Positions 1 through 64,000 of a stretch of DNA of 64,000 nucleotides are shown piece by piece. This stretch comes from Microbotryum violaceum (Eukaryota): assembly GCA_001244265.2 (NCBI GenBank), contig CDLV01000013.1:1-64000 (forward strand). Reading direction: 5' to 3'. Position 1 is the first letter of the stretch, and every line of letters starts with the position of its first letter. The notes beneath the pieces were generated by a model. The model saw only the letters and a program-made list of their open reading frames with translations, did not search any database and had not been told where the DNA came from. The position numbers and the translations under genes were made by a program.

Positions 1-28
1 CTGTACCCCACCTATGATACGTATATAC

Positions 29-917
29 CTAGGGTTCAGGTCGTCCGGCATGATGATGGCGGGATCACCCTCCTGCAGCGCCAATACCTTGTCGACGTGT
101 TGGCTCGTTTCGGCATGTCCGATTGCAATCCCTGCAAATCGCCAATGGAGGCCAACCTCCAGTTGTCGCCCGAGATCGACCCCGATGAAGCCGACAACTC
201 GACGTATCGTTCTATGATCGGCTCCCTCATGTACGCCGTTGTTGTCACCCGACCCGATCTTGCACACGCTGTGGGGTATCTCTCTCGGTTTGTTGGAAAA
301 GCGGGGGCAGCGCATCTCGAGGCCGTCAAACGCGTCCTTCGGTACAACAAAGGCTCGCTCGATCTGGGCATCCATTACATGGCTAACAACGAACCCTTGC
401 TGGGATACGAGGGGTATTCTGACTCGGACTGGGGATCCGACGTGAACACGTCGAGGTCAACGATGGGCTACTTGTTCAAACTGGCTGGTGGCGCGATATC
501 GTGGTCATCCCGTCTCCAACCCCGAGTGGCGTGTTCGTCTGCGGAAGCCGAGTATCTGGATCTTTCGCACGCTGCCAAGGAGGCAGTCTTCCTTCGCTCG
601 CTCCTCACCAAGCTCGCCTTGACACATCGTTGCCCCTTCGTCTGCTTGGAGACAATCAAGGCGCTATCGCGCTCACCCAGAACCCGGTCTTCCATGCTCG
701 CACCAAACACCTTCGCATGTTGGAGCACTTTGTTCGGGAGCACTTTGTTCGGGAGCACGTTCGAAATGGAGAGATCTCGGTCACCTACATCCCTACCCAT
801 GACATGGTGGCCGATATCTTCACCAAGCCGCTGCCTCGAGCGATTTTCCAGCGTCATTGCGACGCTATTGGCCTTCGGCGAATTTCAGGCCAAGAGCAAG
901 GGGGGTTGTTGAAGTAA
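29..917 (+). mobile_element. Ty1/copia retrotransposon 3' fragment (RT C-terminus + RNase H), 5'-truncated and frameshifted
   Basis: Copia motifs YRSMIGSLMY..TRPDL, YSDSDW, AISWSS, SSAEAEY, DNQGAIAL..NPVFHARTKH, MVADIFTK. Frameshift near 620; 15-nt tandem duplication (EHFVR x2); polypurine tract caagagcaaggggggg at ~891-905. Confidence 0.95.
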
Positions 918-1208
918 ATTACTCTTGCCTTAAATCCGCACTACGCGCGTCTCCACTTTATATTAGTCGCGCGCGCGATTCGCCTCTTTGTCTCCTCTTC
1001 TTCACTTGATTACGAACTCATTGGCTCGTCCCTGCCGCCAACTCGTTCAGGTATGTGAAGAACTCCTTTATTGCAATCTTCACTTGATTACGAACTCATT
1101 GGCTCGTCCCTGCCGCCAACTCGTTCAGGTATGTGAAGAACTCCTTTATTGCAATCTTCACTTGATTACGAACTCATTGGCTCGTCCCTGCCGCCAACTC
1201 GTTCAGCA
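907..1208 (+). repeat. Copia 3' LTR containing a 78-bp tandem array (~2.7 copies)
   Basis: Begins TGTTGAA just after the PPT and ends TTCAGCA (6/7 inverted match). 'cacttgattacgaactc' recurs at 1003, 1081 and 1159. Confidence 0.8.
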
Positions 1209-1229
1209 CATCGCCGTTCAGTTTCAATA

Positions 1230-1412
1230 CAATCGACCGTGCACCTCGATTTGACGGTTTTTGGCTTGTGCCGCCCTTCAGAGTCGAAAAAGTGGATTTC
1301 AGCAGTGCACGAGCAATCGACCGTGCACCTCGATTTGACGGTTTTGGCTTGTGCCGCCCTTCAGAGTCGAAAAAGTGGATTTTAGCAGTGCACGAGGGAT
1401 TGACCGTGCACT
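1230..1412. repeat. ~85-bp tandem direct repeat (2 copies plus the start of a third)
   Basis: aatcgaccgtgcacctcgatttgacgg...agcagtgcacgag at ~1231 and ~1316; gaccgtgcac again at ~1402. Confidence 0.9.
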
Positions 1413-1662
1413 GTCAATTTTCATTTTCACTGGGAATTTGGGGTTCTATTCCAAAACGTATCCCGGAATTGGCCTGTACCCCACCTATGATACGTATATA
1501 CTCTGATTTCTTCCAAAAAACGCGGGTGTCCGTGCTTGTATACCTTCAACACAATGATAACATAGTGCTACAACGAAAGGAGTGAACTGGGGATAAACGA
1601 ACGACGGGAAAAACTGAAGCCAGCCAACGAATGAAAAAGTTCCCTCCCCTCAAACGAACGAC

Positions 1663-3212
1663 CTACGCCAGCCCCAACAGGACCGTCATCCCTCCGACGA
1701 CGCAAGCCATCACACTCCCAACGCCTACCACGACCTTCGGAGCCCCATTAAGCGGTATCGAAACGACCGTGCCATCCGTATTCGGATTCGATGACGCCGA
1801 ACTCTGACTACTATTTCCCCCCGTCGTACTACTCGAGTTACCAATCTTGGTCGCCGTATACGACACCCCATTCAACTTGGCCGCATATTGGAATACGGAA
1901 CCGTTCCCAACATCATAATAATCGACGAGCGTAAAAGTAGGGTAATACTTGTACTGGCTGAAGCAGGACGACGCTTGGGCGCCGAGCGATCCGGTTCCCG
2001 TTGCGGCGTTGGTTTGGTTCAAGGATGATGTAGCGGGTACGGTGAAAGTTTCACCGAGGAGGGAGACATTGCGTCCTAGAAAGTGGTTCATCATGTACAT
2101 TTTGTCCGAGTAGGATCCGGTGACGCGGTCGACGGTGCAGGGGAATGACGTGCTCGTTTCCTTTTTGAGACAAAAAGCTTGCGCGATCGTCAGCAAAACC
2201 ATGTCACACGTAAAAGTCAGATCGTGTCGTTCGGCCGTCTACTCACATCGTACGGCGTCTCCCACACGTTGGTAAATTCGTCAATCAGATACGGCACAGC
2301 CTCAAAATCTGCGTTCTGAGCCAAGAAGCTGATCGCGCGTTTACCCGAATCGATCAACGACTTGTACGTCGGCCAATCGTTGTAGGCGATGGGGACAGAG
2401 CTAGGCGTGTACGAGTAGTCGTCCATGCCCGAAGCGGCGTAGGACGCGGCCCAAGTCGAAGGGGCGATCCCGTCCGAGTTGACGAGCACGAGCGTGAGGA
2501 CTTCGTTTGGGTTCGCGTCGAGCCAGGTCTTGACGAGGGTGAGGTACGAGGTGAGCGTGCCGGCGTCGAGGAGGAAGCACGAGGTGTGGCAGAGGTGCAG
2601 GGATCCGTTGTTCATGTGGCCTTGGACCTGTAGATGTGGTTTAGAGGTGAGCTCTGAGTATCGGTCTGTGCAGGTTGGCCCAACCGAACTAACCTGGAGT
2701 AAGCGAATGCCGTTGTTGAGCTGGGTCGTGACGGGGTAGTTTTGGTTGGCGGCGACTGTGAAAATCATAATACGTAGTGAGTACGGTGCTCTCGTTGGCG
2801 ATCACACCTAGGCGGTCACGTACCGTTCCCAGAAGAAACACCATACGAGTTGTGGGTGCCGATGATGGAGACGGTGGAGTAGGACCTCGAGCAGAACTCG
2901 GAGTGGCCGTTACATACGGAAGCAGCCAAGGTCGACCTGTATGGGTAGGGATGGCAACCGAGTCGCACATGTCAACGTACTTGTCGAGCGTGTCTCTTTG
3001 AAGCCCGAGATCGATCGAGGATGCTCAAGACGATGCTGAACGCGGCAACACACTCGGCACTCGCAGCTCGTCGTCGTCATCTCGTCGTCGTCATCTCGTC
3101 GTCATCGTCCGGCCAGTTGATTGACGCAAACCCAGACTCAACATGATCCTGTGAGCACTCACCTGACTAGTGCTGCCCATGTCACGAGACCGGCCCAGAG
3201 ATGGAAGTGCAT
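1663..3212 (-). CDS. Secreted, probably GPI-anchored PLC-like phosphodiesterase (multi-exon)
   Basis: Spliced N-terminus MHFHLWAGLVTWAALVRSTLAASVCNGHSEFCSRSYS..GTHNSY; QLNNGIRLLQ, HLCHTSC, WLDANPNEV, EFTNVWET, MMNHFL, VDYYD motifs; Ser/Gly-rich linker and hydrophobic C-terminus. Confidence 0.85.
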
Positions 3213-4120
3213 GGTCAAGTGAAGATTGCGAGGACGGCGGTGCTTAGCCGGATCGTTTGCGCCGGTTTGCGCCGGTTTGCGCCGGTTTGCGCCAAGCGTT
3301 ACTGCGAGGAGCGGAGCGTATTAGCGCGCGAGTCGAGTCGGCGTCAACAACAACTTGAACGCAGACCGAGCCGGGAAAAGAGCGCCTATTCTAGTAGCTC
3401 AAGTCGAACGTACAGGTGAAACAAAGTGGGAAATCAGGAAAGTAAACCGAGTCGGGTGCGTCGATGGCGAGTACGAAACTGAAGCGGTGCAAGCGCAGCA
3501 GCTAACCGTGGCGTGAGTCGATCCACCACAAAGACCGCTAGAGCTCGGCCCGAGGCGGCAGGAGGCGGCGCGCGCGCACAGACCACATCTGAGCTCGGCG
3601 ATCAGATCAGCCAGGCCGAGCTCAACTTTTTCTTGGTCGGTCAATGGTCTCGGGTAATTCAAGAAAAAGTAAATTCAATCATGGAGAGTCGGGTCAAGCT
3701 TGCCAGCACTCTAAATCGGTCCATCAGCTCGGTGTTGTCTTTCCTTGTTCTCCGAACGCCGAACTGAGGCCTAGGCTGCTCGCCAGGTCACGTGCCCGGC
3801 CCGCGTAAAGGCTCAAAATCTTACTACAAGTCCCTCCTCGGCCTCGCGCCAGGAGTATCACACAAACGGAAGAACCAAAGAGCTCCGAACGAAGATCACT
3901 CGTGTCTATACCCCACATCGCCGGTCGACTCGGCCAGCTGTTTTTAGCCTCGGCTCGGACGATCGATCCCGCATTCGATCGGCCAATCGCAATTCGGCAT
4001 TCGTTCCTCCGCAAGCTTCGCTCGCACTCCTTTCCTTTGCTCCTTCGCTCCTTCGCTCCCTCGCTTCTTCGCTCTTTCGTTTATCCCTCCCCCGCCTCCG
4101 CCTCGCCGCTCCTCCCAACG

Positions 4121-5455
4121 ATGACCTGGCAACCCTCGCCCGAAGAAGCTTGGTACTATACCCTCCCCTGCCCTTCGGACGACTACTCCCTCTCCGCGTG
4201 GATCTCGACCCTCCGTGGCCAAGATCGGTCATACGGCCGTTCGAGTCTCCCACGTGCGCCGTTCGAACAACGTTTGCGCGAGGAGTACACTACGAGGGAT
4301 GGCAAGATTTCCTTGGGCAAGGGTGGGATTGATAAGCAATGGGTGTGTTATCAGGTGTGGGATCCCAAGCAGGGGACGGGAAATGAGAAAGGTGAGCACG
4401 TGTCTTAAAGTGATCCGACTCGCTGCCCGAGACTGACGTACCAAGCATTACATCCCAGACCTCGTTTTGCTTCACGGTATCAATGACTATGGGGGCAAAT
4501 TTGCGATGCATGCGAAAAAGTTCCTCGATGAAGGGGTCAGTTCCACTTCTCTCGCCCGGCGCCACGAGCAAATTTTCCGAGCCTCGGCGGAGTGGACCAT
4601 TCAAGAGAGTTCCCACGCTGACCAACTCCTACCTCCTGATCAACATCGGCACAGTACCGCGTCATCGTCCCCGATATGCCTTCCCACGGCCGTTCCTCGG
4701 GTCTGCACTGCCACCTTCCCCACATAGAATTGCTCGCCGACGCCGTCTACCTCGTTCTCGCCGATGTCCTCCTGCACGACTCCAAATCCCTCACCCCTCC
4801 CAACCCCTCCACCTCGCAAACTTCTTCCTCAACCTTCACCCAATCGCGCAAACTCTTCATCGCCGGCCAATCCATGGGCGGCTACGCCGCAGTACTCACC
4901 TGTCTCAAATACGGTTCCTCCACCGTCTCTTCACTCTCCCCCCGTCCAACCGTACGCTACCACCCCAAAATCAGCGGTGGTCTCTTCCTATGCCCAATGC
5001 TCGAAATAATATCCACCTCCCGACCTTCCTACGCACTCGAATTAATCGCTCGAGCACTCGCTTCCATCGCCGGTCCATTACCTTTCGCCTCCGCTAACAA
5101 AGGCAAAAATTCAGAAGACCCCACTATCGAAATCGAATTCAATGCCGATCCTCAAACCTACCATGGTAAACTTCGTATCGCGACCGGCCTCTCAATCCTT
5201 AAAGGTATGACTCACCTTTCGACCCTCTTATCTTCGCTCGAAGTACCGTTCAAAATCTTTCACGGTACGAGCGATCGCGTGACGTGTCCTTCTGGATCGA
5301 AGAAATTGTTCGAGCAAGCGAATTCGAAGGACAAGGAACTGCAGTTGTACGAAGGGTATGAACATGTGTTATTGAGAAAGGGCAAGGACGAAAAGGACGA
5401 TGAGAAGAGGCAAAGAGTGTTGGGGGATATGCTCGAGTGGTTGGAGAGGCATTAA
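4121..5455 (+). CDS. Alpha/beta hydrolase, monoglyceride lipase/lysophospholipase-like (multi-exon)
   Basis: HGINDYGG oxyanion region, HGRSSGLH, nucleophile elbow GQSMGG, HGTSDRV, YEGYEHVL. Confidence 0.88.
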
Positions 5456-5812
5456 TTAACTACTGCGGAAAGAACTCTTTACGTGAGACTCCCAAGTCCC
5501 TTTGTCAAATAGTCTTTTGAATTTCTTAGATGAGTTTTGAGGTTATTTTAGATGTTTTTGTTCATAGATGATTCATGAAGTAAATAGCATTCGAAGCAAA
5601 CTTTTGATTCGATTCGATTTGTTGGAAAGGTCATAAAGAACATTGGCATGCCAAGAAAGAAAGGAAAAGGAAAAAGAGAAAAAAAAAAACCCCGCCGTTG
5701 GGGAAAAGCCAGAGCACAAACACACCGCATCAAAAGATCGTACCTCGATCGTACCTCGGTCGTCTGCGATCTCCAACACCACACACATACACCCCGCTTC
5801 CCGCCCTACTTT

Positions 5813-8800
5813 CTAAGCAAGCGCACCAATGATCAAATTCGCCGCCGGTTCCTTCTCTGCCCTCACCGCCAATTCCATCGTGACCCCATTCCCACTCTGA
5901 TACGTCATCCTGGCCCTAACCAAAACCCTCCCCCCTCCACCCGCCACAATCCCCGCCAATTGCAACGTATGCACACTCGTCGAACTCGGCACTTCAGTCC
6001 CTCCCAAAGGTTCAAGGTTAAACACTTCCACCAACGAATCACAAGCCGCCTTGAGCGAATCCAAAGCCGTCAAAGCAAAAGTCTCCGTCCTATTCGCCGC
6101 GGTCCTTAATCGATCCCATTCAGTCTGGAACGCCGCGTACGAAGGGATCAAATAATCGCCCGCGTCCAAGTCGACTTCCTCAATTTGGTACTCGTCATCG
6201 TAACCTTCGTCCTCGGGTTCGCCCGACTCGGGATCGAGTTCCTTTGAAACGAAGCGCAACGCGTTCGCGAAGGTGCCGATGGCGTATTCGTTCGGGTCCG
6301 ATCGGGTAAAGGAGACATAAACAACGCCGGACGAGGAAGGTGCCAACGAAGGAATGGGGATGATAAAGTCCTCGGTCAAAGCTGTTTCCGGTGTGGGCGT
6401 CATCAAGACGGATACGCGCTCCAAGACGACCGCATCGACCGTATTCCGAATATTGAACTGGAAAACGACATGTTCGGCAAAGAGGTGCTTGACGCAAGTG
6501 ACGACGTACTCGGTCTCTCGTTCGGTCAACTCCAGCGGCTTCGCAGTGCTCCTCAGAACCGGACCATAGCCCGTCAACTCGGGAATCTCGGCCAATTGAC
6601 TCGCGTACAGCGATTGCGATTCCGCTGCCGTCGCCGGTTGACCATTCGCACCACCATGCGCATCCCCACCATTCGACTCGATCCCCGCCGACCCAGTCGC
6701 GACGATCGAAAGCGCCTCGGACTGTGCCCGTAACGCGGCCTGCAACGACTGAGTTTTCGAAACCTTGGGGATCGTCGCCAGATCGAACGGTTCCGACGAC
6801 GCATCGGGGTCCGCAACGTATTTCTCTAATTTGGCCTCGAGCACCTCGAGGGAAAAGGTCGAGTCGTCGCGTACGAACGTGGTCGCGAGCGGGTCGTCTT
6901 TCATCAACTTGAGGTTGAACGCGGCGCGATCCCTCACCTCGTCATCAACGTCATCGAGGCACCTCGTCAACAACACCTCGACGCTCTTCTTGACCGAGGG
7001 GTCCGCGACGTTGACGCCAAACTTGGCGAGCGATGAAACAGCGGCAGCCCGCACGATCGCGTTTTCGAGAATGACGCGGTTGTAAATGTACCGAATGTAT
7101 TTACTCGGTTGCGGCGTCTTGGGGCCCTCGACACCAAGCAAATGCAAGATCCTGACCGATAGCTTGGTGAACTCGCAATCCTCAATGAACTCGCACAGTT
7201 GAGCCAGCGCGGCCTCCTTGCTATCGCTGATGAACTTGATCATATCAAAGATGGCCTCGACGACCGCGCGCTTAAACTCGTATCCTCCTTCATCACGCAA
7301 CACCCCCGAAAGGAAAGCCAACATTGTCGATTGCTTGGCCGGGAACTTGAGGCACAACGAACGGATCGCATTCACGACGATCACTTTGAACTCGTCCGAG
7401 ATCTCGGACATGAACGCCGAGATCTGCTTCATCAAACGATCGACCGAGGCCTCGTTACCGGTCTTGAGCAAGGTCGTGATCGCGAACGTTGCCACGCTAC
7501 GGTTTTCATCGTTGATCAGCTTCTCCATGTCGAGGTTGCATGTCTGCACCGCGCCGGGGTGGGTTTGCGCGAGTCGAGCGAGCGTGCGCATCGCCGCGAA
7601 TTTGAGCGTCGCTTTGGGAGAGGTCAAAAAGAGTTGCAGGACTGCGACACCAGAGTTGACGTCAGTATATATCCCAAGGCCCAGTGCCAGCGGTCTGATT
7701 CTATGCGACTCACCAGCAATAGGTCGGAAGAGATCGGCGGCGGTGACGTTCTGCATCTCGCAAATCGCGCGCGCGGCTTCGTAGTTGATCATGTCACTTT
7801 TATGTTTAAGGTAGCCGTCCAAGAGCTCGTACATTTGTCGGTGCACGCTGTGAGGTGGAGACAAGATCCCCACAATCAGCGTCCCCGAACGCTGCGAAGA
7901 AAGACGGCTCCGAGGGACGGATCGTAAGCGTTTATCCACTCACTTGGGGTCCTCCTCCATCACCTTGGCGGCGAAACGAATGAGCATGCAAATCGCATAT
8001 GGACTCCTAAGACTGCCGCCGCCGGAACCCTTGTTCGCCGAAAGCTGTTGAATCATCTTGATCGTCGCCATGCGGTCCCCCTGTCGAATGAGGTACAACA
8101 ACCCAAGCGCATGGTACTGCGTGATCGCCGACGCGCTCTGCACGGCCTGATAGCCCGCCTGTCCCGCTCCCCCGTACGCTCCACCCGAGTTCCCTTTGTT
8201 GTTGATGGCTTCTTGGGCCTCGTTGGCCCATCGTTTGACGACGTCGCGCGCGACGGAGTGGAGGTGGTACGCCGAGACGAGCGCGGCCGAGGCGATCGAC
8301 GAGTTGCGGTCGACGATCGCGGCTTTGAAGAAGCGCTCGACACCGACGATCATGGAGCCCTGTGTGCGTTGTTCCAAGACGCGAGACGCGAGGGGGAGGC
8401 ATCAGCACCGGTGCGGACAGATGAAATGGGAAGCGCGTGGCTCGTAGCGATGTGGACTTACGTCGATGATCCTGCACAGAGCCCTGATCGCGTTGGGTCG
8501 GTAGATGACCTCGAGGTTGGGTTGCATGTCCTTCATGATGGACGAGGTGACCATGATGACGTCCTCTGCGATGCCGGACAATTCCTTGATGACGAGGTAG
8601 ACCATTTGTCGGAGCGCGCTCTGTTGGGTGGTGGACCAGGAGGGAGACATAGAAAGTATCGTGGTCAGTAGAAGGGTACAGTACGGTATTGTCGCCCGAA
8701 TAGGTGCTCTCGCTCGCATCGACAGCATAGCATCCGCAGCGACTGATCACGCGTCGCCGAGCACGTCGACGGTGACCCCTGTTCGAACCCGATCCACCCG

Positions 8801-9284
8801 GCCCGACGCTCAACTCACGTCCTTGTGCTGAAACAACTTGGTGACGCCAAAGAACAAGGTCGTCGCCTCCTGGCTGCCAAAGGTCTCTCCGACATTGAGG
8901 AGGTAGACGATCTTGGTCAACAGGATACGGCACTTGCGCGGGGAGATGGGTGTCTCGTTGAAGACGCGCGCTTCTTGGATCACAGTCTGCAGGAGTGTGG
9001 GCGGGATGAGATGGGTGTCAGTTACGGTGTGCGGAGATTGGCGAGGAAGGGCGCGCTGATGGGGCGAGCTGACACGCGCGCTGACTGCCTGCCTCGTGGT
9101 CTGGGCTGGCACGGGCGGGGTGTGGATGGGTGTGACACGACGACAGCGGCTCACGATCGACCCCAGCCGCCCTACCACATCACCAGCCACGCCCTACGCG
9201 ACACCCTTCCAACGAACCACTCACCGTCTTGTCCTGGAAGAATTGGCTCACGCCACTCTCTTCATCCTTCTTGTACGCCGACAT
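5813..9284 (-). CDS. SEC21: Coatomer subunit gamma (COPI), multi-exon
   Basis: [11 protein letters not shown] start; [49 protein letters not shown] appendage motifs. Confidence 0.97.
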
Positions 9285-9800
9285 GGTATAGCCGCTTCCT
9301 TCTGCTGGGACGGGGTGAGGTGTCGTTCAAGCTCGTCCTGCCAAGTCGAGGTATACGACAAGCCGCGGGTCAAGGCCGTCCGTTCTAGCGTGTCGGACAA
9401 GGAGGCGAAACGGGGAGATGTCGAGCAAGTCGAACACTTGGATCAGGAACGAAGTGGGGAACGTGACGGTGATGAACAATCAAGCCGGTCGAGAAGGGAG
9501 GAGCCGTGGCTCCGGCGCGCGCGTGTCCGTTTCAAATCAAAAAAGGTTTGTATTGGCTGGTAAACATTTTTGAGGCTTCATTAGCTTTTTTCTGACTTCA
9601 CCGCCGAACGAGACCGAGTGTACATTCATCAAAGCGCGTGAGATGTTAACTACGCGCAAATTGTGTAATAAAACAATTTGTAATCGTACAAGTATCAAAC
9701 CTCGTTACACACGAGTCGTCAACAGCAGTGTCCAATAATGCGTCTCGATCGTTAGTCATCGTCGTCGTGAAAATTGAGCAAAGTCGTCCCTGCCTTCGCT

Positions 9801-11064
9801 TCATCTATACAAAACCCCCGCTCCACCAATCAACACCAACGCGATCGTCACCGGCAAAGCCATCACCAAAGGATGCGAAAGATGTTTGGTGATCATCGCG
9901 GCCGAGCAAGCGACGCATGTCCAACCTATGCGGACCAAAGTAGAGAACCAGTTCCATCAGCTCTAGCCTCTCGGTCATCTCCACCGCGATCATTTCATGC
10001 CACTGACCACTCGCAAGCGGCGTATAAGCCGCGGGTGAATACAACGCAAAATAAACGACCGATTGCGCGCCATTGAAGTAGCCTCCCGTCGCAGCGGCGT
10101 TGATCCCCCGTTCGTCATAGACGCGTAAAGTGTAGGAAGCTTGCGCAAAGGGGATCGCACCGGCTGATTGGGCGTAGCTAGTGTGGCAAGGGAGATAAAT
10201 GATATTAGTTTCGAGCTAAAATTCAGGTCGAGGTTAAGGGGTTGGATCAAGATGAGACTCACGCGTACGGATCCCAAACGAGCGAAGTCTGCGACGCCGG
10301 GATCCCCGTGGTCGGACCAACGGGATACGTGAACGAATTGGCCGTACACCTCGCTTCGAAAGTCAACGATGTTGGTGTGACACTAAGAAAAGGACATTAA
10401 AAATATTCGGGTGTCAGAAATTTACTCGTCTCGAGTCGGGTCCGGGTTGTTCCCGCAATGACCAGACTGACTAGAGCGACGTATAGGTCCAAGCGAAGGT
10501 GATGAGTTGGCCACTCGCGACCTTGTAGTACGACACTGCATCGGTCGCCGCAGGTTGGAGATACGACAGACCTCCAGCACTGTAATTCGTCAAGTGTGTT
10601 CAAGATCAGTATCCTCAGTAGAGACCGACCTCTCTCACGGCTCCTCGTCCCCGCTTGGTCCCCCTTTCTTCCTCATTGCGCTCGGAGTCCGTCCGTTCCG
10701 TTCGCCGAGAAACTCACGCCGCAGTCGCAGGAATCGAAACACTACTTGTGGTCGTCGTCGTCGTCGTCGTGGTGTTCATTACAGCCGTCGTCGTCGTGTT
10801 CAGCACAGCCGTAGTCGTCGCATTCGGCTGAGCCTGTCGTTTGTGGAAGCCCAAAACGTGAGGCGTTATTGTCGGCGAGGAAGAGGCTGAGGTGCTGGTC
10901 CCTTTCACCAAGAGTGGTGGTGGCAGTGCTACGTCGTGCCGTTGAACGTCGCCTCGATCGTAGATGAGCTGAGTGTCCACCGCACCTACGACCTCCCCAC
11001 TTGGTACTTTGTGTGCTGCAACACCTCCCAGCAAGTAGTAAAAGAGTAAGGTCGCCGTCCTCAT
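9801..11064 (-). CDS. Conserved-looking fungal surface protein: signal peptide, Thr-rich stalk, beta-rich domain, C-terminal TM/GPI segment (multi-exon)
   Basis: MRTATLLFYYLLGGVAA signal; poly-Thr; spliced exons read YYKVASGQLITFAWTYTSL, SLVWDP, LRVYDERG, FALYSPAAYTPL, GWTCVACSAA..VMALPVTIALVLIGGAGVLYR*. Confidence 0.7.
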
Positions 11065-12129
11065 CCTCCTTCGTGACTTCGAGATGTGGTGACGATCGTG
11101 TCGAATGAAAGAAGACGGTTCCCACTCGCGCGAGCGCGCGTCGGTCGTCCGGTCGTCGTCCTGCGAGCAGTGTCATGTCCAACTCGAACTCTAACGCGGA
11201 ACGCGGAACGCGGCGTCCGTTTCGCGGTACAGGCGCGCTCTGCAAAGTCGGGATTACAAAAACGCGCGCGACATCAGCAGTTGCTAATTCTGAATTGATT
11301 GAAAGGCGCGCGCCGCGGCACATGCCCAAGTCCAAGCTCAAGCTCAAGTCCAAGCTCACGCTCCGCTAGGCTCCGCTAAGCGTGCGACCAAGCTCGACCT
11401 TTAAGTTCGCTTCGGACTGTCACTGTCACTTGCTTTTTGGGACTCGGTCGATCCCTTCCGTTTTCGCCTCCAACGGTCGATCGTGATCATTTGTGTGCTT
11501 GGCGACCTGTTTCAGACATTGTTGGGCCACCCCCAAGTCGATCTCGTCACCGCCAGATCGAGTTGGGTCGTACATGCCCACACTCCCGGCCGCACACCAG
11601 CTCCTGACGACCGGACTACAGGCATATAGTACGACGAACCCTAACTCGTCGTCTGCCTGTCCCATTCCGACCGATTACTTACTCCGAGTCGACATCATCG
11701 CCGCTGATTCGTCCAGGCCAGGCCTGCCTCGACACGCCGAGGAGTCGAACGTGATCGGATCGAGGGAGCTCAACACGTTCAACGGCCGCCAACGCCTCAG
11801 CAGGCCCACGCCCGAGTGGATGTAAGCGCTCGATCGACCATCTCAGACACGAGATAACGTGCGTATGTGCTGCAAAAGCTTATCGCTGACATCTTGCTGC
11901 CCATCTACGTTCTCGATCGGGTCTTGCAGTCGATTTCAGTTTCACGGGTGCCGTCGCCAGCCAGATCGTCATCGCAGCTACGACGAGATCGTCATCGGGA
12001 GGAACGAGCAACACACGTGAACCGGCGCTGATCCAGGGCAGTGACCACAATTGGCCGAGATTCGCCCCTACTTCTAGACGATTGTCTCGTCAACAACTGT
12101 ATCCACTACAGCCCCCGACACTGTGAACG

Positions 12130-14457
12130 ATGGGAAACGCCAACTCGTCAGAACAGCAGCAGCAGCAACGTGTTTCGCAGACGGGCAGCGCCCCGTCGAC
12201 TTCAACGGGGGGTGAACGGAGGAAGCACGCCCAATCCAGCAACAACAGTAGTGCCGCACCTTCGCCTCGTCTTCGCACCCACACCTTACCCCCGACGACC
12301 TCGGTAGCAACCACAACAGCCCATGCCGAGCCATCGTCATCCGCGAATGCTGTCGCGCATTCATCTTCGGCCGCAGCAGCAGCAGCAGCAGCTTCGGTGG
12401 CTTCGTCCTCGAATGCGATGATCGATGACGACTCGAGCACGACAAGGTCCGGTCGGACATCCGAACCGGGTCGCCGCAAGAAGAGCCTCGAGCTGTCCGA
12501 CGTCGATCCGTCGCTGACCTTCTCGTCGCGAGCACCCTCGCTTGCACGAGTCGTCCGACGCAAGACGAACGATCGCATCCATGGCGACATCATCATCGCT
12601 CCCGAGGACGTCGACGATCCCGAGCCACTGGGGTCAGGAACATTGCGAGGTGCGATGCAGGGCAGAGCAGAACATGTCGTCTACGGTCCTCGAAGGTCGG
12701 CACCACCAGAAACACCGATGACATTGACACCGACGACCGAGCTCACCTCTAGACCGCAGGCGATCGATCTCCCGACACCGGACATCACTGCGACCCTCGT
12801 GGACCCCGATGACACCGTGCATCCCGGATTCGCGGCCTCGCCTCGTCTCACCGCGGCCGTCATCCTCTCGCAGGACCAGATGCCCGTCCTCGTCTCTCCC
12901 ATCAGCGAAGTCGCCCCTGCCGACTCTCCACTGTACGGCGCCGGCAACACGCCCTCGTCGCAGACCAGTGCCGCCAAATCCCCCATCGTTCCGCGCTCAC
13001 TTTCCTCCGTCCTCTCTTCTGTGTCGGCCCCGTCGACGGATGGTTTGGACGCCGTAGAACGACTACCGACATCGAACCTCAGTGCCACCTCGGCTCTTAC
13101 ACCGATCCCGGCTTCGCAACTGCAGACCCCCCACACCGCCCCACCGATGCACACCAGCATAGCCCCGACCGACACCGTTCAGGCACCACCCATTCCTTCG
13201 AATCACCTGCCCATTTCTGAAGCCGACATTCCCTCGGGGACGAGCCTCATCGCGTCCCCCGTCGTCACACCCGTTCCCGAAGGCACACCAACGGGGGCGA
13301 TCGCCTCACCCGCCGTTCTGCTTCCCCCTCGACTCCTCAATGCACCCGTCGCCGCGATCCCGATCCCACTGCTCAGTGTGCCCTCGGCAACGATCGCCGC
13401 GAGCCTTCTCGCCGCAGCTGTCGATCTTGGAGCGGGAGCCGAAGGAGTTCCGACCTTGATCAAATGGAAGGACGAAGATGGTCAGGTGCCCGCTTCGTCG
13501 GACGGGAAACGACCTGCGCAGGGTCCGTCGGAGGTTTACGTCACAGGCACGTTCGCGAAGGGGTGGCAGACCAAGATTGAGCTACGCAAGGCCAAGTGAG
13601 TACCGGACGCCGATCAGGAGATGTGAGATAGCGTCTTACTGATTCTCGCTTGCCTCTGGGTCCAACTCATCAGTGCTGCGGATTTTTCCGCGCTCATCTC
13701 GCTTCCTCCCGGACCTCACCGACTCAAGTTCATCGTCGACAAGGAGTGGAAGGCGTCCAAGAACCTACCCGTCGCCACCGACGCCGACGGGAACTTGATC
13801 AACTACCTCCACGTCAACGCCGCCGATTCAAAACTCGCGACAGAGCTGTGGAAAGTTTCGGGGACCGGATCGACCGCACCAACGACTCGAACGCAGCCTT
13901 CGGTATCGGCACCGAACTCGACGTCACTCTGGCCCACGTTCGGCGACGAAGACGATGCCGAAGCCCCCGGAGCGGACGGCCTCGACGACTCGGAATGGAC
14001 CTCCGAAATACCATATGAACTCGTCGAATACGGGGAATGGGAAGCCGAACGCGACGCGATCGAGAACTCGTCCGCCTTCTTAAATCCTCCCCCCAACTCC
14101 CCACCCATCGTCCTCCCTCCACCTCCCGCTGTATCTGGAGTTCCTCCCCCAAGTCTTCCTGCGCAATTGGAGAAGGGTCCATTGAACCATGCGGCGTACG
14201 TGACACAGGGGAGTGGCGACGATAATTCCATCTTGCCGAAACCGGATCATTCGGTTATCAATCACTTGGCTGCGAGTCCGATCAAAGGCGGTTTCCTGAG
14301 TGTCGGTGTGACGACAAGGTATAAACGCAAGGTACGTTTACTTTCAATCTCCCTCGTATCTCTACCGAAATGGGCTTAGCTGACGCTCCGCTTGCTTTCT
14401 TGACACTGACAGTTCGTCACAATCGTCTATTATAAAGCCCTCGCCGCACGCCCATGA
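12130..14457 (+). CDS. AMPK/SNF1 complex beta subunit (Sip1/Sip2/Gal83 family)
   Basis: MGNANSS myristoylation-type start; CBM (VYVTGTF..W, HRLKFIVDKEW); ASC domain (PPSLPAQL, LPKPDHSVINHL, TTRYKRK|FVTIVYYK). Introns at ~13597-13673 and ~14332-14412. Confidence 0.93.
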
Positions 14458-15130
14458 AGCTTCTCCTGCCTCCCTGTTCTTCCCACTTTGTTTCCTATTG
14501 TTGATCTGCGCCCTCTCCTACGTATATATATAGAACTCTCACATTAGACCACCCCTGTACCTTTATCTTTGTTTCGCCGTCTCTTCTTCTTGGACCTTTT
14601 GGTAGCGTAGAGCTTTTTTTTTTTTTCCGTCATCTTTTATAGTGCTGTGCTGCGTTGATGAAGAGATGAATGTCATTTATTGTAGCTTTGGAAGATAATT
14701 GAATTTGGAGTGTAATTGGAGAGGAAGAAGTGGTCCTTCGTTCGGAAACATCGCCGTCTTCTTCCATATCCAAGAAATAGCCAGAAAAAGGGGGTGCCAA
14801 ATCACGGCTCTCCACCGCTCCTCCCGCCTCGGCCACCTCGCCTTCGGCATCGATCCTACGCCTCGCCTTTGGCCAGTGACCATAGTCGGAAGCGAAGCAG
14901 TCGGCAACCGGCCATTCTCGCCGGCGTGCCACCGCCGACACGCGCAGTTCCTCTCTCGCTATCTCCCTCCACACGACCCTGCACAGCCTGCACAGCCCCG
15001 CTCGTCGTTCAAGCATGATGAACAAACAACGTGCTCGGTCTCCGCCCAGCCCTCCACTCAACAAACCCCTAGCTAGCAAGCGCCAGACTCGAAGTGCTAC
15101 GCGCGCGTCGCTGAAGTTGGAGCACTGCGA

Positions 15131-15540
15131 CGTAAAGTCCCTTTTCTTTTTTTTTTATATAGTTTTTGTTTCGCCCTTTTTTCTGTTTTTATTTTTATTT
15201 TTTTAGTCTCACCCATTCTTATATAAAAGATTAAAAAATAAAGGAAAAAGTTGTTAAAAGCTAGCAATGAAAGAAAGAAAGTACGCCCCATGTCGGGAGT
15301 AAAATGATATGGAATGGTTAACTTTTCTGGTCAGATTAGTTTAGTAGTAAAATGACTGTCTTGTAAACAGTTGTTCCTACTTTACCAATCTATCCCTAAT
15401 TTGTTCACTTGTATTGAATCAGAACATTCCAATACCGAGTATAGATAGGTACATAGATTCGCTTAAAAAAATCAAAGATGAAAAGCAGCTTTTTTTTTCT
15501 ATTTTACTCATTTATTCCAGTTATTTTTAGTATTTTTAAC
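15131..15540. other. AT-rich insertion, probable NUMT (mitochondrial DNA)
   Basis: Abrupt AT-rich block absent from the paralog at ~31382-31392; contains a partial tRNA. Confidence 0.65.
15330..15378 (+). tRNA. Truncated tRNA-Thr(UGU), organellar-like; T-arm and 3' acceptor strand missing (pseudo-tRNA)
   Basis: gtcagat-ta-gttt-agtagt-aaaat-g-ACTGT-cttgtaa-ACAGT: perfect 5-bp anticodon stem, 7-nt loop, anticodon TGT at 15362-15364; no TTC T-loop follows. Confidence 0.65.
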
Positions 15541-18500
15541 CATCCCCGCTGGTGTACTTGCCCCTGAGCGTCACTGCATATCCGCTCAACGCATTCCCAT
15601 TCAACGAACATACGCCGGTCAAGCATAAATCGCTTGTATGTAATTGTTCTGCTGCCAGACCCGGCGGTGTGAGTTGCTGACCTGCTGATGGATGGCTCCG
15701 GCCGCTCCACGCGTCGCTTCTGACCCGCCACAGGCCACCTTGCCTGTGAAGCCAACGTCAAGGACCCCTCCTTCACCCGCGCCGTCGGACTCGTTTCCGG
15801 ATTCATCGGACCTGAGCTCGCAGCGCTCTCATCCTCTCTCGTCGCCAAGTGGGGCGATGCCATCTCGTACTTGGGCTAATGTGACACGGTCGAGAAGCTT
15901 ACGTTGCCCGAGCTCGACAAGGATGTCGACCGCTTCTTCATCGAAGACGAGATTGTTCCGCGAGTCGTGATCTGTAGTGCGTCTGACTTGGTGCGCTCGG
16001 CACTTGGGTTCGACGCAACACAATTCAAACGCCAAGCGCAGGAAGCTCTTGCGCGCCCCGGACGATCAGAAGGACAAGTCCTGTTCGACAAGGATTGCCG
16101 ACGCTCGCCGGATCAACGGGTGGCAGATTGGGTCGTACCACTCGCTGACTTTGTGAGTGCCATATGCTAAATGACGACTTTGTCGAAGGCCATATGTCAT
16201 GACTTTGATCACATCCCTCGCTTTGCAACTCGGATCGTAGGCACAGGCATCCTGTGGATCCCATCGGCAGAACAAGTTGAAGCTCGCACACGCCGAACGG
16301 CAGGCTCGGTTAACCTTCGGAGACGCAACCCGCGGCCACGACCATGTTGAACGACATCACTTCTTGACGTGCTGCGACGAGCTCGGATCGGGGAACGGTG
16401 GAACTGGGACGCATAGCATGCTCGTCCCATTGGCTTTCGGTACGGCTCCGCCAACCGAGTTTTCGTTCCTTACCGTTCCCCCTCTCATCAATGTCGTACT
16501 CGACCTCGCACAAGATGCGCTCACGCAGACGGCCCGCATGTATGCGCCAGGATTGGCCATCCTCGACAACGAAGCGCATCTCGTTGTGTTAGATCATGAG
16601 GGGTGCCGTATTGCGATCATTCCCGATTGCTGGGGCGAGGGCTTTGGCGAGCTTGCTTTGGTGCTCTCCGTCCTGCTTGGACTGGAGGTCTACTCAGCCG
16701 GACTGTCCCCTCTGTTTCGCTACGCGCTTCACCCCAAGACCGGCATCGCTCCTGTCGCTTTCCGTACACTATACCTTCGACCAGCCGAGCTCGAAGCAGA
16801 TGCTCCCCTGGTCGGTCGCACCGTCGAGTTCGTCGCCGAGGAGCCCATCGAGCTCGTCGACTGTCGAGTCGCAGGGGACAGCTCCATCTTTGGACGTTGC
16901 ACGATCATCTTCGAGCTGACGCGTCCCAGCTTGGTGCAAGGGTTCTCGTCGACGTCAGATCTGACGCCGTCGTTCGTGCTCAAGGTCCAGCACATAAACC
17001 AGAAGTCTAAAGGTGGCGAAGCCGAAGTCCTGGACAAGATCGCTCAGTGTTGCACTTCCCACGCCCCCTCGGCTTCGTCGCTGCTCATCGAAAGACATGT
17101 CTCGCTCTCCGAGAAGGCCAATTCACTCGGTCTTCATCGATGGCAAATGGACGACAGCGCCTTGCCCGTGCTCATGGACCCGGAATATCCCGAACGACAA
17201 CTGCGAGAGTCATCTCGACGCACACTCGACCTGCTCGTCGTACGCAATCCTACGCCGCTACCGATTCGTGTCGACGCTGGCCGCGGTTCTCAGCACAAAC
17301 TCTCCCAGGCCTGCGAGGTCTTTGACCAGCTCCTCACGCTTCTGCCCGCGCTCTGGAATCTCGGCATCCACCATCGTGATTTGTTGCTCGGCAACATCCT
17401 TCACTACGAAGGCCATCTTGTTCTGGTCGACTGGGACACAGGCATCGTTGCGCAACCGGGTACACGCGTCCCTATCGCTGCGGACGTCGCGGGCTCGTTC
17501 AGGATTACCGACGCCACCGCTTCTTACGAAGCCTTAGGGTACCCAAGGGGTTTGGTGAACGGTTGCTACGAGGTTCCCACGCATGACCTTCGCCACGTCT
17601 TCGAGTCCTCCGTCTATTGGTTCCTCCACGTTCTGGACTGGTACATCTATGAATCGGTCTCGGCCGAGTTGTGGGAGACACTACAACTCCGCGCACTGGC
17701 GAACGAACCGACCGTTTCCCCCGCTCTCATACGCATGGACCTCTGGGAGGGGGCGGCGAATTTTCCCAAATTACGCCAAGCGTTCCTCGAGGATCTGGCA
17801 ACTGTGGATACTGAGGTCCACGATTTGGTCGACGTCATGACGTGTGTTCGTCCGGGCAGCCACCCCACGATCTTCACCAGTGACAGCTGTGTCAAGCAGA
17901 AGATGGTGGAGGTGCAGGCCGAGCTGCGACGAATGCTGGAGCGGGCGCAGCAACCTGATTATGGTGGTATTCTGGGTCGTTACCACAGATTACTGAAACT
18001 GCAGTAGCGTATAGATATCTCATTTCCCCTAATTGAATACCTGTTTTATCGGCACAAGCTGCGCATCCCGTGTGTTTCATGCTGCGATCTTTGCCTTTTC
18101 CAATTTCTAGACTTGAAGCGATGATTAACGCACCGCGGGGCGGCGACGAGTCGCTGAACCTCTGGCTCAGTACCAATCAACCAACGGAAAAGCTTCAAAA
18201 ACCAAAGTGCATTTCTTCGCGAATCCCTTTATTTGTTACGATATACCCTCGCCGTTGAAAAGTTGAGCCTCAGCAGTGCCTGCCGTATCAATGTTTTGTT
18301 TTTGTGGAGAAACTCCGAATCGCTACTTCATAGCGGATATACCACCCAGCATGCACAATGATGACTACCAACCGTCGAATTAATGGGTTGTAGCTAGTAG
18401 AAAAGACCAATTCGTCACAGTCACCGGCGAGTTAATTCTAGTACATAGCTTTTTTGGGAATCGGGAGCCGATCCACGGTCATAGCCTCCGAGTCGTCGAA

Positions 18501-18785
18501 AGCGTCGAGCCAAGTCAATCAAATCCTCCGAATTATGTTTCATTTGGGCGATCAGCTCGACCAACACTTAGTAGCGTATCTAATATCATGATATACACCT
18601 TAGGGATAGTTGGTAAAAGTGTTTAGGCTTGGGGGCGAATGTCCCCACGACACGACGACACGGCCCCGCGAAGAAATCGGTGGGGCAGCGAAAGCAAGAG
18701 GAGGCAAAACCGAGGTGGAAAGCAAAAAATTGGAAACCATCGGCGAGATCAGTCGCAGAGAGGCTCGAGCCACTTGACTGCCACT

Positions 18786-19484
18786 TGTTAGGCTCAGGTG
18801 GTCACTCGCAGGTCGCCAGGGACTGAAGAGCTAGATGAGCTAAAAAGGAAAGGCAAGGCAAGGAACGAAAGGGTGGAGTTGAAGAGTAGAAAGCAGGCAG
18901 CCAGACCGTAGCTTACCTTTTCGACTTCTCATGGCATCTCTGGAGATTGTGAGTATTTGGCGCTGATCACAACAACTACAAAAAGCTCTCTTTTCTGTGA
19001 GCTGATTAATCAAGTGTTACACAAGTCCAGCATACGAGAGCATTTGTTTCCTTTGGCTATGGTAAGGAGCCCATTACTCAGCGGCGGCGTAAGTAAAGGC
19101 GGGTTCCTCGGTAGTAGTCTCGATGTTACTTAACGAATAGACAGTCCCAAATCCAGTCGATTGTCAAGTTTGAGTCAAGAGTGGGGGTCCAGTGAAGGAT
19201 GAGAAAAGAGGAAAAGAGAAGAGCCAGAAGAGAGCTACGGATCGCTATTTAAGGAGATCAGGGGAAATGAACAAAGAAAGAAAAAAAAGAAAAAGAGATG
19301 TAGACAATGTGGCTCTTTGTGATGACCTCGGACAATAATTACAGATGAGATAAATAGCAAAGGATGACAAGGGGTGCATAATGGTTGTCAGTCAAAGGCA
19401 GGGAAATGAAAGGGAGGTCACGCAAGTCGGTCCGTCGGTCCGAGGTTTGAGCTTGGACCTACCGAGTGGCTGCCGAACCTTACA
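18786..19484. repeat. Solo-LTR-like dispersed repeat
   Basis: TGTTAGG...CCTTACA termini (6/7 inverted). Its left ~400 bp match 59517-59907. No matching TSD seen. Confidence 0.6.
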
Positions 19485-20639
19485 GCTAGCTATTCCGGGG
19501 TGCAGTCTGTGGATGAGTTAAAGAAAGGCAGCAGCGTGTGATGTCCCGCAAATCGTTTCAGCTCGACCCACAGGACTCTCTCGACAAGCCGTTTGATCGA
19601 CAGGCAAAGAAATGGGGAGGGCGGACTGCTCTTGGCTTCTTGAAGGAACACCGCCGCCCTTGTGGTGCCTTTTGCACTTCGCGCAGGTGTGTCTGTCCAT
19701 CGCAGCCCTTATCCCACTGCGGTTGCATACTGCAATAGAAGGGCCGACGTCAGCTCCCTTCCCTGCATCAGCTGTGGCCATCCTATAACCTTAAGAACCC
19801 AAAAGGGCACTGAAATAGACATACCTGGTATCGTCATCGCAGCGCTCTGACGACGACGGCGACACGGCGACACGGCGCACGTCGCTCGTAGAATGCATGT
19901 CTTTTTGTGTTCCGACCCGACGGGTAATTTACCATACACACAGGCCTAGGTGTCATCTTTCGCACCCACTGGGCCGCAGCGCAGCTCGCAGGTGACCAGG
20001 TGACGCGGTGACGTCAGAGTCGTGGAAATCACGATTGCGCGCCCGCATCCCAGCGTCGTTCGTCGGGTCGTCTGCAAGCGTACACATCCGCTCGTCGCAG
20101 TCTCCTTACATATTGCAATGGTCTTGCTTCTCGCTTTACAACGGGTGCTTACTTTACCACATCCACTCGGTGTTCAGGTCCGACTTCGCGTGGCCCCTAC
20201 TGAATAGTCATCGGCGCGCTACTGGTCGTATTCTGACGTCATGGGCTCGAGTATGCTAGTTCCAGCACCTCGGGCAGACATAAAAAATACGCCCAAACAG
20301 GCGCGCGCGCAGCGCCCCCTCACGTGCCTTCCAAGTCACTGCCCCAGCGGGGTGTACCCTTGCTACCCGAGGGCGATGACTTGGCCCAGATTACACCCAA
20401 CTCTCTGCTTCGAGTCGATTCTGTGTACACACAACATTCTCACAGCTGCTAGATTGATTAGGAAAGTGGGTAGTAGATGCATTCCTTCCTTCACATTTTT
20501 CACGCATCTTTCGGATGTTGTCAATGTCACGTGTCCGAAGCGGTCGCGCGGGATTTCGGTCCCGAGATCGAAGGGTCCGAGCACACGCGGTGGCGGCAGT
20601 CGGCAGTCGGCCACGCGCGCCGAGGCCTAGCGCAACACG

Positions 20640-23600
20640 GTGTTCAACGTTCGGCTGCCCAAGTCCAGACCGTCGGACCACCCCGACCACCCCGACTTCG
20701 ACCTGCAGGATGCCTTTCTGCCCATCAACTACTCAACCCCCTATAGAACCTTCGTCGACAAAGGTGGTCGTAAAAGGAAAAAGAAAGAGCCACCCATTGC
20801 GAGCTCGTCAACAGCACCCACGCCCACGTCCAACTCCACGTCGTCCACATTGCCCCCCCCCCCCCCCCCCCCACAACACGAACCCATCCCAGGCGCTTCG
20901 GCCTCACATTACACTCGTGGAAGCGACATCACTCAACAAGATCTGGACGAATTTGGGCAGGAAGGAGTGTGGGTGGATGACGAGGACTTAGGTGGGATGG
21001 ACCTTGCGTCGGAAAACGCGCTGGAATCGACTGTTTACACACGTGTCGACGACTCCGACTCATCCCCACGCCCCACGCCCCACCCACCGACAACTCTACG
21101 CCACTCCGCCCAACACTGCCAGACGAGAAGGCTATCTCAAGTACATCACGCTTGACGCTAAGCTTCGGAAATCGCTCCGTGCCAAGCTGTTTGGGCGCTT
21201 CCTCGAGTTTCGCCGCGACAGCAAGCTCCATCTACGACCGCTCGTATCGGAAGACGATCTCGATGACCACGATGCTCCGCCGCCATGTGCGTGCAACTGC
21301 GTACTCACTCGCGAGATCATCTTGTACGATGTGACGGCATGTACGTGACAAGGCAGCTCAGCTTCACTGTCCCCGAGTGTCAGTCACGAACCGAGCAGCA
21401 CTGATGCGTGTCTCCCTCTTTACCTGTGCCTCCAGTCTACAAATTGCAGGTCACCTTCTGTGCCTCCGAGTCGCGGTGTGCTACGGACGTCGAACGCTTG
21501 GCCCAACTAGGGTTTATCTCTTCGACGGCTTCAATGCCGATGACCGCCTTCTCATTTGGACTGGTCGAGCAGGCCCACGCGAGCTGGAAGGTCAGCCCCC
21601 GCGCTCTCACCGGCTATGCGGACGGCCTCAAAGAGTATTACTCCCGTTGTGGGTGGGGTCGAGGTCACTACACGGGACATCCTTGGGTGAATTTAGACGG
21701 CGCCATCGTTTCAGGGACACATGCTTAAAGCCTGCCTTCCGCGCATGCAGGACAAAGACCTTCGGAAGCAACTGCAAAGGGCGATCGACGAGTACCGCGC
21801 TCTCGAAACATGCGAGAAGGACAGCGGCGACCTTCTCGTAGGCACCGTCGATTCGTATTCCAACAAGTGTCCCGCGTGCTTCGGGCCAACGCGGCTTAAT
21901 CAACCTTGTCACGACGTCACATTGGATTGCGTGCTTGCATACGACGGCAACTTTCAGCAAACGCGTGAGAAAAACTCGAAGCATGACGTCCAAGGAATCG
22001 TTCCGGACATTTTCTTGGCTGAGGAAGAGGTTCAGGCGATGAAGGCCGAGGTTGAGGCTTCGGTGCGGCCGACCAAAAAAGTGAGTAATGCCGCTCTTTG
22101 CATTTGCCTTAATGGGATCGCTTACCTCTACACCGACCCACCGTCATAGGCGTGCACAGAGTCGTGGAAGGCTGCCGACGACGGAGCTGGCTCAACCTCG
22201 TCACGAGTAGTCGACACCGGACTCGTTGCCTGCGTATGCCGTCGTGACGTGAACCTGAAAATGGTCAATCTTGAGAGGTCTGGTGAAAAGTAAGCGCGGA
22301 GCTGTCTGGCGGGACTTAGTCGCTTCCGCTTTCCTCTCGAATCCCAGTACTAATGCGCAGATTCCCCTCCGATCACTCAGATTGTACTATGCGCTTGCCA
22401 TCCTCAAGCACATTTCAGAGCGCCTTCCTGAACACGCCAAGATCGGAGTCTTATACGACATTGCTTGTAACTTCAAGCACCACATTGAAAAGGTTCGCAT
22501 CGATTACGACGGGTCCCTTCCTCCTCAATTTCGTTGGCACTGACCAAATGCGCCTACTTTATCATTTGTCACCAGAGGCAGCTCCTGCCAAAGCTTTTCA
22601 AGCGACTGGAGTTCGCCACGAGCGTCTTCCACGCATACGCCCATATCTGGTCCTGCCAAGTCGAGTTCAACCCGCGCCTCATTCCGAACTTGGGGCTGAC
22701 TGATGGAGAGGGCTGTGAGCGATTGTGGAGCGGGCTACGGTCGCTCATTCCCATCAACCGCCCCTCGAACAAGTCCCATCGCTTCGTCAACCTGGCGGTC
22801 CGTATCCAAGCACTGAATGACGCGACCGTCAACAAGCTGGGTAAGCCGCACCTGGATCGCAATTATCTCAATCACAATGCTGACACTCGATATGTTTTAT
22901 TTAGGGGCCTGGTTCTATCGTCGCTACCATGAGGCAAACGACAAGGGTGTCGCTGCTGAGGAAGAGCTTAATAGCATCATTGCCTACGATTCGAGGTTGA
23001 CCGAAGATGCGCTCCGCCGCAAGTGGGAAGAACAGTGACTGGCGCAAGTGCCAAAGACAGCTGCGCAGCAATCGGAGGCGGATCGCCTGAGGGAGAGCGA
23101 CCTCTATGGACTTGTGGAGAGCCTCTACAAGATTGAGTCGCGAATGTACGTAGATCATCTGGCCAGGCCGTCGCTCACTGTCTATGATCCTGACTTGCTG
23201 GACTTTTGCAAAGGGATACCGAAGAGCCCGATTCAGACGTCTTGGAATCGCTAAGCGCCAAACGCCGCAGCCTCGGGATGGACATCGATCGAGCGGCAAT
23301 GGCACAGGCTCGTTATGTCACGGGCCTCTCGTCCAGAGGTCAGTTAATGTGTGTTGCTCACATGATTGCTGTAGCTTGCACTGATAGCTTAGGTGCTGTG
23401 CAGAACTTCGACATCTGTGCCAGTGCTCTGTGGCGTTGCGCAAATTTCATCTCGAGGTGATTGCCTGCAAAACCAGTCGGGAGAAGCTACTTTCGACGGG
23501 TCGTGGCAAGGGAGGTGCAAAGCTAGGTCAACGAGCGGCCAGCAAAGCTTGTGTGCTACAGACGGCAAGATTCATTCTGGCGCGGAAAAGGCTCGCAAGA

Positions 23601-24568
23601 CGTACAACAAGGCCGTTGAGGCCTTCCGTCTCGCGATGGGATCAACACCTTCGAGCCTACTCAACAATCTCCGGATTTCCGACAACTTGAAATCTGCGAT
23701 CGACCTCGATGAGACGGACCCGTTCTGGCAGGACGGCTTTTTCACGCATGTTGAAGCTGCTTGGGCTGTCAATCCTTGGGTCAAGCGAGGAGTAACAGCT
23801 GTACGCGCCAAGGATCGAGTCGGTGAGGAGAAAGCGCGGATCGGCGCCGAGGTGCGGCAAGCTTTGGCTTGGCTCGAAGATGAAAAGACTCGTCTCACTA
23901 GTTGCCAGACACTTTGGACTAACGTGCCGGGTAAGTTTTCGACACGGCGTGCTCCATATCACCTCTTAGATCGCCCTAACATCTTTCAAACCATCTCAAC
24001 AGATACCCTTTCTGAATGCATCGACCCAGCTGATGCCAAGTCCATATTCGGCACTGAAGATGTTGAAGAGATCCGAGGCCGCGCGCTCATCATACTAGAT
24101 CGCCGGATGGAGCTTCTGCAGCTGCGCGAATGTTCTTGGTCCCAGAACGACTATTTCTTCGATGTTTGGCTCGAGACTCGCGGGCAGTCAGAGGGCCATT
24201 CCGAGCCCATGCCTCCTGCACTGTCAGAACTTCGTGGTTTACATCAACGATTGAACGCAACGGGGAGAGCTGTCAAGAAGGTAAAACATCACGAGCGACC
24301 TGCACATAATCGATCCGGAACACGCGGTACTATGGAGAGATCTGGCCTCGACGACTCGGCGGGGCCTCCACCGCTGGCCCGTGACGTTCAGCAAGTGCGG
24401 GCCATTGAGGCACAGATGGATATGAGCGACGGGGCTGAACTCGCAAAGGAGGTGGGACCTCTCTCCGCACAACTCCTCGAGCAGGACGGTGAGATGGGCA
24501 GCTCTTCAGATGAAAGCTACGGCGATGACTTCGCTGGTCAGAAAGACGAACACTTCTCGGACGTTTAG
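20640..24568 (+). pseudogene. KDZ transposase with N-terminal CxC1-like cysteine cluster (Kyakuja-like), multi-exon, with lesions
   Basis: CACNC..VTFC..LAQLGF..MPMTAFS; CPACFG; DGNFQQ; CTESWKAA; DTGLVACVCRRD; SGEK; VLYDIAC; FHAYAH..CQ; GLTDGEGCERLWS. In-frame TGA at 23036-23038 and a frameshift near 21070-21120. Confidence 0.92.
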
Positions 24569-26949
24569 ACCAGCTTCTGATGTAGATTGAATTAGTGGAG
24601 CAACTTAATGTTGAAACAATGGAAATGGTGTTTGCAAACTATAGTCGTCTCAATTGCGGTGGGTGAGAGTAATAACACCGTCTTCTAGAAAGAAATATTG
24701 TCAGACCTAATCTCTGGGCTGCGCCTGCCTTACTAAGCTCCTGCCGGGTGACTTGCGGGTGACTTTTCAATCGAAGCACATGCAACTGCTCGAGTACCTA
24801 GAATGTCTACCACGTGAAAATGGGTGAGTGAGTTCGATCACTATAGAGAATGTATCTTCTTCCGAACAAGACGGCTGGGCGGTTCACTCCCTCTGAGAAT
24901 TCCCGCTCGAAAGACTCGACTTTCTGCCATGGCGCCATGGCGCGGCCAGAGAACCTTTGCACCAATCCCCATCCCTGCTACTGAGACTTGCGCCTGTTTT
25001 AAGAAAAGCTTGGTGTCAAGGTCTCAAGATCAAGTCTATGCTTGACGGGAAGTCGGAGATCTTTTTTCCTCACCTCCTAGACTGCGCACACCGGTGACGA
25101 ACAAGACCTTTCATGGCGTCAAATCAATTAGATCCGCGCATACAGCAAACAGAGATGATGATGCAACTATAACCCTTAGTTAGGAGCTTCAGGAGACCCA
25201 TCCGGGCAGTCAGGTCAACGACTAGTGCACCGCTCGATGCTGCGACACTCTTCGGACGGCTCTCATGGCCGACAATACATCAGAGCCCGGGTAATATCAT
25301 AGAGTCATAATCTGAGAACATGCCTAACTCGAAGATCGCGATGAGAGCTGAATGGCCTCATACCGCCGAGTCTTTGTACATTCGGATTCGCCAGAAATGC
25401 CACTGACAATTCATCCTAGTGCGGCAAACTTAATGCAAGAATTCTCTCTGCTTTGAGCACTCACCATGTGGTCTGAGGATTGGCGGCCTATCTCATTGAC
25501 GAGAGGGGATGTTTCTCAAATAAGAGGTAGGTATGAGCGGCCCATCGAGAACTTTCCAGTTTCAGACGCTTTCAAGTCAGCCGCCAGGTACGGCTGCCGA
25601 TTTGCCACTGCATCGATTACTGTGTCTCGGAGTCAATTGGGTTTTTTGGTTCAAAAGCCTGTTACAAGCCTAAGCCTTCCATGTTCTCACCAAATATATT
25701 ATCGAGTACGACCCGCCTCTCATCAAGCACGTACTTTGTCGCTACTTCGCTACTGACGACTGATTTCCTACGTGTTCCGCTCCGCTTTTTTTTTTTTTTG
25801 TATGAAACTCATCGCTAATTTGCAAGACGAGAAAACCCCCTACGGAACTAAAGGAGATGCTACCCAGTATGCACGATGATGACCACAACCGCCGCTTGAT
25901 GCGTTGTAACTAGCAGAACAGACCAACCCGATACATTCGAGTTCAAGTCCCCCCACCCACGGTTGCTCCCTCCCAGAGACGAATGAAAGGAAGATTGAAG
26001 ATTATACACAAGGAATCGGGAAAAGATGGATGAGTCGTTGGTGATGGTACATGTGTTGTACAGGCGAATCCGATTATAGTTGTACAGTTGAACCTTCTTC
26101 GATCTTTTGACTTCAGCCCCCCCTGAGACCGCCATACTCCTTGAAGCCCCTTAATTCTTTGAGACGCGTCGAACAAGGCCTCCGATGGCACAAACATCCC
26201 GCTCAATCCAAATGATTCACGTGGTCCAAAGGGGGAATGTAACCCCTGCGACCGCAGCAATCACATACCCCTTGTACCCGTCTGCGCTGGATCTCCACCG
26301 CGGATTCCAAACCCCTTTTCGGTTACCAAAGTCCGCTTCATTTGTGCGTTCAGGCTCAGCTTCTTCTGGGAGCGCGCGCCGCTTGAAGTCAATCGGCCGG
26401 GGGTCGTCACCGTGGCCCAGCAGTTCTGATTGGCACTTTGGCGAAGACCGAGCCCGGCCAGATGCAACCCTTGCCCGTTCACTTTAGTGCTGATAGATGA
26501 TAAGAAGATGCTAACATACACTGCAATTTGTGGAATCGCGTTGCGAATTCTGTCCATTCATTCTTTGCTCAAAGAGTCACTTCCGGAAAGCAGACGCTCC
26601 GTCTGGACCACGGATCAGGGAGCACTCCATTCTCACAGGGCAATTCAACTCTACATAATACTTCGGAAACAAAACAGAACAAGAAGGATAATGTTTGTGA
26701 GCAGGATTACGTCACTGGCACATCCCACGTCAACAAGGAGAGGTCGGTCTCGAGCGACCCAGGGGAAGATTAGGCACGAAGGGCCAACGAACAATAACCC
26801 TCTCCGCCTTTAGTCACCAAGAGCCGGATGCATATGAAGGAAAACTATGACATAGCGACTGTGGTGGCCTGTGTTGTCCAACGAATTCTGGCCCTTCAGC
26901 ATGCGCGTCGACGAGTCCGGCTGGCCCTGAGCGCTCGGCCATCGTCACG

Positions 26950-29000
26950 TCACTCGCTGTCCTCGTCGGAGCTCGTGTTCCGAGTTCGTCGGTCAGCATC
27001 GCTGTCGCCACCTTCATCGCCGTCGGCCATTGCCTGGTCGGCAATTGACCCGATTACCTCTTCCTCCAGCATGAAGCTCAGCTCGCCTGCGCGCAGCAAT
27101 GGGATGATCCGATCCAGGTCGGGTCCCAACAACTTGAGCTTGCCACTCGGGCTTCGAAAATCCGCTTTGCGAAGGAGGGCGCCGCGCTGAACAATGATTC
27201 TGGCGTTGTCCCGGAGGGCCTTTACGTTATAGACGAACTTGGGCGATTGGATTTTCTCGCCGTCTAGTACGGAGCGTCGGCGCAGCGCGGACTCTGAAGA
27301 CAGTGAGCCGGGTCAAGATTAGGCACCGTGTATGGAAGAGTAGGCAGGCTGCACTCATTGTACTCACGGAACAATTCCTTGAGGATGAGGCTGTACCATT
27401 GGCGTTTGGTCTCAACGTTCTTGTCGGCCACGGGTGCGTTCCAAGCTGTGAGCAGACATTCGCTGATACATCAATTGACCTCTACTAGCTGTTGCCCTTT
27501 CCTGAGATCCGGTAAAATCTCGCCACTCACCGGCGCTGACAATGCCGGCCCGCTTGTCTGCTATAATCGCTGTGCCTGCGACGCAATGCGCAAAGTCGCG
27601 GACCAGCGGTCCCTGCCCCTTGTCGGCCCAACCCTGTCGAAGCGCAAACGCCGCCCCGCCCACGGAAGCGACCACAATGTGCTCCTTGTTGGTCTCAGGT
27701 AAATTCGAGGAGGCGATAGCAAACATCTCGATGCCGTAGTTGTCCGAAAAGATATTGGCCTTCCGAAAAGGGAACGGTGAAGAATCGATAAGCAAAAGGG
27801 CCTCCGATCTGAAGCTTGGACTCAGAAGGACTCTCACCAAGGATGTCAAGGATGCTTGCAGTCCCTGCCTCGCCTTTTTGATCATGGCCAGGTTCGTTCT
27901 GCTTCGAGGCTGCGGAGCCGATGCAAGGTGGGCCGCTCGAAGCGGTGGATCCGATGAAAGGTGCGCGGCCGCATCGTCCTCGGCCTGCTCCAATGCAAGA
28001 GCCGCGAGACACTCCGCCTTCTCAGCCTCACTGCTGCAGATTCTGTTCCAATACACGCGCGCTAGGTCCTTCCTTTGCATCAATTTGGTTGGAACTGAAT
28101 GTACTTCTAGAATGCATTGCTCAGCGTTGAGTTGGTCAGGATAGACGAGAAGGCCGAAGTTGAAGCGCTGGCTTACCGGTATGCCCGTCGTTGATCAGAA
28201 GCGCTGCAAAGAATCGACTTTTCTGAAAGTCGTTCCATGGGTTGCTCGCCGACAGCCGGCTAACGGGCGAAGTGACCTGTCTCAAGTCGTCCGGCCGAAT
28301 CTTATTCTTGATGCAGTATTCGAATTCTTCGTACAACCTCTGCACAGCCCACGCCTTATGTTGTTCTCGTTCCGTCTTGTTGGGGTTGCGCGTATCAGCG
28401 GAGTACGCCTGCTCGTATAGCTCCTCCGGCAACAGCCTCTTCGCCGGCGTCCAACTTGCTGTCCTCCGCTCGGTCGTCGAAGCCGGGAGCTTTTTCGGTG
28501 CAGCATTGGATGGTATTCCGGTCGGAGCGAACTGGTAAGGTGCTGTGGAAAGGAACGACTGATGGACCATCGAAACGCCGGCACCGTCCTCTGCAGACAC
28601 TGACTGCGGGGACGCTCGCGGGTGGTTCAGCGATGCGTGGCCTGCCTCCTCGTTTTGGGAAACTTGTGCGGCCCGCGACGTTTGGCGATCGTGAGCGGAA
28701 GGCTAAGTAGTATTTGGCAAACCTGCCGCGTCAAAGACAATACCCGTGCTGTCGGAATTGTTTCCTCCTTGTTCGACCATACTTGCGATGCTTGCGAGAT
28801 TGTTGCTTGTTGGCGGAGCTAGAGATGGGCCATCGATGCGTCCAGGATCGGGGAACGTGGGACGGTAAACTGGTTGATTGGACGAAGCAGATCCCGGAGA
28901 CGATGGATACTTGTACGTCGCAGGATTCGAGATGGCCGTTACGCCAGCAGAAGTGGACGCTGGATCGGGCGCACGACGGTGTAACGTCAGAACAGACCGA
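26950..29000 (-). CDS. Second (accessory) gene of the KDZ element, unknown function, multi-exon; 5' end uncertain, in-frame TAG at 28703-28705
   Basis: Linked minus-strand frames: low-complexity N-terminus, NPWNDFQKS, KDLARVYWNR, NYGIEMFAIASS, RQWYSLILKELF, acidic C-terminus ..SSDEDSE*. Confidence 0.6.
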
Positions 29001-30098
29001 TGCTATACGCGATCGACGCGACGGCCACCCACGGACCCGAATAGTCGTTATATGCGGACTGATAGGGAGTCCAAGGCAAGGTGCACGACTCGTACCTAGA
29101 GGCAGCTTATGAACCTATGTGTCAGATGTGATCGTGAGCCGGTAGTCCAGGCAGAGCACCCGTGTCGATCGGCGGCAAACATACTGCTGTTCATCGCCGG
29201 AGCGCCAAACGTTGGCTGCGATTTGGAAGGTGGTTGATGGGATTGACTCATCATGACAGGAGCAGCAAGACTATGACTGATCCGGTATTTCGAAGTGGGC
29301 GTTCGTTTCAGACTGTCGCAAGGTGACGGATGCTCGTTTCTAGTTCGTTACTTCGTATACGTAGTAGGGGGCGATTGAGCAAAGCAAAAGAATGGGCGGT
29401 ATGCGCGAGCGCGACGCGTCGCGGCCCTCTCCAGCGTCTCCGGAGTCGTGACGCGTCGACGTCCCGGCCAGTCCCGGCCCCAATTGTTCCGCGCGACCCG
29501 TGCCGAATCACGTGTTCGAGGTAGCGCTCTTGTTCAGCTTGCAGAGGACAATAGTAACTCTCAAAATATAGGCAAAAATCCGAATGCACTATTACTCGCC
29601 GACTGTGCCTTTGTTTCCAGGTTTTCCACCGAGTTATAGTGGGAGTGAACGTCTCGGTAGCTCGACATCGAGGTGGGCATACCTCAACGGGGCCAAGTCG
29701 GCGCCCTGGGGTAGCAAGGGTACACCCCGTTGGGGCAGTCACTTGGAAGGCACGTGAGGGGGCGCTGCGCGCGCGCCTGTTTAGGCGTATTTTTTATGTC
29801 TGCCCGAGGTGAGTTCCAGACGGCATGCGCCACATCCTTCTTCGGCCTTTGGACTTGGGCGGTGCCGCCGGAATCGAGGTGAAGATGGGTCAATCGTGGA
29901 GAGCTCGACCCCTTGGGTGGAAACGTTGGCCTCAGTGGTGGGTCGATTCGCTTGCCTTACTGAAAGGTTGCCATTACTGACGTGATAGCATCTGCGGGGT
30001 TCTGACCGGGCGGGTCCGAAAAAAGGGCCGCTCAAGTACAATGACAACACGTTCGCTCTTACCGGCTCCCCATGTTGACCAACACCGATGTTCGGAAA

Positions 30099-30294
30099 AT
30101 ACACACCAGACTCGGGTTTCAACGAGACGGCGTTCAAGCGCGTCGAGTCGCTCGGCTCAAGCACACAACAGGTCTTGCAGGGCCTTGACGGAGTCAGTGC
30201 GTTCAAGCGGGCCTGCAAGACCTGTTGTGTGCTTGAGCCGAGCGACTCGACGCGCTTGAACGCCGTCTCGTTGAAACCCGAGTTTGGTGTGTAT
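30099..30294. repeat. Long inverted repeat (83-bp arms, 30-nt spacer)
   Basis: 30099-30181 is the reverse complement of 30212-30294 with one mismatch. Confidence 0.95.
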
Positions 30295-31259
30295 GCGCAG
30301 TTAAACACGTTGGAAAACCCAGATGAGTCATAATCAACGTTTAGGAAGATGCGCAGAAGAGTAACCGTCTTCGGAAGGTTTACAACATCCTAGCGGTCCT
30401 TCAGCTCGACGATCCTGACCACCTCGTTGTCGACCTCGACGGCGGACGCTCTGTCGAGATGAATCGCGAGTCCGAGCGAAGTCCGCCGATGGATGTTGGC
30501 GTTAGCGCAGTACAGATCTGACGGTATTAAGGAGTTGGAGCAGCTTGTAATTGGGCGGTTGAAGACGCTTTTGTGTGTGTTTTTCGAGACTGTTAGAGTC
30601 GGGTGGTGCGGGCGGTGATGGTGTCTTCAGGAACCTGGCGTCGGTGCGCTCGTGATGCTCGATCGATGGCTCATGTAGGTTGGTGAGCATCGGATGACAG
30701 CCCAATTCCGCGCCTCCGTCAAGTAAAAGTGTAAGATGTGCTGTTTCACGTGTCTCGCCCAGGATGCTGAACGCGTCAAATCGTCTCGATCGGCTTCAAG
30801 TTTGCTTTGAACGGCATCGAACGGGATCAGCGATTGAGAGCGCGTCTTGCGGTGACGTGGCAAACTACATTGCGTTGGTTCGAAAGCCGAAGAATTGAGG
30901 ACGTTAGGCATAGACCAAGATAGGTAGAGGGCCGAGAAGAGCTCCATGCGATTGTCGCGCCGCGGGCAACACGTGACTTCTGCTAACTTCCCGTGCTCAA
31001 GCGCGTGCGCGCGCCTGAAGTTGGCGAAGTTGCACTCCCTGAATACCTCCAGCATCCTAGAAAAAGAGAAGAAAAATCCAGTACTGTTTGTGCCCTCGTC
31101 GTGCCTGACTAGCTTGACTCGCCTAACGCGCCGGGTGGTCGCCTCGGCAACCGACCAGTCACGTTCATCGTCGGTCTCCGACGCGCGCAGCTTTCTTCCG
31201 CCGTTACCTCCTTCCACGCGAGTCTGCACAGCCTCCACACACCCGCGCGTCATTCAAGC

Positions 31260-33868
31260 ATGGTGAACAAACAACGTGCTCGGCTTTCGCCCAAGGCTCC
31301 ACTCAACACATCTCTAGCTAGCAAACGCCAGACTCGAAGTGCTACGCACGCGTTGTTGAAGCTGAAGTTGGAGCACTGCGAGGTTGAGTCACCACCCCCC
31401 GTGGAGTACTTGCCCCTGAGCGCCGCCGCACATCCACTCAACGCATTTCCATGCAACGAGGAACATACGGTCGAGCAAAAACCGCTTGTATGTAAATGCT
31501 CTGCTGCCAGGCCCGTTCTGAGTTGCTGACCTGCTGATGGATGGCTTGTCGGCTCCACGCGCCGCTTCTGACCCGCCACAGGCTACCTTGCCGGTGAAGC
31601 CAACGGCATGGACCCCTCCTTCACCCGCGCCATCGGACTCGTGCTCGGATTCATCGGACGGCTCGCAGCGCTCTGACCCTCTCTCGTCGCCAAGTGGGGG
31701 GGAGCCAACGCGCACTCGGGCTCACTCTCTCACGGTTAAGAGGCTTATGTCGTCCGATCTCGACATGAATGTCGACCGCTTCTTCATCGAAGACGAGATT
31801 GTTCCGCGAGTCGTGATCTGTAGTGCGTCTGACTTGGTGCGCTCGGCACTTGGGTTCGACGGAACACAATTCAAACGCCAGGCGCAGGATGCTCTTGCGC
31901 GCCCCGGACGATCAGAAGTACAAGTCCTGTTCGACAAGGATTGCCGACGTTCGCAGGATCAACGGGTGGCAGATTGGGTCTTACCACTCGCTGAGTTTGT
32001 GAGTGCCATATTCTGAATGACGACTTTGTCGAAGGCCACATGTCACGACTCTGATCACATCTCTCGCTTTGCAACTCGCATCGTCGGCACAGGCATCCGG
32101 TGGACCCCATCGGCAAAGCAACTTGAAGCTCGCATACGCCGAACGGCAGGCTCGGTTGACCTACAGAGAGGGAGTCTATCATCAAGACCATGTGGAACGA
32201 CATTACTTTTTGACGTGCTGCGACGAGCCTGGGTCGAAGAACGGTAGAGCTGGCACGCATAGCATGCTCGTCCCATTGGCTTTTGGTGCGCCTCAGCCAC
32301 CCGGGTTTACCGTTCCCCCTCTCATCAATGTCGTACTCGACCTGGCACGAGATGCGCTCAAGCAGCCGGCCCGCATGTATGCGCCAGGATTGGCTATCCT
32401 CGACAACGAAGCTCATCTCGTCGTATTAGATCATGAGGGGTGCCGTATTGCGATCATTCCCGATTGCTGGGGCGAGGGCTTCGGCGAGCTGGCTTCCGTG
32501 CTTTCCGTTCTGCTCGGACTGGACGTTTATTCGGCGGGAGCGTCTCCGTTCTTTCGCTACACGCTTCACCTCAAGACCGGCATCACTCCCGTCGCTTTCC
32601 GCACACTATACCTTCGCCCGTCCGAGCTCGAAGCAGATGCTCCCCTGTTCGGTCGCACCGTCGAGTTCGTCGCCGAGGAGCCTATCGAGCTCGTCGAATG
32701 TCGAGTCGCAGGGCGCAGCTCCATCTTTGGACGCTGCACGGTCATCTTCGAGCTTACGCGTCCCAGCTTGGCGCAAGGGTCATCGTCGACGTCAGGTCTG
32801 TCGCCGTCGTTCGTGCTCAAGATCCAGCACGTAAATCAGAAGTCCAAAGGCTGCGAAGCCGATGTCCTAGACAAGCTCGTCCAGTGTTGCGCTTCCCACG
32901 GCGGCCCGTCGTCGCTGCTCATTGAACGACACATCCCGCTGCCCGAGAAGGTCACGTCACTCGGTCTTCATCGATCACAAATGGACGACAGCGCCTTGCC
33001 CGTACTCATGGACCCGAACTATCCCAAACGAAGCCTGGAAGAGTCGTCTCGGCGTACGCTCGAGGTGTTGATCGTGCGCAATCCTACGCCGCTACCGATG
33101 CGCGTCGACACTGGCCGCGGTCCTCAGTACAAACTCTCCCAGGCCTGCGAGGTCTTTGACCAGCTCCTTACGCTTCTGCCCGCGCTCTGGGATCTCGGCA
33201 TCCACCATCGTGATTTGTCGCTCGGCAACATCCTTCACTACCAAGGCCATCTTGTTCTGGTCGATTGGGACTCAGCCATCGTTGCCGAGCCGGGTGCACG
33301 CGTCCCTATCGGTGCCGACGACGCCGGCTCGCTCAGGGTTACCGTTGACACCGCTTCTCACCAAGCCTTAGCGTACCTGGTAAAATATTTGAACGCTTGG
33401 AAAATGCCCAGTTTGCCCTCGCATGCTCTTCACCACGACTTCGAGTCCTCCATCTATTGGTTCCTCTACGTTTTGTACTGGTACATCGGTCCATCGGTCT
33501 CGGCGGAGTCGTGGAAAGAACTACAAATCCGCCCACTGGCACCGTCGGAGGCGAACGTTGGGTCCTTTTGCCTCGATCTTACGCGCCTGGAGCTCTGGGA
33601 GGGGGGGCGTCATCCCAAATCACGGCAAGAGTTCCTCGAGGATCTGGCAAATGTGGATACTGAGCTCCACGATTTGGTCAACTTCATGACGTGCACTCTT
33701 CCGGGCAACCTACCTCCCGTCGGCACGAGTGAGGCGCGACACGAACTAGCTGTCAAGCAGAAGATGGTGGAGCTGCAGGCCGAGTTGCGACGCATGCTGA
33801 AAGCGGCGCAGCGGCCTGATTATGGTGGTATTCTGGGTCGTTTCCGCAGGTTACTGAACCTGCAGTAA
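31260..33868 (+). CDS. FunK1-type (fungal-type) protein kinase, copy 2, apparently intact (3 exons)
   Basis: HHRDLSLGNIL, LVDWD, SIFGRCT, HALHHDFES. Introns at ~31487-31580 and ~31999-32092 join the frames without stops. Confidence 0.85.
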
Positions 33869-34390
33869 TACGGTATTGTCCCCGATTGAAATCCCATTTC
33901 GTCGGCACAAGCTGCCCCTGTTTTTATTGGGACCACGCACTCAAATCACACAGGAGGCCGGTCCGCCGTTCAGTCATCCGCCTCAGAATTCTCGCATCGA
34001 ACACTGGTAAGCTTGGCTACATGCTACACGACCATAGATGTTTCATCTGTAGCGTTCCTTCTCGATACCGCTCTTTCAAAACCGGAGTATCCCATCCCTG
34101 CCCGGTGCAGAGTTTTGGATGGGTTAACAATTTATTGGGTTCTCGGAGACCAATTCGTCAACCCTGCCGCTGTACAGAGGACGCCGACTCGATCGCACGC
34201 CTGCGACACCCACGAACGGGAGTGAGAAAAGTCGGCGCTAGAGCAGCATCACCTCGGCCTCATCCACTCGGGCTTAAATACGTGCGGGCAAAAGTTACTA
34301 CAGAACCAGGTGAGGATTCAGTGAGGTCATCAGTTTTGGACCGGACATTCGAGTCACATGCGGATCGACATCGCCAAATCGGCTACACGG

Positions 34391-34746
34391 GCAACCCTCA
34401 ACCGCACGGAATCCATGTGGCTATAATCTGCCACGGTGACCATCTGCAAAAGCTCGATGTTTTCCTGCTGGATTCCTTATGAGATGCAAGATATTTTAAC
34501 ATCGAATTGTCAGAAATTGCGAGGGATGACAATGTATTGGGCAGAACCGCTGACCAAGGGCAAACTTGAAGGGCCGAAGCGCACTCGCGAGTCCATGATT
34601 AAACCATCTTCACCCCAAATGCCATATTATGGATACAGTGTCATCCCTGGCACACGTTGCTGTTGTCAGATCTTGCATCTCATAAAGCCAACGATGGTCA
34701 CCGCGGCAGAGCATCGCCACATGGATTCCGTGCGGTTGAGGGTTGC
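34391..34746. mobile_element. MITE/foldback-like non-autonomous element
   Basis: ~54-bp TIRs (gcaaccctcaaccgcacggaatccatgtggc...), plus two inner inverted blocks (ttatgagatgcaagat; gggatgacantgtat). TSD not clear. Confidence 0.7.
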
Positions 34747-35630
34747 GCGGTGGTAGGCCCTCGGAAGCCGCCTTGCCGCGAGTAAGACTCGTCACCAAAT
34801 TTTCAACTGCTAAGGCCAAGAACCTATCGGGCACTGCAGCATCAGATTGTACTTCTCTCCTCTCTCGGGTAAAAGAGAAGACAAATCAGGGTAGAACGAG
34901 CAAGAAAGCGATTGGGTCCGCAAAGTGGTGCGAGGCTCGGGCGCCGCCCCGGACGAGCTGCCTGGCCAAAGATCATAGTCGGATAACGTTTGGTCACGCT
35001 GGGGATTGTCTAAAAATCGGTATGGTTCTTACCATCACAAGGGGCCAAAACGATTCAAAGTGTTTTTCAATTGGCCATTCTTCCAACGCGATCCAGCTCA
35101 AACGATCGGTCTCAATCACCCGTTACCGACTGCCTTTCGACTCCCCTGACCACTCGCGCGAGTTGTAGCGGAATAGTGGTTCGAGTTGCAGCAAGACGAA
35201 GGAAAACATTGGTGTGTACACAAAAAAAAAAGCTCAACAAGAACCACGATCAAACGACTGAATCTCAGCAAATTGAAATAAAGAGCCTCAGAAACCCGGT
35301 CAATGGGGACGGTGGTTGAGATCACAATTTGGAGCTTTTCGACCAAAGCTTCTAGATGTCAGTCGGGCTGAAACTGATGTTGGAGAGGTCCATCGATCGG
35401 CTCAGCATACCTTTTCGACAAGACAAGTCACTGTATAAGGACGGATCGGCGCAGATGGCCCGAGATCGAGGAGGCAAAGGGTCTGCTGAGAGCTATGCAA
35501 TTAACGTGCTGACCAACAAGGGCTACAGAGATATATGCCCGTACAACTAAGTTGTAGGAATAGGAATGTAGAGCACATGTCGCAACAAGCGCAGATGTAT
35601 CCAGGCACTCACCCCGAGTTACTCGAGGCG

Positions 35631-35700
35631 GGGAGAAAGGGTCCGTGCGCGCGAGCCTGAATCAGCGCGTCAAATCCTTGCAGCAACAGCCGAAAAGACC
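35631..35700 (+). repeat. ~70-bp direct repeat, copy A (copy B at 40106-40178)
   Basis: ggtccgtgcgcgcgagcctgaat..gcgcgtcaaatccttg..agccgaaaagacc at both sites. Confidence 0.9.
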
Positions 35701-36348
35701 ACGGCGCTCAGTGGTCGCTCGTCGAGCGTCTTGTGTCGGCCAAGTAATACGACGAATAGTCTCCGACTGGTGCCGATCTCTATTGATGAACATAAATAAT
35801 GTATGATGAGCCAGCAACAGGCGATGTTGCGAGCGAGAATAGTTGGCTCTAGTAAGACGTCGGAGTGAGTCCCACCGCACTCGCCTTTCGACTCGCTCGG
35901 CGCGCCCATTGGTCGCCTTTGGCAACCAAAGGCTCCAGCCGTTGCAGGCTGTTGCCGGCAGGCACGGGTCGGTGCGCCAACACCTGGTTGAGATTCCATG
36001 CTATGACTTGAGCTCGGCGTAACGCCCCCACAGATTCCTGGTACTCTTTTCAGGCAATCCAGCTTCACGGCCGTCCAAGACCTCGTGTGCCTCGCTCTTC
36101 TCAGCGAAGCACTCGAACTCCTGACCCAGTGACACACCCAAACGAGCCGATTGGCTTGCCATCGTACGCCGTAGCGTCAGCCTCGGCCGGCGATTGCCTG
36201 CCCGCCAGCTTGACGGCGCACTCAGCGCAGCCACAAGGTGACAAACTACGGCAGCCCGCTCACTGTTACATCTTCACTACGTGCGTTACTTTTCACAGCC
36301 GGTACGGACCTCAAGCAAGACTGTTGATTAGCTCCGATCCGTGTGGCC

Positions 36349-38596
36349 ATGCCACAATTGCGAATTGTCGTCCCGTCGGGGCTCAACGAGGTGCTCGCGT
36401 ACAAGTTCCTGGCAAACGCCTACCGCTTCGTGCCACACGAACCGCACGAACGCCTCTCCTCCGAGTCGCGCCTGACGACTCCAAAGCCTAGTTCGACTAG
36501 CCTATCGCGCTTGACCACGTTTCGAAGATCGCCGGGCGAGGAGCTGCCTCGTTACCCCCCTCACTTCTGCATCGCACGATCATTCTCTCGTCGATCGGGT
36601 TGGCCAGGGCCTAAAGCGAGGACTCCAGAGTTCCAGGACAGGCCTAGACACGCCTCTTCCGTCTTTCGTCAACTCTTGGTTCGACGACTTTCTGCATTGG
36701 CGGCCTCTTACCCTGTACGAAACGGACAACGAATTCGCAAAGAGTCATCTAGGGGATCTCATAAGGGGCGTCATCCGAGAAACTGTCTCTCGACTAGCGG
36801 ATCGCCCGGTCACAATCTCGCAGATTTTTTCAATTCACAAATACCTCGGTCAAGACGGACTGCCCACCCTAAAAGCCTGGGTGCGCGGGGACAGTTTTGA
36901 TAACAAGATTGCTTTCGAGGTCAACTCGGTCAGCAAACTCGAAAGCCTCGACAAGGTTTTAGTTAGAGAGCAGAAGCCGAAGCTGTGGCTCGGTTTTGGG
37001 TCAGGGTGTCCGATTGACTTGCGCATCTTCGACAGCAATGGTCGCTCGATGACGCTCTCGGAGAGCGAGGGCATGAGGCTAGCCAAGGTGAGGCTACTAC
37101 GATCTATGGAACATCGGGCGGGATGGAAACATATGACTCTTATGAAAGCTGGTGTTGACGGTTCTCTCAGATGTCTCTCCAAATGTATCAAAGCAAGGCT
37201 CGATTCGGCGTCTTTTACGCCCCTCCGTACTTCGTCCTTTGCGAACTCGGTGAGTATGCTTTCCTACTATTGGACTGGTGGCGTATCCATATCTTGGGGT
37301 GACATATTGCTAATTGCGGATGTTTGCGCACGCAAAACTCATTGCTAGTCATTGAGAATGGTCGCACTCACTTGTTGACCAGTGAAGTATGCTCTTCAGC
37401 CCTCTTGCCTGATGAAGACCTACCCACCGGCGCGGCGCCAAGATCCGAAAGCCTCTTCTCCACTCTCGTCTCGCTGTTTTTGAGTGCGCATGCGGATTAC
37501 CCGATCGAGGGTCCACCCGAGGAGATCAGAAGCGCTCTCAGGCGAACGACAGAGAAGCTAGAAAGCACCCCGTCTGCACCTGTGCAATTTCCCCCGATCA
37601 GACCGGCTCTCGATGACGTTGCAGGCCCGTTCCTCGTCGATCAAAATGCCCCGGTGTCGCTGCGTCACGTCCCGGGTACTGCAGTAAGCCTTCTTGCTCT
37701 CTCTCTCTTGATTTAGCTTATTATTTTGAGCATCAGCTTACTGCCTCTCTCACACCTTGGCAACGAGCAGATCATCTGTGGCTCGGAAGCGAGCAAGGAC
37801 ACGGGTATGTTTGCTACTAGGGTCGAGCTTGAGTGCGATGGCGATGTGAGTCGTGCCTGCCCTTTCGGTCATGCGTTACAACGACGGTACTTCACTGATC
37901 AGTCCTCTTTCCACTTACTGCAGTTCTTCTCCGCCGACTTTGATGAGAACAAAGCAGCAGAGAGCTTGCCCTGGGTCAGGACACCTGTCGGGGATCGCGC
38001 TCGTCTGGATCGACTAGATCTCGTCACTGAGCTTGGCAGGGGTCGAACTGCCACGGGATGGACGGCTCGATGGTCTCGCCGCTCAACGGCCGAAGTTCCG
38101 GACGCATCGGCCTCGAATGATGCTCCCGCTCGACTTCAGGGTGGTCTCGTCGCCAAGGTCGTCTCGGCAGAATATGCGCCCTCGATCGCGCGAGAGTACT
38201 TCATCTATACGCAAGCTGTTCCATCGCTCTCGACCGCTGCGCAAGCCTACTTCCCCAAGTTCCACGGCCTCTACCGCAGCGGTTCAGATGGCCGCGCCTA
38301 CGTCCTGTTGTTGGAAGACGTGGGGAGGACGGTCACCCGGGAGCAGTGGGAGGCGGGCACCGAATTGAGGCGTAAGACTGAGTGAGTGAATTCCGAGGCG
38401 CAGTTCGTCTGGTTCGTCAACACTGCGCAGTGGCTGACTGAACGCGGTTCTGCGTGTTCCTCATTTTCCCAGTGAGGCGTTCAAAGCCCTTGAAGATGAA
38501 GGCGTCTACCACGATGATCAGAGGTATCCAAATGTAACTATCCGTCCAGACGGTCGCATTTGCCTCATCGACTGGGGGCTGGCGAGCTTTTATTAG
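36349..38596 (+). pseudogene. Kinase-like-domain protein with long N-terminal region (possible nuclease-fold remnant); frameshift near 36515-36560
   Basis: ELGRGRTA (Gly loop), LVAKVV, AREYFIY, FPKFHGLY, LLLEDVG; after intron ~38382-38472: GVYHDDQRYPNV..CLIDWG*. Confidence 0.7.
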
Positions 38597-39480
38597 CGAT
38601 CGTGACTCTGAACACCACTCAATGAACCCGCCTACCCTTCAATCGGAGTCGACCTTGTGAGCGAGCTTGAAACGATCCGGGGTGCCACGGTTGCGGTAAC
38701 GGGATTCCGTCGGAATGGTCATTTCAAATTGTCAAGGCCAACAGCAGTGATAGCGGCAGCAGGTTCCGGACCTCGACGACGAGTCCGTGGCAGCGGCGGC
38801 AGACCTCGGCTTAGGCGCCTCAACGACAAGTCACCTCGGGCGATCGAACAGGTCAACGACAGCAGCTTCGGCAGATATCTCACCGATAAAGCCTTTCGAG
38901 TAAGTTCAGTACTTTGATATCTCGAGGATTACCTATCAACGATAATGCACGCGGCAGAAATGCACACGGAGGACCGGGTCCGGCGGGAGAAAGGCGGTCT
39001 TCATCTTCATGGTGAGCGCCCTTCTCGGCAATCATCTCGAACGCGCCACTTGAAGACATAGTGCCGCAGGTGTGGCTTGGCTAGGCTGGAGGTGGCCAGG
39101 TGGCCCGAGCGCTCACAACAAACGAGATGCAGAAGAACGTCTATATTAAGGATGGTCGCATTCAAAGTGAGTTGTCGCTGAATTTAGGAACGAAGGCAGC
39201 TGGGATTAATGTTTTGTTAGTCCTGTGCTCTTAGGAAATGCTTCCTGAAAGAAACAAGCAGTACGGAGCGCTAGCACAACGCTATCCTCATTTTGGCTCA
39301 CTTGACAGAGCTGTAACCCCTGCCGCACCCTGGGAGATCGGGTCTCTGATCTGCTTTGGCCTCAAGCTTGGCAGCTGGCGATCAAACTGCTTATGCAGAA
39401 GAAGCGCTGTCCATCGGAATTACAATGGTACGTTGTTTCGAGTGGCAGTTGAGCTGTGACGTTCTCATTTTACACAGGTC

Positions 39481-39924
39481 TTGTCTGCTACAGTGCGATA
39501 CATCTACAGCAAAATGACAACAGCGCGCTCGCGTCGTTGGTTCTACTTTCAAAATGTCGTCGCACAGGAGCTTCGCCTCATCAAGAAAGCATGCTTTTCC
39601 ACTCACCTCATTGATGGCACTATGCCGTTCCGCATGATATGTGGTCGACAGGTCATCGACTCATTGGGCGTGCCAAAGACTACATATAGCTTAACCACGG
39701 ACCTTACCTCATGTTACTCCGACGTGCGAATAATCAGCACGAGCGCACAAGCCGAGGAACAATATGCCGCCCTTCGGAGCGTGCCCGGCCTGCGAGATGC
39801 CGCCGGCGGAACCTCTACAAGCCGCACAAATGCCACCGCGGAAACAAGGAGCTCAACTTCAGCAAAAAGGAAGTCTGACCACGAAGCAGCGAGCCAGCCA
39901 GCAAAGCAAGGAAGGCTTGTTTGA
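39481..39924 (+). CDS. Hypothetical protein, last exon (upstream exons uncertain)
   Basis: 147-codon open frame after a cag acceptor at ~39477; basic tail KRKS..AKQGRLV. No family recognised. Confidence 0.35.
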   Translation: MSATVRYIYSKMTTARSRRWFYFQNVVAQELRLIKKACFSTHLIDGTMPFRMICGRQVIDSLGVPKTTYSLTTDLTSCYSDVRIISTSAQAEEQYAALRSVPGLRDAAGGTSTSRTNATAETRSSTSAKRKSDHEAASQPAKQGRLV

Positions 39925-40257
39925 AGCGTGGAGCCACGCGCAACACCAGCCGAAGCGACGCGCGCCGCAAGCCACTTTCGATAGGCCGCGGCGCGCCCGC
40001 AAACGCTCGGAACGCGTTTTCAAGGCCTTTTGAGATTTGGGGAGCATGTAGAACACATTTTGATAATATTCCCGAGGCGCATGTAAAATTTTGACATGCG
40101 TCCACGGGGGAGAGAGAGGTCCGTGCGCGCGAGCCTGAATTGGCGCGTCAAATCCTTGTAGCCAAAGCCGAAAAGACCATCAATTTGAATTCCAGCTAGT
40201 CTACGAAGAGACGACCCTTATCGGGCATTCTCATTCTCATTCTCCCCAAGCGCAAGC

Positions 40258-41873
40258 ATGTCCGTGGCCGGCGCCCCACCGCCGGAACTGAAGCCGATCG
40301 CGCCCTACCTTGCTCGGGCCAAGGAACTGCAAGCCGTCGAACCGGTGATCTCGTACTGGTGTAAGTACTGCATCTACCGTGCTACTCTCACACTCGCGCG
40401 CTCGTTCTGTGTTGGATGAGGTGCCGCTCGCGCGTGTGTGTGGGGCGGGGCGCAAAGCGGATGAACTCGACCCTGATCTTCGGAGGCTGATGCTGCCTAG
40501 GCGGTGTGTTTGGCCAGGTACGTACTATGCTCTACAACAAGCGCTCGGACTTGGGGTGAAAGAAAATGGGTCGAACGCGTTCCTGATGGAGATGATGGAT
40601 CGTCTTGAAGCGGCAAGTCACTCACTGTCTTCTCGCCGCCACCTCTTCCAACTCACACCACCTCCCTCGTCCATCTTTCAAACCCTCAGTCCAAGAGTGA
40701 ACTGGGCACCAACGAAGCTATTACAGACGACGCCGCTGCTTCCGCTTACGTCGAAAACTTTGCGGTCAAGTTGTTCGATCAAGCCGATGACGAGGATCGC
40801 AAGGGCAAGAGTACGAGGTGAGCCATGCGCGGATGGGGTATCCGTGAGACGCTCGTCATAACTGATGACGTTTTTCTTCAGGTTGACCGCCAAAAAGTTC
40901 CTCGCTGCGGCAAACTTTCACGAGGTTTTGGCCACTTTTGGCGAGCTCAGTTCTGAAGTGAGCACCGAGACCAAGCCGAATTCTCTACCACCACGTTTCT
41001 CCCAAAGCTGAATCGAATCACTCGACTACACACCAGAACCGAGAAAAGATCAAGTACGCGAAATGGAAGGCATCCGATATTGCGAAAGCCTTTCGCGAAG
41101 GTCGCAAGCCAACACCCGGACCTGCCGGTGGTCTCCCCCCTCTCGAAGACGATAGCCTGAGAGGCGAAGTGACGTCGGAGGAAGCAAAGGAATTGGCTCG
41201 GGAACTCGCAGCTTTGGGAACGACGGGTGAGCGACAGGATGCGATCGTTTCCGATCCGGATGCGGGACCGGCGCAGAGTACCCGATCGGCGACTGTTCCT
41301 TCGACCGCCGATGATCCGGATTCGTACCCTTTCCCACAACACCCAACGACCCCCCTTCCTCGCGCCCCCGCCATCATCGATGATATCGAACGACCAGTCA
41401 CTCTCCCACCGCCACCTCCTGCCGCCCCTACATCAACAACCTTCCTCGACACTCCGAGCGATCAAGTCTTTTCATCGATCGATCTCGGACCCACAACGCC
41501 TTCGATCCCCATAACACATCAAACTTCCGACCTTGCACCACCACCTTCCCTTCCTCCACCGCCTTCCATCCCTTCCTTTCAATCCGCCTCCCCCCTCACC
41601 CATTCAACAGGTTTCGCCAGCGCCGTCTTTCCCCCCGCGCCACCCGTAATCCCACAAAAACCAATCCGTGCACGACCACCCGTACCCGGCTCAATCCCCA
41701 CCCCAACAGCCGCGGAATCTACCAGTTCAGGAAATGTCACTGAACCTTTGGACCCCATGAAGATTGCCCAAATTCAAAAACATGCGAAATGGGCCATCTC
41801 GGCTTTAAATTATGAGGACGTTGAGACTGCCAGGAAGGAGTTGAAGATTGCTTTGGGTATGTTGGGGGTATGA
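40258..41873 (+). CDS. VTA1: Vps4 activator Vta1/LIP5 (ESCRT), multi-exon
   Basis: LKPIAPYLARAKEL..PVISYWC.YYA; AKKFLAA; EKIKYAKWKA; C-terminal QKHAKWAISALNYEDV. Confidence 0.95.
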
Positions 41874-42335
41874 TGTGGGAGGTAGACTGGGTAATATGAT
41901 TCAAGTGTTGGATTTTGAGATGGGACGTGGTTATACCGTGATCGAGCAAATTCGAGAGAAGATTTTTTTCCGGGGGGAAGGGCCTTTGCTTTGCATCAAT
42001 TTGACGTACGATCAAGGGATGTCTTTAAACATCAACATGAAGAGATGAAAAAGTATGTGGAGGAGCGCATGGTCGGTCCCCTGCCATTACGGAGTGATTG
42101 ACCACGATAAGCATAGATAAGCATTCAGTCCTGGTGCTCGACCCTCGCTCGACGCGGCTTGTCCTGCGACGCTCCACTTTGCGCACCCGCGTTCTCGTAG
42201 GAGCGATCATTCGCCTTTGAACGGATTTGAGCCGTATTCCCAACCCTGCCTTGCCAACCCAACACCCAACACCTCCAAAACACACCTCATTACCTCCACT
42301 CGACTCGCACCCCCCGCTCCCCCTATTTGCTCAAG

Positions 42336-45300
42336 ATGGCCCCTGCGCTCTCATCGACAGCGGTCTCTCCTTCTAATACGACGGTCTCGGCCCAGTCCGA
42401 CTACTACCCCGAGGACGTGGTCTCGTATCCGTCGAAAGACGGGAGGACGGTCTATGGCCTCGTCACGGTCAGTTGGTCGGAGTGTTTGAGGGGGTCGGGA
42501 GAGGCGTTGGCTTGGCTTGGCCGGACTGGATGGATCGGATGGGGTGCACAGCGGAGGGAGCTGCTATCAGAGAGCACACTGTGCTGACTAGACATGCCCT
42601 TTTTCATTACAGAGATGTTGGGTCGACGAATTGAACCCCGAAGCCGAGGCCGAAGCCGAAAGGCTGAATATACCTCACCTCACTGTGAGGTCTACCTACC
42701 ACCACCAACCGAGCGTTCTCGAGCTCTAATTCTAACCCCTTAAAACGTCTGCTTCGACATTCCACAGTTGCGCCGAGGTGAACTTGAAGTGCTCCACCCC
42801 GCAGGCAACTCTTGCGTCGTATCCGAAGAGATTGTTTCGCTCGTCGATCGAGGATTCCTCCCCTCCGACTTGGTCCGGAAGAGAGGTGGTCAAGGACAAG
42901 CAGGTACGATCGTCGACCTCGATATTTCGGTTCAACTTGAACGCGTCATCGATCCCACCCCTTCTTCGACAACATCCAACTCTGATCAATCGGACGTACC
43001 CGACCACGAGATCCCTCCGGAATGGTACAACGTACATGATCTCGGTCCCGCTACGGGCATGTCGAGAGGGGATCATGTCGTCTATCAGAATTGGGTCGGT
43101 ATGATCGAGGAGGTGTTTGAATTGGCTATTATCGAGACAGAGCAGGGGACTTTGCAGAAAGCGTGTGATGTTGGAGCTTATCTGACCGTCGGGCCAGTAC
43201 CCCAAGTGAGATCGAATCTCGATCACAAGAGCAAGAGGAGGCTTCTTCCCCCAGCTGACTGACTCACTCGAACGATGATGCTCCCTCTTCAGGCCCGCCT
43301 CCCCTTTGAAGACATGTTTAACGCTCTCTTTCCCATACAAGCGAAACGGATACGCGACGTCAAGCAACTCGCCGTAGCCGTCAACTGGCTTTGCACGAAC
43401 CAACGAAGACCCTGTCTCCCAACCGAAAGCGACGCCCTCAGACCGAAACGGTATTGGTCCGGCACGCACCTTTCCGATTTACTCCTCGTTCGAGCGGGAG
43501 CTCAACATCTTCATTCTATAGGTGACAAGGTCGTATTCAAAGATCCGAGTCGGGAACCCCCTCTACCTACCAATACACCAACCCTTTCCCCGCCCTTATC
43601 CGGTGATCGAGTCTTTGTGATCGCCAATTCTCGCACGAATTGTACCGTTCTCTGGCAGGATGGTACACGAACGACGGACGCAGCGCACACTTTCGAACAT
43701 TGTACGAACCTCGACGAAGACGTCGATACTTTTCCAGGTGACGTTGGCGTCTTTAACGGCGTTTCACCCCCTCGCGTAGCCGTCGTTCAAGCGATGGATA
43801 GTAAGAAGCGTACGATTCGCGCGAGGTACCCCGATCATCCTGAAGAAGGGGAAGATGTGATCAGTGGACTCGAATTCGATCAAATTGGTGCTCCTCCAGA
43901 AATTTACCATGCCAAACGTCAAGAAGTGGTATTGATCGCTCAAGAAGGTTGGAAACACGCTTACGAGCCACCTACGATTCCACGACTAGGAGATTCTGAA
44001 GTAGTAAGGGGTACGTTCCCCGATCCTGAAGAAGTACGTTACGAACTTTCAAAAATAGGAATGAAAATCGCCAATTCTTTACCGGAGGATTTCACCTCCT
44101 CTTCGTACGTCGATTATCCGTCACCCAAAAGTAAACCGGAGGAGTTGGTGGGTGTGGATTGGTATGGGTTCGTTTCGGACTTGTTGTTGGATGGTCGATT
44201 GGTGATTGAATTACCTTCCAAGGTTAAATTAACTTTGCCGATCAATCAATTGTATCATCTTGATGATGGATTGGGACCGGATGGGGAGATGGGACCAGCT
44301 GGTGAGGAAGGGGAGGGGGACGGTATGGATGAGGATGAGAGTGATGCGAGTTGGGTCACGGATGAGGAAGGTGTGAAAGGGGTGAATATGCCGGGGGGTA
44401 TGGTGTGGGAGGATGATGAGGGGGCGGAAGCGGAGGAGGAGGAGGAGGATATGGAAGGTTGGGCGGATAGGGATGCGGATGCCGTTGATGCGGAAGTGGA
44501 GGTGGAAGGCGTGGCCGTGACGGATATCGTCGTCGATAAAGAGGACAAGCCGGCTAAAGTAGACAAGGAACTCAGGACAACGACGGAAAAGACCCCTCAA
44601 GTCTCGATGCCCTCGAGCGTGGTCGACGATGAAAGGTGGTCACGTTTCCTCATCCTCGAACAAGCTCCTTCGGACCACCACTATCTCAACCAAACCCCTC
44701 TTCAACCGTCGAAACAATACATGTCGCGCGTACAAAAGGAACAAAAAGTGCTCGCTTCTTCCCTACCACCCAACATCCTCGTCCGGGCCTACGAAGACCG
44801 TGCGGACTTGTTGCGATGTCTCATCATCGGACCTCTCGGTACACCGTTCCAAAACGCCCCATTCTTATTCGACGTCTACCTACCCCCAACCAAATTCCCT
44901 ACCGAACCACCTCACGTCTTTTTCCACGCCTGGGTACAAGGAACGCGCGTATCACCTAATCTATACTCGGAAGGCAAAGTCTGTCTTTCCCTTTTGAATA
45001 CCTGGACTGGAACGGCTATCGAATCATGGAACGCTTCCCGATCTTCGATCCTACAAGTATTCATCTCTATTCAATCCCTCATCATGGTCGAAAATCCTTA
45101 TTACACCGAACCAGGTTTCGAAAAACAACTTTCGACCGTCGAAGGTCAAGCGGCGAGTGATCTTTATAACGAACGAACGTTCGTCCTTTCCCGCGCGTTC
45201 GTCAAGAGGGCGGTCGAGTACGCTCCGATGAATTTTGAAAAGGAGGTGAGGGCTTATTATGTTGATGGGTTGGAGGAAGGCGTTCCGGGGGCATTGGGGT

Positions 45301-45470
45301 TGATCGTAAGACAGAGTAGGGCTTTGTTGGAGGAGAGTGCCAAGTTTGAAGAGGAACAAGGGAGTAGGGACAGTAGTGTGGTCGAGGGTTTGAAGGTTTT
45401 AACTGAAGGGGCCGGATTGTCGTTGAAGAGGACGTTGATGGGCTTGGACAAGTTGGTGGAGCAGGTATAG
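42336..45470 (+). CDS. Large E2/E3 hybrid ubiquitin-conjugating enzyme (UBE2O/UBC23-like)
   Basis: C-terminal UBC domain: IIGPLGTPF..FLFD..FPTEPP..PNLYSEGKVCLSLLNTW; PSDHHY motif; long SH3-like/acidic N-terminal region. Confidence 0.9.
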
Positions 45471-45520
45471 ATGGGCAGGTTCACTCTTGGCGATCGAGAC
45501 GAATGCATTGCACTTTCCCC

Positions 45521-46437
45521 CTACTTGTCCAAGGCGATGGCTTGCCCCAAACTCGACACCTGCAATTCTTGCACTGTGCCTTTGCCCAATGCTTTTCGCT
45601 CGTTGTACCTCTTTGTCTTGTGGGCTCTCGATTGTTTCCCAATCCCAAACTCCTTGTCCGAAAGCTTCAACTCGTCGATACCCTGGGCCAAAGTCTCGAC
45701 GGTCGGGACCCAAGTCGACTTTGAGCTCTCTTCCGCTCCTACATCATTCTCCCCTTTGGCCGTCTTCTCCTCTTCGATCTTTGGCCAAGGGATCTTGACC
45801 CACCCGGTATGTGTTTGACCCTGGGCACCCTCGATCTCTGTTCCGACCAAATCGGGTACCAAACCATATCGATGCCAATGAAACCTACCCTTCACCCTAT
45901 CCCAAGTAACTTTACTCCTCCTCAACCTAGTCGCCGTATAAGTTTTACCAGCGTCGGTAACTTGTAAGCGTAGATTAGAAACGTGATAAGCTCGGGGTTG
46001 GTAATAAGTCGCCTGGGCGTCTCCACCTGAATAAGAAGCGTTTAAAGCCTCGCCTGGGTATTGAGCTTGTTGACGTTTCTTGATCTGCGTAATACACAAA
46101 ATTAATCATTAATCATCAGATGAGTTTTTCAATAAGAGAGAAGATGCAGTTCAAAACGGACCGCAAAGTCATTCTCCCTCAACCAAACTCGATTCGCCTC
46201 CCTCTCAACCCTCTGCACCGTACCCTGCACACCCTTGATCGATTTGTCCCCCTTGACCAAAACGACCTTATCCATAGGTGCGATATTCCAATAAGGGATT
46301 CGATCTTTGACTTGTACGAAGTGAGGTCTGGGTCCGAAATGGGAAGGAATGGGAGCTCCGAATTGACCGCCTTTGCGAGAGGATGGACGGAGGTGGGTGA
46401 GTGTACGTTGGAACGTGCGTGAGAGATCTTTGGACAT
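45521..46437 (-). CDS. Mitochondrial ribosomal protein uL24m (KOW domain; yeast MRPL40-like), 2 exons
   Basis: KDRIPYWNIAPMDKVVLVKG..GTVQRVEREANRV; YHVSNLRL; WHRY; IPWP. Confidence 0.8.
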
Positions 46438-46504
46438 TGTTGGGGAGTGTGTGTGGGTGTTGGGTTGAGGAGGGTGGGAGGGAGGAACACGAGCAGGAGC
46501 GATC

Positions 46505-46868
46505 TCAAATTGCGACCACGAGCGAGGAAAAGTCACGTCTTATTATGGATCAGTCGCGGGGGAGTAATGGTCAATTGAGGCTAATCTTTCAAATTGCGAC
46601 GACGAGCGAGGAAAAGTCACCGGGCAGCCCGCGTCTTATTACGGATTAGTTGCCGGTTAGTAATGGTCAATTGAGGCTAATCTTTCAAATTGCGACGACG
46701 AGCGAGGAAAAGTCACCTTTTTTTTTTTATTTAATAGATTTCATTAACAGCATATCTATATTAATGCCTAAAAATCCTCGGAAAAGACGGAGGGAATGCA
46801 GTTAAGCCGGTCAGCCCGCGTCTTATTACGGATTAGTTGCCGGTTAGTAATGGTCAATTGAGGCTAAT
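46505..46868. repeat. Three tandem ~84-96-bp units in a divergent promoter; third unit interrupted by an 89-bp poly(T)-ended insertion
   Basis: tcaaattgcgacnacgagcgaggaaaagtcac starts at 46505, 46589 and 46685; insertion at 46718-46806. Confidence 0.9.
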
Positions 46869-46946
46869 TAATTCCCCCACTCTGCTTGGCGCGCCCCCGC
46901 CTCTTCTCTTAACCCCCCCTCATCCCACGATCCACCTCAACCCAGC

Positions 46947-48342
46947 ATGCCCTACCAACTCTGCATCCTCGGCTGCGGCACGATGGGCGTCGCCATCCTT
47001 TCCGGCGTGCTCGACAACCTCTCGTTCCCGAACAGCGCGCACGATCAGAATCCGAATGCCAACAATGCCGGCGAGACTGGACCTTCTACCCCAATGGGGA
47101 GTCTGATCCTCGATCCGAGTAATCCGGATTCGTTGCCTGATCGGTAGGTGCACCCTTTTCAGGCGGTGGGAGTCATGTACTGACGCTGATTGCCCGTCCG
47201 CGAGGCAGCTTCATCGCGACGGTCAATCGCTCCGAATCCGCCAAGAAACTTCGCCGCACCTTTCGCGACCACGGTCCGCTCGGTTCGACCGTCCAAGTCG
47301 TTCAATCCGACCACAATACCACCAGTGTCGCTTCCTCCTCCGTCATCCTCCTCTGCTGCAAACCTCAAATGGCTTCTTCGCTCCTCCAAGCGACCGGAAT
47401 GTACGAGGCTTTGCAAGGCAAATTGTTGATTTCCATTCTCGCCGGTACGACCATAAGTCAATATAGGGAATGGGTGCCCAAGAGTTGTACGGTAGTGAGG
47501 GCGATGCCGAATACGCCTTCCAAAGTGAGCCCTTTTGCCCCCGTGGCTCAACCTTACTCTCCTGATCGAATCGAAAAAAGCTGACCCCATCTCCCCCGAG
47601 TACGCGCGCGCGGCCAGATCCGAGAAGGCATGACCGTCCTCTCATCTTTATCCCCATCCGATCCTGAAACACCCAAAAACAGGGACATCCTTCTGGCTTT
47701 GTTCACCCCATTAGGAAGGTGTCGTTTCATGGATGAAAAGGTAGATTTCATATCCCTCCCACGCCGCTATCTTTCTCTCCAACTAACTCACTCCCTCTCC
47801 TCCCTCGGAAATCAGCACTTTGACGCCGTGACGGCAGTCTGTGGATCCGGACCCGCGTTCGTATGTCTCGTCCTCGAAGCGATCGCCGATGGTGGAGTGA
47901 TGATGGGTTTACCAAGGAGCGAAGCGTTGGAATTAGCTGCTCAAAGTACGTCCGAAAAGTGACCCCAACGCCCTCGCTTCGCTTTTGAACTGATTCCCGT
48001 TCTGTTCGGTTCTTTTGCACGTATCGTAGCTATGCAAGGTGCAGCACGTATGGTACTCCAAACGGGGATGCATCCCGCCGCGCTCAAAGATTCCGTCACT
48101 AGTACGTATACGCATCCTCCCCTCCTTCCCCTTTTTTTTACAAAAAAAAGCCCCTCTTGACCCCCAAACCCCCCCTCACACCCACCCATGTTGGTTTCTT
48201 CCACTTCTCAGCTCCAGGTGGATGTACGATCGCCGGCCTTCTCGCTCTAGAAGATGGACGCGTTAGGTCCACGGTAGCGAGGTGTATTCAAGCGACTGCA
48301 TTACACGCCGCGGGATTAGGGCAGAGTGCGGTCAACAAGTAG
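46947..48342 (+). CDS. PRO3: Pyrroline-5-carboxylate reductase, multi-exon
   Basis: ILGCGTMGVAIL, LLCCKPQ, ISILAG, VRAMPNTP, TAVCGSGPAF, ADGGVMMGLPR, HPAALKDSVT|PGGCTIAGL. Confidence 0.96.
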
Positions 48343-48608
48343 TATACCCGTCGTCCGCGTATGACTCTTTCGCAACGCTTTTCTTTTGAAGAACAAAAAA
48401 AAAAAAAAAAAAAAAAAAAGTTTTGGAGTCTCTCTCTTTTACGAAAACTCAAAACGCCTCGTCGTTTGTAGTTAGAGGGCGCCCCCTGGAATTCTTCAGA
48501 GTTTCCTCAGTTTTTTCGAGGGTTCTCGACGATGGCCGACGCGACGCGACGCCCCCAATTTAGGCGGCAGCCCAGCGCACATGCACATTAAAGTAATCCG
48601 GCGGGGTG

Positions 48609-48660
<52 letters not shown>

Positions 48661-48895
48661 AAAGAGGTACAGGACTTTTTTAGTCTCGATGGGAATCATA
48701 CATCAGATGTGATTAAAAGAATAAGCCCGGTCAGGTGACAACTCGTGGCACTTGAATCCGAGCCCGAATTGGAAAATCCTTTCCCCGATTCTTCTTTTGA
48801 CGGTTTTTGACTCACCCGCTCGAGAGCCGATCCAGGCCTGAAACGCGGGGCTTCCTTTACTCTTAGCTCCACCCTCAACCCAACCCATCCCAAAA

Positions 48896-50560
<1,665 letters not shown>

Positions 50561-51292
50561 AGAGGCTGAGGGCTGAGAATTGGGGGACGTGGGAAAGTTT
50601 TTCGGCGTGGCCCTCTCATACGCTGAATTTTGGGGTACGAGCTCCGCACAACGAAAAGTGGTCTTGGGGAAGTGTGAAACATGATTATTTTGGAATCGTA
50701 CCATGGCTTTTTCGTACTACCCTTGTGATATCTCAAACGGGGGAAAAGATCGTCCCCGAGCCACGTGAGCCTACACCGAGCGTCCGCGATGAAACGAGAC
50801 GAGGTGAGAGAGGGTCCGACGATCGACTCCCTCGATGAATGCCAGTCATTTCCCTCAAAAAAAAAAATCATAATATAAGGAAAACCAACTCGGAATAACC
50901 CCAATCTACTTGGTAAGAAGATGAGCCCCTAAAAGCCAACTTTATTACCCAAGACGGGCGCGGGTGTGGCCCCGAGTCGATCGTCACGCCCCTTATTAGT
51001 TCGGTGAGCGGGAGAGAGAGCATTTGTCTGCATTTTGCAGTCCGTCAAAAGAGTGCGTCAGTTTTCTGGGGCGCGCGGGTTCTTGCGCGGGAGAGAGGGT
51101 TAGTCGCTCTTTCGGTTATGTATCGTCCGTTCGGTTCGGGTTCGGTTTTAGGTTCGACGGCACTGCACCTAAAACAAAAAGCACACACCACACCTATTTT
51201 TTATTTTATTTTTATTTATTTTTAAATTCAGTTTCAGTTGGTCATCTTTCTGCACCAGCACCCTCCGACTCTTTGACTTCGGAACACTTTTC

Positions 51293-51337
<45 letters not shown>

Positions 51338-52208
51338 CCCTTTTTTTGATCAAAAACCACCACCAGCACCACCTGACTACTAGGCTTTGCATTCGACCAC
51401 ACTCATCAAACAACGTCAAAACGTGAGTAGGACCATTGGACCAGAATCAGGAGCAGAACCAGACCTCATATCAGTGGAGAGTGGAGTGAAGTGTGCTGGT
51501 TGCCAAGAGTGAGTCGAGCCGAGCCGAGCTGGGTCCGGTTCAAAGGGAGTAAGTAAGCCAGCTCGCCAGCTCCCGAGCGAGCGGGCACGGCTGGGTGATG
51601 GTGGGACGGCGGGGAAGGGGGAACGGGGAAGGGGGACGGGGACGGGGGACGTGGCGGGGTCGTGGGCGAATGAAATGAGCTTGAGCCGACGCGCTTGGGC
51701 GGGGGGGGGGGCAACGGACGACGACGGACTATAACTTGAGGAACGACTGTGATTTTTGATGATGGCATGCCCGCACGACGTTGAAACGTTGACCGTCCAC
51801 GCTGGAAAGGACGGGCTGTGGGTACGACCCGGGTGGTGCGCGCGCACGGGGACGTTTTGGTCGGGCGGGCTCACTTGGAGCGTCGTGTTGGCAGCTGTTG
51901 GCGCGGTGTTGACGCGGTGTGGGCGCGGTGTGGATCTGATCGCGGGGGGAGATGTAGGCGCATGCTCGACCTTAGCATACGATCCAAACACCGACAACCC
52001 AAACTCAACACGTCCCAACACTGTTCACCGAGCCTGATCGACCGTTTGGACCGTCCCGATACGGAAAACTGACCGAGTCTGATATCTGATCCGTTCCCAC
52101 TGCCTTCCCTCCACGCCCACGCGCAGTCCCCCCCGCCGTTCCCCCTTCCCCCTCTCCGTCTCGACACCCGTTCCAACCTCACTCCCCAACCCGGCTGCTT
52201 CTCACGCG

Positions 52209-52688
52209 ATGCAGCAGAACGCCTCGTCGATCAAGACCGTCGTCGTGGGTGATGGTGCCGTAGGAAAGGTCAGTCCCCAGCACGAGGGAGCACTCTTCCC
52301 AAGATCCGCTGATTGACCGCTTGGGTGTGCACGGATCTTATTGCGATAGACATGCCTCTTGATCTCTTACACGACCGTAAGCTTGGATCTTGCGAGCCTC
52401 ACAAGAGCATACCTCGAAAGAGTGATATTGATAGCGATCTCTCTCTCTCTCTCTCTCTCCCCCTCGGCGTCACTCTTTACCTCATCTACGGGCTTCATCA
52501 GAACGCTTTCCCCGTCAGTCCCTTTCGAGATTTCGTCTAGCCACAAACTCGATCACTGATGAGCTTGGTTTCGATTCTCTCACCAGGGTGAATACATTCC
52601 GACCGTATTCGACAACTAGCAAGTTCCAGCCTCCCCCAGTCGTTTCAAAGTCAACCTTTCCTCATCTAACCACTCCCACCCAAACCCC

Positions 52689-52719
<31 letters not shown>

Positions 52720-53364
52720 CACCACAGCTCGGCGAATGTCATGGTCGACGGGAAACCGATCAACCTCGGACTGTGGGATACGGCCGGTCAAGAGGATTAC
52801 GATCGTCTGCGCCCCTTATCCTACCCTCAAACGGACGTGTTTCTCATCTGCTTCTCCCTCGTTTCGCCGCCTTCGTTCGAGAACGTCAGAACAAAGGTGC
52901 GCTTTTCAAAATTAAAACACTCGTTGCATTCGAAACAAAACTCTGATGCCTTTCAGGTCACATTTTTATGTTTCAACAGTGGTACCCCGAGATCTGCCAC
53001 CATGCGCCCAACATCCCCTTGATTCTCGTCGGCACCAAATTGGATCTTCGAGAAGACGCCGACACGATCAACAAGTTGCGCGAACGACGGATGGCCCCGA
53101 TCGCGTACCAACAGGCCGCTCAAATGGCCAGAGATATCGGAGCCGTTCGGTGCGTAGGACGCCCCCCTTTACAGGACTGAGCTCGGAAAGAGTTTGTTTG
53201 AACTGAGAGCTGAGCTGCTTTGCGGGCCCTTGCGCAGGTACTTGGAATGCTCGGCCTTGACGCAAAAGGGCTTGAAGACGGTCTTTGACGAAGCGATTCG
53301 ATGCGTCTTGGCTCCTGCGGCAACAGAGAAAAAGAGAAAGACAAAGCCCTGCGTCATCTGTTAA
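52209..53364 (+). CDS. RAC1: Rac1 small GTPase (7 coding exons)
   Basis: [83 protein letters not shown]; polybasic tail + CVIC*. Confidence 0.97.
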
Positions 53365-53887
53365 TTCGATGATTCGGTCTTGAACCGTTCTGGCGCGCCG
53401 TGATTCGACCTACCTTTGACGACAATTTCGATCATGGACACTCTTCTCTTCCTCGTTCACTCCCAACTCGTCATTCCGCCTCGCAATTCGACGAGGCTAC
53501 GCTCACGACCTCTCCTTTCGCCTCTTCTACAGCTCCGACCACGCCTTGCCTCGATCTCGCGCTCCATTCTGTCAGCAATTCCCCTCTCCCCTCTCACCTC
53601 ACCGCACCTACGGGCCGCCCTCTCCCATCAGTGCCCCACTACATCATCTTGCTTTTATGTCCTGTCCTCCATCTCGGGCTTTCCATCCACCTTCCGATTC
53701 CATCTAGTCTCTTTCTAGGTCTAGCTATTTCCTTCTCCCATTTTTTCCGAATCAAGTTTCGTCTCCTTGCCTCTTTCCATGCACATTATTCTTTGTTCTT
53801 CCTGCGTGCGTAACTACAGCGTCCATTCTACCTCTGCTCTGCACTATCAAACTCATGCTCCCAATCTGTAGTAGTAGTACCTGGCTC

Positions 53888-55824
53888 TCAACTCGACGGT
53901 TCCTCTTCCCTCTGATGATCGGCAACAGCGAGCCTCGATACCGCCCTGAGGAACTCGTTCATACTCCACCCGTCGCCGTGCATCTTCATATCGTACCACC
54001 AATTCACAGCGATCACCGCTCTATCCTCCCCATCTTTCCTGTGCACCAAGTCGTCGCGCTTCACCCCCTCCTGCCGCACAGCATGGAACCATAGACTAGG
54101 TAGGTAAAGATAATCGCCTACATTGAGGACGACGGTGAGTGGACGGGCCAAGTCGTCCATTTCCGAAAGTGGCCTTTCGTCAAGATGGGAAACTTCCAAA
54201 AAATCGGAATCCGATTCGGAATGAAAGAGCTCTTCCACTATACCGATCGACTCCGTCCCTTTCATACTTCCCCTCTTAACTTCCTTAACCTTTACCTTCC
54301 CCCCATCCAACCAAGGGATCTCCACTCCTTCCGTAGGGACGATTCCAAATTCCTGCTTTTGTTCATCCAACACCCACCGAGCATGAGGATAAGTCTTTTC
54401 CCTCAGACAAGCAAATTCCGTAGGTGGGTAAAGCGTAAAAGTTTTAGTACCTCGTATGACGAGGTAAATATTCTCGTAAGGGTCTAGAAAAGAGAGTTTA
54501 ATTGGGGCGAGGAGGGGGGTGTGAGTATTCATAAGTTGTAAGGGGATTGGTGGGTAAAAAGGGTGAAAACGAACCTTTATGAAGGGAAGTTTCACTTCTT
54601 TCGTCCCCTATCCAAACATTCACCGCGTCCGGATCCGTACCTATTAAAATTAAATCCGTACAGGAAGAACCGCGCGGGCACGGCGGGCAACGAACCCATC
54701 CGTCCTTGTTAGCTCAATCAACAACCGTTCGGCGAAGAACCCCCTGCCAAACCGAACTTTTGAAAAACGAATAAAAACGTACCGAACGATTGCCTAGCCC
54801 ATTCGGGACCTTTCTCACCTACGTCCTCCAATAAAACTTCAAGATCTTGGTTGGGTTGTAAGTTACCGTTCTGGGATTGGAGGTAATAAACGGGCTTTGG
54901 ACAATCGGGATTCGTAGGTGTGTTGAGGTGTTGAAAGAGGGTGGAGAGGTTCATTTGGACGGCTTCAATGGGTGGTGGTGGGAAAAACAAAATTAAAGGG
55001 TTTCAGTTTGCTACCTTGGTATCTGGGATCACGAGGCGACCATGCGTGCGCAGCCTGAGGTATTCGACTCACATGCCGGTTCAACGAAATACTGCTTCCC
55101 ATTCTTCGGGTCCCGAACGATCGAATCCGCTTTCCTGTACGCCGCATATAAAAAGGAACCCGTCAGAGAGAGTAAAACTTTACCGAGCATCCGAACGGAA
55201 ACCCCAACCTTGGCTCCTATCCCCCTTCTACCTCAATTTTCACCCGGTTCCCTTTCTTAGGGAAAACAGAAAAACTTACCCATCAGGACTAACAGCCACC
55301 AGCACTTTCCTTTCCCCCATCTTCCGCACCAAATAATCTCTATCCCACTTCCTCAAAGCCCTTGAAACGACCCCTTCCCCTTCCCTCTCTAGCTCTATCC
55401 CTTCCAACGAATCACCCTTCCCTCTCCTTCCCATTCCCTTGAAAGACCTAATCACCAAAGGTCTATTCACCCCAACGAAATCTCTACAAAATTCCAACGC
55501 ATCAGGAAAACTTCTTAATTCGGTAACGATGCTTGAGTTAAGGGCTTGATATGATTCGATTAGATCCTTTAGGGAATGTAAGAGTTGAGTTTGAGTTTGA
55601 GTTTGAATTGGAGTTGGGAGGAGGGATCTTTGGGGTTGGGGTTGGGCAAGTTCGTGAACGTGGCACTGGGGGTGGGGAAGTACGGTGGTTCGGTTTTGAA
55701 GTGATGAAGATGAAGAGGATGAAGAGGATGAGGATGCTTTCGTAGCTCGGTCGTAGGTCGTTCCACAAGTGAGACAAGTCCAAGTTGAGTTCTCTCGAGG
55801 CGGAGTTTCTTTATTGGAAAGCAT
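53888..55824 (-). CDS. JmjC (cupin-like 8) protein, JMJD7-like, multi-exon
   Basis: FVGVNRPLVIR, VAVSPDG|KADS, YYLQSQNGNL, VNVWIGD..TSLH|DPYENIY, YLPSLWFHAV, AVNWWYDM. Confidence 0.9.
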
Positions 55825-56290
55825 GTCACTCAGATCTTTGCATCCCCCAATCGAAATCGAGAGAGTGCTCCTTGAGGGTCGTTCAATCGGCACGCGTTCG
55901 ACCGAGGTAGGCGTGGTAGCCTCTGGAACCGTAGGAGAAGAGCGAGAGAGTCACAAAGAGGTGAACTCGCTTCGCACACTTAAGAGCGCCCAAGTGGGGC
56001 CGACACGTGACTCTACCGAATTTACATCTCCATCCCCCCTCTCCTCCTTTCAATCCAATTCAATCATGTGCAAGACGTTTCGATATTAACGAAGCAGATA
56101 AGCACTAATAGAAGGGGAGAAAACCCAAAACCAAAAGAAAGAAGACAAAAAGAAAGAAAAAAATAAATCCGACGTAAAACTAAACCGCAAGAAAGAAAAG
56201 AAAAGAAACTTGGAGTCGACGGATCAGATCGTATATACTCCCTCTTCCTTTTTCCCTCTCACACAGACCCGACTTCCGACCTCCCACCCC

Positions 56291-58363
56291 TCAAGCAGGA
56301 GCAGGCAACACCAAGCTCCTCCTCAACCTCGTCACGACGTCCAAGTACCTCGTATCGGCCTCGAACGGGAACCAGCCATGCCTCAACAACCAATCAACAA
56401 CAACGAGTCCGCAGTTCGGCTTAAACTCGTCCTCGACGATCAACCTCCTCAACACCTCTTCCAGATCCATCAGTTCAAACGACTCGACTTCGCCGTCATC
56501 CGGATTACACGTGGGAATCACGACTTCTACCCCTTCCTGTCCGAGCTTTTGTGGCGATTCGAGACGTAGGTCATAGACGTATTGAACTTCAGGTTGGATC
56601 CAGCCGTGGTCGGTGCGATAGGTGTAGACGACGCAACCCGTTGCACGGAGGTGACGAGCGACGTAGGCGGGAGGGAGGGACGCTTCTTCCGCGCATTCGC
56701 GAATCATGGATTCGCGCGGTGAGTCACCGGCCGTGATCCCGCCTGCGACGGTGTTGTCGAGGAACGAGGGCCAGCTGGGTGAGAGCAACGGAGAAGGGAA
56801 GAGTCAGGAAGGGGACGTTCCAAGACACACTAGAGGTGCTAAAGAAAGAAACGACTCACGTCTGCTTCGTCGCCGCTCGACGAGGGACCCACAACTTGAC
56901 CGGCTCGCCTTCCTCCTCGACATAAGCTGTGAACCCGCAAGCATTCCCGGAATCAGCTCCCGATCACAATACAGTCACGATACCGCTTTGTCGGTGCTCA
57001 CCAGTGCAGTGCACACCAAACGTCGTCAGACCAAACAGGGCACATGCGGCACGTTCCATCGTGAAGGCGACATTGCTGCCAGGAAGGGGGTTCTCGTCCA
57101 CACCGTGCGACTTGGGGCCGTAGACGGTGTAGAGCTCGTTCCTCCAGCCTGGTCAGAAAGCATTTCAATCTTCAGTAACAGTATTCAAATCTCTTGTGGA
57201 AACTTGTGTTCTTGATACAACTCACCACCCAAGCATTCCTCAAATTTACCCGCGCCCTTCCAGTTCCTGACCAAACGATCGATATGCTCGCCCCTCAACT
57301 GCGGCCCACCGTCATTCACCCAATCCTCGAAACCGACGGCATACACCTTATCGGCCGCCTCGTCGGGATCAAGGTAATTTTCAAAGCCATGCCCATTCGA
57401 GCCATCATGTCCCGTTGCAGCGATGTTGCGCAAGCCCTCAATGACGTCCTTCAACGCACCCACTCCCCCATTCGAACTCGGACTCGTTGCATCCGAAGAT
57501 CCAACCCCACCGGGCGTATTCGTTCCCGAACCCGCTGTACTACTACCACCCGTACTCGGTCCCAAACTCAACACCAAATGACTGTTCCTTCTCGAATTAC
57601 CACCGGACCTCGGCGTCCCGGCCGTCGAGGACCTCCTCCTCGTTTGAATGGTTCGAGGGAACCTAACGGGCGGGTAGAAGGACCAAACGGTACGAATGTT
57701 GATGCTCACGAGCTTGCGATTATCCTCAATCATAGCTTGAACGATTGATGGGCGTAGGAAACCGATCGGTTGTTCGGGCGTCTTCTGGGCTCTGCCCGAG
57801 TCCGAAAACGAAAGTGAACGCATCGGCGCGGGCGAAGACGTAGGTGAACTTGAGCGAAGGGTCGGCATCGGGGTCAAACGAGTGAAAGAAGGACGACCAT
57901 GATTCGACGACGTCGGCGAGGCTGACCCACGCCTTGAAGCAGGGGCGGAAGCGACGACGGGGGTCGGGGTACCCGAAGTGCGAGGTAGCTCGACGAAGAA
58001 AGGGCACAAAAACTCTTTGTCGAACTCGGCCGTAGAGCTGTTCGTGCCTTCATTGACCTCATCGTAATCATCCTCGTCATCATCCTCATCATCAACATCC
58101 AACGCACTCGAATCGACCTCGTTGTGAGACTCGGTCCTCTTCATCGCCGACTTTGGCGCAGAAGCCTGCGCATGCTCCTCCCTCCTCTTCCTACAATCAC
58201 TCGCCTTCCAAGGACCACGGGGCAATTCAAAGTTGTCGCATTTTTCGACGACAGGCAGGAGCGTGTAAATCCCCGGCGGGAGTGGTAAGATGCGAGGGTT
58301 GGGGGGCAAGTCGTCAAAGATGGATGGGAGAGCATCGCGCGGCGAATCACGAGGGCTCGACAT
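56291..58363 (-). CDS. Nudix hydrolase, YJR142W/thiamin-pyrophosphokinase-N-like, multi-exon
   Basis: IGFLRP; GWRNELY; MERAACALFGLTTFGVH; WPSFLDNTVAGG..IRECAEEASL Nudix box; DGEVESF; FKPNC. Confidence 0.9.
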
Positions 58364-59516
58364 GCTTGGGCGTGGGCGGAACTCTTGGCGTTTCTTGGTC
58401 GGTTTTTTCTTCCTTGAGTGCCTCCTTAAACTATCGAAGCGTGTATCCGGTCGAGTATTGCCGAAACGACGTCACAGATCCGCGTAAGGGGCTCGATCAA
58501 AAAGGGGCTTCTTTTGACAGCGCCGAGCCTTTTTGGCCGAAAAAGGGGTGGTGCGGAACAGGAAAAGGAACAAAATCACGAGATCAGTACCCATCGCGGT
58601 AGTAGATGTGAACGGAGGAAGCGGGGCGTTCGCAAGCGATAATTAAGAGTGATCGATGTAGTTCCGCACGATTGCGTGGCTCAGGAGAGTGACACACCCT
58701 TTAGGTTTCAGCGGGGGCGATGGCCCAAGTAGAGCCCACTCTAGGCCGACTCAAACATGTCAAGCACGGCATCCAGAGGGCTCAACGCAAGCAAGGCTCG
58801 AGCGACCGATCGCCATCGGCGCTATGCAAAGGCAGCCACAAGGCGAGGCCGCCAATCGCCGCGTCGCAGTGGGGCTCAAGAACGCGCAACGAAGCGGGCA
58901 CACGACACTTGACCAAACGACGGTCGACGCGAGGGGCGAGGGCACTCACCTGAGCCAGGGGTAACACTGAACACTTGACGAGGTTGAGAAACACGGACGA
59001 TCGGGGGAGAGAACGTCGGTGAGCGCGAGAGGACGAGGGAAAGAAAGCGGAGGAGAGCGAGAGAGCGATGTCGTCGCGGCCTCGGCATGAAACGGGCTGA
59101 GACTGGCAAAGACGGGCTAAGACGGCAACGGACGGCATACGGCGGCAATCGCGGGGCACGCACCGCCGAGCAAAAAGACCACCACCCACCAAACCGCTTA
59201 ATGGCGTGGTCACACATCATGGACTCCTATCACCAGATAGTCTTTAGGCTCCCTTTCTTTGTCGCTGTACATCCGAAAAAGAATAATCAGCGCGCCGTCC
59301 TCATTCAAAAGGAAATACCCTGAAATCGTGATGAGATATTCCACCATGGCAGCGGGCCTCCTGGTGATACATCGAGTTAGCTTCTTCGACGGCGAGGCAG
59401 TGCGCAATTAGCTTGGTATGCAGCGACTATGCACCGCGCGTCGCGTCAAGATCATTTTCGATCGCTCGATCAATGGAAGCATGCAATCGATGCGCCTCCT
59501 GTCCACGCGCCCTACC

Positions 59517-60295
59517 TGAGGCTCAGGATCTCAGGAGGTCACTCGCAGGTCGCCAGGGACTGAAGAGCCAGATGAACTAAAAAGGAAAGGCAAAGCAAGG
59601 AACGAAAGGGTGGAGTTGGAAAGTAGAAAGCAGACAGCCAGACCGCAGCTTACCTTTTCGACTTCTCATGGCATATCTGGAGATTGTGAGTATTTGGCGC
59701 TGATCACAACAATTACAAAAAGCTCTCCGTTTGGCTGTGAGCTGATATATCAAGTGTTACACAAGGCCAGAATACGAGGGCATTTGTGTCCTTTGGCTAT
59801 GGTAGGGAGCCCATTACTCAGCGGCGGCGTAAGTAAAGGCTCGATGTTGCTTAACGAATAGACAGTCCCAAATCCAGTCGATTGTCAAGTGAGTCAAGAG
59901 TGGGGGTTGGAGCAGGAGGTTCTGACGGCACTGCACACGATTCTCAACGGAAGGGAGGAGATGAGATGAGATTCAATGCAAGAGAAAGTCAAGTCTAAGC
60001 TACGAAGACTAGAATGGGTTTCACAAGCGGCGGGCGCGCCGCAGGCGCCCCGCACGGCGCAGGCGCTCTAGGCTTCCTGACCCACTGCAGAACACCCCCC
60101 AAATGAAAAAGGAGCTCTGGCGACGAAATCTAAGAATAGCCAGGAGATGTGGTGAGTTTGTGGTCGTATAATGAGTGTAATTTTTCGATCAGAACCTGCG
60201 TTGGACGTTGTGTCTGGGGGCCAGGTCAGTTCGCGCCGTTGCTTGGGCACTTTGAGCACTGGCCGTCTGCGCTCCGGTCTTGGGGGTCTTGGCCT
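59517..60295 (-). mobile_element. Older LTR element remnant: degenerate 3' internal end + PPT + LTR (~59517-60094)
   Basis: Minus strand reads ..catttgggggg|TGTTCTGC at 60100-60087; part of the LTR matches 18786-19188; upstream frame LIEKLHSLYDHK resembles a chromodomain tail. Confidence 0.5.
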
Positions 60296-61349
<1,054 letters not shown>

Positions 61350-61361
61350 TCACCCCCGGGT

Positions 61362-64000
<2,639 letters not shown>

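Follow-up and report, generated by a model that had tools for sequence, protein, structure and literature searches.

A delimited KDZ transposon in Microbotryum violaceum with a degraded CxC1+KDZ transposase gene and a Microbotryum-specific partner gene

Fungi harbour large transposons of the KDZ type, which were recognised only recently and cause drug-resistance mutations in Cryptococcus. In the available text of two reports (10.1101/2024.08.15.608186; 10.1101/2025.05.19.654958), KDZ1, KDZ2 and KDZ3 of Cryptococcus neoformans are 9–11 kb long, with 139–241-bp terminal inverted repeats (TIRs), 8-bp target-site duplications (TSDs) and a CxC1+KDZ transposase. They contain extra ORFs without a predicted domain and were caught transposing into reporter genes. 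Huang et al. (10.1101/2024.08.15.608186), in the same available text, assigned KDZ1-3 to Dileera and likened the extra ORFs to cargo. According to the accessible sections of Kojima 2025 (PMC12730594), the Dileera family Zisupton-1_PGr has an 8-bp TSD, KDZ elements of rusts and mushrooms carry a TET/JBP dioxygenase as a second gene, and Kyakuja has a 7-bp TSD, CA..TG termini and no TIRs. Zisupton sensu stricto (as cited from Bohne et al. 2012) makes an 8-bp TSD and has the KDZ catalytic domain, joined in the available text by CxC4 and SWIM domains. KDZx1 of C. deneoformans, a Zisupton of this kind, is described there as combining CxC4 with SWIM and as lacking detected TIRs (10.1101/2024.08.15.608186; 10.1101/2025.05.19.654958).

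The window examined here is a 64,000-bp stretch of DNA from M. violaceum, one of the anther-smut fungi. It holds an interval with a KDZ domain (PF18758), an N-terminal CxC1 cluster, TIRs and an 8-bp TSD (Table 1). The TIR arms are complementary at 116/122 positions (95%), with similarity decaying past 122 nt, and copies of AGTTCCAG lie outside both arms in direct, not inverted, orientation. The element measures 9,546 bp (20266–29811), or ~8,995 bp prior to a nested insertion. Contig depth steps up at both element ends in three DNA runs, and in runs X1 and X3 the summed depth of the left TIR bin is several-fold greater than that of the adjoining flank bin. The 8-mer by itself is unremarkable since it occurs 4 times in the window versus ~2 expected, a frequency that would suit a reading of the inverted repeat and the 8-mers as chance or a rearrangement artefact. 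However, the complementary arms end exactly at the direct 8-mers, and an 8/8 match abutting both tips would arise by chance with a probability of ~4^-8. The terminal 28-mer is found in the window at the two element ends only (0 expected in 100 shuffles), and a KDZ transposase lies between the ends at which depth changes. We consider the likelihood of an artefact negligible. The interval is almost certainly a KDZ transposon insertion, and the preliminary description of a fully delimited element with 122-bp TIRs and an 8-bp TSD is borne out.

Table 1. Positions of the element and its parts within the 64-kb window.
Feature	Position	Strand	Basis
Left TSD, AGTTCCAG	20258..20265	.	Abuts left TIR
Left TIR, 122 nt, begins CACCTCGGG	20266..20387	+	Pairs with right arm
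CxC1+KDZ transposase gene (here a pseudogene)	20640..24568	+	Pfam matches, RNA joints, relatives
CxC1 cysteine-cluster domain	21444..21641	+	PF18802, E 2.6e-7, 31.2 bits vs cut-off 26.9
KDZ catalytic domain, over four exons	21928..22815	+	PF18758: 1e-21, 3.3e-8, 7e-5, 6.5e-4
Spacer between both stop codons, 2381 bp	24569..26949	.	Contig depth tables
Nested 551-bp insertion	25781..26338	-	Sequence and contig joints
Gene 2, intact	26950..28570	-	Open frame, four RNA-supported introns, homologues
Three-helix, HMG-box-like stretch of gene 2, approximate (WNDF...VP...YW...)	27965..28245	-	Fold resemblance
Gene-2 upstream region and 5' UTR	28571..29689	-	ORF layout, X16 joint and depth
Right TIR	29690..29811	-	Pairs with left arm
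Right TSD, AGTTCCAG	29812..29819	.	Abuts right TIR

The element resembles Cryptococcus KDZ1-3, as described in the available text, in its basidiomycete host, CxC1+KDZ transposase, long TIRs (122 bp here), 8-bp TSD and additional ORF. It had been put forward as the best candidate in the window for an undescribed system. That idea is not supported, as KDZ1-3 have this architecture, and were shown to be mobile, in the accessible accounts; the Microbotryum element is of the delimited CxC1+KDZ kind already described in Cryptococcus. By this likeness (CxC1+KDZ, TIRs, 8-bp TSD) it may be placed in Dileera. With Zisupton-1_PGr and the TET-bearing KDZ elements, as far as the available text describes them, it shares a Pucciniomycotina host, a KDZ transposase, a TSD of 8 bp and the presence of a second gene inside. 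The second gene of the TET-bearing elements is a TET/JBP dioxygenase, whereas the Microbotryum element lacks one: 19 element ORFs and 10 proteins of the gene-2 family were scanned without a TET/JBP match, in keeping with the earlier remark that no such motif was seen. The KDZ catalytic domain and 8-bp TSD are also shared with Zisupton sensu stricto as characterized in the text at hand. KDZx1, in which the available reports note CxC4 and SWIM but detected no TIRs, differs from the Microbotryum element with its CxC1 and TIRs. Two other placements were rejected by comparison with the available descriptions. Zisupton sensu stricto was set aside on finding neither CxC4 nor SWIM, only CxC1 and KDZ being matched at the thresholds used, and the Kyakuja clade is ruled out by the 122-bp TIRs and 8-bp TSD.

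In its CxC1+KDZ domain make-up the transposase matches those of Dileera-like elements. The profile searches proposed at the outset found PF18758 in four exons and PF18802 above its cut-off. The best KDZ exon match scored 78.1 bits against a cut-off of 26.6 (E 1e-21), intact relatives score 150–187 bits to the KDZ profile, and the CxC2 profile stayed under its cut-off in the element ORFs. The plus-strand CxC1+KDZ transposase of the preliminary description was thus correctly recognized by domain, but its state as a pseudogene had been missed. The gene has no ATG, a frame switch at a tandem ACGCCCC duplication (21068–21081), a premature TGA (23036–23038) and a 2-nt insertion (23551–23552), in sum two frameshifts, one premature stop and an absent start codon. 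The nearly invariant CRHD of relatives reads CRRD in this copy, and the invariant FHAxxH..C..DGEGxERxW block is still present. The copy therefore lacks the intact transposase frame expected of an autonomous element; the lesions bear on its autonomy, not on its family membership.

Both genes yield spliced transcripts in a related fungus. The RNA-like run X16 contains GT..AG joints, five in the transposase gene and four in gene 2, that are all missing from DNA runs X1, X3 and X12, and X16 depth is ~0 across the left TIR bin. The transposase introns are 22290–22380, ~22493–22575, ~22841–22904, 23146–23213 and ~23931–24002, their ends refined from the X16 joints to GT..AG candidates. Gene 2, which converges on the transposase gene from the minus strand, runs from an ATG at 28570 to a stop at 26952–26950 (433 codons). 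Its exons (28570–28177, 28094–27838, 27759–27531, 27445–27368 and 27293–26953) are separated by four CT..AC introns, i.e. GT..AG on the minus strand, and the corresponding X16 joints are 28094>28177, 27758>27837, 27445>27531 and 27293>27368. In the 5' region an upstream ATG (28780) is followed by an in-frame stop (28705–28703), and the segment 28575–28828 is missing from the X16 transcript contigs (joint 28574>28829). Depth is 477–1056 over bins 28736–29563, upstream of gene 2. The contrast between an intact gene 2 and a broken transposase carries no significance by itself, because ~4 lesions in 3.3 kb predicts ~1.6 in 1.3 kb.

The spacer between the two genes had been described as ~2.4 kb of unexplained sequence. 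The length was right, but the nested insertion accounts for 551 bp of it and the 3' UTR of gene 2 for at least 530 nt, spanning at least 26421–26949. RNA cover is slight over ~24.6–25.8 kb, and searches of the spacer for Pfam, Rfam and tRNA matches were negative. A 7-bp direct repeat, TCCGCTT, flanks the nested insertion, which has a run of 12–14 T at its left end. The insertion is read as a retroposon because the T run is a poly(A) tail on the minus strand; like a retroposon it combines a poly(A) tract with a short TSD and is absent from sister copies. Joint 25780>26332 (551 letters skipped, 7 shared) occurs in three DNA runs, X1, X3 and X12. In bin 25838–26251 the depth is about 3–5x that of the rest of the element. 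Pfam, Rfam and tRNA searches identified neither a reverse-transcriptase ORF nor a SINE head in the 551 bp, which are probably a non-LTR retroposon or a 3' fragment thereof and may be 5'-truncated.

Convergent genes, a long spacer and a genuine nested retroposon could also indicate that gene 2 and the spacer came from another mobile element that lies nested in, or became joined to, a KDZ element with a single gene. We judge this highly improbable. No second TIR or TSD pair was found around gene 2, in three DNA runs the summed depth over the spacer and gene 2 is like that of the element, and contigs cross 24976–25780|26332–27212. The spacer itself occurs in other copies of the family, and the same pairing of genes recurs in divergent subfamilies.

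Gene 2 belongs to a protein family that the searches found in Microbotryum alone. A search of 1.84 billion representatives gave 6 matches, all from Microbotryum, and a profile search gave 14 proteins, again Microbotryum throughout; the extra ORFs of the Cryptococcus KDZ elements were not among these homologues. Partner proteins of the family are roughly 430–580 aa and have an acidic tail. A KDZ transposase gene lies within 6 locus tags at at least 24/34 of the gene-2 loci listed, in three subfamilies. The locus-tag lists behind this linkage cover, in one search, proteins of 259–2000 aa and, for one cluster, 15/17 members. In subfamily a, a KDZ gene is adjacent at at least 2/5 loci listed, including the M. 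saponariae pairs Chr1-1g01165/01166 and Chr1-3g01555/01554. In subfamily b at least 12/16 loci listed are within 3 tags of a KDZ gene, 8 of them adjacent, and 11/12 full-length transposase genes (>=1000 aa) among those listed have a partner within 3 tags. In subfamily c the linkage holds at at least 10/13 loci listed, with a spacing that is always 4–6 tags. Divergence of the two proteins runs in parallel. Identity between a and b is 39–42% for both transposase and partner, between a and c 39% and 28%, and between b and c 38–42% and 27–30%, while within subfamilies both exceed 91%. Partner linkage and co-divergence across subfamilies are thus documented for the Microbotryum element, unlike for KDZ1-3 in the available text.

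These data bear on the possibility of passenger cargo, in which gene 2 would be a host or orphan gene that was taken up a single time, is carried along and has no role in transposition. Several observations are compatible with cargo. The gene has no recognizable domain (10 family proteins scanned, no Pfam match), and 10/34 of the a–c loci are without a listed KDZ neighbour. Unlinked homologues (P0004, P0009, P0006 and P0124) and unlinked M. lychnidis-dioicae fragments (P0012 and P0013) occur among the matches listed; P0004 and P0009, each a single gene in a different species, share 99% identity. The c-type transposases of M. saponariae form a cluster of 11 members, 89–92% identical to those of M. 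silenes-dioicae, and the gene-2 homologue and profile searches returned no c-type partner protein from M. saponariae. Huang et al. tentatively treat the extra Cryptococcus KDZ ORFs as cargo in the accessible part of their report (10.1101/2024.08.15.608186). Against cargo, the pairing is kept in three subfamilies that share only ~38–42% transposase identity, with the partner diverging in step, at least 24/34 listed loci are linked, and no homologue was found beyond Microbotryum among the 1.84 billion representatives. P0004 is 51% identical to subfamily a and 43–45% to subfamily b, closer than c is to either (27–30%), and therefore nests inside the element-borne diversity, not outside it. Cargo is accordingly given little chance. 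Because gene 2 is repeatedly KDZ-linked and diverges in step with the transposase, it is very likely an integral component of the element, not recent cargo, and the earlier suggestion that it is a real component holds up.

The fold of the gene-2 protein was examined in two models of proteins from subfamilies ~30% identical. Both have a mean pLDDT of 51–55 and all Z scores are below 5. The confident region is the same in both independent models, and among the named folds that match it HMG boxes come up most often (Z 3.6–4.6); rows explicitly titled HMG make up 8/50 and 12/50 of the structure matches listed. The best match is SSRP1 (Z 4.6, rmsd 3.2, 62 residues aligned), and the HMGB1 box gave Z 4.5, rmsd 2.7 over 56 residues. 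One family fragment is named ‘HMG box domain-containing protein’ in UniRef. Foldseek gave no match at E <= 0.001, Pfam HMG_box none at E <= 10 in 10 family members, and a PDB profile search with the family 0 matches. The models thus give a weak indication of an HMG-box-like DNA-binding domain, a region that is split by the first intron of the gene.

HMGB1 is a host cofactor with RAG1/2 and Sleeping Beauty. Gene 2 may resemble such cofactors in its modelled three-helix L-shaped region, with an acidic tail elsewhere in the protein, but they are host proteins, whereas gene 2 is encoded by the element and its family falls outside HMG_box by sequence. CACTA elements are two-gene elements with TnpA and TnpD. 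PIF/Harbinger elements combine a transposase with a Myb/SANT protein, and Nuwa is named alongside them in the accessible text of Kojima 2025 (PMC12730594). Both serve here as a working analogy only, of a transposase with a separate, family-specific, probably DNA-binding and co-evolving protein: their transposases are of unrelated superfamilies, no Myb/SANT domain was found in the gene-2 family proteins scanned, and the cofactor role of gene 2 is putative.

The mechanism we propose is as follows. Intact sister copies would supply the DDE-type KDZ transposase, which would bind the long TIRs, excise the element and reinsert it through a staggered 8-bp cut. The partner would be an element-encoded accessory factor that helps assemble or regulate the TIR–transposase complex, most likely a DNA-binding or architectural protein carrying an HMG-box-like domain and an acidic tail. 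Its role would parallel that of the second ORF in PIF/Harbinger and in CACTA. An HMG-like cofactor role is advanced tentatively. More speculative still is a stronger version, in which the partner is an obligatory HMG-box-like transpososome subunit that bends or pairs the TIRs or recruits the transposase, the system is two-component like PIF/Harbinger, and the extra ORFs of other fungal KDZ elements are its fast-evolving counterparts.

Gene 2 might instead be an element-encoded regulator or counter-silencing factor, a chromatin or DNA-binding protein that occupies the niche of the TET/JBP genes in KDZ elements of rusts and mushrooms and is not a cofactor of cutting and joining. According to the available sections of Kojima 2025 (PMC12730594), a second gene presumed to oppose host silencing recurs in KDZ lineages, and TCG hypermutation of Microbotryum repeats is described in the accessible literature. 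The predicted HMG-like region and acidic tail would suit a regulator, but the fold resemblance would suit a transposition cofactor equally, and neither a catalytic nor a chromatin-reader domain was found in the gene-2 family proteins. We think a regulator unlikely, if slightly less so than cargo.

Contigs of the sequencing runs contain a multi-copy signal and internal-deletion derivatives of the element. No empty-site joint was present among the 15 of 45 contig joints listed, and junction-bridging contigs in DNA runs X3 and X12, from two differently labelled organisms, place the insertion at the same site. Mobility of the Microbotryum family is therefore something we infer, and this copy is dead, whereas the Cryptococcus elements were seen transposing in the available accounts. 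The best explanation, taken jointly with the integral partner and its cofactor role, is probably that this copy is old and no longer autonomous, and that it belongs to a cut-and-paste family of the KDZ superfamily specific to Microbotryum.

The element offers a clean case, with exact ends, a domain-less partner that is linked and co-diverging, natural intact transposase and partner pairs in M. saponariae, and spliced transcripts. Since the Microbotryum lineage has all four, the choice between cofactor, regulator and cargo is directly testable there. Gene 2 was previously unnamed, and we felt that the element is a good, not a revolutionary, model for the roles of extra KDZ genes. KDZ elements may be under-annotated in Microbotryum, because a survey of its repeats includes, in the available text, no KDZ class among its TIR elements. 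The proteins encoded here are 94–98% identical to annotated Microbotryum proteins.

The element is a real, exactly delimited yet dead copy from a KDZ transposon family of Microbotryum, an anther smut of the Pucciniomycotina. Alignment of both ends showed that their similarity begins exactly at CACCTCGGG and fades past ~125 nt, and AGTTCCAG lies directly outside both TIR tips in direct orientation. The 28-nt TIR tip has no other occurrence in the window and was found 0 times in 100 shuffles. The TSD 8-mer is by itself common enough (4 occurrences in the window against ~2 expected), and the weight therefore rests on its placement at both tips. A delimited element with 122-bp TIRs and an 8-bp TSD, as claimed in the preliminary description, was thus confirmed by the complementarity of the arms and by the 8-mer abutting both tips. 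When the element was searched against the window with blastn, only the element itself and its own TIRs were returned; each of the two genes has one copy there (tblastn). The TIR 28-mer had 0 matches in metagenome contigs.

Coordinates of the features in and around the element
Feature	Position	Strand or orientation	Detail
Host-like gene beside the insertion	13627-14379		AMPK beta subunit
Flanking kinase-like ORFs	16241-18007 and 32021-33868	+	73% identical
TIR arms	20266-20387 and 29690-29811	inverted	122 nt; 116/122 positions complementary
Transposase frame switch	between 21062 and 21073	+	ACGCCCC tandemly duplicated at 21068-21081
Transposase intron joints in X16	22289>22381, 22490>22574, 22839>22904, 23145>23214, 23929>24002	+	canonical GT..AG
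TGA within the transposase	23036-23038	+	arginine in P0015
Extra letters in the transposase	23551	+	2 letters, frameshift
Transposase intron, in frame	~23931-24002	+	no stop codons
Transposase stop	24566-24568	+
Insert in the spacer	25781-26331		flanked by 7-bp direct repeat TCCGCTT
Gene-2 frame	ATG 28570, stop 26952-26950	-	433 codons, open
Gene-2 intron joints in X16	28094>28177, 27758>27837, 27445>27531, 27293>27368	-	all CT..AC on +
Third gene-2 intron	27760-27837	-	78 nt, in frame, stop-free
Upstream gene-2 ATG of public models	28780	-	meets stop at 28705-28703
Segment wholly missing from X16 contigs	28575-28828
Hairpin right of the element	30099-30294		86-nt arms, 98% complementary; 24-nt loop

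The proposed CxC1 + KDZ transposase on the + strand was recovered by Pfam profile matches to both domains, CxC1 at 31.2 bits (cut-off 26.9) and KDZ over four exons. Its exon structure was taken from the contigs of run X16. This run was treated as RNA, although its label 'RNA?' is a guess, only because canonical intron joints are present in X16 and missing from the DNA runs; none of the five transposase joints is present in the DNA runs X1, X3 and X12. Gene integrity was judged against homologues, among them P0015 of M. saponariae (1076 aa). This copy has a frame switch next to a short tandem duplication, a TGA codon, and a frameshift caused by extra letters that the contigs of X1, X3 and X16 do not have (X12 is ambiguous). 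It also reads CRRD where relatives have a nearly invariant CRHD, and it has no start codon. The X1 and X3 contigs depart from the window sequence after 20639, and an X16 contig enters the window at 20640 from ...ATG CCG CCG AAG..., 27 nt upstream; we infer that the start was lost through a deletion in this copy. The invariant block FHAxxH..C..DGEGxERxW of the last KDZ exon is preserved.

The second gene, placed on the - strand in the preliminary description, was likewise substantiated, with an open frame joined across four X16 introns. The upstream ATG of the public models runs into a stop codon. We considered whether this stop breaks gene 2, and rejected the idea: the X16 contigs skip the segment that contains it, and the frame is open from the downstream ATG. 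Because that segment is missing from the X16 contigs, the downstream ATG is the more probable start. The third intron is kept as 26 extra residues in the public models P0001-P0003, and the segment is missing in all other subfamilies. Since this intron and the transposase intron at ~23931-24002 are in frame and free of stops, both are hidden inside long ORFs. The 260-aa and 391-aa ORFs were therefore rejected as single exons, each containing such an intron. No Pfam family reached the cut-off in 10 members of the gene-2 family, and the upstream ORF of gene 2 gave nothing at or above the curated cut-off.

The ~2.4 kb between the two genes had been called unexplained, which holds for about half of it. 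Other copies in X1, X3 and X12 lack the insert in the spacer. It is flanked by a direct repeat and starts with a T-run, which on the - strand reads as a poly(A) tail. Depth in its bin is 3-5 times that of the rest of the element. We read it as a nested non-LTR retroposon or a fragment of one. Because one X16 contig spans 26421-27293, the 3' UTR of gene 2 is at least ~530 nt long, so this part is also accounted for. X16 cover drops past ~24.6 kb, consistent with the transposase stop, and is low over ~24.6-25.8 kb and in the left TIR bin. The ~1.2 kb at 24.6-25.8 kb is covered by DNA contigs and so counts as family sequence, and it is to this portion that the original description still applies. 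Spacer ORFs gave nothing at or above the curated cut-off in Pfam, and Rfam and tRNA scans over 20200-30400 gave no match.

The sequencing runs point to a multi-copy family with limits at the TIR bins. Summed contig depth, which is no copy number and serves only as a sign of multiple copies, is ~120-130 in the flanks and mostly 500-1400 inside the element in X1, ~51-56 and mostly 440-1400 in X3, and ~4 and 8-190 in X12. A joint in all three runs (22750>23786) skips 1035 bp of the transposase gene. This deletion fits the structure of the annotated M. saponariae protein P0036, which adjoins a full-length 567-aa partner gene, so a deletion-derivative subfamily that has kept gene 2 exists. An X3 contig (19456-20324) bridges the left junction and an X12 contig (29779-30215) the right one; the same insertion is therefore present in two differently labelled organisms. 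There was no empty-site joint among the joints listed (15 of 45).

Gene 2 matches annotated proteins of M. saponariae, M. silenes-dioicae and M. lychnidis-dioicae at 94-98% identity, and the transposase exons do so at 82-96%, which places the window in a Microbotryum. The gene-2 family was found in Microbotryum only, both with phmmer, in which the 260-aa ORF matched 6 proteins among 1.84 billion representatives, and with a profile search (14 clusters). A gene-2 profile gave 135 pattern matches in metagenome contigs, 0 of them confirmed. Linkage to KDZ genes was read from locus tags in partial lists (proteins of 259-2000 aa; 15/17 members of one cluster). Three transposase-partner subfamilies were distinguished, the window element belonging to a. 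In subfamily a, the next tag is a KDZ gene for 2/5 listed gene-2 loci (Chr1-1g01165/01166 and Chr1-3g01555/01554). Subfamily b comes from M. saponariae, with a single locus in M. silenes-dioicae; here a KDZ gene lies within 3 tags in 12/16 listed loci, 8 of them adjacent, and in the reverse view a partner lies within 3 tags of 11/12 transposase genes encoding 1000 aa or more. Subfamily c (M. silenes-dioicae) has a KDZ gene in 10/13 listed loci, never adjacent and always 4-6 tags apart (for example C002g01469...01473), and 3-5 extra gene models seem to lie between transposase and partner inside this element. Among the neighbours listed there was no KDZ gene for the homologues P0004, P0009, P0006 and P0124 or for two M. 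lychnidis-dioicae fragments. P0004 and P0009 (M. silenes-dioicae C047g12333 and M. lychnidis-dioicae MVLG_05693) are a 432-aa homologue, 99% identical and single in each cluster, which may represent a relic or have been domesticated. In M. saponariae, 11 c-type transposases form a cluster at 89-92% identity to the M. silenes-dioicae ones, and no c-type partner protein was detected in that species.

Within subfamilies, both transposases and partners are above 91% identical. Between a and b, identity is 39-42% for the transposase and 39-42% for the partner; the corresponding values are 39% and 28% between a and c, and 38-42% and 27-30% between b and c. The pairwise identities co-vary, and the pairing of transposase and partner is therefore older than the subfamily split. 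That gene 2 is passenger cargo is a less likely rival reading; the recurrent KDZ linkage and the co-varying identities across subfamilies make it a long-standing part of the lineage, not cargo acquired recently. The preliminary description had called it a real component or cargo.

Gene 2 is a co-evolving, expressed, domain-less partner. Its family alignment begins with a variable, low-complexity N-terminus, followed by a conserved helical block (E..YC...R...L..P..R), an invariant WNDF..S...VP...YW segment, a central block (SS..E...F.V...GG.AF..R), a strongly conserved DLxRIIPLxRxGxLxF..EE block and an acidic tail. Two members with ~30% identity were modelled with AlphaFold; both models were poor overall (mean pLDDT 50.9 and 54.9), and the WNDF...YW segment was confident in both (pLDDT ~68-92). 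In all-against-all structural searches HMG boxes were the commonest match to this segment, with 8/50 rows explicitly titled HMG in one search and 12/50 in the other; a few further rows (Abf2p, TFAM, SOX) are HMG-box proteins as well. The top matches were SSRP1 (Z 4.6, rmsd 3.2 over 62 aligned residues) and an HMGB1 box (Z 4.5, rmsd 2.7 over 56), and every Z value was below 5. Foldseek against the PDB gave no match at E <= 0.001 for either model, a sequence-profile search of the PDB gave 0 hits, and UniRef names one fragment of the family 'HMG box domain-containing protein'. Because of the HMG-box resemblance, we tentatively propose, at slightly less than an even chance, that the partner may be an accessory factor with a DNA-binding or architectural role; a less likely competing reading is that it regulates the element or counters silencing. 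A GTF2I domain was dropped as a candidate, since the Foldseek rows (E 2-5) and the ESM Atlas cluster (0.76) were all below threshold. The top three ESM Atlas clusters (0.93-0.95) are unnamed Basidiomycota hypotheticals with 58-106 members and could be the gene-2 family itself.

The suggestion of an undescribed system did not hold, as the element fits the same pattern as KDZ1-3 of Cryptococcus in a comparison of features. As described (Huang et al. 2024, 10.1101/2024.08.15.608186; Gusa-lab 2025, 10.1101/2025.05.19.654958), those elements are 9.2-10.9 kb long with 139-241-bp TIRs and 8-bp TSDs (4-8 bp for KDZ2/3) and encode a CxC1+KDZ transposase. They are assigned to the Dileera clade, carry additional ORFs in which no domain is predicted, and were observed to transpose. 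According to Kojima 2025 (PMC12730594), the Dileera family Zisupton-1_PGr has 8-bp TSDs and Kyakuja has 7-bp TSDs and no TIRs; the window element fits neither Kyakuja nor Zisupton proper. Among the papers listed in literature searches, judged by title and abstract, there was no description of KDZ elements in Microbotryum; Repbase, Dfam and Table S1/Data S1 of Kojima 2025 could still list such a family. The word 'Zisupton' occurs 0 times in the available text of a survey of Microbotryum repeats.

The two ORFs that flank the insertion are fungal-kinase-like paralogues, so the element has members of one locally duplicated family on either side. Both have weak fungal-protein-kinase/APH-like Pfam hits, and only the right-hand one is above the curated cut-off (Pkinase_fungal, 29.0 bits against 24.1). 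About 290 bp right of the element is a near-perfect hairpin, possibly a foldback or MITE-like palindrome, within which the short-read contigs of X1, X3 and X12 are all interrupted. The left flank at 18800-19627 is at repeat-like summed contig depth (523-542 in X1 and 330-357 in X3; 128/56 in the next bin), with loose contig ends at 19484/19485 in X3 and X16, which suggests another repeated element immediately left of the insertion site. X16 also has loose ends before 29759 and behind 29816, possibly of one contig, that run into unrelated letters on both sides. Between them lie the outermost 53 nt of the right TIR and the first 5 TSD letters (AGTTC); this stretch may mark a further family member, or a derivative, whose tips are similar, or hint at a target preference.
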